A stretch of DNA of 64,000 nucleotides. Source: Eledone cirrhosa (lineage: Eukaryota). Position 1 is the first letter of the stretch; each line of letters opens with the position of its first letter. The translations under genes were made by a program, and so were the position numbers. Shown here piece by piece: positions 1 through 64,000 of this stretch. The notes under the pieces are model-generated. The model did no database searches. It worked only from the letters and a program-made list of their open reading frames with translations, and had not been told where the DNA came from. The stretch lies in the NCBI GenBank assembly GCA_964016885.1, contig OZ024743.1, positions 147,126,001 through 147,190,000 of the forward strand, written 5' to 3'.

Positions 1-188
1 TACTCCTGCAGTTTCCTTTCGCTGTTAAATGAAATAAATGAAATGCACACACACACACACATATATACATATATGCATACACACACAGATACATACATGC
101 ATACATACATGCGTACACACATGCATAATCTGCTTTTTAATTATAAATATATTTCTTAAATTACCTGTTATTCATCTCCCTATGTCCC

Positions 189-367
189 GGCAGTATCGGT
201 AGAGGGTCGGACGCCATGCTTTCCAGCATAGTTACGTCCCTTTACGATCTGAGTTCAAATCCCGCCGAGGTTGACTTTGCCTTTCATCCTTACGGGGTCG
301 ATAAAATAAAGTACCAGTAATGCACTGGGTAATTGCTGGCCTTGTGCCTAAAGTAGAAACAATTATT
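189..367 (+). mobile_element. tRNA-derived SINE, family S1 (short variant)
   Basis: A-box-like GGCAGTATCGG, B-box GAGTTCAAATCC, body GCCTTTCATCCTTACGGGGTCGATAAAATAAAGTACCAG, end GTAGAAACAATTATT; many near-identical copies in the window. Confidence 0.9.
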
Positions 368-559
368 TATTACTAACTCCATAATTGAATTTTTTTTAAT
401 GAATAACCTACTTATGGAGTGAAACAAATTATATACACATCTTAGAAGCCAGATCTCTTTGTAGAAACATATAAATGCACACGGACCACCCTCTCTCTGT
501 CTCCCCCCCCCCCACATATATATATATATATGATATATATATATATATATATATATATG

Positions 560-592
<33 letters not shown>

Positions 593-769
593 TATGTGTG
601 TGTATGTGTGTGTGAGTGAGTATTGTGGGTTTCTGAGTATTTTCCGTTCTTGTACAATTTAAATATATTAACTAATTTTGCCAATTCAACATTTTCATTA
701 CAAACACACATACACGCACTCATGTACACACACATGTATATACATACATATGTATACATCCTTTGCACA

Positions 770-890
<121 letters not shown>

Positions 891-1139
891 GTATGTATAT
901 ATGTATGTATATTTATATAATTGAATTTAAAAGAGAAGTGTTCAAGGTGATATTATTTCAAAGAGCTGTAAATGTAGACCTTTCGGAAGAAGGAGAAGAA
1001 GAAGAAGAGAAAACTTCTGTCAAAGTGAAAGATTTTGTAATACTGTTTATAGATTTCAATAGAAATTGTTGAAATGAATAGACTGGTGTGTTTTTAAAGT
1101 GAGAGGGTTCAAGTGGAGTAATTGTATTTATATTCCTGG

Positions 1140-1465
1140 TCAGCATCATCATAACCATTATAATCACCCTTACGACCACCGACATCACCGACATCACCAC
1201 CACCACCACCACCACCACCACCAACATCACCCAACCACTCACCATCACCCCCACTACCACCATCAACTTCACCCAATATCATCCAACCACCCACAATACT
1301 ACCATCATCACCCCCACCACTAACACTACCATCATCACCCCCATCACCACCACCACCATCATCATCATCATCACCCCCAATACCACTATCGTCATGAACA
1401 TGGTTGTGACCATCATGATCCTCATCATGTTTATCATGATTAATATTACAATTATCATCATGTTT
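1140..1465. repeat. (CAC/CAT)n low-complexity tract
   Basis: Degenerate trinucleotide repeat; source of His/Val/Asp-rich spurious ORFs. Confidence 0.9.
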
Positions 1466-1809
1466 CTTTTTAATCATTATGCACTGGGTAATTGCTGGCC
1501 TTGTGCCTAAAGTAGAAACAATTATTGATAGCAGCTATTTCGCAATATTTTTTTAACTACTTCACTTATGTTACAATTGCCCATGTTGTTTACTATACTT
1601 ATATATAAAATTCCTACTGAATGCAAACCTACCCTGTCTAGTATAATTGTTTGGAACAGCAAAATTCCTGTATATTAACAAAGATGAGCTCTTCTTCAAA
1701 TGTGAGCGTTTTTATATAAATCACTGAAGAAGAGAATATAAATCGTCGATTGTTTTGAAGTACACATCTTTTTGACTCGGATTATATATATGTATTTTCA
1801 TCTGTAATC

Positions 1810-2070
1810 ATGGGTAGCACGTTGCAACTTTGAACAAGACACTTTATTTCATGTTTCTTCAGTCCACTCAGCTGGCAAAAATGTATTGTACCTGTAATTC
1901 AAGAGGCCAGCCTTATCACACGTTGTGTCATGCCAAATCTATCAGTGAACTTTGTTAAGGGTGCACAATTCTGAGGAATTCTCAGGCTAATTTCATGCGC
2001 AGGCAGGTTTTTTTTTTTTATTAAATCAACCAGGGATCTTCTCATCAGAAACGACGGCAGTCCAACAACA
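1810..2070 (+). mobile_element. SINE family S3, degenerate
   Basis: TTGAACAAGACACTTTATTTC...CAGTCCACTCAGCTGGCAAAAAT shared with the copy at 55248-55565. Confidence 0.65.
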
Positions 2071-4322
2071 CAGAAACAAAATGGCTGATAATTATTGTCT
2101 ACGTAATAATCCTGAAACACAGGATCGTCAGTCAAAGAAGGAGAGCAAGCTATCATTTCCCTTTGCAAGCACATCTGTCAGTCGAACTGTCCTTAAGGAC
2201 TAACAAAATGTGATGGCTGCTGCTCTTCCACCTAAGCCATTAAAGCATTATATATATATATATTTTACTTTTACTAAACCTCAATTGTACAAAGCAGAGA
2301 GTGAATTAGACAAGTACTAGAACATTGGTCGAAATGCTTTGCAGGATTTATTCTAGCCTCTTGCATTCTGAGCTTAAATTCTACCCAGGTCAATTTTGCC
2401 TTTCATTCTTCTGGAGTTAATACATAAAATACTCTGCCACAAGTATTCTAGTGAGATCTTTATTTTGAAGATACTTTTCCTCGCTCCTTTTCACCAATCT
2501 CAAAAGATATGAAAGGCATCATGGACACTGTCCTTCCTCCTCACTTTGGGGTAAAAATAAATGGCATGTGGTATCTCTTCTAGATGTTTTCATTCTGAGT
2601 TCAAATTCCACCTCCTATCTGGAGGCTAATGATACAATATGGTATTTGAACATAGAATGCAAACATCTAAAACTGATACGACAAGGCATCATGTCTCGTG
2701 CTTAAACATTTCCTCAAATTTGTTGTCTGAGTTGATACTTCATGTATTGACTCCAACACATTGAAGGGCAAAGCTGACCCTGGCGAATGCAGATAACTGG
2801 AACAACTACCACAAAGCCTGTTATCTATTGCTTTAATGATTTTGCTACTTTTTACATTGATTCTTTTATTTGATATGTATAGAAAAATGTTCAGTACTCA
2901 TGGCTGTTACAGGTAGTGTGGGACGAGAGAGATTAACGCCATTGATGCTCTACTTAACCTGTTGTGTGTCGACTCCTTTGTTGTCAATAGATTAATGACT
3001 ATTGTCGAATTTATCTAATTTATTAATTATCATAAACAATGAATGAAACCTTACACTATTTCATAAAAACAGCTGGTTGAATTTATGTTAATTCCATTTT
3101 CTATGCTATATCCCATTGTTTTATAAATCTTTGAATATGAAGTTTAATTATGTCTTACCATAAATTGATACAAATAAATCTTTTTTGTGATGTATTCTAA
3201 TAAGAATTTATCATAGTTCATCTTACAATTCTTTGCTATTTAATTAGTTTGTTTAACATGAATTATATTTTATTTTGAAATATAATTCTTTAAAATAAAG
3301 AATATTTCAAAATAAAGAATCATATTTTAACATTGAATGTAATTTATAAATTACAATATTTCATATAATAATTACTTAATTATTAACTAACAGCCATCCT
3401 TTGGACAAAGCTTGCACTATTCTGGAAAATAAATGCATCCGTTGATTTTTTTTTTTAATAGTTATAATTTGAATTTTATAATGCATTGTTTATATTAAAA
3501 TTTAAACATAATCAAAGAATTGTAATTTCAGAAATAGCAGAAGATCAATCAGTCATTTGAAGCTGTATACGTAAGATGTATTGTTTCTTTGTTGGTTGAT
3601 ATTTAGCACCGGCCTGTCTCTGATAGAACATATGTATTATCAAAAGTGATTTCCCCATGACCCTCCCATATTTTTGTATATCAAGGACTACATTCTTTGA
3701 CGTGTCCTCTTTTGTAAAATGCTTGAGCTTCGTTTTGAGGGAGATTTGGCTGCTACTTCCAGCAAGTTGGGAGTTTGCATAGGGAATTCCTTAATTTCAT
3801 ACTTGATTCCCAAATACATAATCTCAAAATGGAGACCATCTGTCAATATGATGAGATTTGGTAACTATTTCTAGCAGGTTGAGAGACCTCCTAGAAGCTC
3901 TTCCATTGGCTCAATTCCAGACTTGTTTCTGTTATACATAACAGAATGAAAACTATTTACAAATATGATAAGACGTTGCTGCAAGATGCATAGAACTTCT
4001 CTCATTCTTTGATTCCTATGCTTGTTTCTAATATGTCATCTCAGAATGGAAATCATCTATCATCATGAAAAGATTCAGGGCACCAACTCGTTAGGAATAT
4101 ATTTAATTGAATTTCTAATATTTCCAATGGTGGAGTTGCAGAATTTGTAGACCGTTGGATAAAATGCTTTTCCGGTATTTGTTCTGGCTCTCTACATTTT
4201 GAGTTCAAATTTACCTTTCATCCTTCCAGGGATTGATTTAATTAGCTTTATTATTCCCCCAAAATTGACTGGCCTCTGCCTAAATTAGAAATCAATATTC
4301 TACACTCCATAAATTAAACAAA

Positions 4323-4467
<145 letters not shown>

Positions 4468-4643
4468 CAAACATCACGGACGCTCTATCCCAAAATTATT
4501 TTTGAAAAGCATTAGAAATGCGCAACCGGTAAAACTTAAAACCAAAACTGAATACTAACCAATACTATTACTAATTCTCACTTATTCCTAATTAAACTAT
4601 TTTTCACTGTGAACAATTTGTCAGCATTTTCTTTTCCATTTAC

Positions 4644-4717
<74 letters not shown>

Positions 4718-4862
4718 TATAAACACATATAAATTGGTAAAAAATGACATTTCTTTACAATTGTCCATATGTATTGGGTTACACAATATAGTGATGGCTA
4801 AAATTGGTAACACACGTCTCACTTTAAACTTCAAGTTGTTCAACATTATTTTCTGAATCATA

Positions 4863-4985
4863 AGGTCTGAGTTCAAATCCCGCCGAGCTTAACTTTGCCT
4901 TTCATCCTTACGGGGTCGATAAAATAAAGTATCAGTAATGCACTAGGATAATTGCTGGCCTTGTGCCAAAAGTAGAAACAATTAT
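4863..4985 (+). mobile_element. 5'-truncated SINE S1 with 17-bp target site duplication
   Basis: ATTATTTTCTGAATCAT at 4846-4862 and 4981-4997. Confidence 0.9.
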
Positions 4986-5680
4986 TTTCTGAATCATTAC
5001 TTAATTATTTGACTACTTTTACTATCTCAAATACAATAACCTTTATATTTACTCATTTTGTTTTCTTTAAGAATGTAAGGAATGTATGAACATACACTCA
5101 ACAGTCAAACCAAGGTTTAGTTATTTGCAGGTTATTTTTTGTTTAAAAATGTAAATGTGTAATTATTCATTATTTTATTCTTAATTTATCATTAACCTAA
5201 AATTGTGCAGACTATATTTCTATATTCTAAACAATCCTATATAATGAATTCAAACTGGAACATTAGGTATAATACGTAAAAGCATAATATAAAAGAAACC
5301 CAAACTTATTTTGCTTTATTTATATTCTCCATTAACCGATTATATTTAACATAAACTAATATATTATTAAGTTTTTGGCAAGTATATTATAGAGGTTTGG
5401 CAAACATTAAGAGCCCAAATATAATGCTTATAGAGAACTGTAATTTCTTCCTCTGAGTTCTCAAAGACACTGTTTAATTGAAATAAATATGGTTTGGTAA
5501 TCATGTATTTCATATTTTAGCATAAGTCAATTGCCAAATCATCTGATTGCACAGCAGTAAATTTCATTCTAATTCTAAGCTTGAAATAAAATTATTTTTA
5601 TTATTTGCATGATGTCAGTTTTTCTATTGTGATCAAATTAAATGAAATTAACAATTTAATTTAAAGTATTTTTTTTTTAG

Positions 5681-5741
5681 TGCAAATGATTAATAGTGCC
5701 CTAGAGTATTTTCGATGGTGGCTGGTTAAGGCATGGCATGG
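5681..5741 (+). CDS. possible isolated coding exon (xQMINSALEYFRWWLVKAWHG)
   Basis: Poly-T AG acceptor, GTGAGA donor, open frame in non-repetitive DNA; no protein recognised. Confidence 0.2.
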
Positions 5742-6428
5742 GTGAGAGATTTAAATCACAGACAGAATAGCATAACAGTTGACCAAAGTTTAACAATTGG
5801 CATTTCAACTGAGGAGTTTAAAGATTTGTGTGAAGACTGTGTATTCACACACACACAGACAAAACACACACACACACACACACACACACATACCCAGACA
5901 GAGACACAAACACACATATACACACATACACACACACAAACACATACATACAATATCCTACAAAATATAAATTTATTAGAATATATTCTGATAATCAGGT
6001 TAATCTAACATATCAATTCTTTAATAAATTAGATAAATGTTTTTCTAACAATATTTAACATTCTGATTAATTTTTATTGAAATATAAAACTATAAAATAT
6101 TCACCGAGGGAAATAAATTAGCAAATCAAAATCAGCTGTTAATGGCATAAACATTGAAATAACCATTGTAACCATTTATTTCCTTATGCTGGCATGGATT
6201 GGATGGACTTCACCATTTGTATATGTTTTAGTTTGTTAGTTGGTGGAAGAGTATGTTTCAATAACACAGAAGTCTTACTGGGCTTTAGTTTCATTTGTAT
6301 GAAACATGGTAGGAATGGTAAAGAACTGGACAGAATGTTTGTGGTGTTTATTTACACTCCGTTATGCTCTGAGTTCAAATCTCATTGTGGTCAAATTTGC
6401 CTTTTATTCTTTCAGAATTGATAAACTA

Positions 6429-6614
6429 AAGTGAAATTCCGTTATAACGAAATTCACGGGGTATAAAACAATTCGTTGTAATGGAAAATTCTTTATAACG
6501 AGATCGACCTATACAAATCGAACGTTTGTTTGTTATTATCCTAGAGAATGAAAAGAATTTCGTTATAGTGAAAAATTCATTATAATGGTATTCGTTATAA
6601 CGGAATTTTACCTG
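6429..6614. mobile_element. MITE, Tc1/mariner-pogo type
   Basis: Terminal inverted repeats GTGAAATTCCGTTATAACGAA / TTCGTTATAACGGAATTTTAC, internal TTCGTTATA subrepeats, TA at the right end. Confidence 0.7.
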
Positions 6615-7700
6615 TATAAACTAAATACTGGAAATAATTTAATTGGCTATATACCTCCTCAAATTATCTGCTACAGTATATGCTACAAAGCATTATTTTA
6701 TGTGTGGAAATCAATAATCTAATGTTCAAACTAATCAATTTAACAATGTTATATTTTCATTTTAATATTTCTTACTTTTAGCTCAATTATCATCAATTAT
6801 TTGTCTAAACAGCCATTAATTTTCTATAACACCACTTTTGAACTCATCACTCCTCCCATTTTCTATAATATACAGACCTGCTACCAACCTTCTGTTAGTG
6901 TCAGACTAGTCAATGCTAGCGAACCTTTGAATTGACAGGAACTTTCTATTCTTGTCTAATACTCATATAATAGCAATATTCTATTCAGACTAACAGTTCA
7001 ATACTTGAAAGTTAAAGACCAGGCACGGTAATGTCTGGATGTCATAAGATGAGATATTTGAAAAGGAGATAGTGGTCGTTATACTATAAGGTTATAGGGG
7101 AGAGCAGCATACACATTAAATGAACAAATTATTGTAGTAAATGTTGAAGCAAGGAAGTGTAGGTGAAGATGAGAGGGGAGCCAACGGTAATAATATTTAA
7201 GACAAATGAAGCAGCTATTATACACATGAGTACAGTTGATTAAACATGTATGACTGTACATGTATACATATTATGAAATAATAAAGAGAGCTCCATTGAA
7301 TCATTCATAAGCAAATGATGAACTCCTAACCACGATACCGCACCAGACAATAATTAAAGGATACATTAAATAAGATTAATTATAGACGAACTTCTAGTCA
7401 TAAAACTACAATAAAACTGAAAGGAAATAAATTTAAGCAGTTGTCCAGTATGGCCGCATATGTACATCGCCTTTCTTTATTTCCTCTTCCAGTCACTTCA
7501 GTGCACCAACACACTTCTACATTGTCCCCCTCCTCTTTCAATCTTTTCTATATTTCATCTGCCTGTCACCCACCTTGTGGATTGTCTCTCTGTTGACCAC
7601 TGACCGCTAGTCTCTGATCTCTGATGCATTTTTGCCCATCGCTATCTTTAACAGCATTTAGTTGTTTAACGGCTGTTCTAGCGATGTGTTTTCTCGATTT

Positions 7701-7755
<55 letters not shown>

Positions 7756-8059
7756 ATAATAATAAATGTGAAGACTAAAATTTTAATATATATATATATA
7801 TACTTTAATGGCTTCAGTCATTGGACTGAACAAATGGGGTAGCAAAGATCACCCAGAGATAGCTAAATGCTAACCTAGAAGGCATGAGATTTGCCAATGT
7901 CCAGCGATGTGGGGATCCGAGTCATGAGCTGTGTTACCCCACAAAATCTAGGTTAGTATAAATCAGGATATGGGTGAGGAAAAGTGTTTTTGAAATGACA
8001 TTGGTTCACTTAGCATCTCTGACGGCTGGAAATACTGCTATGAGAGAGAGATGAATGTA

Positions 8060-8450
8060 ACGAATGAGTGGGTGGAAGAGAGACTACTCCCAGCTAACAA
8101 ATGAGAGGGACCATCTATGGAAATAGATGGTCAAAGAGGTAATCAAAGAGATGAAAAATGGTAAAGTCGCTGGACCGACAGAGATGGTCGCTGAGATGCT
8201 GAAAGCGTCTGTGGAAGTAGTAACCGAACTAGACAACCTGATAATCAATCAGGTGACACAGGATAGATTCACACCCAATGACTGGCGAAGAAAAATAGCC
8301 ATTAATTACGAGAAGGGTAAATGTGAGCCTCTAGAAAGTACCAACTGAGCATAAAACTAATGGATGAAGTTATGAGCGCGACAGAAAGAGTTCTAGCACA
8401 ATTAATTAGGGAAAGAGTCAATTTAAATAGGACGCAGTTCGGTTTTGTGA
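8060..8450 (+). pseudogene. RTE-clade LINE reverse transcriptase N-terminal fragment
   Basis: VKEVIKEMKNGKVAGPTEMVAEMLK...PNDWRR...KGK, then after a stop/frameshift IKLMD...ERVL...TQFGF. Confidence 0.85.
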
Positions 8451-8575
8451 TATGGATGATGATCGCTTATCGAAGAAGTGCAAAGAAACCCCACTCGAAG
8501 GAAGCCGCAATATTGCCTCATATTGCCTCATATTGCTGACGCCAAAAATCCGTCCAAACATGCCAGCATGGAAAA

Positions 8576-8673
<98 letters not shown>

Positions 8674-8681
8674 TATATACA

Positions 8682-9230
8682 TATAGCACCACACCCAACT
8701 TCGCAAAAAACATCACCTCCTCAAACAACAAGAAACTCAACTCCTACGGAAGAAACAACTTAGACATTAGTGGAGAGCCGACCAGGAGGTGTAACTGCCC
8801 TGATAGATCTACGTGCCCCCTCAACAACAGATGCAGAGAACCTAACGTGATCTACCAATGCAACGTGAGGACGGAAAACTCCAAAAAAGTCTATATAGGA
8901 TTAACCATCTATGACTTTAAGACCCGGCTCTACCAACACCGACATACGTTCAGTAACCCGGCCCAGCGACATGTCACTACACTTTCGGGCCACATCTGGG
9001 ACCTCCAAGATAATAACATAACATACCATCTTACTTGGAGCTTACTCTCCAGGGCTAACTCCTACACGGGAGGACGCCGTCCGTGTAACTTATGCTCGGA
9101 GGAAATGATACAAATGCTGTTTACGAAAGACCAACTCCTAAATAAAAAAGACGAACTTGTAACCGCATGTAAACACCGATTGCGTAGGATTTACCTTGCC
9201 TTCAAACCTCCTCACGACCCGGGTGGGTAG
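8682..9230 (+). CDS. Penelope-like element GIY-YIG endonuclease, 5'-truncated, Naiad-type Cys pattern
   Basis: CNCPDRSTCPLNNRC linker, NVIYQC...VYIGLT, FKTRLYQH, LSGHIW, CNLCSEE, LLNKKDEL..ACKH; the ORF portion upstream of 8682 is only (TA)n read-through. Confidence 0.92.
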   Translation, partial: YSTTPNFAKNITSSNNKKLNSYGRNNLDISGEPTRRCNCPDRSTCPLNNRCREPNVIYQCNVRTENSKKVYIGLTIYDFKTRLYQHRHTFSNPAQRHVTTLSGHIWDLQDNNITYHLTWSLLSRANSYTGGRRPCNLCSEEMIQMLFTKDQLLNKKDELVTACKHRLRRIYLAFKPPHDPGG

Positions 9231-9806
9231 ACAATGTCTGTAACATCTTTCTTTTCCCCACTTGCTTTACAAGATAGAGGAAACCCCAGCACACATAGTT
9301 AGATGTAATACTTTTCTTTTTTTCCCCTTTATCTCTTCTTCTCACTTCCTTCCACCCCCTCTCCTCTTCCTTTTCCTTTTTCCTCTTTCGTTTACCCTGA
9401 GGCAGCTTATGGGGCTTTTGTAGCCTCAGTACCCCCACCCCCCTGAATTCTATATTGCATTGGCTGAAAACGCAACACCAGCTAAAAATATAGCAACTGT
9501 TTTAGGCTGTAGTTTTTTTTAAATTTTATAATTTCCCATTTTCAGATTCCTGGATAATTCTATTTTCGCTTGCTTTCTAGCTAGCCTACTTCATCCACAC
9601 TCCTTATAATTTGCTGTATAGAATTTACTTTTAACGCTTGACTTGCTTCACCCACTCCCTCATTGTTCTACAGGCAAGTTCCGCCACCCCCACCCCTACC
9701 CGCCTCCATTAACGATTTAACTGTGTTTACAAGACATTTCGACCAATCCTTTTGATAACTACAACCTTCAGAAATGCCTGATTATCGCATGCCCATATAT
9801 GGAATT

Positions 9807-9901
9807 ACACCTTGAAGAGTTCGGCTAGATCATTACCATGTTAAAAATTTAATTTAGTCCAGAAATAGACATCGAAATGGCTTGAGCTCTGCCGTCGGGG
9901 T
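9807..9901 (+). ncRNA. hammerhead ribozyme family A, decayed copy at the 3' end of the PLE
   Basis: ACACC-TTGAAGA-stem II-GAAA-TGGC(TTGAGCTCT)GCCG-TC-GGGGT. Confidence 0.6.
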
Positions 9902-9934
9902 CCTGAACCTTTTCCTATATATATATATATATAT

Positions 9935-10260
9935 AGGAAAAGTATGACCCCGACGGCAGAGCTCAAGCCGTTTCGACGGCTATTTCTGGACAAAAGTAAG
10001 AGTGTTTTTAGTCTGATAAATAAATAGCCGAACTTTTCAAGGGGTACTCCCTTATATGGGAAGATTGTAGTTGTCAAGAGCATTGGTCAAAATTTGTAGC
10101 AGACACAGAAAAGTCTATCATGGCAGTGGGGGTGGAGGTGGCTGAACTTGCTTGTAGAACAATAGGGGAGTGGGTAGAGCCGATCAAGCGTTGAAGGTGA
10201 AATCTACACGGCAAATTCTCAAGAAAGTGTAAGAAAGTAGGCCAGGGGAGGTAGGCGAAA
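9935..10260 (-). mobile_element. diverged PLE family A 3' region, tail-to-tail with the preceding copy
   Basis: Reverse complement aligns with about 9580-9915 (CCCACTCCC..ATTGTTCTACA.GCAAGTTC.GCCACC). Confidence 0.8.
9947..10045 (-). ncRNA. hammerhead ribozyme family A (U3-A8 core, long stem II)
   Basis: ACCCC-UUGAAAA-G UU CGGCUAUUU..AAAUAGCCG U C-GAAA-CGGC loop GCCG-UC-GGGGU. Confidence 0.75.
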
Positions 10261-10285
10261 AAAGGTTTCCTTAGAAAATGGAGGA

Positions 10286-10371
10286 GGGACGTTATAGAAA
10301 AGGTAAATCAAATGAGATTTTTTTTTCTTTGTCCCCTAATCTCATTTGATTTACCTTTTCTATAACGTCCC
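10286..10371. repeat. perfect 34-bp inverted repeat with 18-bp spacer
   Basis: GGGACGTTATAGAAAAGGTAAATCAAATGAGATT and its reverse complement. Confidence 0.95.
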
Positions 10372-10441
10372 ATATACTCTTGGTTCTATTCTGTATCAGC
10401 TGCTGAGCACATAGACATTAATATATATATATATATATATA

Positions 10442-10526
<85 letters not shown>

Positions 10527-10623
10527 CCTGGTTTAATTGTTTTTTTGTATGGTTGATTATGCTAATTGGGAGAGGAAATGGTGTATATATCTTATCAAAT
10601 AATTCTATGGACATAATTTATAG

Positions 10624-10658
<35 letters not shown>

Positions 10659-10804
10659 GTGTGTGTGTGTGTGTGTGTTTAAACAAACATTGGATGTGTT
10701 GTAAATTATTGTTTTTAAACGAAATGTGGAGCAAAAATTCAATTATGTCTTTTTATCTATCTTTCTATCTATCTATCTATCTATCTATCTATCCATCTCT
10801 CTGT

Positions 10805-10844
<40 letters not shown>

Positions 10845-10848
<4 letters not shown>

Positions 10849-11524
10849 TTCGTTTAGCAAGATACTTTATCTGAAAACGTGTGTTGAAACCGATATTGTT
10901 ATGCTTTGGGAGGGTCATGTTGCCAATAAGAAACACACGCACCAGTTACTTTCACTTCAATTTATTATAAAATAAATTTATAAATTTAGGAATTTATAAA
11001 TTTCGGGTTAGTTGGTTGGTTCCACAACCAGACGATTGTTCATATATTGTTAAGGTTCTTTCGTCACACATTCTGTGACCTCTTCAGTGACTGGTGATTC
11101 TTTTCTTTGTTTTTGTGCCTCTCATTTGTTCTGTCCTACGCCATCTTGTTTTTGTGTGTTGTGTGCTTAGTTTGCGCATGTGTTACATCCGGTTGTCTAT
11201 GTGTGTTTATAGTTGTTTGTTTATTTACATGTTACTGGTTGGTTGTTTGTTCTATGTGTGTGTGTTTCATTTTGTCCTTAATTGTAAGTTGTGATGTTGC
11301 TGTTCCACTCATGTTTTCTATTTTCTATTTAATTTTGGTTGGAGTTCATTTATGTTTATTGCTTCTGTGATTTGTCTAAACATTGCGTCTTTTCTGTGTG
11401 TAGAATCTATTTTTATTTCTATGTTCTCTAATTTAACCTTATGTTCTATTTTAGCATGTTGGTGGAGTACAGATGATTCTTTACTATCTTGTAGCTCTCG
11501 CCAGTGTTCGTTTATTCATTCTCC
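10845..11524 (-). mobile_element. second PLE 3' fragment (GIY-YIG C-terminus, 3' UTR, decayed HHR)
   Basis: Minus-strand 11520-11300 reads INEHWRELQDSKESSVLHQHAKIEH...MFRQITEAININELQPKLNRK[HEWN]; CUGAAGA-stem-GAAA at 11087-11059; bounded by (TA)n. Confidence 0.8.
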
Positions 11525-11610
11525 TATATATATATATATAGAGAGAGAGATGGATAGATATTTATAATTGGACCTTGAAACTTTGGGTAGCGCCTTTTAG
11601 TCCGTGTATG

Positions 11611-11743
<133 letters not shown>

Positions 11744-11744
11744 T

Positions 11745-11777
<33 letters not shown>

Positions 11778-11814
11778 TTATATATATTTATATATATTTA
11801 TATATATATTTATT

Positions 11815-12133
11815 TATTTATTAAAATAACAGATTAAAGTTTAAACAAATAATCGCTGCTTTCACCCTTAACGGGATCTTCTGAAACTAACAAAGTCAAT
11901 CTGTGAACGCTGAAGTGAATATTTAGAAAAACGTTGCAACCGGAGGAAGACAGGAAGACGATACTTTGGTTCGTGGAAACGTTCCCTGGCAAAGAACGGG
12001 GAAAAACGAATATAATACGTCATTATTTGGAGCGGTGAAAAACAATTACACGTACAGTTCTTATATATTTGATATATATTTATCCTTATCGAGCCCTCTT
12101 TGGATTTTAGTCTTCAAATTTATTATTATTACT
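11815..12133. mobile_element. HHR family C element: inverted arm (11815 to about 12050) plus forward tail
   Basis: Both parts shared with 19166-19390; HHR fold on the minus strand at 11829-11904. Confidence 0.75.
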
Positions 12134-12217
12134 ATATATATTTCAAATCCATATTTAATAAAAACACCATGTTATTTATTATTCATTCTGACGACTGAAG
12201 ACAGATGTAAATATATA

Positions 12218-12582
12218 TAATTGTTTCTACTATTGGCACAAGGCCAGCAATTACCCAGTGTATTACTGGTACTTTATTTTATCGACCCCCATAAGGATGA
12301 AAGACAAAGTTAACCTCGGCGGGATTTGAACTCAGAATGGCACGGGCCGTAACTCTATGCGCCAAAGCATGGCGTCCGACCCTCTACCGATACTGCCAAT
12401 CCACTGTATATAATTGTTTCTACTTTTGGCACAAGGCCAGCAAATACGCAGTGTATTACTGGTACTTTATTTTATCGACCCTGTAAGGATGAAAGGCAAA
12501 GTTAACCTCGGCGGTTAACTCAGATCATATAGGGACGTAACTACGCTGGAAAGCATGTCTGACCCTCTACCAATACTGCCAA
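12218..12582 (-). mobile_element. two tandem SINE S1 copies
   Basis: Reverse complements of the 189-367 sequence. Confidence 0.9.
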
Positions 12583-12660
12583 TTGACAATGCTTTCAAGA
12601 AACCACTGGTAAATGAAATAATTATCTGATGTTGTTTATTACATCACTATATATTCTATT

Positions 12661-12897
12661 CTAAGGCGGGTAAAATTCCCGAGATCCATGGACGAGTTCT
12701 CTCCAGCGGTCTCTGTCCCTCATTATCGCTGCCATGTCCTGCGTCTCCAATAGACCAGTGTCTGTCCTTAGGGCATCAACATACGTTAACCTTGGTCTTC
12801 CTCTTCTAGTGTGTCCATGTAGGGGCTCCCAAAGGAGCACTGAGTGCAATGTCAACTCTGGATGTCGGTGAGCATGTCCAGCTAACCTCAGTCTCCT
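12661..12897 (-). pseudogene. RTE-type LINE ORF C-terminus
   Basis: RRLRLAGHAHRHPE...LLWEPLHGHTRRGRPRLTYVDALRTDTG...MRDRDRWR; second copy at 27852-27999. Confidence 0.88.
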
Positions 12898-12913
12898 ATA
12901 TATATATATACAG

Positions 12914-12963
<50 letters not shown>

Positions 12964-12966
12964 CAG

Positions 12967-13023
<57 letters not shown>

Positions 13024-13201
13024 ACAATTTAAACATTTTATCTCTTTAAGGATAAAAGCTCTGGTCAGCCAGAAAGACCGAATCCAAATACAAATTAACC
13101 ATTTTTTTACATGCATACATGCATGCCTACGCACATCAATATAATCTTGGACAATGGCGACCCCACCAACCATCCTATAAAAGTTGATGATGATGGTGAT
13201 G

Positions 13202-13237
<36 letters not shown>

Positions 13238-13402
13238 CATCACCATCATCATCAAATTATATATATATACATGTGTGTGTGTGTGTGTGCGTGTGTGTGT
13301 GTGTGCGTGCGTCTGTGTTTGTATAGCAATATATATTCTCGTACACGTACATACAAATACATACAAACAAATACACACTCATATACACACATACAGCTTG
13401 TG

Positions 13403-13439
<37 letters not shown>

Positions 13440-13442
<3 letters not shown>

Positions 13443-13660
13443 TTTTCCTAACGATCGACTTTCGTTAAATCGGACCGAGGAAACAGTGTTTCCATTGGTC
13501 TTTCCAATTGCTAATACTATCTATCGGTCGCAACTCCAGGTAGAAGGAGCAACGTGAAATAAAGTGTCTTGCTCAAGGACATAACGCATCGCCCGGTCCA
13601 GGAATCGAACTTACAACCTCACGATTGCGAATCCAGTTCTCTAACCACTCAGCCACACGC

Positions 13661-13663
<3 letters not shown>
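13440..13663 (-). mobile_element. tRNA-derived SINE family S2
   Basis: A box TGGCTGAGTGG, B box GTTCGATTC, GTCCTTGAGCAAGACACTT; second copy at 40356-40580. Confidence 0.88.
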
Positions 13664-13741
<78 letters not shown>

Positions 13742-13986
13742 TGTGTGTGTGTTTTTGTGTGTGAGTTTTGGACAATGTTTATGAGTGTCTATAATGAAGT
13801 GGTGTGAAAAATAGCTTCTACAAGAATGACAACGGTTATCACCACAATCAACACAACCACCGCCATCAACAGCACAGCCATGACAATAACCCACCATCGC
13901 CATTCCAAGAAACCCACCATCATTTTAATATAGACAGCAGTAGTAAACATCAAGACTTCCCTCCCTCCCTCCCTCACTTCCTATGA

Positions 13987-14985
13987 TACATACACGCAGA
14001 CAAACCCAAACACATGTAAGCCCACACGCACGCACATATATACACGCAGACACACCCAAACACACGGAAGCACACACACGCACGCACATATATACACGCA
14101 GACACACCCAACCACACGTAAGCGCACACACGCACGCACATATATACACGCAGACACACACAAACACACGTAAGCATACACACATGCACGCACATATATA
14201 CACCCAAACACACGTAAGCACACGCACGCACGCACATATATACACGCAGACACACACAAACACACGTAAGCACACACACGCACGCACATATATACACGCA
14301 GACACACCTAAACACACGGAAGCACACACACGCACGCACATATATACACGCAGACACACGCAAACACACGTAAGCACACACACGCACGCACATATATACA
14401 CGCAGACACACCCAAACACACGTAAACACACACACGCACGCACATATATACACGCAGACACACACAAACACACGTAAGCACACGCACGCACGCACATATA
14501 TACACGCAGACACACACAAACACACGTAAGCACACACACGCACGCACATATATACACGCAGACACACCGAAACACACGGAAGCACACACACGCACGCACA
14601 TATATACACGCAGACACACGCAAACACACGTAAGCACACACACGCACGCACATATATACACGCAGACACACACAAACACACGTAAGCACACACACGCACG
14701 CACATATATACACGCAGACACACCCAAACACACGTAAGCACACACACGCACGCACATATATATACACGCAGACACACCCAAACAGACGTAAGCACACGCA
14801 CGCACGCACATATATACACGCAGACACACACAAACACACGTAAGCACACGCACGCACGCACATATATACACGCAGACACACCCAAACACACGTAAGCACA
14901 CGCACGCACGCACATATATACACGCAGACACACCCAAACACACGTAAGCACACGCACGCACGCACATATATACACGCAGACACAC
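13987..14985. repeat. 52-bp minisatellite, about 19 units
   Basis: Unit CACATATATACACGCAGACACACCCAAACACACGTAAGCACACACACGCACG. Confidence 0.95.
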
Positions 14986-15259
14986 TATCATTACCACCTC
15001 CCTTATCACAAACAGCAGCAGTACCACTACAATTACTGCCAGGTTAAATATACAGTAGCAGTAAATATCATCATCAGTCTCCTTTAACTTCACCAACATC
15101 AAACCCCACACTCTCTCCTCCATCGCCACCACCACCAATAACACCACCACCACCACCACCATCACCAACACCACCACCACCATCAAAAATATTCCCACCA
15201 GAGTCCTCACGAAGGCCAAAAAAAAAAAAAAAATATCCACATATATATATCTATATCTA

Positions 15260-15296
<37 letters not shown>

Positions 15297-15300
<4 letters not shown>

Positions 15301-15483
15301 AACCAGTAAGACCCCGACAGCTGAGCTCAAGCCGTTTCGACGGCTAATTCTGGAATTAGCCGTCGAAACGGCTTGAGCTCAGCTGTCGGGGTCTTACTGG
15401 TTCCTATTACCCACTCTACTACCTCAAGTATTGAGTACTTTGGTGCGTTATGGTCCACCTGGTTCCTTACCACATTTCCTTCG

Positions 15484-15486
<3 letters not shown>
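15297..15486 (+). mobile_element. family A fold-back element (110-bp palindrome plus 80-bp tail) in (TA)n
   Basis: Perfect arms 15297-15350 and 15353-15406 carrying the 3' half of the HHR. Confidence 0.85.
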
Positions 15487-15553
<67 letters not shown>

Positions 15554-15720
15554 GATATATAATATATATATATATATATATAGATATATAATATATATAT
15601 ATAAATATATATATATTATATATATAGATATAGATATATATATGTGGATATTTTATATATATAATATATATATATATATATAGATATATAATATATATTA
15701 TATATATATTATATTATTAT

Positions 15721-15771
<51 letters not shown>

Positions 15772-15822
15772 CACATTTATATACATATATATATATATAT
15801 ATAATACATATATATATCTATA

Positions 15823-15863
<41 letters not shown>

Positions 15864-15926
15864 ATATATATTTATATATATATATATATATATATCTCGC
15901 TCTTTCTCTCTCTTTCTCTCTCTGTC

Positions 15927-15985
<59 letters not shown>

Positions 15986-15989
15986 TTAT

Positions 15990-16049
<60 letters not shown>

Positions 16050-16086
16050 TTATACACACACACACACACACATACACACACACACA

Positions 16087-16129
<43 letters not shown>

Positions 16130-16130
16130 T

Positions 16131-16203
<73 letters not shown>

Positions 16204-16204
16204 T

Positions 16205-16250
<46 letters not shown>

Positions 16251-16683
16251 ATCACCAGCATCACAACCAACCAACTAACACAATCACAATCACACATTCG
16301 CAAATATCGCAACACAAGCCACAACCAGCATCACAACCAGTTCCACCACCAGCATCATCATCAACAGCATCATTACTATGACTAACATCATCATCAGTAC
16401 CATCATCTAAATCACTACACAACCTTCACTATCACTAACAACATAAACCACAACATTAAGATACTCTGCTGCACCACCGCCGCACTCACCAACATTACTA
16501 ACAATGTCGGAACCATAAATTGTTCAAGTATAGCATAAAATCACCCATATATTTAACGCCTGTATAATTCCAGCCTTGAACACATCTGTGTATGTCAGAA
16601 TGAATGTATACGTATGTGTATATGTAAGTAAATATGCGCCCACACACACACACACACACACGCACGCACATAAACACACACAC

Positions 16684-16716
<33 letters not shown>

Positions 16717-16776
16717 TAAACACACACATATATATACACACACACACACACTATATATATATATATATGTACACAC

Positions 16777-16816
<40 letters not shown>

Positions 16817-16819
<3 letters not shown>

Positions 16820-16977
16820 GAAGGAGCTTCTACAGCATTGAGCTTCCTGAAGATTTCATCTGAATGAAACAGTACTAGTCCTGTAGAAGCTCCTTCTATA
16901 AAATAAAAAAATTTTACTCTGCCATCTATTGAGTACCTTACTTACTGTGGTTATCCCCGACTCAACCCGGGACCTAC

Positions 16978-16980
<3 letters not shown>
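16817..16980 (+). mobile_element. family B mini-element with complete type I hammerhead (16840-16892)
   Basis: GAGCUUC-CUGAAGA-U UUC AUCU GAA U-GAAA-CAG UACUAGUC CUG-UA-GAAGCUC; 19-bp inverted 5' arm. Confidence 0.85.
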
Positions 16981-17029
<49 letters not shown>

Positions 17030-17030
17030 T

Positions 17031-17155
17031 TACGATCTGAGTTCAAATCCCGCCGAGGTTGACTTTGCCTTTCATCCTTACGGGGTCGATAAAATAAAGT
17101 ACCAGTAATGCACTGGATAATTTGCTGGCCTTGTGCCAAAAAGTAGAAACAATTA
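17031..17155 (+). mobile_element. 5'-truncated SINE S1
   Basis: Matches the 3' two thirds of S1. Confidence 0.9.
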
Positions 17156-17167
17156 TATATATATATA

Positions 17168-17229
<62 letters not shown>

Positions 17230-17277
17230 TATTTTTGTGCATATATATATTTATTTATATATATGTATGTGTATAAG

Positions 17278-17326
<49 letters not shown>

Positions 17327-18013
17327 ATATATCTATATATCTATATCTATATCTATATATATCTATATATATCTATATATTTATAAAAATAGATAAAGAT
17401 ATATACATATATATATATATATACACACACATATTACACACACACGCACACACACACACACACATATATATATAGAGATATATATGTATGTATGTGTGTG
17501 TGTAGATGTGTGTTTGCGTATGAAATCTCTGTGTGTATAAGGTATGTAAGTGTAAATATTTTAAATGTGGTTATGTATGAGGTGTGTATATTCAAGTATA
17601 TGTAAGCAGGTGTGTTAAGTATATAACGATACGCATGGGTTTGATGCAGCTACGTCAGGAACATTTTCCAAACTGGCACTGTGGCCGAAGATTGCGGGTA
17701 AACCAATTCTTTTGTCCGGAAAATGTGTATATGTGTATATATGTCTGTGCGTGTGAGTATGTATATGTGTATATATTTATTATAGTCTAGTGGGTGTGAA
17801 TGAATTTCACTAATCTGTAGATGTATGCATCACATGTGTGTGTGAGCGCGTGTGTACATGTATGTGTACATATATGTGTACATGTATGTGTACATGTATG
17901 TGTACATGTATTTGTACTAGTATGTATGTCTGCAGATAATACATATAAGTATTGCACATCGTTTTAGTATTACGTATGAATGATTTGTGGAAGGGTGGAG
18001 GTGTGTACAAAAG

Positions 18014-18075
<62 letters not shown>

Positions 18076-18132
18076 TCTGTCTATTTAACTAGCTCCTTAT
18101 CTATATATCTATCTATCTACTATCTGTCTATC

Positions 18133-18171
<39 letters not shown>

Positions 18172-18285
18172 ATATATATATATTTATATATATGAACATA
18201 TATATATATATATATAGGTATGTATATATATATGTATATATATATGTGTATATATATAGATAGATAGATATGTGCGTCTGTGTAT

Positions 18286-18360
<75 letters not shown>

Positions 18361-18445
18361 AGTGTGCGTGTATGTATAAATATATATATATATAAACACA
18401 TATAAATATATATATACATACATATATATACAAATATATATCTAT

Positions 18446-18576
18446 AAGTATGACCCCGACGGCAGAGCTCTGCCGTCGGGGTCATACTTTTTCCTATTAC
18501 CCACTCTACTACCCTAAGTATTGAGTACTCTGGTGCGTTATGGTCCATTTGGTACCTTACCACATTTCCTTCGTTA
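18446..18576 (+). mobile_element. family A fold-back element
   Basis: 44-bp perfect palindrome centred on GAGCTC, followed by the same tail as 15407-15486. Confidence 0.85.
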
Positions 18577-18632
18577 TATATATATATATATAGATATATA
18601 TTTGTATATATAAGTATGTATATATATATATT

Positions 18633-18704
<72 letters not shown>

Positions 18705-18737
18705 AATACACGCACATACACATATACACACATACAG

Positions 18738-18774
<37 letters not shown>

Positions 18775-19028
18775 CAAATATATATTCCTTGTGTAAATCA
18801 TATTTAGACTATAAAGATACATTCTCTACTAAATATATTTTTCAACTCTTACATTCATAAATATAAGTACACAATATCTACTATTGAATAATATTCATAT
18901 ATATATAATATGATTAACATGGCCTGCTCATAAATCGAACTCAGAATATGTTTGTGTAACTGGGTATATTTCGTACGTGCCACCGGGAGATTGCGGGTAT
19001 TGTTCACATATCTATAACTATATATCTG

Positions 19029-19390
<362 letters not shown>

Positions 19391-19476
19391 ATATATATTT
19401 ATATAGATATTTATATACTCATATTTTTGTGTGCATAATCATTGTTTTAAAATATAGTCACAATATCAATTCATTT

Positions 19477-19515
<39 letters not shown>

Positions 19516-20843
19516 ATATATAGTAGATATATATATATAGATATATAGATATACTCATATTTTTGTGTGCATAATCCTTGTTTTAAAATATAGTCACAAT
19601 ATCAATTCATTTCTTAAGTTAAGAATTATATATTTACTACAAGAATGGGCAATCGACCTTACCAAAACTTTCTCAGCACTTCCTACTAAACTTAAACCAT
19701 AATAAGGAAGCAAATATAATATTGAGGATATATACATGCATACAGACATACATGCATACATACATATTAAATACATACATATTATATACATACATACATA
19801 TATGAATACATACATGTATACATACATATTACATACATATACATACATATACATACATATATGAATTCATAAATACATACACGCAAATATAACATGCATA
19901 CATGTATACATGTATACAAACATACATATATACATACATATAAACATTCATACATATTTACATGCATACATACATACACGCATACTTACATATATATACA
20001 TCTCCACAAACACACACACAGAAACGCACACATACACGTATACATATAAATATATAGTTTTATTTATTAATGCCAATGTATTTATATCTGACAAAATAAA
20101 TATTTAAATATAATATATATATTTATATATATTTATATTTGTCCATACTTTTGTATATGCCTGCAAGAGGTTCGATGGCTGGTCTTATGATTATATGTTG
20201 TGTGTTATATTCCTGGACATTGTTCATACAGCTAAAAATCAGTACAAACATCAGTAGGGGATTAAAACTACTATCGACTGGCGTCCTCTCCAGGGGCACT
20301 CTTTGTATTCTCAGTAGCCTAAAACTAATAAAACCAGGATATGCTCAAGCCCGATGCATTTTTCAGTTTGGAGAAGGCTTTAAACATTTATACATAAACA
20401 CACTCAGACACACACACACTCTCTCTCTCACACACACACAAACACACACACATACAAATACAAACACGCACACACATATATATATATGTTTTGCTTGTTT
20501 TATACATACACACATATCTTTGTGTGTATGCAATATATGACTATATAAAATGATAATTATAAGTGAATATGCGTATAATATATATATATAATGATATATA
20601 TTATTTGTGTTCATCCATTAACTATAGGTTTCACGACATATATATGAATTATCCTCGTTTAGATGGTTTCAGGCAACGTTCACCTTGTCTGTTTATTACG
20701 TAGATACCAGTGTCCGAGGGAATGTGATATAACTAAAAGATAGATTACAATCTAATGAAGAAATGAATAAATACCTTAGACAACTGCTAAAATATCATGT
20801 TCAACTGAAATGATGTTATACATTATATATACATTAGCCTAAA

Positions 20844-21668
<825 letters not shown>

Positions 21669-21872
21669 GTGTAAACACAGATTTGAAGATATATATTTTG
21701 AAATGTACTGTAGAAGGGAAAAATAGTGTGAATAAGTATTAAAAAACGGTGTCGTCGAGTTGCGCATTTTTGACAGTAAAAGTTTACCTAAATCTCGGAT
21801 ACGTACCGTGACTTATCCGAACAGATTGAGTTAGTGTCCGAAATTTAAAAACATTATCGATAGGAAATGTAT

Positions 21873-21910
<38 letters not shown>

Positions 21911-21924
21911 TATGTAATACATTT

Positions 21925-21960
<36 letters not shown>

Positions 21961-21964
<4 letters not shown>

Positions 21965-22072
21965 TGAAACAGTTCTAGTCCTGTAGAATCTCATCTATAT
22001 TAAAACTTTATACTCTGCAATGTATTGAGTACCTTATTTACTGTGGTTACCTCCGATTCAACCCGGAATAAC

Positions 22073-22075
<3 letters not shown>
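21961..22075 (+). mobile_element. family B copy truncated inside the hammerhead
   Basis: TGAATGAAACAGTTCTAGTCCTGTAGAATC plus family B tail. Confidence 0.8.
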
Positions 22076-22169
<94 letters not shown>

Positions 22170-22179
22170 GTATATATAT

Positions 22180-22211
<32 letters not shown>

Positions 22212-22226
22212 TACCATATATATATG

Positions 22227-22261
<35 letters not shown>

Positions 22262-22410
22262 TAATACATGTATAAATGTATAAATGTATATACAATTATA
22301 AATATATCTATATATACAGATTGTTAAACCTACACATATGTATATTTATCTATCTAACTAATTATATGGATATATAAACACACATACACAGACACACACA
22401 CACACATATG

Positions 22411-22466
<56 letters not shown>

Positions 22467-22570
22467 CATATATACACACTTATATATATACATATATATA
22501 TATTTATATATACATATACATATGTATATTTTTATATATATATATATACACATTGATATATATACACCTG

Positions 22571-22628
<58 letters not shown>

Positions 22629-22780
22629 GGGATCAAGCTGTCTACGTTGGTCCTTTATATCTAATGGTGATAAGGGAAGGCGTATAACAGGACCGAGAAA
22701 CCTTCTAAAAATAAGTTTAAAGGCAGGTTTGTGCAATTACATAACTAAAGAGACATGTCTTAAAGTTTATATATGTGTAT

Positions 22781-22866
<86 letters not shown>

Positions 22867-22885
22867 TTATACATATATGCATATA

Positions 22886-22923
<38 letters not shown>

Positions 22924-23011
22924 ATTGTATCATATATATACATATATAAAATATATATACAAATATATTATATATACGTATATATATATATGTTTACATA
23001 CATATCCGTTT

Positions 23012-23129
<118 letters not shown>

Positions 23130-23208
23130 ATATACATATATATATTTATATATGTATGTATATACATATATATACATATATAAATATATATATGTATATA
23201 TATGTATA

Positions 23209-23247
<39 letters not shown>

Positions 23248-23251
<4 letters not shown>

Positions 23252-23326
23252 GTCGATGCACAATGAAAAATATATGTATGTATATACATATATATATGTA
23301 TATATATATATATAGTAATGTAAGTA

Positions 23327-23368
<42 letters not shown>

Positions 23369-23450
23369 TACTTACATTACTATAATTTATATATATATAC
23401 ATATATATATGTATATATATACATATATTTTTCATTGTGCATCGACCTGT
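23248..23450. repeat. about 200-bp palindrome centred on (TA)n
   Basis: ACAGGTCGATGCACAATGAAAAATATATG...TAGTAATGTAAGTATGTC(TA)n mirrored. Confidence 0.9.
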
Positions 23451-23593
23451 TACACAATCGACTGACTGAGGAGAATTTTTGTTCATGATGTCTCTGGAAG
23501 CATCCTGAGCCAATCCTCTATGAAACGCGCGTCGGAGGTGGATAGACGATAAAGAACTAATTTTATGTACACGGAATTTCATCGGTTTCATAA

Positions 23594-23657
<64 letters not shown>

Positions 23658-23712
23658 TGTGTGTGTACATATATCAATGAGATTGATAAATGGAAGCTAT
23701 CTTTATAAAACC

Positions 23713-23882
23713 ATATTTATTTTATTATATATATTTCAAGGTTTTGCCTTCATCCTTACGGGGTCGATAAAATAAAGTACCAGTAATACACTGGGTATTT
23801 GCTGGCCTGGTGCCTAAAGTAGAAAAAATTATATATATTTCAAGGGTACCAAGATGTTGGTAGGCCCTCATCAGATAAAATA
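23713..23882 (-). ncRNA. minimal hammerhead (family I) split by a SINE S1 insertion
   Basis: 18-bp TSD at 23724-23741 and 23828-23845; removing the SINE restores UAUUUUAU-CUGAUGA-stem-GAAAUAUAUAUA-AUAAAAUA. Confidence 0.75.
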
Positions 23883-23961
23883 CAAAACTTGTTTTATAAA
23901 TATTGACATATCCAACAAATTAAATATCTCTTTGCTTATATGTACATATATATATATATAT

Positions 23962-24084
23962 ATATGAATAAAATTTGTCATTCATCATTGATCTTCCAGG
24001 CTTCATTGGTATTTTTTCGCTTAAAGCGAAGAAATACCAATGAAGGCTGGAAGATCACTGATGAAGGACTAATTTTATCCATAT
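23962..24084. repeat. imperfect 120-bp hairpin between (TA)n and (CA)n
   Basis: GATCTTCCAGGCTTCATTGGTATTTTTTCGCTT / AAGCGAAGAAATACCAATGAAGGCTGGAAGATC. Confidence 0.9.
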
Positions 24085-24116
24085 GCAACCCATGTGCAAC
24101 CACGCAGCACGCCATT

Positions 24117-24206
<90 letters not shown>

Positions 24207-24450
24207 TTATACATGGAACTGAATGCATGTGTATGATTCTTTACGTATGTATATATATATATATATATATACATGGATATATATATGTATTTATATATAG
24301 ACATATATACATCTATAAACACACGCACTCATATATATATATATACATATATACACAGTTCAAGAGTAACCATTATGTTGACAATCTTTTAATAATGTCA
24401 TCCTTGTGAAATTTGTGGTCTTGTTTTGCTTAACTAGTGAATATACACAT

Positions 24451-24579
<129 letters not shown>

Positions 24580-24582
24580 AAT

Positions 24583-24687
<105 letters not shown>

Positions 24688-24690
24688 AAT

Positions 24691-24770
<80 letters not shown>

Positions 24771-25200
24771 TTCCACGTATATAAGTCATCATCATCTTCA
24801 TCCTCATTTAACGTGTGTGTAAATGATGATAATATTCATGATTATACATAGAAATACATACAATTCGACCAATGCTTTGTGAATTGGCCATAATATATGC
24901 ATATATATATATATATACACACACACATACACACATACATGTATATATATATATATGTATATTTACACATGCATTCATAAGATAAGTGCATATATACGCA
25001 ATATTTATGCATACACACAACACACATATATATGAAAGAGACAACGTACACTCTCTACGTAACTTAGCTTACCTAACACCACTAGGTTTATTTCGTTTCT
25101 ATGCAGAGAAACTCATTCAGACACACACACGCATATATATTAATATAAACACATACACACACACACATACACACACAAACACACATATATATATATATAT

Positions 25201-25298
<98 letters not shown>

Positions 25299-25315
25299 TC
25301 ACACATACACACACT

Positions 25316-25347
<32 letters not shown>

Positions 25348-25466
25348 GCCACACACACACACATATATATATTATATGTATGTTACAGAAATAACAACAC
25401 AATCAGTATAGTATATGGATATGGAAGGGATATATTAGGTTAACGCTTGAAATAGCAGGAAGAGGG

Positions 25467-25502
25467 TCTCAACGTTTCGGACGCTAGTCCTTCACCAGAA
25501 GA
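25467..25502 (-). ncRNA. minimal hammerhead, probably decayed (A6G)
   Basis: UCUU-CUGGUGA-A-GGAC UAGC GUCC-GAAACGUU-GAGA. Confidence 0.6.
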
Positions 25503-25612
25503 AAGAATGAGAAATAAAATAGACTGAGGGGACAGGCGGGATGGAATTGGAAAAAAATGTTTTTACATAAAAAGAACAAGTCCATTCATTTTGACATCTC
25601 TTGCAAACTGTT

Positions 25613-25675
<63 letters not shown>

Positions 25676-25764
25676 GTAATAAAAATAAATTTGAAGACTA
25701 AAATCCAAAGAGGGTTGATAAGGATAAATTTATATTAAATACACACACATACACACACACACAT

Positions 25765-25813
<49 letters not shown>

Positions 25814-25913
25814 TATGTATATATACATATATATATATACATATATATATATAGATATATATATAAATAAATATATGTATATACATATATATATATATAT
25901 ATATCTATATATC

Positions 25914-26019
<106 letters not shown>

Positions 26020-26208
26020 CACATATGTCTGCGAATGTGTGTGCATGTATGTGATTATATGTGTATGCATTTGTGAAGAATAATGCGTCGGTATTACTTA
26101 ACGTGACCAACTAAACAAACGTCATTTTGTGACACTTTTGTGAACAGTATTCTAATAAATATTGCCCGTACAGGTAGGCCAAGTCTGTATATACTTTTTG
26201 GGGACAGC

Positions 26209-26294
<86 letters not shown>

Positions 26295-26357
26295 TTGTGT
26301 GTATATTTGTGTGTACATATATATATAATACACATACACACATACGCACAGATATGT

Positions 26358-26404
<47 letters not shown>

Positions 26405-26514
26405 AAAATCTATCTATCTATATATATATACATATATATACGTATATATATATAAGGGTCGTGCCATAGCATGGCCTCAGCCGGATGGCTGAAACAGGTA
26501 AAAGCGTAAAAGAG

Positions 26515-26563
<49 letters not shown>

Positions 26564-26718
26564 TATACATATATATATATACCCATATCTATATATATGC
26601 ATATATATATATATATACACACATACACATATACCAACACACACACATATATATATTTATACATATATGTGTGTATGTATATATATATGTCCGTATATAT
26701 ATAAATATATACAATGTT

Positions 26719-26750
<32 letters not shown>

Positions 26751-27097
26751 TACAATGTATACACTCATACACACACACACACACACACAGAGACACACAT
26801 ATCTATATAAATAAATATATATATGCATACATGTATACATACTTATATACATACCTATATACCTATATAAGTACGAACATACACTTGTAAATATTTCCGT
26901 ACACAAATTTATATATACATGGTGGCACAAAAAAAAAAAAAACACAAAAACCCGCAACCTCAAAAAGACGCGAATATATGCAACTAAACATGTATATATA
27001 GACGTTTAGTTAAAACATGTATTTGAACATATTCATGTACATATATTTGATCATAAATATAGTAATCTTATGAACAATCACACACATACACACCCAA

Positions 27098-27181
<84 letters not shown>

Positions 27182-27262
27182 AAAGTTTACAGAAAAAATT
27201 TTTTTGGAGTATTTGATATTATTCAAAATATTAATAAATGAAAAATATTCTCATAACCAAAA

Positions 27263-27332
27263 TATATATTTTATTATACATATTTCGAAGGTACAATGGT
27301 GTTTCAGTACGTTTTCATCAGATAAAATATAT
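27263..27332 (-). ncRNA. minimal hammerhead (family I)
   Basis: 11-bp stem I AUAUAUUUUAU/AUAAAAUAUAU, CUGAUGA, imperfect stem II with GUAC/GUAC, GAAAUAUGUAUA. Confidence 0.7.
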
Positions 27333-27344
27333 GAGAGATTGGAT

Positions 27345-27480
27345 ATGCGATATACCGCTATAAAATATATGACATATATAAAATATATGCGACATACTGC
27401 TATAAAATATATGACATATATAAAATATATGCGACATACCGCTATAAAATATATGAGAAATTGGATATGCGACATACCGG
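27345..27480. repeat. 42-bp tandem repeat, about 3 units
   Basis: ATATGCGACATACCGCTATAAAATATATGACATATATAAAAT. Confidence 0.8.
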
Positions 27481-27496
27481 TTTTGATTATTCAATT

Positions 27497-27557
<61 letters not shown>

Positions 27558-27559
<2 letters not shown>

Positions 27560-27800
27560 AGGCGAGTAGCCAAGTGGTAAGGGTGTTGGACTTACGATCA
27601 TAATGTCCCGGTATCTAATCCTGGGTTGCGGGTTGTGTTCTTGAGCAAAACACTTCATTATACGTTGCTCCAGTATACTCTGCTGAAAATCAGTACCAAC
27701 AATAGCTGGGGCTTTAACGCCTCGGGCAAGTCTTGTACTCTCAGTTGCTCCATGAAACCGAGATAAGCACCGGCCAAATGAGCCTTCTGGCTTAAACAGA
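27558..27800 (+). mobile_element. SINE with S2/S3-like tRNA head
   Basis: TAGCCAAGTGGTAAG A box; GTGTTCTTGAGCAAAACACTT. Confidence 0.6.
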
Positions 27801-27851
27801 CTTTATATATATATATACGGACTTTATATATATACGGACATATATATACAT

Positions 27852-27999
27852 ACACACTGGAAGACCAAGGTTAACGTATGTTGATGCCCTAAGGACAGAC
27901 ACTGGTCTGTTGGAGACGCAGGACATGGCAGCGATAATGAGGGACAGAGACCGCTGGGGAGAACTCGTACATGGATCTCGGGATTTTTACCCACCCTAG
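27852..27999 (+). pseudogene. RTE LINE 3' fragment
   Basis: Near-identical to the reverse complement of 12661-12810. Confidence 0.88.
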
Positions 28000-28009
28000 A
28001 GAAAAAATA

Positions 28010-28622
28010 TATCCTAGACTTAATAATTAAGTAATTAATTTAATTAGACAACTCTGTTGATTGGTTAATTATTTGTGTTTGTTTAATAACGTCTGGTTGA
28101 GAGCTTTTATTCGGAATGTTGAGCGGAAATATTTTTTCCTTTGAATTTACTCGCGGAAATATTTTTTCCTTTGAATTTACTCGCCAAAAACCGGGGATTG
28201 CTTCCCTTGTTCGAAATAACACGTGACAACGAAATGTTTGAAGGCTATCTATTGTGGCGGTCGCATTTAGTTTGTTCACACCAGTTTGAGGCAATTAAAC
28301 GGAATGCCTGTTGATGAAATGAATCCCCTGGTCGATCATGGAATACCACAATCTTACGTGTTACGTAAGTTGGATAGATGATTTCGGATTCATAGAAACA
28401 TATCGGACGTATTGCAGAATATCGTCCGATCTGTCCAGGTCTGTTTTAACCTGATTAGTTCTTTCGTTGTTTTGGTATTGTATGGTTGGGTTTTGCCTGC
28501 CGCAATTTTCAATTTGTCAAGCTATTTAAACGTAATGTTATTGAGTGCTTTGCTACTCATTCCTTATTGTAGGTCGACTTTGCTTGGCCACAGCCAAAGC
28601 TTCGATTTTACTAAGCTTCCAT
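28010..28622 (+). mobile_element. family F non-coding monomer with extended hammerhead (28306-28440)
   Basis: Homologous over its full length to 33081-33690; HHR fold with UUGAUGA core. Confidence 0.8.
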
Positions 28623-28643
28623 TTATATATATAAAAATATATA

Positions 28644-28699
<56 letters not shown>

Positions 28700-28700
<1 letters not shown>

Positions 28701-28775
28701 CAAAGGAATTGTGGTAAGGAACCAGATGGACCATAACGCACCAGAGTACTCAATACTTAGGGTAGTAGAGTGGGA
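28700..28775 (-). mobile_element. isolated family A tail in (TA)n
   Basis: Reverse complement of 15410-15485. Confidence 0.85.
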
Positions 28776-29113
28776 AATATATATATATATACATATTTAC
28801 ACACACTCACATATATATATATATATGCATATATTCATAGAAGGATTTTACCAGTTTTAAACTAGAAAGAGTACATGATACTTGGAATAGTATATATACA
28901 TGTAGGATATCCGTAGATAAAAGGTCAAGGAAAGCAATGCTCAATCTATTGCTCGAGAGCTTATTTATTATAATCAACGCTTCTCTCATTTAACATGCAT
29001 GCGTGACCTTAGGATTTGGCATCCAGTTATGGCCACCACCGTATAAAAGAGGCGCAGCTCACACACACACATACACATGTGTGTGTGTATATATATGTGT
29101 GTGTGTATACATA

Positions 29114-29144
<31 letters not shown>

Positions 29145-29835
29145 CTGTATATGCACACACGCTCGTGGACATATTCGTATGCATATATATCTATATACAT
29201 ATTGTATACACATACACACACACACATACACACGCACACACATATGTACATATGAGTGTGTGTAGGTGTGCGTGTGTGGCCATATTATATGGCCAAATCA
29301 CAAAACATTGGTCGAATTAAAAATTTGAAAATATGTTTGCTGTTTAGGAAAAACTCCATAAGGCATAGGTGAAGAGGTCGAGTAAAGCTCCCTTGGAATA
29401 GAAAAAGGGAACCGTGGCCTGTACATAATCGAATCATGCCCCTCCTCTTATCCGGATGATTGACGTTAGTTATCCAGTAGTCCAACGAATATCAGGCAAA
29501 TAATTCCCCTCTTCCAAAAGATTTGAGATTTGAAGATAATTGCTTATTTGGGAAGCCGCCGCAATGCAGATAAGTAAAAATATATATATATATATAATGT
29601 CTGATTAACTTGTGTAATTTATCTCTAGAAATAAGAAAATGTTCCAAGAAATATGGCACGAGAGGGGATCAAGTGAATTCCCGATGACCGCGTTTTACGA
29701 ATACACCGAAGCGTATCTAACCGCTAATTCGTTCAGAAGCTTTAAGTGTTAAATTATATATCAAACAAAATGGTGCATGTTTCATCGTTGAATATTATAT
29801 ATATATATTTATATATATATATATATTTATATATA

Positions 29836-29907
<72 letters not shown>

Positions 29908-29910
29908 GAG

Positions 29911-30045
29911 AGAGAGGTTCCTGATGATTTCGCACAAATGAAACAGTTCTAGTCCTGTAGAATCTTTTCTATATTAAACATTTATACTCTACTATGTACT
30001 GAGTAACTTACTTACTGTGGTTACCCCCGATTGAACCCGGAATAT

Positions 30046-30046
<1 letters not shown>
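29911..30046 (+). mobile_element. family B copy with complete hammerhead (29911-29970)
   Basis: GGUUC-CUGAUGA-UUUCGCACAAAU-GAAA-CAG UUCUAGUC CUG-UA-GAAUC plus tail. Confidence 0.8.
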
Positions 30047-30083
<37 letters not shown>

Positions 30084-30184
30084 CACATATATATAGGTAA
30101 AATGTAAAAGTGGAAAATCACTTACTTAATCCAACAGAACAAATAATTATAAAATTGTTAGATTAAGTGGATCCAAATTTTATC

Positions 30185-30228
30185 AAATATTACCGGTTTC
30201 GATTGGCCTATCAATCTTATCAAATATT
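30185..30228 (-). ncRNA. minimal hammerhead family H with U3-A8 core
   Basis: AAUAU-UUGAUAA-GAUUG AUAGGC CAAUC-GAAACCGGUA-AUAUU; partial second copy on the plus strand at about 30765-30795. Confidence 0.75.
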
Positions 30229-30482
30229 CAAAAAGTTTGTTCTCATATTCTGTGCGTAGTTAGAACATATGTTCTAATTGCTCTCAGAATATGAGAATAT
30301 ATATGAGAATCCGTTGGTTGGAACGTTATCGAGAATGGTTTGTTAATTTGTTGTTTAAGTAACTTTAAACTGAACTCATCATATGGACTGAGTGCTCTAC
30401 TTACTACAGTTTTAACCTGCTGGTGTTTATATATATATATATAATTACAAGGACGATTTGTTATGCATTACGTTTAATGATT

Positions 30483-30568
30483 GATGACACGCGTTTCGCT
30501 ATTAATCAGCTGAAGGTTCGATCTGCATCGATCTGGCCCGACTCGGGAATCAAAAGCTCGTCGGACCT
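30483..30568 (-). ncRNA. candidate hammerhead with branched stem II
   Basis: GGU-CCGACGA-GCUUUUGAU..AUUAAUAGC-GAAACGCGUGUC-AUC. Confidence 0.45.
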
Positions 30569-30588
30569 CTGCTGTTGTAATGGATATA

Positions 30589-30658
<70 letters not shown>

Positions 30659-31091
30659 CGGTGACAGAGAGAGGTGGAGAGGGGGGACGGGGGGATGGGG
30701 TAAAGTTCCATACAAATCAAATGTTATAGGTAAATAGTAACAATGGAAAATCACAGAAGTTATACCAATCGAAACCAGTAATATTTGACAAAATTTATTA
30801 TCTACTCAATGTAACCTTTCATTCTGTTCGATTACAGTAAAACTAGAAATTTTTAAATACAACTCTTTCTTTTTTATTTTTAATTCTTACCTATAATCTT
30901 TCATTCGTACGGAAATTTACTCCTTCCCGCGCTCGCTCTCTCTCTCTATCTATATATCTATATGTGTGTGTGTGTGTGTGTAAATACTTATATGCATACG
31001 CGTACACACACAGCATACACACACTCTCTCTCTTACACACAATAACATATATATAATATATACATAATTATTTATATATGTATATATGTAT

Positions 31092-31136
<45 letters not shown>

Positions 31137-31375
31137 TATATATATATTCATATATGTGTGTGTATGTATTAAGACAGGGACTGACGCTTCAATGTAATAT
31201 ATTTTATTCTTAATCACACGTGACACGTGTTTCGTGAATATCCAGCCCGGAGCTTTCATCAGTTACACTCAGCTCAACCCTAGTTTCGATTTGTTCATTG
31301 GACGCAAATGGCATTAGAATCAGAATATGTTCAATTCTGTACCACCTTTAGTAATTAGTATTTCCCAGTATCCTA

Positions 31376-31432
<57 letters not shown>

Positions 31433-31545
31433 GCGTATATATATATATATATAATATGTTTATATATATACGTGAGTATATATATATATATATGTTTATA
31501 TATGTATATATATATATATTTTTATATATGTATATATATATATAT

Positions 31546-32784
31546 AATATGTTGAAAAGGTAACACACTAGAAAGGGATACAGTGCGCTATCAATAAAAC
31601 AGGGAAAAATCAACAGTGTATGGAATCTATAATCTATGAAAAGCAGAGTATAGACACGATAATTAAAAATATAAATTAAAGCGTAAATAAATACCTTTAT
31701 AACTATATAACACACGTACAAATCCAAAGTGATCTGTTTCGCCAGTGAGTTGTTGACAGATATGAAATAACCCAGGTTCATCAGCGTGTTTAAGGCTATA
31801 CATTTCAGACAACACTAAGAGAATTTTTAAAGCAACCGTCCAGCTACACGTGGGAGAGAGAAGTCACAGCGTGTTTAAGGGCAGTGAACCAGTGGCCTCT
31901 GAGAGACGAGCTGCTAGAAAGGGCATCCCAAAACCACTCAGAGAAGTGTGCTCAACCTAACAACTTACTGGCGAAACAGATCACTTTGGATTTGTACATG
32001 TGTTATATAGTTATAGAGGTATTTATTTACGCTTTAATTTATATTTTTAATTATCGTTAGTATACTCTGCATTATAGATTCCATACACTGGTGGTTTTTC
32101 CCTATTTTATTGATAGTGCACTGTATCTCTCTCTAGTGTGTTACCTTTTCAACATATTGTATTTTAAAGAGTTCGGGATTTCCTCTCCTCTGAGCACATT
32201 ATTTACAGGGAACGGCGAGAGTCTATGGCTCCGTTAACGTATCGTGATATTTCGCTCCTTATAACAGTATTTCCTCTCTCTCTGTTTGGTTGAGCACACT
32301 TCTCTGAGAGGTTTTGGGATGCCCTTTCTAGCAGCTCATCCCTCAGAGGCCACTGGTTCACTGCCCTTAAACACGCTGTGACTTCTCTCTCCCACGTGTA
32401 GCTGGACGGTCGCTTTAAAAATTCTCTTAGTGTTGTCTGAAATGTATAGCCTTACACACGCTGATGTACCTGGGTTATTTCATTTCTGTCAACAACTTAC
32501 TGGCGAAACAGATCACTTTGGATTTGTACGTATGTTATATAGTTATAGAGATATTTATTTACGCTTTAATTTATATTTTTATTTATCGTGTCTATACTCT
32601 GCCTTTCATAGGTTATAAATTCCATACACTGGTGGTTTTTCCCTGTTTTATTGATAGCACACTGTGTCTCTCTCTAGTGTGTTACCTTTTCAACATATTG
32701 TATTTTAAAGAGCTCGGGATTTCCTCTCCTTTGAGCACATTATTTACAGGGAAGGCGAGAGTCTATGGCTCCGTTAATGTATCG

Positions 32785-32787
<3 letters not shown>
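31546..32787 (+). mobile_element. family G retrozyme-like element: inverted arm plus about 1.5 tandem 532-bp units
   Basis: 31546-31960 is the reverse complement of about 32284-32699; 31959-32245 repeats at 32491-32787; HHR at 31712-31789 (minus) and 32456-32533 (plus). Confidence 0.85.
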
Positions 32788-32873
<86 letters not shown>

Positions 32874-33080
32874 TATATACATATATATATACATATATAT
32901 ATGTGTGTGTGTGTATATATATATATACACACACGCACATGTGCATATATTATATGTATATATATAAAATATAATATAATATATATTATATATATATATA
33001 TAATATATGCACATATGTGTATGTATGTGTGTGTGTGTGTGTCAGTTAGGTGTGTAAATCTCTTTCTATATATATATATA

Positions 33081-34005
33081 TAATTGGAGGCTTAGTAAAA
33101 TCGAATCTTTGGTGGTGTGCAAGCAAATTCGACCTACGATATGAATGAGTTAGCAAAGCACTCGACAAGGGTAGGTCCTTAGAGTAATAACATACGTTTA
33201 AATAGCTTGACAAATTGAACATTCTGGCAGGCAACATCTAACACACAATACCAAAGTAACGAAAGAACTAACAGGTTGAAAAAATACACCTGGACAAATC
33301 AAACGTTATACGTTTAAAGAGTTTCTATGAAACCGAAATCAAATATCAGACTTACGTAACTGGCAATCTCGTGGTATTCGTGATCGAACAGAGGACTCAT
33401 TTCATCAACATGAATTTCGTTCTACCAAAGAACGGGGCGAATACTAAATGGTGCTGCTAGCAGCAGCGATTCGAAAATTTAGTTGTCACGTGTTATTTCC
33501 AACAAGGGAAATAACCCCGGTTTTTGGCGGGTCATTCAAATTGTTATATACAGGAAATATTATAATTTCCGCTAACATTCAGAATAAGCTCTCAACCAGA
33601 TGTTATTAAACAAACACAAATAATTAACCAATCAACAGAATTGTCTAATTCAATTAATTAGGTAATTATTAAATCTAGGAGAAAATAATATAATTGGAGG
33701 CTTAGTAAAATCGAATCTTTAGCGGTGTGCAAGCAAATTCGATCTACGATATGAATGTGTGTGGTCCTTAGAGTAATAACATACGTTTAAATAGCTTGAC
33801 AAATTGAACATTGTGGCAGGCAAAATCTAACACACAATACCAAAGTAACGAAAGAACTAACAGGTTGAAAAAAATACACCTGGACAAATCAAACGTTATA
33901 CGTTTAAAGTGTTTCTATGAAACCGAAATCAATTATCAGACTTACGTAATTGGCAATCTCGTGGTATTCATGATCGAACAGAGGACTCATTTCATCAACA
34001 GGAAT
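33081..34005 (-). mobile_element. family F tandem (about 1.5 units) with two hammerheads
   Basis: TAATTGGAGGCTTAGTAAAATCG at 33081 and 33691; HHR at 33288-33412 and 33878-34002. Confidence 0.85.
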
Positions 34006-34864
34006 TATATATACATATATATATATATGTAAAAGCGTTTATGTATATTTTTTTGTGTGTTTGTGCTTGTTTGTATGTTTGTAGTCTATATTTCATTACC
34101 GACAGTTTTTTTCACAAATTCATCTCACTTTTGTTAATTTGTTTTGGAATAATATATATCGTAACCCCACAATTCACGCTCGTGGATGATATCACTCCTC
34201 ATTTCTGCCTCTTAATATTATACAGTAATATTATACGTTTGTGTAAGGCATTTGATGGTCTATTTCATGGGGATTTTGATGACCCTTTATCACTTCTATT
34301 ATTAGTATATATTTGGTTCTAACTATACATTTTAGTTGTGTTTTGTGTATTGTTAATAGGTGTAGTGTCTCGTGTAATTCTTGTGTTCTATTTGTAATGG
34401 TAATATTCTGTTTTGTTGTTAGAATGTTTAATGTTGACAAGCAATTATTAACTTGTCTGGGATTCATTACCTGGCACATTCTTCTCTGGGGAGTATCTAA
34501 AGACTATTCTAAATTGATATTTTACTACTGACACATTATACCTATTTGGACATTTGCTGTACACAGTTAAGTATGCTCCCTTTTCTGAGTATTTGGTGTA
34601 CAAGGACATATGCATCTGTTATTTCCTTTCTGAATATTTATGTCTAGAAATGGGGTTAATATATTCATAGGAGATTTATTTGTATCGTTCTGGAACTGGA
34701 TGTTTAAGACGAAGTTATTTTCTTGTCTGTTTTTTAATGCTATCACGTTTTCCGGTGTGCTTATTACGACGAATATATTGTGTATTTACTACGCATAGGT
34801 GCTACTTTGTTTTATATTGTGACCACAATGTACACATGGCTACTCGCTTTTTTTAACAGCTGAG

Positions 34865-35270
34865 GGTGGTGGTTTGGCAGTATCGGTAGAGCCTGACACA
34901 CTTTGTTTCACGGTATAGAGTTACGGTCCTTTACGTTCTGATATTAAATCCCACCGAGGTTAGCTTTGTCTTTCATCCTTAAGGGTTGATAATATAAAGC
35001 ACCAGTAATGCACTGTGGTTGATTTAATTGACCTCCCCTCCCTCAAAATTGTTGGCCTCAAGCCTAATCAGAAACCATTATGGTGGATTGGCAGTATCGG
35101 TAGAAGGTTGGACGCCATGCTTTGACGCATAGACTTACGGCCCTTGCCATTCTGAGTTCAAATCCCGCCGAGGTTAACTTTGCCTTTCATCCTTACGGGG
35201 TGGATAAAATAAAGTACCAGTAATGCACTGGGTAATTGCTGGCCTTGTGCCAAAAGTAGAAAGAATTATT
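34865..35270 (+). mobile_element. SINE S1 long and short variants in tandem
   Basis: Two head-to-tail copies. Confidence 0.85.
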
Positions 35271-35399
35271 TAACAGCCGGGCAGCAAAATAATTCTTCTG
35301 TTCTACAAAGCAGTAATAATCTAATCACTACAACAAAACACCTTTCGCTGTTCACAAGGCAAATTTAATGAATGGAAAGATATTGAAGACATATTTTCT

Positions 35400-35850
35400 T
35401 TTAGACGCTCAGGTTCCAAGAATTCTATGTGGCCGACAACACAAAATTATGTGGTGCCAAGTCATCAACATATGATATAACCTAAGTATGTGAACGATAT
35501 ACTCATTATAATGTACTCAACAAATGTAGGTAAATTAAAGCATATCTACAAAAGGAATTTCATATTAAACTTAAATATTCAGAACGATACAAATAAAACG
35601 TCTAGCAATAGAACGATTGCATTTCTAGACATAAATATTTAAATAGAAATTAATAAATACAAAACAACTTTCGACACCAAAGACACAAATAAACGCATAC
35701 ATGTACATGCAGAAGGCGTACAAAATTTAGAAGAACATTAACATAGTCCTTCACAAATGCAGCACAAGATAAAGAATTTCACAGAATAAAACAAACTCTA
35801 ATCAACAACAGATATTATAACAAACTAATAGATCAAGGCATAGAATAATA
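35400..35850 (+). pseudogene. degenerate Penelope-like reverse transcriptase and thumb
   Basis: KYVNDILII (RYVDD-like), IAFLDINI, KTTFDTKDTN, KEFHRIKQTLINNRYYNKLID. Confidence 0.7.
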
Positions 35851-37999
35851 GCGACTCAAATACAACGAATCAAATATATCGCACTCTAAGACTATAAAAA
35901 ATATAGTAAGTGCAGGATAATTGTAGTATATTTATTTTGTATGTAACTCGTTAAAAGTAAATGTTATTAAAGGGGACGCCACTCTAACGATATTCATATA
36001 TATATGATGTCAAATATTTTTTTAAGCCGAAAAAAAAAAAAAATCTTGCTGTATCCCTATTTCGAAATACTCTTGGTAGGATAATAAGAGAGTATTTTCA
36101 CATATGGGAGCCACATCAAATTATATCGGTATTCATATTTTAAATTTTAGTTTGTGTTTCAAAATTAAGGATTTCTCAAGAATACATAAACTACAGAATG
36201 AGATAGGTTGTTTATAATTTATTGTTGTGTATGAAGGCCGCTATCTAATACTCTAGATTTAATTATTATTTTTTAAACACCTGGTATGTGCCGTTAGTCT
36301 AGTGTCAAAACATCTTTGTAATGCTCAAATGCACAATTATGCTGATTATATATAATATTATATTGGTCTGCTGATAATCAGGTGTAACCTATGCAACTCG
36401 GATTAATGTTTCAAAACAACTGCCATAAATTCGACTTACGTTTTGAAATTAGCAATTACATTTAAAGTTTTAATCTTATTTGGTTTCTGTTTACTTTCTT
36501 GAATTTTCTGATTACTTTCTGAACGTTTTATGATCTTGGGCAGAAACATTTTTTCTCAATTTATGTTTCGTTCGTATACTTTTTATGTGCGGTCCATTAT
36601 GCATTTATTAAAAGAAGCCAAAATTATGAAGTATAATTACCTATCGCGTGAATAAACATACACATGAGGACAAAAGAAACGAATTAATTTCGATCTGCCG
36701 ACACATTGAAAGCCTCTTTTGATGCATGACATATGGCAAATGACTTCAACCATTACATAACCAGTTGAAAATGCAGTGATGGAAATTTAAACAACTAACA
36801 CTGAATTCCTTGCAATCTAGAGGCATGTAAAGCCGACTGCTGGAAAGAACTTGTGGCTCTGAATATAATTCCAGTTTACTTTATACATAAATAAATATAT
36901 TTTGAGGCTCTATACAATTCTAACACATGTTTATATTGACTAAATTCACGTTTTATATTGAAAAATATGAAAACCATACATACAAACACGCACACCCATA
37001 ATATATGTATATGTTTTTGTTTGCGCGTGCTATATATATATATATATATATATATGTTCATTCAAATTCAAATCATAAGAATGATAGATGATGGGTGGAA
37101 TATAGTATTATGACAGCATACTTATATCGGAGATAAGAATGTCAGCAGATCAGAGAAAGTTAGGTATATATCAGCAAGGCTTAGAAGACTGTTACCCATA
37201 CAACTTGGATAGATGAGTTATAAAATCCTAAAGAAGATAATCATTATACATACATACACACGAACGCGTATATAGAAAAATATAGTATATCTGTTGGTTT
37301 CGAGGATGAATATTCCGTAATTCAATCCACTTAGCTTCTTGCCCATTAATTCAGCGTGTAAGTGATTGAGTAATACGCAGTCAAAGTTTTTAATGCAAGT
37401 TTCAGCGTAGAGTATCGTGTTCTAATAACTATATATAAAACTCTGCAGATTAATATTAATTACCATCTACCAATTACTCATTTAAACTTAATATAACCAA
37501 AGGTCGATCAAATAAAGACCATTCGATAAATATATAATATGTTCAATTACAAAGACTCCATTCCTCAGAGGACCTTTTCCTACTTATAGCTGTAAGTTCA
37601 ATGCGTGCAACAAATACAAGAATATACACATAGATACACACTTACACGAATATACCACATGCATACATACATGGACAACTGAATAGAGCAAACTATTTGA
37701 GATGTTATGAGTCAATTTATTTTGACGGCAGTTGTTTCTGAGTTTTATACCAAATCATCCTTGATCAAACACATCTATGATAACATACTTTCCAGCCATC
37801 ACCAACTAATCATTTATTTGTTTCAGATATAGTGCATCGGGGAATACATTATCTAATGAGTACTTCTTTTAAGACGACATTTTGTGATGTTTCATTATTG
37901 GCCGATGGTAGAGACATGATTTGTTGCTCGTGGAACAAGTATAATTGGTATTTGTAATCTACATTTCATAGGTGTATGTTTTGTTGTCTATTCATAAAT

Positions 38000-38820
38000 G
38001 GTTTCTAATTAACGCACAAGTCCAACTACTTTTGAGGGGAGGGTTAAGTGATTATAACGATTTCAGTAGCTGACTTTATATTATCAACCCCCCCCCCCCA
38101 AGGATGAAAAATAAAGGAGGTGACCTTGGTGTGATTTGAACTCAGAACGCAAGGAGTCGGAACTAAATACTGCGAGGTGTTTGTCCGACGTTCTAACGTG
38201 TTTGTTAATCCAACACCCTTACAATGCTGCTACTGCTACTGCTGCTGCTGCTACTACTACTACTACTACTACTACTACTGTTGTTGTTGTTTCTTTGTAG
38301 AAGAAAGAAACGTTATTTCAATACTGGACATAACATTACACACAGTTTCTTTGAAAATAGAGTAACATGGTTTAAAGAATCTGGATGAACATTAATAATA
38401 GTTTCTGAATTAGGCACGTAGCCAACAATTTTGTGGGGAGGGAAAATTCGATTAAATCGACCCCATTACGTTACTTGTACTTTATTTTATCGACCCCATA
38501 AGGATGAAAGGCAAAGCTAAACTCGGGGGGATTTGAACTCAACGTAAAGCGACGTAACTCTATGCTGCGTAGCGTGGTGATCGACGCTCTACCGATACAG
38601 CCAATCCACCATATAGGATGAACAGCAATAATAATAATTGTTTCTACGTTAGGCACAAGGCCAGCAATTACCCAGTGTATTACTGGTACTTTATTTTATC
38701 GACACCGTAAGGATGAAAGGCAAAGTTAACCTCGGCGGGATTTGAAATCAGAATGGCAAGGGCCGTAACTCTATACGCCAAAGCATGGCATCCGACACTC
38801 TACCAATACTGCCAATCCAC
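38000..38820 (-). mobile_element. cluster of three SINE S1 copies
   Basis: Copies at about 38000-38215, 38395-38610 and 38635-38820. Confidence 0.85.
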
Positions 38821-39718
38821 AATAATAATAATAATGACGTTTAGCAGAGAGAAAGAGGGGGGAGAAAGAAAGAGAGAGAAAGAGAGAGATAGATAGATAG
38901 ATAGAGAGAGAGAGATAGAAAGAGAGAGAGGAGGGGATTTATTGACTTAAGTACAGAACTGGCTTCATTTATCGATGACTAAATGATAAATAGCACAATT
39001 GATCTAGGTGGGATTTGAACTCAGCGTGCATGTAGAGTTGTACTATTATAGAGAGACAGATTCTTCTGCTAACCATTTTTTTTTTTTTTATTGATATCAA
39101 AGTTTCATTAACCTGATTGACATCCCTAACAACTGTATATACATATATACAACCACGTTGCATCACAGTTTTTTTATTTGCCAAAATCCGCCTATCATTC
39201 CATCCATATATCCGTCGATCCATCAATCTATCGATTCTTCAATCAATCCATTCCTTTATACATTTAACTCCGCACTACATTCAAATCCACCAACTCTGTT
39301 GTAAACATCCCTACCACTACACAACAAGCAGCACAACCTCTACTCTGACAAAAGTAACTATATTCATTAGTTATCAGAGATTTCACTTTTCGCTTGTTTA
39401 AAAAAAATGTACTTTTTTTTTAGTGGTGTTGGATGATATGGTTTTATAGTTTGATGCTTTTTACTTTTGTTTCGTTTTATTCATGTTGTTTTTTGTGTAT
39501 GTATATATGCCTCCTACCCGCCATGTCACATACTTTTAACATGACACAATTAGTAATAATGTCTGTTGTAAATTGCATCCCATTTCCTTCAGCGTACTAA
39601 TTAATGACATCGCAGCCGGCCTCGTCGTCTCTGTTAACATCATCAGCATCACAATGATGATGATGATGATGTTGATCATCATCATCATCAGCATCATGAG
39701 CACGACCGTGATCATCAT

Positions 39719-39755
<37 letters not shown>

Positions 39756-39935
39756 TTCATTTTCATCATAATCATCGTCATCATCAATCCCCCCTCCTCC
39801 TCCTCCTGATCATCATCATCATCACCATCGTCATCACAATCATCGTCTTCATAATCAGTCATCATTGACAACAAGATCAACATATTTCATTCATCTAATA
39901 AGATTTGTATTGTGTTTCTAATGAACTCGCATTAA

Positions 39936-40238
39936 TAATATCCCGAAGACGGCCCTTGCCATTCTGAGTTCAAATCCTGTCGAGGTTAACTTTGCCTTTC
40001 ATCCTTACGGGGTCGATAAAATAAAGTACCAGTAATGTACTGAATAATTGCTGGCCTTGTGCCAAACGTAGAAACAATTAATATCCCGAAGACGGCCCTT
40101 GCCATTCTGAGTTCAAATCCCGCCGAGGTTAACTTTGCCTTTCATCCTTACGGGGTCGATAAAATAAAGTACCAGTAATGTACTGGGTAATTGCTGGCCT
40201 TGTGCCAAACGTAGAAACAATTAATAATATCCCGAAGA
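39936..40238 (+). mobile_element. tandemly duplicated truncated SINE S1 (143-bp period)
   Basis: TAATATCCCGAAGA occurs three times, flanking two identically truncated copies. Confidence 0.9.
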
Positions 40239-40355
40239 TATTACTATTACTTATTTTATAGTTTTTTTGATAATTTTCACTGAGGAGAGAAACATATTTA
40301 TGAAGAGTATCTGATACCAAGGTGGACATAGTATAGAATATATTCTAACATAGTG

Positions 40356-40580
40356 AAGGCGTGTGGCTGATTGGTTAGAGAACTGTATTCGCGATCGTGA
40401 GATTGTTAGTTCTACTCCTGGACTAGGCGACGCGTTATGTTTTTGAGCAAGACACTTTATTTCACGTTGCTCCTTCTACCTGGAGTTGCGACCGATAGAT
40501 ATTATTATCAGTTGGAAATACCAATGTAAACACTGTTTCCTCGGTCCGATTTGACGAAAGTCGATCGACAAATTATTATA
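40356..40580 (+). mobile_element. SINE S2
   Basis: Homologous to 13440-13663. Confidence 0.88.
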
Positions 40581-40916
40581 TTAGCTTCTAGTAATTTTAG
40601 ATTTTTCATTTATAACAAAACAATGATTTGTAAATGTGTAGTCTCATATATTTATTGTTATACAGACTTTCGCTGAACATTCTAATATATAAATCTAAGT
40701 CACGGAAAAATAATTTTTAATTATCTATTTTTCTATATATATTTATTGATATATCAATTCTATTATAATATAAATAAGATTGATACCAGCGTTTTACGGT
40801 AGGAGATTTTTTGTTGGAAATCTTCTTATAAAGAAGAATTTGTTCTTTTCCTCCTATCCTTACGTAAATAACCAAATAATTTATTTATGATAAAAACTGT
40901 ATAAACATGATATTAT

Positions 40917-41790
40917 TTACAGTAACAATAATGGTTTCTTATATAGGCACAAGGCCAGCAATTTTGGGGGGAGTGAAAAGTCGATGAAATTGACCCCAGT
41001 GCGTGACTGGTACTTTATTTTATCGACCCTGTAAGGATGAAAGGCAAAGTTAACCTCGGCGGGATTTGAACTCAGATCATAAAGGGCCGTAACTCTATGC
41101 GGCAAAGCATGGCGTCCGACCCTCTACCGATACTGGCAATCCACCGCCCTTACAGTAACAATAATAATAATAATAATTGTTTCTACTTTTGGCACAAGGC
41201 CAGCAATTACCCAGTACATTACTGGTACTTTATTTTATCGACCCCGTAAGGATGAAAGGCAAAGTTAACCTCGACGGGATTTGAACTCAGACCGTAAAGG
41301 GACGTAACTATGCTGGAAAGCATGGCGTCCGACTCTCTACCGATACTGGCAATTCACCGCCAATAATAATGATTTCTAGTATAGGCACAAGGCTAGCAAT
41401 TTGGGGGAGGGGAAAGTCGATGAAATTGACCCCAGTGCGTGACTGGTACTTTATTTTATCGACCCCGTAAGGATGAAAGGCAAAGTTAACCTCGGCCGGA
41501 TTTGAACTCAGATCATAAAGGGCCGTAACTCTATGCGGCAAAGCATGGCGTCCGACCCTCTACCGATACTGCCAATCCACCGCCCTTACAGTAACAATAA
41601 TAATAATAATAATTGTTTCTACTTTAGGCACAAGGCCAGCAATTATCCAGTACATTCCTGGTACTTTATTTTATCGACCCGGTAAGGATGAAAGGTAAAG
41701 TTAACCCCGGCGGGATTTGAACTCAGACCGTAAAGAGCCGTAACTCTATGCAGCAAAGCATTTCGTTCGACCCTCTACCGATATTGCCAA
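40917..41790 (-). mobile_element. array of four SINE S1 copies (alternating long and short variants)
   Basis: Copies at about 40933-41149, 41172-41360, 41365-41585 and 41610-41790. Confidence 0.92.
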
Positions 41791-41809
41791 ATGACAACAA
41801 TAATGACGG

Positions 41810-42400
41810 CAATAGTAAAAAAAGGGGAAAACAAAAGGAAAGAAAGAATAGGGAAATATAGAGAAAATGAGAGAAAGAAAGAAGAAAAGGAAGGGGAGTG
41901 GATGGCAAGAGCTCTGGTATCCCAGCGGAGAGTGAAGGGGAAGGGGGAGGGTAATTGGGCCTAGGGCAAGAGGGCTGAAGTGCTGCGACTCGCAGACAAG
42001 ACGGAAAAAGCATCCCCCAGATGATGGCCAATGATGCCCTCTGCAACAGTCACCCAATATCCTGGGGCTCCCTCCTCAGACGGGCTGCCAACGTTCCGAT
42101 TTTGCGGAGGAGCTCGGCTGTACGGGGTCCAAGTACGCCTGAGGTCTCGACGGGGACCGGTGCGAAGAGGAAGCGGGCGGACAAACTCCGGTATTTGTTT
42201 ATTTTATGTTCTGTGAGGCGGGCCGCGATGTTGGGGTTTGTGGCCGAAGCGGTTAACTTTATGCGGAGAACGTGTCGCAGCAGGTGGCGTCCCAGTTGAG
42301 GGATTTACCTCCTTCGAATGGGAAGAGGGTGATTCCGTGGGGGCGCTTGCCATCTCTGCGGTCTAGTCCTGCTGGCTCCCAGAAGGCTAGGCATTTGGAG
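41810..42400 (-). pseudogene. CRE-clade non-LTR retrotransposon 3' end (restriction-like endonuclease)
   Basis: [37 protein letters not shown]...KYRSL..RFLFAPVPVETSGVLG...LLQRASLAII, with stops; T-rich 3' UTR. Confidence 0.88.
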
Positions 42401-42743
42401 TTTACTCCATTAATTCGAACTCAGTACTTATCTGGTACGTGGTTATATCAATCCCGGAGAAATGAAAGCTGGATTTGAACTCAGATAGTAAATGACCGGA
42501 ATAAACACCACAAGGCATTTTTACTAAAGTTATTGTGATATTGCCTATCCAGTCCAATAATAATAATAATGATGTCTGATTTTGGCACAAGACTAGCAAT
42601 TTTTGGAGAGGGGAAGTCGATTAAATCGACCCCATTGCGTGACTTGTACTTTAGTTTATCGACCCCTTAAGAAGGAAAAGCAAAGCTAACCTCGGTGGGA
42701 TTTGAAATCAGAACGTAAAGAACCGAGACTCTATGCTGCAAAA

Positions 42744-42946
42744 CATTTTAATTCCTTAGTCCATTTTAATTCCTTAGTCCATTTTAATTCCTTAGTCCAT
42801 TTTAATTCCTTAGTCCATTTTAATTCCTTAGTCCATTTTAATTCCTTAGTCCATTTTAATTCCTTAGTCCATTTTAATTCCTTAGTCCATTTTAATTCCT
42901 TAGTCCATTTTAATTACTTAGTCCATTTTAATTACTTAGTCCATTT
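42744..42946. repeat. 18-bp minisatellite, about 11 units
   Basis: Unit CATTTTAATTCCTTAGTC, abutting the head of a SINE S1 copy. Confidence 0.95.
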
Positions 42947-45841
42947 ATCATTCTGTATCATTTCTCCCCGAATCCAATCTTTGCTTTTCTATTCGATAAT
43001 TCTAGCGTATTTTTCAAAACAAATCTTGTATTATTGTTTTATGCTTGTTAAATTATGCCCAAAATACGGGGATCTTATTTAAACCATAACCTTCTCGCTA
43101 ACTACCCAATCCACCACCTTTAATAATAATAATAATGATGATTGCTTTATTAACCACGAAGGTTTTACATCAAGAAAAACATTATAACGGCACAGGACGA
43201 AAACATAGAGTGTGTGTGTGTGTATATGTGTTGGTGTGTGGGTTTTGCGTGTAAACAAATGTTAACAATGTTAAAAAAGAAAGATAACAATAAAAAATTA
43301 AAACAAAAGGGGTTCCTTAATAGGGAGACGTTTGATGGTCACTCATGGAACCCCCCCCCCCCTTCACCATAAAACCACTGGTGCTTTGTCTCAGTTGTTC
43401 TCTAATCTCCAGGCTAACACTCAGAGCGGACCCATTCACTTGGGTCATACGAACTGAAAGTGAATTTATATATTCATATTTCACCTTACATAATATAATA
43501 TCAATAGACTTCTTCATCGTCAAGTCACTAAATCAATATAGCAGACAAATCTTTCCCATCAAAACTCTCAAAACAGGAATCATAGTTTACAACTCCTCGT
43601 GGAACTCGTTCATCGTAAATAGGGCTTATTCTTTGGTAGACTAGGAGAAACTAACTTTTAAAAAATCAGCTAATGGTTCTCAGGAGTCATCATCATTATC
43701 GTCATTGGTCGTCATTATCTTCATAATCGCAGTCGTCATCGTTTGTTGGCATGGTTTGGACACTACTTTACAGTCAGATGTCCTTCTTGACTCTATACCG
43801 TTTACTTGCTTTTTTTACGACATGCAGAGATACTAGTGTACTTCTGAATAAAAACAAAACAAAAACAGACTATATGCATATAGATGTGTACGGTATGATG
43901 CCGTAACTCCTTAGATTCGTAGGGTAACCGTATTGACAAACGGCGTTTCTGGGGCATTTTAAGTCTGCAGAGCCTATCTCTCTCCAGGCCTGATTACAGC
44001 AGATTTCTTCAAGAGAGAGTAAGAATCGACCCCAGTATTAGACTAGTACTTTTTTTTATCGATCTCAAAAGGTTGAAAGGCAAAGTTGACCTCGGTGGGA
44101 TTTGAACTCAGAGAGCAGAGAACCTGAACGAATACCATAAAGCATTCTATCCGACATTCTAACGACTCTACCAATTCACCGCATATACATGTACTAATAT
44201 TTAAACGCCTCCAGTTATGCCGCAAGAGTTAATTATTTTATACATACAGTTGACACAGTACCATGGTTATTATAACAGTAATAAGGTAAGAATAGCTAGA
44301 AGACTCACAATTATTATTGACTTGGCAAATTCATAGCCATCTTATACACTTTAAGTGGAAAGAAATGGTATTTGTGGATGTAAGGAAATCAACCCAGTTT
44401 AAGAAAAGAAAATCGAAAATATTTCCTCCATTAAAAACATACTTCTAGGCTAGTTAGAGGTTTAAAAATGACATTTCAAACATTTAAAAATATTTTAGAT
44501 ATTTAATAAAATTATTTAAATCACCCACACTCTCCCATCTACACACTTTTCACAAACAGTCGGTCATGAAAAAATATGAATATATTAAAAACTCATTTAA
44601 ATGTGATTAAGAAATAAAACACGTATTCTTGTTGTTGATATTGAGATTTATTGTTGTTAATGTTGTTATTGATTTCGTTGTGGTGTAATCTATTCTTTTA
44701 TTATTGCTGTTGTTTTCCTATTTATTTTAATAGTTACTGTGTTTCAGTTTACTCTCATTTGTTCTTGTCAATGTTTTTGCTGTAAGAAATGTTTTGATAT
44801 TATAAGCAACCATTCATATTCTTGCTATTTTAAAGATTTACCGATGATAATGGTAACAGTCTCCTTACTGATATAACTGTTTTTGTTTTTGCAAAACTAG
44901 CTAAAAAGGTATTGTAATTGTAAAATTGATGTAGTTTGTGAGCGTTTGTAGCTAATGATGATATATAGCGTCACAAAAGCTGTTGCTTTCAGTTTTCAAT
45001 TTTTAATTATGTTCAAATTCTGGTATTTTATTGTGGGGTGCACACAGCTGCTCTATTACTTTTTTAAGCTGCAGTGAAATTCTTTGCAGAATATTACAGC
45101 TACTTTTACATGCTGGCGTTGTTAATAAAACGTGTACATGTCAGCATTGTTTCAGTATATCATGTAAAACGTGGATGTAACCACTTTAAACATTTAGAAA
45201 ACTAACTTTAGGTCTGACACCCCTGATATGTTGAACTTAAGTCGAGACCAAACACTGTTCGTATGTGCTAGATGTTGTGGCTGGTCTTCCAAATTAAAAC
45301 AAATCTGCTATTAGTGAGGCCTATTAAAAATGTTTTATTAAAGTATTTATATAATACTTTTTTCGTATAAATTATATTAGAAGAGCATTTGTTAATTATA
45401 CTAATATTTTACAGACTATTAATTTCATTTTTAAATATGAACATATTTCTTTGTATTTTGAGTCTACGATATTTTCCTTTCAATTCGACAAGTGCTTTAA
45501 GTAAGAATCTCTATGTCCTTGAAATGTTGAATCATAATTATCAAACTACATACATATTCAAGCGCGCGTGCAAACACACACAATCACACGCATACACACT
45601 ACGCGCGCGGACACACACATACATTATATGTGCCTTTCATCCTTACGGGGTCGATAAAATAAAGTACCAGTAATGTACTGGGATAATTGCTGGCCTTGTG
45701 CCAAATGTACAAACAATTATATGTAAGGATTTTCTTGTCCCAGTACCGGATGAATAAATGTTAACGATGATGGATACAACAGCATCTGACATTCCCATAT
45801 GGTCACAGCTTAAAATGTTCATAGCGAGACATTTGTGCTTT

Positions 45842-46022
45842 TGTGGATTGGCAGTATCGGTAGATGGTCGGACGCCATGCTTTGACGCATAGAGTTACGG
45901 CCCTTGCCATTCTGAGTTCAAATCCCGCCGAGGTTAAATTCGCCTTTCATCCCTACGGGGTCGATAAAATAAAGTACCAGTAATGGGTATTTGCTGGCCT
46001 TGTGCCAAAAGTAGGAACAATT
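45842..46022 (+). mobile_element. SINE S1
   Basis: Near full-length copy. Confidence 0.9.
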
Positions 46023-46084
46023 ATACATAAACATATCATTTTGCCTTCATATCCACTCCTGTCATGAAACACGCCTGTGCTACT

Positions 46085-46480
46085 GATACATACATACATA
46101 CATGGTGGCTGCCAACTCGTTTTCGAGTACGGCCACTACTTTATATCCATGTAGGAGAACCCCTACCGATGCCCTGAACGAGTGTGACTTTTTAGTCCAG
46201 CCAGCAACTTGAAAACTCTGGTACAAACACTACACTGTGACAATTATTGACACATAGTGCTGGGCCCATGGTATCATGTGATGACAAGTGCAGAGAGATC
46301 GCCAGATATAAAGCAATGCCTGTGCCGTGAAGCTTTTATAGTGAGCAAAGGCACTGCACAAAGCCAGTCCCACTCTCTTAACCAAGATGATATTTACCAA
46401 AAAGAAGAACAAGTCAACATCATTGGATACCATCAGGGTTGCAGGTGTTATATCAGAGTTTTCCTTCTAGAATTCTGCCA
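46085..46480 (-). pseudogene. RTE-like LINE 3' end with C2H2 finger and (TGTA)n tail
   Basis: QCSVCTRVFKLLAGLKSHTRSGHR-stop, short UTR, microsatellite tail. Confidence 0.65.
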
Positions 46481-46540
46481 TACATACATACATACATACA
46501 TACATACATACATACTTACATACATACTTACATACATACA

Positions 46541-47240
46541 TGAGGATTGCTACAGATATCTGGGGATAGATGAGAACATATCCGATAATGGTATCTGTAA
46601 TAAGGAACGCATAACCAGGGAATACTACACCCGATTAAGAAAGATATGGTCATCGGAACTCTCTGCGCAAAACAAAATAGTGGCTCACAATGTGTTTGCT
46701 GTGCCTGTCCTAACACCAACGTTTGGAATACTCAATTGGGCGATAGACGAAATCCGAGCAGTTGATGTTGGAACTCGAAAAATACTGAACAACACTGGAA
46801 ACTTCCACATCAACAGTGACATAGACCGCCTTTACTTGAAACGTAAGCAGGGAGGCTGAGGCCTAACATCAGTCCAGACAGCATTTGAATGTCGCATCAT
46901 ATCTCTCCGACAACATCTACGAAGCGTAGGAGCCCGTCTCTCAAGCAAGACTATCTGCATGAAATAGATAAGATCATGAGAGTTGGGAAGGAACTCCTCG
47001 AGAGATATTCCGTGTGATAATCAAAAACTCACACCCAGGGAAATCGCTCAGCAGTATCGCAGTGAATCCATGGATGAAAAACTGCATACTTATTAGCAAA
47101 AAATCATGCATGGATATGTTGCCAGGAAGCTCCAGAGTGAGAGTAATATAGATAAGGAAAGTAGTCTATCTTGGACCAACAACCGCTATATTGGCTCCCA
47201 CTTTGAAGGATACGCTTTTGCAATCCAAGAACAGGAAACA
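46541..47240 (+). pseudogene. R4/Dong-clade non-LTR retrotransposon RT thumb fragment
   Basis: YRYLGI...SELSAQNKIVAHNVFAVPVL..TFGILNW...SDIDRLYLKRKQGG*GL...SHFEGYAFAIQEQE. Confidence 0.85.
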
Positions 47241-47269
47241 AGAAACCATAACTGGTGATGACGGATATC

Positions 47270-49144
47270 CTCAACACAGATGGAGAAGCCCTCAATTGTG
47301 GTAGAAAACTATGATTATGAAGATACGAGGTTCAGTTTGGTAACAATTGAGTCGTTCCTTACAATCCTTTGCTCTGCAAAATCCTTGATGCTCACATCAA
47401 TTGTGAGTACAGCGCATCAGTAAAATCCATTAACTAACAGGGAGATATATTTCTAGCCATGAAGCCATATGGATAATCTTTGGTTTTGACATACACAATA
47501 GACACCCAGTGGTAGTGAACCTTGCAGACCACTTGAAAATGGTCAGAGGGTATATTACACCGAAGAAAAAGCACAATTGATTGCTGCATCTCCTCCAGAC
47601 ACAACGCTCATTGCTTTATCATGAGGTTCCCACATTCTACGCATGGAATAAAAAAGAAATGGAGCAGACGAAAGATAGGCAATCATGTGGATGGCTATCA
47701 AAACATCAAAGCAAGCGGTACAATAGAAAGTGTTTACGGTCCATCCAAAACACAGGGAATACTTTCATTTGAGGTCAATCTTTCACATTGTTAGAGGGCC
47801 AACATCATTCGAAAATATCAAAATTGTACATGGAACTCCGTGTGCAACGTATGCTGAAGCATGTAAATTACTTGGCCTACTTGAAAACGGGGAATATTGG
47901 AATAAGACATTGGAAGTGGCAGCTGCCACACGAATGCCTAAAAAGCTTTGACAGCTCTTCACTGTAATGCTCACTACGTACAATATTTCAGATCCCTTGA
48001 GTCTCTGGGAAAGCTATAGGAAAGACTTGTCGGAAGATATAGCACAGGATCAAACTTCAAAACACTGGCATTAATGAAGAACTTTTAGAAATTAACAACT
48101 ACCTGAGTGAAATTGACTGGTGCTTTAAGGATTGCGGTTTACCAGAACCTGAGGATACAGTTGCATACTCTATTGCCTCAAAGTATCAACTATATGGCAA
48201 CAAGTCCAGCGATTACTCTTGAGGACAAACATGATGCAGAAATCAATACTTTTGCAAAACCGCTAATTAAACTGGGTGATGGAAATATGCAACAAGATGA
48301 AAATGGATAAGTCAACCTTCCATTTGGAAATGTCTGTAATGCAACAAATGAACTAATTGATCAAGTATTTCCAAATGTTGCCTCAAATTATATCAATAAA
48401 TTGTGGATGTTTCAGAGAGCAATTTTAGCGCCAAAATATAATAGGGTAAATCAATCAGATCAAGCAATGCGTACTGGATACCCTACCATGGGAGGTTCAT
48501 ACATATGTCTTCATTAGCAAGATTGAAAATTATGACGAAGCTGTTAATTATCCTGCATTCCTTAATAGTCTGGAAATTCCTGGACTTTGTCCACACAAAT
48601 TAACGCTAAAAATTGTAACTCCCATCATCCTTTTGAGAAACCTGGACCCACCACGTCTATGCAATGGCACGCGCTTTACCGTAAGGCAGAGAATGAAATA
48701 TCTCCTAGAGGTAACAATTCTTGGAGGCAATGATCAAGACAAAAATGCATCAATTCCAAAGATTCCACTTATCCCTTCCTCTACCGAGCTACCATTCAAA
48801 TTCTCTAGACTTCAATTCCCTGTTAAAGCCAGTTTTACGATGACCATAAATAAAGCTTAGGGTTAGAGTCTCAAAGTCGTAGGATTGAATCTGCTAGAAT
48901 CAGTTTTTACCCTTGGACATTTATATGTTGGTTGTTCACGAGAGGGAACATCTAGAAATCTTCATATACTATGCATGAACGGTAAAACAAAGAATCTGGA
49001 AATATTTTGACTTTTTTCTCACACACATATCATTGTCTCGCCTCATACTGTAAATCAGACAACGCATCCAGTACAGTCATTTCCTCTTCTACCTGTCTTC
49101 TCTTATCAACTTTTCACCCGTGCGAAGCCAGGTAACTCATCTAG
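47270..49144 (+). mobile_element. decayed, internally deleted Helitron (Rep-helicase remnants and 3' end)
   Basis: VVPYNPLLCKILDAHINCE, VRGPTSFE..TYAEACKLLGLL, RNLDPPRLCNGTR, RLQFPVKASFTMTINKA, LYVGCSR; terminal GC-rich hairpin and CTAG|T at 49141-49145. Confidence 0.92.
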
Positions 49145-49307
49145 TTATATATAAAAATATAAAATATGCTTTCATATGCACCCCTTTTTATAAATATAAT
49201 TGCACTACGGGTTTATATATATTTATTTTATATATATAATCCTTATCGATCCCTCTTCAGATTTTTGTCTTCACATTTATTATTACTATATATATATATA
49301 TATATAG

Positions 49308-49347
<40 letters not shown>

Positions 49348-49349
49348 CT

Positions 49350-49398
<49 letters not shown>

Positions 49399-49939
49399 AT
49401 AATAATAAATTTGAAGACTAAAATCCAAGACTATAAATATATATATATATATATGGAAAGGGGGGGGGGAGGAGAGAGATGTATTTAGACAAAAACATTA
49501 TATAAATATATATATATCCCACAATCAGTATATATATATTTTTCTATAATATATTTTTATATATTTCACGCATAAAAAAATTACTTTCAATATCTGCTGG
49601 TAAAGAGAATTGTATCAACTTTGGAGTGTATATGTGGATTGCATATTTAGTTTTGTGTATGTGTTTATATCGTGAAAGCTAATATATATAAAGAAATATC
49701 TATCAAAAGGAAATATATATCATTTCAATCTATTTAGTAAAATATCTGTAACGTTTATGTCTGCGCATATATACATACTCACATATATATATATACAGAA
49801 GTAGCAGCGATTCTTTGCTTAAACTTTAATCTGTTATTTTAATAAATATATATATATATATATACTCTCTCTTTCTCTCTCACACACACATATATCTATA
49901 TCTATATCTATACCTATATATCTATAAACACATTTACAC

Positions 49940-50016
<77 letters not shown>

Positions 50017-50057
50017 GGTTTGAATATGCATCTCTATATATGTATATATGTATATAA

Positions 50058-50108
<51 letters not shown>

Positions 50109-50120
50109 TATGCCAGTTTT

Positions 50121-50159
<39 letters not shown>

Positions 50160-50280
50160 ATATATATATAAATACATACATACATATATATACACGTATA
50201 TAAATAAACATATATATATAAATATATATATATGTGTATATATATATATATGCATGTATGTATATATATATATATATATA

Positions 50281-50497
50281 TAACGAAGGAAGTGTGGTAA
50301 GGAACCAGGTGGACCATAACGCACCAAAGTACTCAATACTTGAGGTAGTAGAGTGGGTAATAGGAACCAGTAAGACCCCGACAGCTGAGCTCAAGCCGTT
50401 TCGACGGCTAATTCTGGAGTACTTTTTCCTATATATATATATATATATATAGGAAAAAGTAAGACCCCGACGGCTGAGCTCAAGCCGTTTCGACGGA
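50281..50497 (-). mobile_element. family A tail plus HHR 3' half, with a second partial copy
   Basis: Reverse complement of 15350-15486; repeat of AAGACCCCGAC.GCTGAGCTCAAGCCGTTTCGACGG at about 50461. Confidence 0.85.
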
Positions 50498-50544
50498 AGT
50501 CGATTTTCGTTAATTTTCCAATAGCCGAAATACGATTCTCGCTA

Positions 50545-50614
<70 letters not shown>

Positions 50615-50899
50615 GTATATATATACATATATATATACTTAAGAAAATTAACAAAGAGAGGACAATGTCTAGCATCTGTATAATATTTTAAAGAACAAAT
50701 TTAATGATAAAATACTTATAAAGACCGAGAAAGCATTATATTCCTGATTAGAGCCCCTGGCGCAGAACTATGTCTATTTTGAAGGAAATATGCGTGAAAA
50801 TTCGTTTAGCTTATTTATATGAACATTGCAGTGACAGGCTTGAATAGCTCGAGGGAAAAGTTTGCCGCCAAAACGAAGTATTCAACTGCTCATAGTATG

Positions 50900-51450
50900 G
50901 TATACAAAGTTTATGTCACGGTCATTTTGTTCCTCACTGCATTATATCTGAAGTGAAGAAGGGTCTGTCATTCAATGTCCTTCTCATTATCAACAATGCT
51001 ACCAACCATTTCGAAATCCTGATGCATGAGAATGAACATGACAAACTGCTATTTGTGCCTCCAAACGCAATGCCACTGCTACAATCATGTGATCAAGGCA
51101 TCATAAGGTGTGAAAGAATTGCTGCTGAACTTGATGTTAACCTAGGTTACAGAGTTATTAATCTATGGAACAGCCTCACAACTGTGAATGTAATTGAGAT
51201 TATTGCTGAATCCTTTGAAGCCCTACAACCCAAGAAATTCAACGCTTGCAAGATGGCTCTATGGAGCAAGGCTGTCAATGACTTCACGAGCTTCTCTATT
51301 ATCGATTGAGAAGGGGAGGATGTTTTGCAAGTTGCCAGCAAAGCTGATAGTGAAGGCGTCTCTGACATGAACGTGGAAGACATCAAACAACACGTTGAAC
51401 AGCACTCAGATATTTCGTAGTTACGAAGACATTGAAGAACTGATGAAATC
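50900..51450 (+). pseudogene. Tigger/pogo DDE transposase fragment
   Basis: GLSFNVLLIINNATNH...LFVPPNAMPLLQSCDQGII resembles VLLxxDNAxxH...FLPPNTTxxxQPxDQGII. Confidence 0.85.
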
Positions 51451-51585
51451 GTCAACAGTTAAAAGAAAAAGAAGAATCGGATGGCGTCTACCCCTATGCA
51501 ACATTTATATAACCATAGAGAAAGATTTTATCTTTTCACTTGGATAATCTCAACTGATCGAAGTTTTATCAAATGTAACTGATAA

Positions 51586-51770
51586 TAATTGTTTCTACTT
51601 TAGGCACAAGGCCACCAATTACCCAGTGCATTGCTGGTACTTTATTTTATCGACCCCGTAAGGATGAAAGGCAAAGTCAACCTCGGCGGGATTTGAACTC
51701 AGATCGTAAAGGGACGTAACTATGCTGGAAAGCATGGCGTCCGACCCTCTACATATACTGCCAATCTCTG
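51586..51770 (-). mobile_element. SINE S1
   Basis: Near full-length copy. Confidence 0.9.
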
Positions 51771-52343
51771 CCTTTTGTAACTGATAATAATGCTTTCTAC
51801 CACAGCTATAACGTCACGCATTCTAAGGTGGGAACTGGTACCTAATTTAGCGGCTTCAAAATAATGAAAGAATGTAAAGATTGACCGCGAGGGGATTTGA
51901 ACTGGGAAGGTAAAGTGGTGTAATTCAATCGTATAAGTCATTTAGTTCACCACTCCACTGATTTTGCGGTTTCTGTTTATTGAATGCAACAGTCTAGCAG
52001 TGAATTTATTACATTGAAGTATGTCTACAAGTGTTTTGTTGCTTTTATTATCATTTAGACTTTCATTTCTAGTTGTTTTTCCTTTATTACCACCACAACA
52101 CTATATTTCAACTTCTTTCCATCTCTTCTATTAATTTATTCTAGCAACGCCAACACCATTCTTACGCTCACCCCATAAACATTATTATTTATTCAAAAGT
52201 ATATTTATGGCATCCGTATGAATTACAGCATTCAAACATCTGAGGTTTCCGAAACATTCTCTTTTAACAATTTATACACACACACACACATGCGCACACA
52301 CACGCACAGACGATCTCGCATACACTCATTTACACACACAAAT

Positions 52344-52381
<38 letters not shown>

Positions 52382-52446
52382 TTACATACATATATAAAAT
52401 AGCACAAAAACACATGTATTTGTGTATATGAAGAGAGATAACCTTG

Positions 52447-53800
<1,354 letters not shown>

Positions 53801-53963
53801 AGCAAATGATGTGTGTGTGTGTGTGAGAGAGGGTGTGTGTCTGTGTGTATATGCGTGCGAATACACACACACGCACACACACATATATATGTGTGTGTGA
53901 GAGTTTGAAAGTATGTGTGGCGAATTGGCAGAAATGTTAGAACGTCGTTTAGAATATTTTGCA

Positions 53964-54018
<55 letters not shown>

Positions 54019-54019
<1 letters not shown>

Positions 54020-54610
54020 TAGCTAAAGTACCCGTCCTTTGGACGGTTCAAGTAGCTTTCGATGTAGCTCATTAAACTAAACAAAGTAAATTTGAATACA
54101 TAGAAGAAAAACGTACTGTATGTAAACATGAACATTTTAAGAACTATTCCAGCGAAATAATTAATATGTGAGCTCGGTGTCATCCGTTATCCTATGTAAC
54201 AACAAAAATCTAGTCTAGGTATACATTTTTTTGACAACAGTAAAACCTTTTGTTTCAAGTTCAAAGAGTAAAGTAAAATCCGAATGAGCTGAATTGTAAT
54301 AATCAAAATCCCAAAACAAAATTTTTGACAACATAAAAAATGAGTTCCTTGTATTGACGAAAGATAACTCTTGTCTTACTTAATCAAAAAATTCGAAAAT
54401 TGACACAAATAACCGAAATTTTTTAATGTCTCCAAAGGCCCCAATATCGATTTTTGAAAGCCTTTGTAGATCGTGTACAGGTTTTGTGCAAGGAGAAGCT
54501 CTGTAAAAAATTTCAAAGAAATCGCATGATTGGTTTAGAATATATGAGCCCTCATTAAAAATTGTCCACACACACACACAGGGAAAACTTCAGCTTTATA
54601 TATATACAGA
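54019..54610 (-). mobile_element. complete non-autonomous Helitron (592 bp)
   Basis: 5' TCTGTATATATATAAAGCTGAAG, 3' hairpin CCGTCC-AAA-GGACGG then CTAG, inserted between A and T. Confidence 0.85.
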
Positions 54611-54647
54611 TATATATGTATGTGTATATATATATATATATGCATAC

Positions 54648-54701
<54 letters not shown>

Positions 54702-55247
54702 ATGCGCGCGTGGATGTGTGTCTGAGTTCAAATCCTGAGTTTCTCTGAGTTTCTCTGAGTTCAAATCCTGCCGATGTCAGCTTTGTCTTTCAGTCTACCG
54801 AGGTCGATAAACATGTATCAGTATCGCGGTTGATTCCTCCTATATCGTTTTCGCACTTTCTTTCTCTTTCCTCTGAAAGAAATCGGTTGTATTCCGAGCA
54901 GGAGAAGGGATAGGTTCTGTCGTGTTTAAAGTGCCCAAGGCGCATATCATGACGATGCCCCAACGACTTCAGTAGTAATCAGGGCTCACACACACACTGT
55001 GTGCGCTGAGTAGCCGAAGTATACAATAAAGTCATATCTGGAAAAACAGAGGCTGTGTAAATGTGTATATCGAGTGTGTAGACATGCAAATATGCCAAAT
55101 ACAGGCATTTCCTTTTAGATTGAAAAATGATAAACACCTTATCGCTTATAGTAGTATCCTGAAATGGACCTGCTAATTTGCATATTATTAGCGCTCAGAC
55201 TTGTAGTTAATTATATTAAGCAGTCAAAGTACATTCGGAAGTTATAT

Positions 55248-55565
55248 CTGGCTTAGTGGTTAGGGTGCTCAGCTTACGATTGTAAGTTCGTTAGTTCATT
55301 TTCTGGATCAGGTTGTGCATTGTGTCCTTGAGCAAGACACTTTATTTCCCATTACTTCAGTCCACTCAGCTGGCGAAAATAAGCCATATCTGTAATTTAA
55401 GGAGCTAGCTTTGTCATATCGTGTCACGCCGAATGTCAATGAGAAATACGTTATGGGTGAATCGTTGCTGAATGCTTCGCAACTTACATATTAATTTCAA
55501 TCGCAGGCTGTTCCGTTGATGGAATCAACTGGAGTGCTCGTCGTCGAAAACGATGGAGGTCTAAC
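55248..55565 (+). mobile_element. SINE family S3
   Basis: TGGCTTAGTGGTTAG A box, GTGTCCTTGAGCAAGACACTT, body shared with 1810-2070. Confidence 0.75.
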
Positions 55566-56585
55566 ATCATATAAACAGAATAGATGTAACTGAGACTGCG
55601 TAAATGTGCACATAAATTTACATATAGTTTGTGTAGACATGCAAACATTTTTGTTATGACGGTAGAATGTAAATTTGAAAAGATTTGTCTGTTATTTCTA
55701 AAGTTTAAATGTGAACGAAATGTGCGCTTTTGCTAAACTAATTTAACATTTTCCATATGTATCTGGTTATGCGGTCGATTGAAAAATTGTCAGAGCGTCA
55801 GACAAATACTTTGTAAATGCTCTCTCTCTCTCTCTCTTTCCCTCAAACACACACACACATTCATGTTGTACTGTATGTCGATGTGTACTGTATGTCTTGC
55901 TTAGGTAATTGTCAGACGATTGCATGAGTGAATCTGTGAATCTATGGCTGAGTAAATGCCAGGATAGGAAATAATTAAAAGGTGTCGGTCTGAAAAATAA
56001 ATGGACACGGTATATATGGATGCAGGTAGCCGAGAAATAATAACTTGTGAATATACTTTCAAATAGAAAGCTATTTCGGTGATTTTGTCTGCATATGAAG
56101 AGACTGTAAGCGAACATCTTTGTGCGTTGAAGCTATGGAAGGATGACTTTCGAAAGGTAAGGTAGAAAAGCTGTACTGAATGTAGTATGAAGGACATTTT
56201 TTTCTATGATCTTCGTGTGTGGGATAATTGATGTTTTTCATTTTGTCATGATTGGTATACAGCATTATTATCGGAGCCGCTTTGATAATGAATAGTTCTC
56301 TAATATACAGAACAGCAGTATACTATTGGGATTAAAAGTAATGAACGCGCTATGTTAATATACTTGCGTGCAACAAAAGTAACAACACAATTTTCTCTTT
56401 TTCTCACTCTCAGACGATAAATAAAGATATCGAAATGTGCCATGAAAACTCCTATTCAATAATTGTTGCTGAGTCAAACGACCATCGGTTTGTTTGGATC
56501 AAATGTGTTAGTAATAGACACGGCATTAGGCATGTTACAATGACAAATAACAAATCGGTGGGAGGTTTTCAATCTAAAGTGTGAT

Positions 56586-57050
56586 TTCTTCTTCTTCTTC
56601 TTCTTCTTCTTCTTCTTCTTCTTCTTCTTCTTCTTCTTCTTCTTCTTCTTCTTCTTCTTCTTCTTCTTCTTCTTCTTCTTCTTCTTCTTCTTCTTCATCG
56701 AGTCATCAACCATGCCTTTACGAGGGCCCTATCAGAAGCAACGATCTCCAATTAATTTCCTTGGATTTCTAAGCGAAACCAGCCGAGCTCTTGGTTGTTA
56801 TCCAAACATTTCGCTCGTGGTCTACATCTGGAGCCAGCTGGTGTTGTCAATAAAATCTGCCCAGTGACATTCTAACCTCATATCTGTTGTACCAGGGTTG
56901 TGATATCTCAATTTGGAGAATAATGCCTCTATCTGGAGCGACTCTCTGATCTCCGAGCCCCGAACACTATCGAGTAATGTTACTTTGGAGGAACCCCATT
57001 TTAGCCGTTTATATTCTGGATCGTGTTCTTTCTGGCAATACTCAAGATTC
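56586..57050 (-). pseudogene. degenerate RTE LINE 3' end next to a (GAA)n tract
   Basis: VTLLDSVRGSEIRESLQIEAL motif; about 37 TTC units at 56586-56697. Confidence 0.6.
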
Positions 57051-57721
57051 ATGACTATAGGTAAACATTACTAATATATCACACTTCAAGTATCCACAGT
57101 AAAATGTGATGCATAAAGGAATAATAATATTCGTATTGATGATGGAGATGAGAGGGGTAGAGTATTTATTCGTTGCCATTCGAACACTGAAACGGCGAAA
57201 TCATAGACCTACAGATATAATTAATTTAAGGGCAGGTGGATAAGTGCGAGCAGAGTGAGAATACATGATTTCTAAATTATGTATAAGTTGACAGGTTCGG
57301 GAAGAGAAACCAGATGATTATGTCAACGTTTACGCAAGAATAGTAATTATTTTTTCAATCACGTTAATTTTTTTAGGCAAACTCAACTCTAGCAGGATTG
57401 GAACTCAGACATAGACATAAGTAAATTCTACAAGTTATATTGTTCGACTTAAACAGTCAAATAATAAAACTGTTGCATATTTTTTAACGTGGTAATGAAA
57501 ATACAATCTCGTGGGAAGCTTATATTCATCATATATTTTCCTGGGGGCATTAGCACAATAACTGAAGTAATTCCAACTGGAAAGTGGTAATTGCTCTTAA
57601 AATTAATTTGTTGAGAGCCTACTTCTGCAAGAGAATGTCAGTGATGATGATGATGATGATGATAATGATGATGATGAGGAAAATGATGATGATAATGATA
57701 ATGATAATGGTGATGATGATA

Positions 57722-58148
57722 ATAATTGTTTCTACATTTGGCACAAGGCTAGTAATTATCCCAGTGCATTACTGGTACTTTATTTTATCGACCCCGTAAG
57801 GATGAAAGGCAAAGTTAACCTCGGCGGCATTTGAACTCAGAATGGCAAGGGCCGTAACTCTATGCGCCAAAGCATGGCGTCCGACCCTCTACCGATACTG
57901 CCAATCCATGCCTTGGTGATGATGATAATAATGGTTTCTGATTTAGGCACAAGAGCAGCAATTGTTTGGGGAGGGGAAATTCGATTACGTCGACCCCAGT
58001 GCATTACTGGTACTTTATTTTATCAACCCGTAAAAATGAAAGGCAAAGCTAACCTCGGCGGGGTTGGAATTCAGAACGTAAAGTGCCGTAACTCTATGCT
58101 GCAAAGTATGTTGTCCGACACTCTAGCGATACTGCGAATCCACCACCC
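57722..58148 (-). mobile_element. SINE S1 pair (short and long variants)
   Basis: Two head-to-tail copies. Confidence 0.88.
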
Positions 58149-58199
58149 TTAATAAAAAAAGAAAAATAATAACAATAATAATTGTTTCCCTTATTGCCC

Positions 58200-59400
58200 A
58201 CAAAGGCCGACATATACGAGATAATGCAATACACGGGGTCAGTGGAGGCTTTACACAATACGAGTAAACAAAATAAAAACAATAACAATAAACAAGAAAA
58301 ACTGATCCTGAACCACCCCACGCTTCGAGAGCACCCGGGAAAGGCACCCCTCTCCTCCCCAAATACACTAGCCTACAGGCGCATGTCTGTCTTCAATCCT
58401 TTCAACCTGGTCCACCACACAACCTTTTTTGCTACCACCACCAGACAGAAGAAAATTGGCTGCCCTTCCCAGCCAAAAGAAGGTGGCGGGTCGATCTTCA
58501 ATATGGATTTGACTGATAGCCGGATTCGTTCTACACACCATAACAGCTATTCGACATTACTCCAAAATCAGCAATGCACGGACACTGGACGAGTGCCTGC
58601 AGAATGGTTTCACCGCTCTGCACGCATCTCTGGCAGGTCCGTTAGACAGCACTACCGTGTCTATAGAGTTTATCTCGAATCGGCATGCATCCCGGTAGCA
58701 TGTCCAAGCGAGGGATTTCTGGAAGTTATCCATAGTCCCCGGTTCAAAAGTCCTGCGGAACAGACCTCTGCGCCTTGGCCAAAATCATAAACTCTACGTT
58801 GAGCAGGGTTATGGGCCTGAAATTGTCTAACGTATCCCTCTTGCTCTCTTTCCTCATCAGTGTGACTACGCCCTAGCTCACAGAACTAGGAATACTCCCG
58901 TTCTGCTGCCAGTTGCAGTAGAGCGCTTCGAGGAGATCGGCCATCTAGTCTGGCATATCTACGTAAAGCTCGTAGGGCAGAATATCCAAAACGGTTGACT
59001 TGCGCCTCATGCAGCCGACTAGGGTACCCTGAATTTCGGCTAAAGTTATCGACCTTTCGCAGCGCTAAGCAGCGGCCTTCGAGAGACGCGGTAGTTCGTC
59101 GAGGTAGGGACTGAAATCCACCACCGTCTCCAACACCAAATAGGCGAGTAAAGTGCTGGAAAAGGCCTTACACATCACCCTGGAATTGTTCAGCTCGAGT
59201 CCGTCTTGGTCGGTCCATCAAAGACCGAATTGTATTCTTTTTTCTTTTACCACGCTGTGCCACTGTCACGCGGGCCTATCGAGCAGCTTTGGTTCCCTAG
59301 TTTCTTCGAGCACGCACCTTGCACCTGTCAAATTCCTTTTATTCCATGAGCACCCATCGCAAAGACAAATTACAAAAACGGTGGAGAATTATTTAGAATC
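58200..59400 (-). pseudogene. L1/Tx1-clade ORF2 remnant with the RT core deleted
   Basis: DFSPYLDELPRLS..ITLAEI..LPYELY..GVVTLMRK..NFRPITLLNVEFMILAK joined to PIRDKL..CQRC...ETILQALVQCP. Confidence 0.85.
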
Positions 59401-60100
59401 AAGTATAATACGGAGCATGAAAAATAACAGTATAACACAAAAAGATATGACAAGAGCCGATAAAAAGTTCAGTCACATAGGGTCAAACAGAGAACTACAA
59501 ATATCTAATGATTTCAAAAGTAAGTGCATTTTTCCCCAACTGTATTCTCTGGTTTACAGACGCATTCTCAAAGTAGGGCTTTCCATTTGGACTATACTAT
59601 CCACTCCTTTCCGTCGCTCTGTAAATTTACTGGGATGTAGCACTCCTTTCTCCGCCTTAGCATTCTTCTCTAAGGGAATCGTTTGATGGAGGGCTGAAAA
59701 AAATCTTTTCAATCTTGTGCAGCAGACTTTTCTTTCCTCCTAGCTATCTGAGTGAGAAAAGTGAGATAGCGTTCCTCAAAATGGTTTTACTGGATAGCCG
59801 GATCTGTCCCACAAGTAAACGATGTTTCTATACTGAATAAGTGCGTTCAGAACGGTTAAATGGCCTTGTAAACATCTCGGGCACATACGTCCGTCACCAC
59901 TACTAATTGTTGTAGAATATTTCTCGAATCAGCAAAACCCTGGTATCACTGCCATAGTCTCTGGGTCGATCGTCTACAGAAACATATCCGCTAGTTGAAT
60001 CTTTTCGATGTCCAGAGTTTTCTCAGGAATATCGCCAGATATCCTCATCACTAGCCCTCTATAGAATGTTAAAGTGGAAATTAAGTCGGATTCATTGTTA
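59400..60100 (-). pseudogene. second, older L1/Tx1 3' fragment
   Basis: RMCPRCLQGHLTVLNALIQYRNIVYLW zinc-knuckle-like remnant. Confidence 0.5.
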
Positions 60101-60264
60101 ATTTGTAGATAACCATGAGTTTCCAACAGCATTTCTGATGACAGGCGCTCAGTATTAGTTTATTTTTGACCCAGGACTCTAGACTCGCCGAATGGATAAA
60201 GTAGCGGGAAAAACGTGACTGACTAATTTTGCTAATAATAATGTTTATTTAATAATGCTAATAA

Positions 60265-60451
60265 TAATTGTTTCTACTTTAGGCACAGGGCCAGCAATTA
60301 CCCAGTGCATTACTGGTACTTTATTTTATCGACCCCGTAAGGATGAAAGGCAAAGTCAACCTCGGCGGGATTTGAACTCAGACTGTAAGGGGACGTAACT
60401 ATGCTAGAAAGCATGGCGTCCAACCCTCTACCGATACTGCCAATTCACCGC
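60265..60451 (-). mobile_element. SINE S1 with target site duplication
   Basis: GCTAATAATAATGTTTATTTAA on both sides (about 60231 and 60450). Confidence 0.9.
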
Positions 60452-61314
60452 TAATAATAATGTTTATTTAAACATGATTAAAAGGCCTAAGTAGAAACAT
60501 TACAATAGATATAAAGATGTTTGTAACAATGTAATGTCCATTTCCCATAGCACATGAGTCAACAACCAGATAGGCTAGGCTATTATAATACAAAATGACA
60601 ATCATTATGATGCTATGATGATGAGGGTGATGATAATGATGACGACGACGACGACGACGACAGTGACAACGTTTACGATAATGATGATGACGACAACAAC
60701 GATGATGTCGATGTAGATGACGGCGACGACGACGTCGATGATAATGAGGATGAAGAATAGGATGATAATGATGATGATGATGACGATAACTATGATGATG
60801 ATGATGATGACAGCGATAACGCTAACGATAATGATTAATCACTATGAAGGAGGCATATCTATTATAAACTGATAGCATCTATCAAATGGTAGACTTAAAT
60901 TACAAGTATTACTCGCATGTTTACATAGTTAAATTATATTCAACACAAAATAACACCATAATACATTCTTATGCGATCTGAAGAAGAAAAAAGTCATGTA
61001 TGAGGAAATATCTATATATTTATACTTATTTATTCGTGGGCTGTGGTGCCGCTGAAGTGTCGTTTCAACTCTGTATGAGTGTTATATTCCGAGCCACTGC
61101 ATCTCTATTTCTTCTTCCCATTTACTATGATATTTATGGCTGAAAGTCCCCCTTATCACCAATAATTTTGCATTTAATGATATTGGACACAAAACAAGAG
61201 AATACCCTATAAAATGAAAAGAAAACAACAATGGCTCTGAACATTTTCCTGCCTTCGAGATTTCCTACATTTCTAAATATTTCGACTCACTCGTCGTTCC
61301 ATTATAGATTCACG

Positions 61315-61495
61315 AATTGGCAGAGTCGTCAGCACGTCGGATAGAATGCTTTACGGTATTCGTTCCTGTTCTCTGCTCCTGGAGTTCAAATCATCCCGCC
61401 GAGGTCAACTATGCCTTTCATCCTTTCGAGGTCGATAAAATAAAGCACCAGTAATGCCTGGAATAATTGCTGACCTTGTGCCAAAAGTAGAAACA
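61315..61495 (+). mobile_element. SINE S1, older copy
   Basis: A and B boxes and central domain present. Confidence 0.8.
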
Positions 61496-62069
61496 AAAAC
61501 TTCAATCATGACATTTTAAAAAAAAACTTCACTTTTGAACTTGCCACTACGACAAAAGCAAACGAACTACATTTGAAAGGCATAGTATCAGGACAAATTG
61601 ACCAATGAATACTCAATGAATTAATAGAATCTGAAATTGCCAGTTACATATATGGTTATTAGTCACAATGAAACCCTAATAATTTTTAAATGTTTGATAA
61701 TGTCACAAGAATTACATCGGTGTGAGAAAAAAAATACAAAATGCAAATTTCTACCCATAACACTAAAAAATTAGTGACCTCAGAATTATCCTGTCTTACT
61801 AGTTATTTACTAATAGCATATAACACTGATGTTTATACTATTCAACAGAGGAGCACAAAACAAGCAGAATGAATGTGTATCAATGTAAAGAATATGTGTA
61901 TGTAAACATGGGAGAATACCAATGTCAAATACTATTGTTATGGAGTCTAGGACAGGTAAGGAAGCGATGAACGACCTGGTCTCTTGCAACAGAATAGTCC
62001 AAATAGCCAGATAGCTGAACGAAGGATTAAGTCTGCCATGCAAATATGGAAAATCTAAAGGTGTATACT

Positions 62070-62400
62070 ATAGAGGAAATTTAGCCGGGCATTTGACCGG
62101 ATTCAATAAACATTAAAATGTAATTAGAAAAATGCATTGAAACAAATCTAAGAGTTATAATTTTTCAAAATAAAAATGTCGTCGTCTAGACACAGAAATA
62201 AGATTAGAAGATGGTAACATATAAATTCATAGGGCAGATGAAACAGATAGATTACAACATATGACAGAGTGAAAATACCCCCAGAGTAGTGTTCTGTACG
62301 CTACATATGGTGAAATCTCACATATATAATATAGAGAGCTGAAAGATTGCAAGATAATCGATGCAATTTATAGAAAAAGCTGCCACTAGTAATATTTAAT
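62070..62400 (+). pseudogene. possible ancient LINE RT remnant
   Basis: AFDRI and PQSSVL motifs at plausible spacing, heavily decayed. Confidence 0.3.
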
Positions 62401-63343
62401 ATCTAAAACTAAAAATCAATAGAGACAACAGCAATAAAATTAATCGAGTAGAGAATGGTTTTTAAAGCCAAATGTTGAAAGAAACGGACTTAGAAGTCCT
62501 GAATATAAGTAACTGAAAGAGAACATTTTAAAACAATATCATATGAGTATCAAAACTACGAATCCCAAAGATAATATTAATAATTATTTCTCGTGGGAGA
62601 ATGTCATTTCAGATTTACGGGAGAAAGGAAATGGAAAATTCTAGTATCCGTTGAATTATCTTCATTGGTAAAACACAGAATAAATGAATTAGAGAATATC
62701 TAGTTTATAATTGAAACCAGATTCAATTAACCTCGGATTTATTACAACAATCACAATTTTATGACAGAAAGGATTTTTATTTTTAGTGGCATGGATGCCA
62801 ATCTTTGGATAATTTTTAGTCAAATTACTGACATTTCATAATAAACCAACAAATGAAGCTTTTAAAATAGTCTCCAACCAGCTAGAAATAGTAGCCAAAT
62901 TTCCCATAAACGCTACTCTCATCTTTAGAAATAGGCCTGTCACTCAGAGCTGATTAGGAGGCAAACCGTTTGACACATAATCACGACTCCACGATAAAAT
63001 TACACTTTATGAAGTTGCTTGACCTGCTAGTAGTAAAGTAATCTTCCTCAAATTACACCTTACTCTGTTAAAAAAGGTATATTGGATAGTGTAAACCTAA
63101 AATACATCATGTGTTAAATAAGGTGATCTGGTCAGGTTCGCAACATCAATGATCATTGGACCCCAGAACCTGATTAAACAATTACAACAAAATCAACAGT
63201 AGCAACTACAGTAACTAGTATGTAATTTATTAATACAGCTTCACCAGAAATTGAATACTACTTTCTTGGTTTTCCTTTTAACTCGATGATATATATGTGT
63301 GTGTGTATATATATATATATATGTATGTGTGTATATATATATA

Positions 63344-63531
63344 TAATTGTTTCTACTTTAGGCACAAGGCCAGCAATTACCCAGTTCATTACTGGTACTT
63401 TATTTTATCGACCCCGTAAGGATGAAAGGCAAAGTTAACCTCGGCGGGATTTGAACTCAGATCGTAAAGGGATGTAACTATGCTGGAAAGTATGGCGTCC
63501 GAACCTCTACCGATACTGCCAATCCACCGCC
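63344..63531 (-). mobile_element. full-length SINE S1
   Basis: GGGCGGTGGATTGGCAGTATCGG head through GTAGAAACAATT tail. Confidence 0.92.
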
Positions 63532-64000
63532 CTTATATATAATATAATGAGGCAAAATATATATATAATAGTGATTTTCAAGTGTCAACAGTGTGCGCGA
63601 TATTAGCTGAATCTTGTTTAAGTGGTTCTCTTCAATTTAATTCTCTTTAATTGTTATGGGATAACTGTAATTTGACGAGTAAATTATAATAATGCATTTC
63701 TGATCAAAACGTATATTACAACATTATATATATATAATTTAATATTGCTCATAGTAGCTAGCCGTCCACAGAATATTGTTTTTATTGTTTAACACCTTAC
63801 CGTAATAGTTCACTTTAATATGACGTTTACTCGTCAATAATCAGAATATAACTATTATTTCTTAATCTCGTAATTTACTGTAGATAATTTAAATACTCTT
63901 TTGACAAGATGGGAAATAAGTTAAATATTGTGTCAATTCATTATCCATGCACCATACGGAAGTTGAGATCTCCGTATTACAGACATGTCAACTTCTAAAA

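What the first reader, a model, noticed from the sequence alone, without database searches (positions are those of the whole stretch)
11829..11904. Hammerhead with CAGAAGA (U4A) core, family C
Seen on the minus strand: ACAGAUUGA-bulge CUUUGUU-AGUUU / AAACU-UUAAUCUGU extended stem I; core CAGAAGA; U-CCC GUUAA GGG-U stem II; GAAA; GCA/UGY stem III; NUU site. The same A4 occurs in the independent copy at 19229-19235, so it is unlikely to be single-copy decay. Established: U4 is highly conserved, and stem I bulges contact loop II in type I HHRs. Inference: a natural low-activity or otherwise compensated core variant.
Basis: partly seen in the sequence, partly recalled or inferred. Interest (0 to 1): 0.7.

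Follow-up and report, generated by a model that had tools for sequence, protein, structure and literature searches.

The report
A4 hammerhead in Hydra Penelope retroelement
More than 16,000 copies of a jumping gene in this animal genome carry a hammerhead self-cutting-RNA motif with an A at a core position where hammerheads normally have U, and because its fold stayed unchanged while its loops changed it is likely still under selection, probably as a slowed, protein-dependent cutter; cutting has not been tested.

Summary
11829-11904 (-) is the type I hammerhead of a 5'-truncated copy of a Hydra-clade Penelope-like retroelement (709-aa RT plus GIY-YIG ORF). A4 is the family's founder state: 16,482 exact genomic matches have A and 153 have any other base. 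All 38 motifs beside 21 intact ORFs have A4. Four older subfamily types (about 80% identical) also have A4. They differ in the bulge, loop II, loop III and N7, but not in stems or core (0 of 51 against 19 of 99 positions). Related elements have U4: 0 of 71 motif hits in 78 metagenomic relatives and 0 of 26 published Hydra rows have C3-A4. The U10.1-U11.1 mismatch is a known Hydra trait. Activity is unshown: no RNA run was listed, CUGA mutants are poorly active in print, and core conservation alone is only suggestive (p=0.08). The 19-kb copy is a fold-back junction of the same family, not independent evidence. This scan had noted Hydra hammerheads in this genome before, but not A4. Verdict: a new core variant of a known kind, likely attenuated; a dead but structurally needed fold is the close rival.

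The parts
11829..11904 (-). Type I hammerhead fold with A at core position 4, U10.1.U11.1 mismatch, 3-bp stem II, 4-bp stem III (one G.U private to this copy), bulged 14-bp stem I
11877..11883 (-). Core strand C3 A4 G5 A6 A7 G8 A9 (A4 at 11882)
   Evidence: family state
11860..11863 (-). G12 A13 A14 A15.1
11842..11844 (-). U16.1, U17 and predicted scissile bond between 11843 and 11842 (prediction only)
   Evidence: sequence and hammerhead numbering
11815..12052 (-). 5'-truncated 3' end (pLTR) of the Hydra-clade PLE, 92% identical to an intact-ORF copy, ending in (TA)n
   Evidence: (blastn against L113 element)
12053..12135 (+). Inverted copy of the element's tail joined to the 5' end of the truncated copy
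   Evidence: 96% over 83 nt
19166..19238 (-). Second copy, left arm of a fold-back: core with A4 and 3' half present, 5' strand of stem I lost at the junction
19238..19392 (+). Right arm of the fold-back: starts inside the core strand and runs through the tail
49803..49849 (+). Third fragment of the family, truncated inside stem III, no core 5' strand

Best explanation
This is the pLTR hammerhead of a young, high-copy Hydra-clade Penelope-like retroelement in which A4 is the founder state of every subfamily sampled, and it likely persists under selection as an attenuated ribozyme that would cut slowly and probably only with help from the element's own protein. Shown: the motif lies sense to the 709-aa RT/GIY-YIG ORF, about 0.9 kb behind its stop and again about 180 nt before its start in tandem copies. 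A4 is fixed in young and old subfamilies, stems and core majority letters did not change while loops did, and relatives have U4. Inferred: after read-through transcription of tandem copies the RNA folds as a monomeric type I hammerhead (the 4-bp stem III allows this). A4 weakens the U-turn. A4 also adds a fifth pair (A4-U11.1) to a competing UUUCA/UGAAA helix that forms before the 3' strand of stem I is made, so co-transcriptional cutting would be suppressed and the template, whose reverse transcription starts a few tens of bases downstream, would stay whole. Slow, protein-assisted cutting later in the cycle would explain why the other catalytic bases are kept.
For: Counts 16,482 A versus 153 non-A. 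38 of 38 motifs beside 21 distinct intact ORFs have A4; mean ORF divergence is 2.3% over 105 of 120 pairs. Older subfamilies: A in 23 of 23 copies picked by an anchor outside the motif and in 94 of the first 100 of 205 picked by a 5' anchor, with 0 U. N7, the free core position, splits about 56 A to 37 U there (hand count). Majority changes old versus young: core 0 of 11, stems 0 of 40, loops 7 of 25, flanks 12 of 74; Fisher p=0.0004 for structured versus the rest. Five subfamily types differ in loop II, loop III and bulge with one core. No change at position 4 among the 40 listed (of 49) differences of 2% or more in raw DNA reads of another sample and contigs of three other coded organisms. 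Predicted probability of the C3-G12 off-helix is 0.40 with A4 versus 0.02 with U4. Precedent: a PLE hammerhead that cuts only with its ORF protein and whose cutting is not needed for insertion in vitro (PMC11167929, passages); low activity of metazoan PLE hammerheads (PMC4209133); a natural U4C viroid variant, poor in vitro yet sufficient in vivo (PMC3088659, passage).
Against: No cleavage data exist for this RNA. In a pairwise mutagenesis all CUGA-turn single and double mutants except the C3-G8 swap had low activity (PMC9901934, passage). I recall, but could not read, that A or G at position 4 abolished cleavage of the PLMVd plus hammerhead (Ambros and Flores 1998). Core conservation alone is not significant: 0 of 11 versus 7 of 25 loop positions, p=0.076. 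With a 25% minor-allele threshold 2 of 40 stem positions also vary (one is a CpG), and G5 is A in 5 of 24 old copies. There is no compensatory pair change in any stem. The hammerhead is 2.8 kcal/mol above the predicted minimum, proximal stem I has probability 0.08, and putting U at position 4 raises it only to 0.12, so the off-helix is not the main barrier in the model. 5' junctions show no excess at the predicted cut site (5 of 78, hand count), although a U4 control family shows none either (3 of 83).
Confidence: 0.45

Rival explanations
1. The ribozyme is catalytically dead. The hammerhead-shaped three-way junction is kept as a structural signal, for example for binding or positioning the element's RT next to the initiation site, or for protecting the RNA end.
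For: CUGA mutants have low activity; recalled loss of activity with A4 in PLMVd. The significant signal of selection is in the stems (0 of 40; p=0.02 even with the stricter threshold), not the core (p=0.076). Cleavage was dispensable for insertion by the anole PLE in vitro. The family kept amplifying with A4. The motif ends about 15 nt before the element's inner 3' end.
Against: G5, A6, G8, A9, G12, A13, A14, A15.1-U16.1 and a non-G at 17 are the majority in all five subfamily types while N7 changed. At the loop rate about three core changes would be expected.
Confidence: 0.35
2. The core is fully compensated: a bulge-loop II contact or another change lets A4 replace U4, and the RNA cuts efficiently on its own.
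For: A long bulged stem I is kept in all subfamilies. Tertiary contacts are known to rescue some core variants (PMC3088659 and PMC3884650, passages). A bulge U-to-A change co-occurs with the GCUUUA loop II type (3 copies), which may be a single event.
Against: Both partner loops vary freely between subfamilies. No second core change that could compensate is present. Double mutants did not rescue CUGA changes. Folding predicts a minority hammerhead state.
Confidence: 0.1
3. A neutral relic: the ribozyme died once in the master lineage, and the region looks conserved by chance or through unrelated sequence constraints in the pLTR such as promoter or end signals.
For: The number of subfamily-level changes is small (19), position classes were assigned by me, and part of the old sample was picked with motif-containing patterns. 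No covariation was seen.
Against: With the anchor placed outside the motif the result holds (0 of 51 versus 19 of 99, p=0.0004). The unchanged positions include both strands of four helices, and the changed ones fall in the loops between them.
Confidence: 0.1

Closest known systems
Canonical type I hammerheads of Hydra-clade PLEs (Craig et al. 2021, PMC8557442; section 11, passages and supplement part 2 with File S2 read)
   Same: Sense orientation in the pLTR of a C-terminal EN+ element that inserts in (TA)n. Type I topology. U10.1.U11.1 occurs in 14 of the 26 Hydra rows (hand count). One published member (Hydra-1_cRog) has a bulged stem I.
   Different: All 26 Hydra rows have CUGA; this family has CAGA. 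Stem III here is a 4-bp helix with a 9-nt non-palindromic loop rather than a short palindrome. The ORF does not match Hydra-1_Obim by its printed N-terminus, so this is a different family.
PLE minimal hammerheads and variants (Cervera and de la Pena 2014, PMC4209133; parts 1-2 of 4 read, 2 of 3 supplement files searched)
   Same: pLTR location, thousands of mostly truncated copies, opposite-strand pairs, a family-level core variant (U3-A8), low expected activity.
   Different: Their variant is a compensated pair swap. No position-4 variant appears in the text read. This motif can fold as a monomer.
Natural hammerhead core variants (Perreault et al. 2011, PMC3088659; passages read, 11 supplement files searched), including the viroid U4C variant
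   Same: U10.1-U11.1 is described there as natural and as the best-tolerated mismatch. Position 4 has a natural variant (C) that is weak in vitro but works in vivo.
   Different: A purine at position 4 is not among the passages read, and four CAGA-core strings had no hit in the supplements. Here the change is fixed in more than 16,000 copies and across subfamilies.
Protein-assisted hammerhead of the anole Poseidon PLE (Frangieh et al. 2024, PMC11167929; passages read)
   Same: PLE pLTR hammerhead near the RT start sites; model for protein-dependent cutting.
   Different: Different PLE clade; no position-4 change is mentioned in the passages read; that ribozyme was shown to cut, this one was not tested.

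Membership tests
Hydra clade of Penelope-like elements | Single ORF with RT and C-terminal GIY-YIG endonuclease | tested here: met
   709-aa ORF with YRDD and IVY..AYIG in 16 of 16 fetched intact copies; Pfam gave 0 families at E<=0.1, so this rests on motifs and on alignment
Hydra clade of Penelope-like elements | DKT in place of DKG; RWK-type N-terminal motif | tested here: met
   SDKTGN; RWR here, RWK in 3 of 4 aligned relatives (definition)
Hydra clade of Penelope-like elements | CxCX5C linker; CxxC and CxH motifs in EN | tested here: met
   CNCRNRADC, CDLC, CKH
Hydra clade of Penelope-like elements | Insertion in (TA)n, pLTRs, inverted 5' copies, optional tail | tested here: met
Hydra clade of Penelope-like elements | Placement in the Hydra clade of an RT phylogeny | not tested
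   No tree with published Hydra proteins was built; relatives P0002 and P0009 resemble the printed Hydra-2_Amil by eye
Hydra clade of Penelope-like elements | Canonical hammerhead (CUGANGA) in the pLTR | tested here: not met
   Motif is present but with A4
Type I hammerhead ribozyme | Three helices around the core, ends in stem I | tested here: met
   21 of 21 modelled pairs are standard; stems unchanged across subfamilies; not the minimum-energy fold
Type I hammerhead ribozyme | C3, G5, A6, G8, A9, G12, A13, A14, A15.1-U16.1, H17 | tested here: met
Type I hammerhead ribozyme | U4 of the CUGA turn | tested here: not met
   A in 16,482 of 16,635 exact matches
Type I hammerhead ribozyme | 10.1-11.1 base pair | tested here: not met
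   U.U, a tolerated natural exception
Type I hammerhead ribozyme | Match to an Rfam hammerhead model | tested here: not met
Type I hammerhead ribozyme | Stem I bulge to loop II tertiary contact | tested here: inconclusive
   Both loops vary; one possible co-change
Type I hammerhead ribozyme | Site-specific self-cleavage after H17 | not testable with these tools
   Needs a bench assay; the genomic junction proxy was uninformative

The most novel reading that the evidence does not exclude
This is the first natural hammerhead lineage that cuts at a useful rate with a purine at position 4, made possible by its bulged stem I, loop II and the element's protein. A4 also works as a built-in delay by pairing with U11.1, which keeps the RNA whole until reverse transcription has started.
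Probability: 0.2. Interest if true: 0.78.

Novelty: new variant of a known kind. Interest (0 to 1): 0.55.

Why it matters
What hammerheads do for Penelope-like elements is stated as open in the papers read. This family is a natural experiment: a young element with many intact ORFs that has amplified through several subfamilies with a core change expected to cripple catalysis, while keeping the fold. If it cuts, the accepted core consensus is too strict, and descriptor searches that require CUGANGA miss whole families. If it does not cut, it shows that the fold can be selected for something other than cleavage. One 76-nt RNA and one point change decide between the two.

Tried and rejected
Rfam scans: only microsatellite-driven miRNA hits among the rows shown, no hammerhead. 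Single-copy decay: rejected. A hidden large U4 sister subfamily: a pattern with U4 and free stem II gave 238 matches, against 3 for the control. The 30 loci read, plus 4, were scattered mutants, fold-back junctions, three older-type copies and four unrelated hits; a U4 sub-lineage under about 1% cannot be excluded. U4 in the loosest pattern (5 of the first 100) comes largely from fold-back junctions where CAG reads as CTG; three of the five overlap an opposite-strand match. Nematis clade, my first guess from memory: rejected for Hydra. Junction test for cutting in the template RNA: 5 of 78 non-indel junctions at the exact site in this family and 3 of 83 in a U4 control family (hand counts from the first 100 of 964 and of 162 matches; p=0.49). 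The wider three-position window gave 15 of 78 versus 28 of 83 (p=0.05) but is confounded by TA microhomology, so the test is uninformative. Sequencing runs: no RNA holder listed. Search with the nearest protein relative (56% identical) returned only this family, so the closest U4 outgroup was not found. Pfam gave nothing. Literature searches for U4A and octopus hammerheads listed no report of a natural A4 core. Lunse et al. 2017, Ambros and Flores 1998, Nelson and Uhlenbeck 2008 and Scott et al. 2013 were not held and were not read, so 'not in print' is limited to these searches. Supplements not seen that may bear on this: file 1 of PMC4209133, figure-only alignments, the eLife mutagenesis tables (listed, not read) and bioRxiv supplements.

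Full report
Observation. The minus strand at 11904-11829 reads as described. All 21 modelled pairs are standard pairs: a 9-bp distal and 5-bp proximal stem I separated by a 7-nt bulge, a 3-bp stem II closed by U.U at 10.1/11.1, and a 4-bp stem III with a 9-nt loop. The core is C3 A4 G5 A6 A7 G8 A9, then GAAA, then U16.1-U17. The window copy differs from its family at 11845 (C to U, giving a G.U pair) and 11850. The copy at 19235-19229 has the same core but is a fold-back junction without the 5' strand of stem I. It is the same family, so it is not independent support. Rfam does not detect the motif, and it is not the minimum-energy fold.

Host element. The window lies in a 3.0-Gb animal genome; an octopus is my inference, not shown. 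The motif is the 3' end of a truncated insertion (11815-12052, with an inverted tail at 12053-12135) in (TA)n. Full copies carry a 709-aa ORF; all 16 loci fetched for a long frame had it, with the motif in sense orientation behind the stop and, in tandem copies, before the start. The protein has YRDD, DKT, a CxCX5C linker, GIY-YIG-type, CxxC and CxH motifs, which match the published definition of the Hydra clade (PMC8557442 section 11). No tree was built, and Pfam gave no family. Intact ORFs differ by 2.3% on average (105 of 120 pairs; 15 dropped because indels broke the ungapped comparison), so the family is young.

A4 is the founder state. With identical flanks, 16,482 matches have A and 153 have C, G or U; about a third of the first 100 listed non-A copies have U. 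A looser pattern gave 23,083 matches and 0 for the control. All 38 motifs beside 21 distinct intact ORFs have A4. A pattern demanding U4 found 238 places and no large U4 subfamily in the 34 loci read. Raw DNA reads of another sample and contigs of three other coded organisms showed no listed change at position 4 (40 of 49 rows shown). In one search the 40 best-supported of 176 differences all lay upstream of the core.

A4 is old and the fold is kept. Older subfamilies, about 75-84% identical to the young one, were sampled in three ways. A 5' anchor gave 94 A, 3 C, 3 G and 0 U in the first 100 of 205 matches, while N7 split about 56 A to 37 U (hand counts). An anchor outside the motif (90 loci fetched of 470 matches) gave A in 23 of the 23 copies whose alignment reached past the core. 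Against a young copy, majority letters changed at 0 of 11 core, 0 of 40 stem, 7 of 25 loop and 12 of 74 flank positions (p=0.0004 for structured versus the rest). Five subfamily types differ in loop II, loop III, bulge and N7 and share one core (222 parsed copies, fuzzy anchors; 10 of those copies read U at position 4, and those I inspected were fold-back junctions). Against this reading: core versus loops alone gives p=0.076, a 25% threshold flags 2 of 40 stem positions, G5 reads A in 5 of 24 old copies, and no compensatory pair change was seen.

A4 is peculiar to this lineage. In 78 metagenomic loci that encode relatives at about 40% identity, a descriptor free at position 4 gave 71 sense hits: 66 C3-U4, 3 U3-U4, 1 C3-C4, 1 U3-A4 of chance appearance, and 0 C3-A4. 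There were 2 antisense hits; duplicates across pLTRs are included. All 26 Hydra rows of the published table have CUGA, 14 of them with U.U at 10.1/11.1. In 369 own-genome sequences (1.16 Mb) the 17 other multi-copy motif groups all have a U4 majority; one single A4 candidate (L021) was not followed up. So the U.U is an inherited, known trait, and A4 is the one new feature.

Mechanism. Shown: position, orientation, fixation, and conservation pattern. From print: U4 contacts the A6-N7 phosphate, and a natural U4C variant is weak in vitro yet sufficient in vivo (PMC3088659, passages). CUGA mutants have low activity and are not rescued by second changes (PMC9901934, passage). Tertiary contacts soften some core rules (PMC3884650, passages). 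Metazoan PLE hammerheads are slow (PMC4209133), and the anole PLE hammerhead cuts only with its protein and is not needed for insertion in vitro (PMC11167929, passages). Recalled only: A or G at position 4 abolished PLMVd cleavage (Ambros and Flores 1998). Computed: A4 pairs with U11.1 in a competing helix that locks C3 to G12 (probability 0.40 versus 0.02 with U4), but the hammerhead stem I gains little from U4 (0.08 to 0.12). A kinetic-trap model for hammerheads has precedent (PMC1636495, passages). I therefore infer an attenuated, probably protein-assisted ribozyme (0.45), ahead of a dead fold kept as a signal (0.35), a fully compensated core (0.10) and a neutral relic (0.10). A genomic proxy for cutting was uninformative in both this family and a U4 control.

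Papers seen. PMC4209133: parts 1-2 of 4, and 2 of 3 supplement files searched. PMC8557442: passages, section 11, supplement searches and part 2. PMC11167929, PMC3088659 (plus supplement search), PMC9901934, PMC6765202, PMC6155905, PMC11014351, PMC6962438, PMC1636495, PMC3884650 and bioRxiv 2022.01.19.477025: passages. PMC3907566: passages and section 6. bioRxiv 2026.07.22.740005: part 1 of 5. Not held and not read: Lunse 2017, Ambros and Flores 1998, Nelson and Uhlenbeck 2008, Scott 2013.

Novelty. Hammerheads in Hydra PLEs are known, and this scan noted them in this genome before. No look-alike was found by sequence, and one phage finding has a different CAGA core. Searches listed no natural A4 hammerhead. 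It is a new variant of a known kind. It works like a PLE type I hammerhead in position and fold, but fails the U4 feature, so it should not be filed as a canonical hammerhead until cleavage is shown. Interest 0.55.

Noticed in passing
window 8679-9227 (+) and about 9810-9990: Endonuclease end of a second Hydra-type family (46% identical) followed by an inverted pair of hammerhead-like motifs with U3 and a long stem II; the multi-copy form elsewhere is U3-A8.
   Followed up: partly
window 15305-15394: The perfect hairpin that Rfam calls MIR810 looks, by eye, like a fold-back of the 3' half of that U3-A8 family's hammerhead, not a miRNA.
   Followed up: no
window 16847 (+), 23874 (-), 30223 (-): Three more hammerhead motifs of other families: U4 with U.U at 10.1/11.1 and a 3-bp stem III; a U4 motif with long stem II; a U3-A8 candidate.
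   Followed up: partly
L104, L079, L009, L004, L028, L090; L376: Multi-copy hammerhead families with C.A or A.A at 10.1/11.1, beside the many with U.U; mismatches at this pair recur among these elements.
   Followed up: no
L122:935-955; L115:4160-4190: Read depth about doubles just 5' of the core, and many genomic copies start or fold back there, suggesting that reverse transcription often stalls or switches at the hammerhead's 5' side.
   Followed up: partly
old subfamilies, L189-L308: Loop III of older subfamilies holds an odd near-palindrome like those of dimer-type Hydra hammerheads; the young subfamily has weakened it, which hints at a shift from dimer to monomer folding.
   Followed up: no
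L259, L260, L280, L298, L299: G5 reads A in five old copies of different loop II types, possibly a mutational hot spot.
   Followed up: no
L021, minus strand 2157: A single unrelated hammerhead-like hit with CAGAGGA; copy number not checked.
   Followed up: no
window 7750-7781, 25673-25741, 49185-49288, 49393-49428: Isolated tail fragments of this family or its older subfamilies in (TA)n.
   Followed up: no

Follow-up and report, generated by a model that had tools for sequence, protein, structure and literature searches.

A long-armed type I hammerhead with a U3.G8 core, and a likely leader-arm pseudoknot, in a probable Penelope-like repeat of Eledone cirrhosa

Nucleotides 28306-28440 of the window (the whole 64,000-nt stretch of Eledone cirrhosa DNA that was analysed, to which coordinates refer unless a locus is named) fold as a type I hammerhead, their three helices meeting at a junction in the order of that type. 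The Watson-Crick 3-8 pair expected of a type I hammerhead is absent, U3 lying opposite G8, and stem II is drawn out into a very long arm. An active hammerhead is held to require a C3-G8 pair, and standard searches discard candidates with an altered core or with mismatches beside it (Perreault 2011, PMC3088659).

All parts of the fold lie on the + strand. Stem I is formed by GCCUG (28306-28310), of which CCUG is the family part, and CAGGU (28436-28440). The core UUGAUGA (28311-28317) supplies U3 U4 G5 A6 U7 G8 A9, and the stem II arm (28318-28394) begins with an A10.1.A11.1 mismatch (A 28318 and A 28394), followed by an 8-bp stem, AUGAAUCC (28319-28326) with GGAUUCAU (28386-28393), that encloses 59 nt in the window copy and leads to an internal loop, an inner helix and a terminal hairpin. 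GAAAC (28395-28399) opens the segment 28395-28435, which comprises G12 A13 A14 A15.1, a long stem III, U16.1 and C17; the GUC site is at 28433-28435 and cleavage is predicted between 28435 and 28436. The 3' strand of stem I is followed by ACCUG (28436-28453 together), which can form a competing hairpin. Of the core, U4 G5 A6 N7 A9 G12 A13 A14, A15.1-U16.1 and H17 are all present. These stems, core, A.A mismatch and GUC site had been listed in the original prediction and all lie where it placed them, except that its five-pair stem I describes the window copy rather than the family, since the fifth pair, G.U, occurs in only 25 of 106 copies and the family stem I is 4 bp long. The paired 10.1-11.1 position at the base of stem II is also absent from the family (A.A in 59 and C.A in 34 of 98 rows; 10.1 is A or C and 11.1 is A in 96 of the 98); a U.U mismatch at this position is tolerated in known hammerheads (PMC8557442, PMC7229834).

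The minimum free energy (MFE) structure of a 145-nt piece is the three-way junction (z -2.06; 5 of 200 shuffles were equally good), and a strict descriptor of the motif matched the window once, at the 28306 site, and none of 60 Markov-simulated windows. Rfam covariance models gave no match for 28250-28500 at E up to 10, and over the whole window microsatellite-driven miRNA matches alone were seen among the matches listed (150 of 294); large-arm hammerheads are thus a class that Rfam misses. Two further UUGAUGA cores had been counted as copies of the same motif. They are present, on the minus strand (33408-33402 and 33998-33992), and both are damaged: the first belongs to a full unit of subfamily B (33085-33690, -) whose hammerhead (33412-33289) has a broken stem I, the second to a 5'-truncated upstream partial unit of the same tandem (33690-34006, -; hammerhead 34002-33879). 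Both carry a private G>U in stem II, the two form one partial tandem, and neither folds as a hammerhead by MFE or passes the strict descriptor.

What the original prediction missed is the retroelement setting, as the hammerhead sits within a non-coding repeat. In the window one mini-element unit of about 615 nt, of subfamily A, occupies 28012-28622 (+) and then runs into (TA)n; BLAST of the region and of 60 genome loci gave a unit length of 612-627 nt, and copies of four groups diverge from their subfamily majority by a median of 3-5%, those of a fifth, mixed group by 10%. Upstream of the hammerhead the segment 28123-28225 (+) carries E2F-like motifs (GCGGAAAT, CGCCAAAA) and an E-box (CACGTG), and is a possible internal promoter. 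The window copy also has a private 30-bp tandem duplication in this region (28114-28184), which doubles a GCGGAAAT motif. Downstream, at 28540-28550 (+), lies a ATTGAGTGCTT motif that resembles one situated past the 3' end of the hammerhead of an intact Hydra-clade element described below; 55 of 99 rows match its strict pattern, and we infer it to be a candidate signal for recognition by reverse transcriptase (RT).

The 3' end of the unit is fixed and its 5' ends are scattered. An intact 3' end was found at 87 of 99 loci and was followed in 80 of the 87 by a microsatellite, nearly always (TA)n; head-to-tail partial tandems were present at 34 of the 99 loci, an inverted piece at five, and nine of the 99 insertions read beyond the cleavage site of the upstream unit. 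There was no significant pile-up of 5' ends at the cleavage site, where four insertions start 3-15 nt past it (by a rough hand estimate). The fixed 3' end, (TA)n and tandems are insertion marks of Penelope-like elements (PLEs) as described in Craig 2021 (PMC8557442), and the pattern fits internal initiation of reverse transcription (PMC11167929). On these sequence marks the repeat is likely to move as a non-autonomous PLE of the retrozyme type.

The RT that copies it probably belongs to the Hydra clade, a link drawn from target site, architecture and a short motif. An intact element was reached from a PLE fragment at 8463-9230 of the window; it is arranged in 3,531-bp tandems, and its intact 784-codon frame contains the DKT and CxCX5C motifs, which are marks of the Hydra clade (Craig 2021, PMC8557442). 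At its locus (L137, G000:C1:437200000-437209999) the 3,531-bp units are near-identical, with many equal-scoring copies genome-wide, so that the element appears to be very young, and its 3' end lies at either of two sites, some 20 and 100 nt past its hammerhead. BLAST of the unit against this element, from the sole autonomous family examined, gave no match, and at the loci checked the unit has no Hydra-like ORF beside it in sense orientation; PLE fragments in the flanks of unit copies look like separate insertions into the same TA tracts. Several families pile into these tracts, and the flanks of four loci (L005, L012, L013 and L027) hold another (TA)n-linked repeat end, with a minimal C3 hammerhead and a palindromic stem III. 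The window fragment itself is part of a 5'-truncated Hydra-clade PLE (8463-9933, +, with 9916-10069, -) that retains the GIY-YIG end of the ORF and two back-to-back long-arm hammerheads; on the plus strand the core is UUGAAGA, perhaps a private U3.G8 state, and on the minus strand it is UUGAAAA.

The U3.G8 core is not peculiar to the window copy. A wide pattern that asked for no more than stem I, a Y-U-G-A-N-R-A core, GAAAC and GUH found at least 1,637 matches in the genome and none in its reversed control, as was the case for the reversed controls of the genome patterns generally; matches were exact, so that all counts are lower bounds, and the stem-I/core patterns together give about 1,650 copies. 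U3.G8 accounts for at least 452 matches (by sub-pattern) and U3-A8 for about 1,142 copies (by subtraction). N7 takes all four bases, while position 8 is kept purine, with about 1,594 purines vs 14 pyrimidines among U3 copies, the 14 being scattered over subfamilies. A non-U residue at position 3 was found in 50 matches (44 C3 and six purines, counted by eye and including a few unrelated sequences); C3.A8 is represented by one lineage of 16 near-identical copies and C3-G8 within the family by about seven scattered ones (also counted by eye). The C3.A8 lineage (L206:697-817, -, and 15 more places) is compact, with a shortened stem III, and has nonetheless amplified. With the same anchors there were 180 U3 vs 2 C3 family copies, the remaining four C3 matches coming from a sister family, so that U3 is the consensus and the C3 consensus against which the original prediction had staked itself was not found.

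Position 8 has changed between A and G at least seven times on a 99-row tree, six of the changes being forced by well-supported branches (rows were picked for diversity and several were gappy, position 8 was left in the alignment and no root was inferred). The wider family was sampled through 60 regions from the first 100 matches listed and 30 loci from a clade-L pattern. G8 occurs in three multi-copy groups, and one A8 group is nested inside the G8 group of the window copy. The distant clades are 66-75% identical to the window family, and their representatives share its unit layout and junction region. As U3-A8 dominates and A and G switch while U3 stays fixed, the wobble is best read as derived from U3-A8: U3.G8 is most likely a recurring state that arose from this known variant and not from C3-G8. 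The wobble that had been predicted is thus real; what does not hold is its description as a stand-alone departure from C3-G8.

Is the fold under selection? In stem III, where compensatory changes had been predicted, one pair is A-U in 71 and G-C in 29 of 106 copies, and the next is A-U in 59, G.U in 15 and G-C in 26; the covariation is real but represents a few inherited lineage events, not independent copies. When 52 diverged copies were aligned with MAFFT, the proposed structure was paired in 83.5% of cells, vs 27-43% in slid controls, and there were 149 double-change cells, vs 76 in shuffles that ignore relatedness. Double changes fell in 21 of 40 pairs, a pair count equalled by 73 of 500 shuffles, and both sides had changed in four of five stem II base pairs and in all seven distal pairs of stem III. 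Stem I and the core were imposed by the search pattern and carry no weight in this test (in alignment A2 the pattern itself fixed stem I, GAAAC and GUH, which are invariant for that reason). Stems II and III therefore covary across diverged subfamilies, in line with the structural selection that had been proposed. Within the narrow family 0 of 13 core columns vs 14 of 44 flank columns carry a lineage variant, a comparison in which the core was partly used for copy selection.

A possible role for the arm comes from a second pair of conserved motifs, GAAC about 10 nt 5' of stem I and GUUC within the internal loop of the arm. The leader strand (28296-28301, +) is AGAACR in the family and TAAACG, damaged, in the window copy; the arm-loop strand (28329-28334, +) is YGUUCG in the family and TGGTCG here, the window copy having private changes in both strands. 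Of all the registers tested the two are mutually best partners (minimum 0.73 and mean 0.91 paired; next best minima 0.62 and 0.47). Once four of the 99 rows had been set aside because their leaders are truncated, canonical pairing at the four central positions was seen in 88-91 of the remaining 95; these pairs are mostly invariant, and in clade E one of them is G.U in 12 of 21 rows. Of the flanking pairs, the inner takes the form G.U, A-U or G-C according to clade and is broken in clade I (G.A or G.G, 7 of 8), and the outer is G-C in 16 of the 19 rows of clade L and A.G in 60 of the 76 rows outside it; outside clade L a private G>C in the arm occurs in six copies, none of which carries the leader G. 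On this moderate evidence the leader-arm pairing is likely to be a pseudoknot, with one lineage-level double change. A pseudoknot of similar kind stabilises about 40% of hammerheads (Perreault 2011, PMC3088659).

The suggestion that the arm is a stabilising insert thus gains a structural role through the likely pseudoknot, but the insertion is not peculiar to this family. The hammerhead of the intact Hydra-clade element has a 54-59 nt arm and is U3-A8 in 30 of 33 parsed rows (18 of 51 rows were unparsed), with no leader pairing seen; the sister family (L062:1490-1660 and L140-L169), a C3-G8 long-arm hammerhead, has an arm of 76-79 nt, is C3-G8 in 31 of 32 rows and combines a minimal stem III with the same stem II base as the window family (A.A, AUGA/UCAU). 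Since both are long-armed, long arms are a shared trait of these elements in this genome. In the sister family the 5' start of helix I falls on a pyrimidine tract that ends in CAG, the position at which such a tract and CAG are reportedly found in the Penelope intron of Drosophila virilis, and inverted PLE fragments lie beside some copies.

Working against the fold is the downstream ACCUG, able to pair with the 3' strand of stem I; 50 of 95 rows carry this ACCUG, and clades E and H lack it. In a model that leaves pseudoknots aside, the computed probability of stem I fell when 3' flank was included, being at most 0.25 in 7 of 8 copies with 30 nt and at most 0.1 in 8 of 8 with 60 nt. In clade E copies (e.g. 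L221 and L226) a (TA)n tract has grown within the unit directly 3' of stem I, where other clades carry the competing ACCUG.

The reading that we favour, with moderate confidence, is that this is a type I hammerhead in a repeat likely to be of PLE type, which would cut slowly after 28435 with its arm docked on the leader by a short pseudoknot. Transcripts of tandem copies would be cut at the hammerheads to unit-length RNA, possibly circularised as has been proposed for retrozymes (PMC7229834), and a Hydra-type enzyme would begin reverse transcription at a fixed site about 185 nt downstream and run more than once round the unit. The pseudoknot would replace the usual contact between loops I and II, so that a weak Y3.R8 pair (U-A, U.G or even C.A) becomes tolerable, and the competing hairpin would leave only a brief period during transcription for cutting. 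Mutants of the core region in a type III hammerhead, single or double, all had low activity apart from a C-G to G-C swap (PMC9901934), and by analogy U3.G8 cleavage may be slow, perhaps nearly dead. The amplification of the 16-copy C3.A8 lineage indicates that a good 3-8 pair is not needed for spread, and the purine kept at position 8 while N7 varies counts for retained, though predicted, catalysis.

The same low activity of core mutants and the same amplified C3.A8 lineage could also mean that the U3.G8 lineages no longer cut, the fold being kept for folding or for the binding of RT or an RNA-binding protein and the repeat having spread from uncut tandem transcripts. We consider this unlikely. 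It would accommodate the competing hairpin and the weakness of PLE hammerheads in vitro (PMC4209133), and also the insertions that pass the upstream cleavage site, although such read-through is compatible with a circular template too. It fits less well with a purine at position 8 beside a free N7, as catalysis would require, or with a core that lacks lineage variants where the flanks have them (in the narrow family, for a partly selected core).

More improbable still is that U3.G8 is a nearly neutral transient, cleavage being reduced but sufficient in all Y3.R8 states and the arm having no special rescuing role. Such neutrality would account for the seven A/G switches, which run both ways and include a nested return to A8 inside the G8 lineage, and for long arms that accompany a canonical C3-G8 pair or occur in an element where no leader pairing was seen. 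However, the leader and arm-loop motifs are conserved islands, each other's best partner, across subfamilies only 66-75% alike, and C3-G8, a single transition away from U3.G8, is confined to the few scattered copies noted above.

That the arm carries a splice donor, as a retained intron, or a SECIS-like signal is very improbable. A SECIS has a UGAN/NGAN core, an 11-12 bp helix, an apical AA and an upstream selenoprotein ORF; by eye against this consensus the arm has no AA at 11-12 nt from the core and no in-frame-UGA gene attached, and this identity was rejected. A perfect GTAAGT lies in the arm at 80 of 99 narrow-family loci, with an acceptor-like tract at the unit junction, and 5' introns near the hammerhead are frequent in PLEs (PMC4209133), but GTAAGT is found in only 31 of 99 wider-family rows, nearly all in two sister clades, and the junction AG of clade E has no preceding pyrimidine. 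Four contig sets of unrecorded kind, compared with a tandem copy and with the intact element, showed no GT..AG joint at the donor among the matches listed, a result that says little either way.

Several published systems lie close to this one. Hydra-clade PLE hammerheads (Craig et al. 2021, PMC8557442) are likewise of type I, with a (TA)n target and a fixed 3' end shortly downstream, and many have a non-Watson-Crick 10.1/11.1; the Hydra motifs listed there are all C3-G8, their loop 2 being 3-10 nt long and their stem III short and palindromic, whereas the window family has U3 with A8 or G8, an arm of about 75 nt, a long stem III and no ORF. The minimal hammerheads of the Cercyon PLEs of Schistosoma (Cervera and De la Pena 2014, PMC4209133) share U3-A8 in PLE-linked repeats, a long helix II and a short helix I, but lack helix III and act as dimers. 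Natural U3-A8 variants are known (Perreault 2011, PMC3088659); in the available text of these last two papers no U3.G8 or C3.A8 lineage is reported, and both are present here. Animal non-LTR retrozymes (Cervera and de la Pena 2020, PMC7229834; Li et al. 2026, 10.64898/2026.07.22.740005) are non-coding head-to-tail units with a type I hammerhead, 51-972 bp long, a range that includes the unit of about 615 nt, and are proposed to move by PLE RT via circular RNA; the window family differs in its mostly dispersed (TA)n insertions of 1-2 units in place of arrays and in its non-canonical core. Pseudoknot-stabilised hammerheads (PMC3088659, as above) use a short helix from stem II to the strand flanking stem I in place of a loop-loop contact, as in the predicted pairing here; in this animal retroelement, however, the pairing strand would belong to an internal loop that sits above 8 bp of stem in a 75-nt arm.

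The literature already describes hammerheads in PLE repeats, retrozymes, U3-A8 cores and pseudoknot contacts; what is likely to be new is the pairing of an internal loop of the arm with a GAAC leader before stem I. A literature search, with subscription papers mostly outside its range along with some core-variant supplements and kinetics, found no report of this family, of its type of arm or of a natural multi-copy U3.G8 or C3.A8 lineage. It is possible, though the balance is somewhat against it, that the superfamily forms a natural hammerhead class that cuts without a Watson-Crick 3-8 pair, in which the leader-arm pseudoknot would hold the fold, lineages would run on U3.G8 and C3.A8 with position 8 as a rate dial, and the downstream hairpin would gate cutting during transcription. 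The roughly 1,650 copies are a natural U3-A8 / U3.G8 / C3.A8 series on one scaffold, with a ladder of subfamilies. Such a series lets one test whether a peripheral pseudoknot offsets a weak core pair and how much catalysis a Penelope-type element needs, a need called unclear in Craig 2021 (PMC8557442). If the wobble copies do not cut, they are an ordinary decayed motif in a known element type.

Elsewhere in the window a loose scan picked up a short conventional hammerhead candidate at 16841-16891 (+), with a CUGAAGA core and a 6-bp stem I, and a further CUGAUGA candidate with weak stems at 27321-27275 (-). Open frames at 46251-46859 and 48450-48860 (+) are presumably fragments of a non-LTR retrotransposon and a Helitron helicase.

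Follow-up and report, generated by a model that had tools for sequence, protein, structure and literature searches.

A decayed, protein-free mobile element of about 610 bases with hammerhead-like motifs, probably a non-autonomous Penelope-like element

In the 64-kb stretch of DNA analysed here (the window), positions 33081–34005 hold an ageing, decayed copy of a ~610-base, protein-free mobile element. The element is probably a non-autonomous Penelope-like element (PLE), as the animal non-LTR retrozyme is now argued to be, and its family has many copies, built on an ORF-less unit of ~610 nt that shows a type I hammerhead fold. The 3′ end is fixed and lies on (TA)n, the 5′ ends vary, and units can be joined head to tail. 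What is unusual in the element is its ribozyme: the core has U at position 3, the helix II region spans 76 nt, and two sites resembling a splice donor and acceptor lie around the cut site. The window is eukaryotic repeat-rich DNA, AT-rich (GC 20–45%) and with many (TA)n tracts, and the GC content of the ~610-nt unit is low, at about 33%. The insertion is built as follows:

33081..34005, minus strand: whole insertion, a non-coding repeat forming a 1.5-unit partial tandem A-B-A in (TA)n
33691..34005, minus strand: upstream 5′-truncated unit, segment A only (equivalent of a pseudo-LTR, pLTR), with a 21-nt deletion
33081..33690, minus strand: full 610-nt unit, its 3′ end against (TA)n
33690–33416, minus strand: segment B of the full unit, 5′ of A
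33415–33081, minus strand: segment A of the full unit
33680..33700, minus strand: A-to-B head-to-tail joint; other copies carry the same joint with other letters
33293..33882, minus strand: predicted cleavage-to-cleavage RNA of 590 nt, without ORF
32787..33080: (TA)n/(TG)n microsatellite at the 3′ end of the element
34006..34030: short (TA)n tract at the 5′ end of the element

An earlier, sequence-only reading had described a head-to-tail repeat with a 610-bp period, which is borne out by window blastn, pairing 33078–33415 with 33688–34005 at 90% identity, and by the 610-nt spacing of the unit ends. Aligned to each other, the two copies of segment A show 303 matches, 11 substitutions and 22 gap columns, and the units within the tandem have diverged by 3.5% plus indels. 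This divergence would correspond to a few million years at an octopus-like rate (Jukes-Cantor 0.09 for 25 My; O. vulgaris repeat paper). The ribozymes lie only 589–590 nt apart because the upstream unit has lost 21 nt by deletion and gained 1 nt by insertion. The cuts predicted at 33293 and 33883, 590 nt apart, do fall at GUC|CAGG sites on the minus strand with H17 at both, and the array starts, as had been noted, a few nucleotides upstream of the first hammerhead, leaving 3 nt to helix I and 7 nt to the core. Two qualifications apply to the same reading: the tandem array is real as a repeat but amounts to only 1.5 units and is no multimer, and two ribozymes bracket the unit as motifs but the downstream one is degraded, the motif at 33293 being the one of the two that a strict descriptor does not pick up. 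The predicted 590-nt excised unit folds at z = −2.8, with 1 of 100 shuffles as stable.

TA-type tracts touch all four ends of two insertions in the window, 33081–34005 and a monomer at 28 kb, and no target duplication is discernible at the (TA)n insertion. Neither a 30–40-nt tail nor an inverted 5′ copy was seen at 33081–34005. At 31542–32785, a second hammerhead-bearing non-coding family sits in (TA)n as a partial tandem with a 532–541-nt period and a 421-nt inverted 5′ copy, a textbook PLE layout, and the core CUGAUGA with a 36-nt helix II region is found in its inverted arm. The window also holds a SINE-like repeat of ~215 nt, dispersed and in short tandems (40995–41790, 39936–40226 and other copies), which may resemble octopus SINEs.

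The absence of visible coding capacity is confirmed: with the unit read as a circle, stop-free stretches reach at most 48 aa on the ribozyme strand and at most 80 aa on the opposite one. Pfam found no reverse transcriptase (RT) or GIY-YIG domain in 12 of the 53 stop-to-stop frames of at least 120 aa in the window, the frames skipped being simple-repeat-like ones and some short ones. An 81-codon frame of the 28-kb monomer stays open up to the 3′ end of that copy; phmmer returned no match for it among 1.84 billion proteins, and the frame is broken in the tandem units. Exact-pattern scans of metagenome and viral contigs gave no matches, and none of these searches turned up an autonomous partner. 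A bacterial promoter scan, which is not meaningful on this DNA, stayed at chance level. Elsewhere in the window, Pfam detected a Pif1 2B domain at 48450–48860 (E 6.5e-14), which would be Helitron-like, and a DDE_1 endonuclease fragment of a DNA transposon at 50896–51309 (E 6.4e-06).

Hammerhead-like motifs are found in both units of the tandem and in the monomer:

33879..34002, minus strand: type I hammerhead-like motif a, predicted cut after 33883
33289..33412, minus strand: hammerhead-like motif b, predicted cut after 33293
28010..28625, plus strand: diverged monomer B-A, 75% identical to the tandem unit (blastn)
28307–28439, plus strand: fully paired hammerhead in the monomer, predicted cut after 28435

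A solitary diverged monomer with nearly the same ends as the array had been reported, and it is present, at 75% identity; its ends, however, match those of the full unit (33680–33081) and not the 5′ start of the array. It starts 11 nt into the unit, and its 3′ end on (TA)n is that of the tandem.

Each of the three copies has the type I layout CCUG-UUGAUGA-A-(helix II region)-A-GAAAC-(helix III)-GUC|CAGG, with a helix I of 4 bp and 76–77 nt between the core strands. In motif a, helix I is formed by CCUG and CAGG, the core by UUGAUGA (33998–33992) and GAAAC (33915–33911), and helix III is long. An ATG opens helix II, and the unpaired base after A9 is present. Compared with the core consensus CUGANGA / GAAA / NUH, C3 is the only letter missing, its place being taken by a U that faces G8 as a wobble; moreover, an A faces an A at the base of helix II, and the G10.1–C11.1 pair is absent. 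C3U lowers hammerhead activity, and the cost that we assume for U3–G8 rests on this effect. The natural core covariant reported at positions 3 and 8 is U3–A8, not U3–G8 (PMC3088659), and our literature search found no paper combining "hammerhead" with U3–G8 or C3U. With its 4-bp helix I, helix II region of 76–77 nt, long helix III and U3, the motif departs from the canonical metazoan build of a 6-bp helix I, a 4-bp helix II and a 1–2-bp helix III (PMC4209133). A type II/III reading, in which CAGG pairs with a downstream CCUG, was rejected, as no CUGANGA follows that stem.

Rfam returned no match at the gathering score over the whole window and, with E up to 10 over 27900–34100, 133 matches, none of them a hammerhead and nearly all microRNA models on microsatellite. 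Dinucleotide shuffles carried a type I motif in 0 of 2000 cases for the monomer and in 1 of 2000 for 33396–34005, a rough control since the descriptor was written after the motif had been seen. Other hammerhead-like sequences occur in the window: three copies of a mini element of ~150 nt (16816–16960, which sits between TA tracts, 21958–22056 and 29914–30030) carry a compact hammerhead of type I (CUGAAGA ... GUA), and the minus strand of 30096–30580, a segment with an internal inverted repeat, holds a possible minimal hammerhead with a U3–A8 core at 30223.

The three copies are unequally preserved. The monomer keeps 22 of 22 named hammerhead pairs; motif a, with helix II weakened by two changes, keeps 21; motif b, with the same weak helix II and additional mismatches at 33411 (helix I) and 33320 (helix III), keeps 19. 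Under core constraints, the probability of the hammerhead fold is 0.67 for the monomer, 0.004 for the motif at 33883 and 2e-7 for that at 33293. The hammerhead is the minimum-energy fold of the monomer sequence (z = −2.0), and motif a is no more stable than its shuffled versions (z = −0.13). Adding 40 nt downstream lowers the probabilities to 0.0005, 1e-6 and 2e-12, respectively, because the CAGG after the cut can pair, as an alternative to helix I, with a conserved CCUG that follows it in all three copies (33292–33272; 28436–28453). According to these folding models, the competing hairpin may restrain cleavage, or the motif may rarely form. Between monomer and tandem, two outer helix III pairs have changed on both sides, in a comparison of two independent sequences only. 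Both tandem motifs are damaged, that at 33293 badly, and the locus probably makes no 590-nt RNA today. Judged by sequence, the hammerhead motif is nevertheless a trait of the family, since shuffles produce it in only 0–1 of 2000 cases, the monomer folds into it and reads from other copies carry the pairing letters.

These reads come from four of eight public sequencing runs, aligned to 33081–33690 at 80% likeness. The unit was found in 1528 of 16.3 million contigs in run X1, 25 of 762,587 contigs in X4, 12 of 8.25 million in X5 (another organism) and 1951 of 12.5 million reads in X6, a RAD-seq run whose reads may come from few loci; summed depth is not a copy number. At four damaged positions, the common letter in X1 restores pairing: 33411 (2271 of 2430 summed depth), 33320 (6915 of 6915), 33332 (10013 of 10116) and 33396 (5000 of 6201). 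The lesions are therefore those of this locus and not of the family. No core position is among the 40 listed of 183 variant rows, and the common variant at 33327 (4685 of 8388, X1) disrupts the first pair of helix II, unless the opposite base compensates.

The reads also delimit the ends of the element. Its 3′ end is fixed, with 269 X6 reads and one X4 contig going from 33085 into (TA)n, and internal stops on microsatellite occur at 33280 (X4) and 33247 (X5). Depth declines from 3′ to 5′ in X4, X5 and X6, falling in X4 from 470–860 in the 3′ 170 nt to 10–25 in segment B. In X1, depth is not monotonic and again reaches 24,000–28,000 at 33606–33647, which suggests, from read depth, many near-full units. 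Positions 33165–33227 stand at 5–10 times the rest of the unit in summed X1 depth, up to 142,000, and may be shared with related families or with an autonomous partner. The head-to-tail joint, 33690 to 33085, is carried by two X1 contigs and by three X6 reads with one start, and the joints listed also include a form shifted by one base; four joint letters differ from those of the window, and the joints in the reads therefore belong to other copies. Letters at ~1% in X1 (33332, 33367) are common to both window units, which fits one template. A unit end is run over by 50 X1 contigs and 333 X6 reads, the letters of few of which are listed.

The anatomy of the element is that of a PLE in the tests run, whereas its ribozyme is not the canonical hammerhead of classical retrozymes. 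PLEs are described as partial tandems with a truncated upstream copy and a hammerhead in the repeated end (10.1101/2021.04.23.441226), and the insertion is such an A-B-A arrangement with a 5′-truncated upstream copy, a fixed 3′ end shared by both window insertions, variable 5′ truncation and a hammerhead in the repeated terminal segment. The 4-bp helix I, long helix II and base after A9 agree with PLE hammerheads, which are reported to combine a short helix I with an enlarged helix II and to leave a base unpaired after A9 (PMC4209133). (TA)n targeting has been described for Naiad, Neptune and Hydra PLEs (10.1101/2021.04.23.441226), and Neptune or Hydra as the partner clade would fit both the hammerhead and the TA targeting. 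For the anole PLE PAc, the protein is reported to nick AT-rich DNA, reverse transcription to start inside the RNA, downstream of the hammerhead and on mostly uncleaved RNA, and the ORF to begin at helix II (PMC11167929).

We thus propose that a PLE protein mobilised the element in trans, the template being multimeric or circular. A tandem copy would be transcribed on the minus strand, and an RT/GIY-YIG protein from an autonomous PLE elsewhere in the genome would nick a (TA)n tract. Reverse transcription would start internally, ~210 nt downstream of the ribozyme cut site and not at the cut, and would proceed over a variable distance, with short runs yielding truncated copies, about one unit the 28-kb monomer and 1.5 units the insertion at 33081–34005. 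The latter would have required the cut site to be crossed twice, which implies an uncleaved multimeric RNA or a religated circle as template; the monomer, 11 nt short of a full unit, would favour a circle, though as a single case. The copy at 33081–34005 has decayed since its insertion, and its catalytic activity is probably weak or lost.

Animals are already known to carry elements of this type and length. The unit had been called unusually long; this does not hold, as 610 nt is inside the 51–972 bp spanned by retrozyme family consensus sequences in the preprint of Li et al. 2026, where the mean in ray-finned fish is 650 bp (bioRxiv 10.64898/2026.07.22.740005), although it exceeds the ~170–400-nt tandem units, expressed as circles, that Cervera and de la Peña 2020 describe as invertebrate retrozymes (PMC7229834). 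Its description as retrozyme-like is apt, given an ORF-less unit arranged head to tail, the type I hammerhead in it and the presence of the joint in other copies. Like animal non-LTR retrozymes, the family has ORF-less head-to-tail units with one type I hammerhead each, low GC and monomers beside dimers; unlike them, the insertion comprises 1.5 units only and bears a non-canonical ribozyme. With endonuclease-bearing PLEs it shares the partial tandem, the truncated upstream copy, the fixed 3′ end downstream of the hammerhead and the (TA)n targets, but not an RT/GIY-YIG ORF. Its motif resembles PLE pLTR hammerheads in the short helix I, the enlarged helix II, the extra base after A9 and the ATG at the start of helix II, and in its long helix III it is like the PLE hammerheads of fungi and protists, that of metazoan ones being minimal. 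Non-autonomous Chlamys elements such as MRC1 are similarly non-coding, with pLTRs, head-to-tail insertions and microsatellite targets, yet they are green algal, and hammerheads are absent from most Chlamys elements as described (10.1101/2021.04.23.441226). Our literature search found no cephalopod hammerhead element described by title or abstract, and neither "ribozyme" nor "retrozyme" occurs in the main text of the O. vulgaris repeat paper.

Retrozymes and PLEs are themselves not cleanly separated. PLEs were named as likely mobilisers of retrozymes in 2020 (PMC7229834), and Li et al., who report homology to the pLTRs of 21 Repbase PLE entries, propose that retrozymes are non-autonomous PLE derivatives (10.64898/2026.07.22.740005), because of which a test of retrozyme versus PLE terminal repeat is blurred. 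A strict retrozyme, whose intact members would be cut at both hammerheads and ligated to an accumulating ~610-nt circle serving as template, would add to the PLE explanation and not exclude it. We hold this addition to be a tentative possibility, somewhat on the doubtful side. A circular template predicts a monomer such as that at 28 kb, which, counted from the fixed 3′ end, falls only 11 nt short of one unit, the ORF-less joint recurs in other copies, and abundant circles are made by mussel retrozymes (PMC7229834); joints are, however, few relative to the depth at the 5′ end of B. While the long helix III could allow the motif to act as a monomer and the excised unit is more stable than its shuffles, the fold probabilities in the tandem are very low, the G10.1–C11.1 pair is absent and U3 faces G8, whereas U3–A8 is the natural covariant reported (PMC3088659; PMC4209133). 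Findings on known relatives also speak against the strict reading: in the account of PAc it is dispensable for insertion, with no RNA ends at the cut site (PMC11167929), and in vitro only one of nine elements tested by Li et al. cleaved, eight of nine predicted frog retrozymes showing no cleavage (10.64898/2026.07.22.740005).

Segment A runs straight into B in the window, as it does in three or more records with other letters. This leaves no space for an ORF and makes it unlikely that the unit is solely a pLTR, the terminal repeat belonging to a longer coding PLE, with the window copies as truncation or deletion products. Such an origin would agree with the ATG that opens helix II, as in PAc (PMC11167929), with the contigs and reads that cross a unit end and with the finding that most PLE copies are 5′-truncated with one terminal repeat (10.64898/2026.07.22.740005); the 81-codon frame of the monomer, open to the 3′ end, would point the same way, but has no protein relative and is broken in the tandem units. 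Very improbable, finally, is a local accident, be it the arrival of a second truncated copy next to an older monomer in the TA tract or a later DNA duplication, or a hammerhead arisen by chance. In favour are the AT richness of the joint, the divergence of 3.5% plus indels between the units and the lack of an Rfam match, yet the joint with 11 family-specific nucleotides is found in other records, both units share rare letters, shuffles hardly ever yield the motif and the family keeps the hammerhead pairing.

A further feature deserves mention, as each copy contains a candidate short intron around the cut site:

33880..33945, minus strand: candidate 66-nt intron GUAAGU ... CAG|G, with the cut site and the GAAA strand of the core inside it
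33290..33355, minus strand: candidate 66-nt intron of the downstream unit
28365–28438, plus strand: candidate 74-nt intron in the monomer

In all three copies, helix II contains GUAAGU, and a pyrimidine-rich CAG|G lies three bases beyond the cut; the ten letters around the donor are identical between monomer and tandem, whereas the flanks differ. GUAAGU occurs 29 times in 128 kb (both strands), acceptor-like sites are common (7 in 925 nt), and the CAGG at the putative acceptor is also required by helix I; a chance origin of the pair, estimated post hoc at the order of 1–2%, remains. No joint skipping the candidate intron is among the joints listed, from runs that are not on record as RNA. In D. 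virilis Penelope, a 75-bp intron overlaps the hammerhead (PMC4209133; 10.1101/2021.04.23.441226) and ends at the 5′ strand of helix I (PMC4209133), a likeness to the possible short intron overlapping the ribozyme here. It is conceivable, if quite improbable, that the U3–G8 hammerhead is active, with a 5′ splice site hidden in its long helix II and a 3′ splice site 3 nt past the cut, such that transcripts would be either spliced or self-cleaved to a ~610-nt circle copied by a PLE RT. Splicing of the 66–74-nt intron would then delete half of the core and the cut site, leaving a stable, ribozyme-free RNA, and both the retained intron and the hammerhead of PLEs, whose role is still described as unclear (10.1101/2021.04.23.441226), would be given a function. 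A splice-versus-cleave arrangement was not found among the papers listed in a literature search.

In summary, our analysis adds what is probably one more hammerhead-bearing non-coding PLE derivative, from an invertebrate-type genome. It is of modest relevance to the 2026 proposal that the PLE machinery carries retrozymes, for which the tests were mainly in vertebrates. With fixed 3′ ends ~210 nt from the cut, RT initiation and self-cleavage are distinguishable in this family. The intact 28-kb monomer is a ready substrate for studying a U3–G8 hammerhead with a 77-nt helix II.
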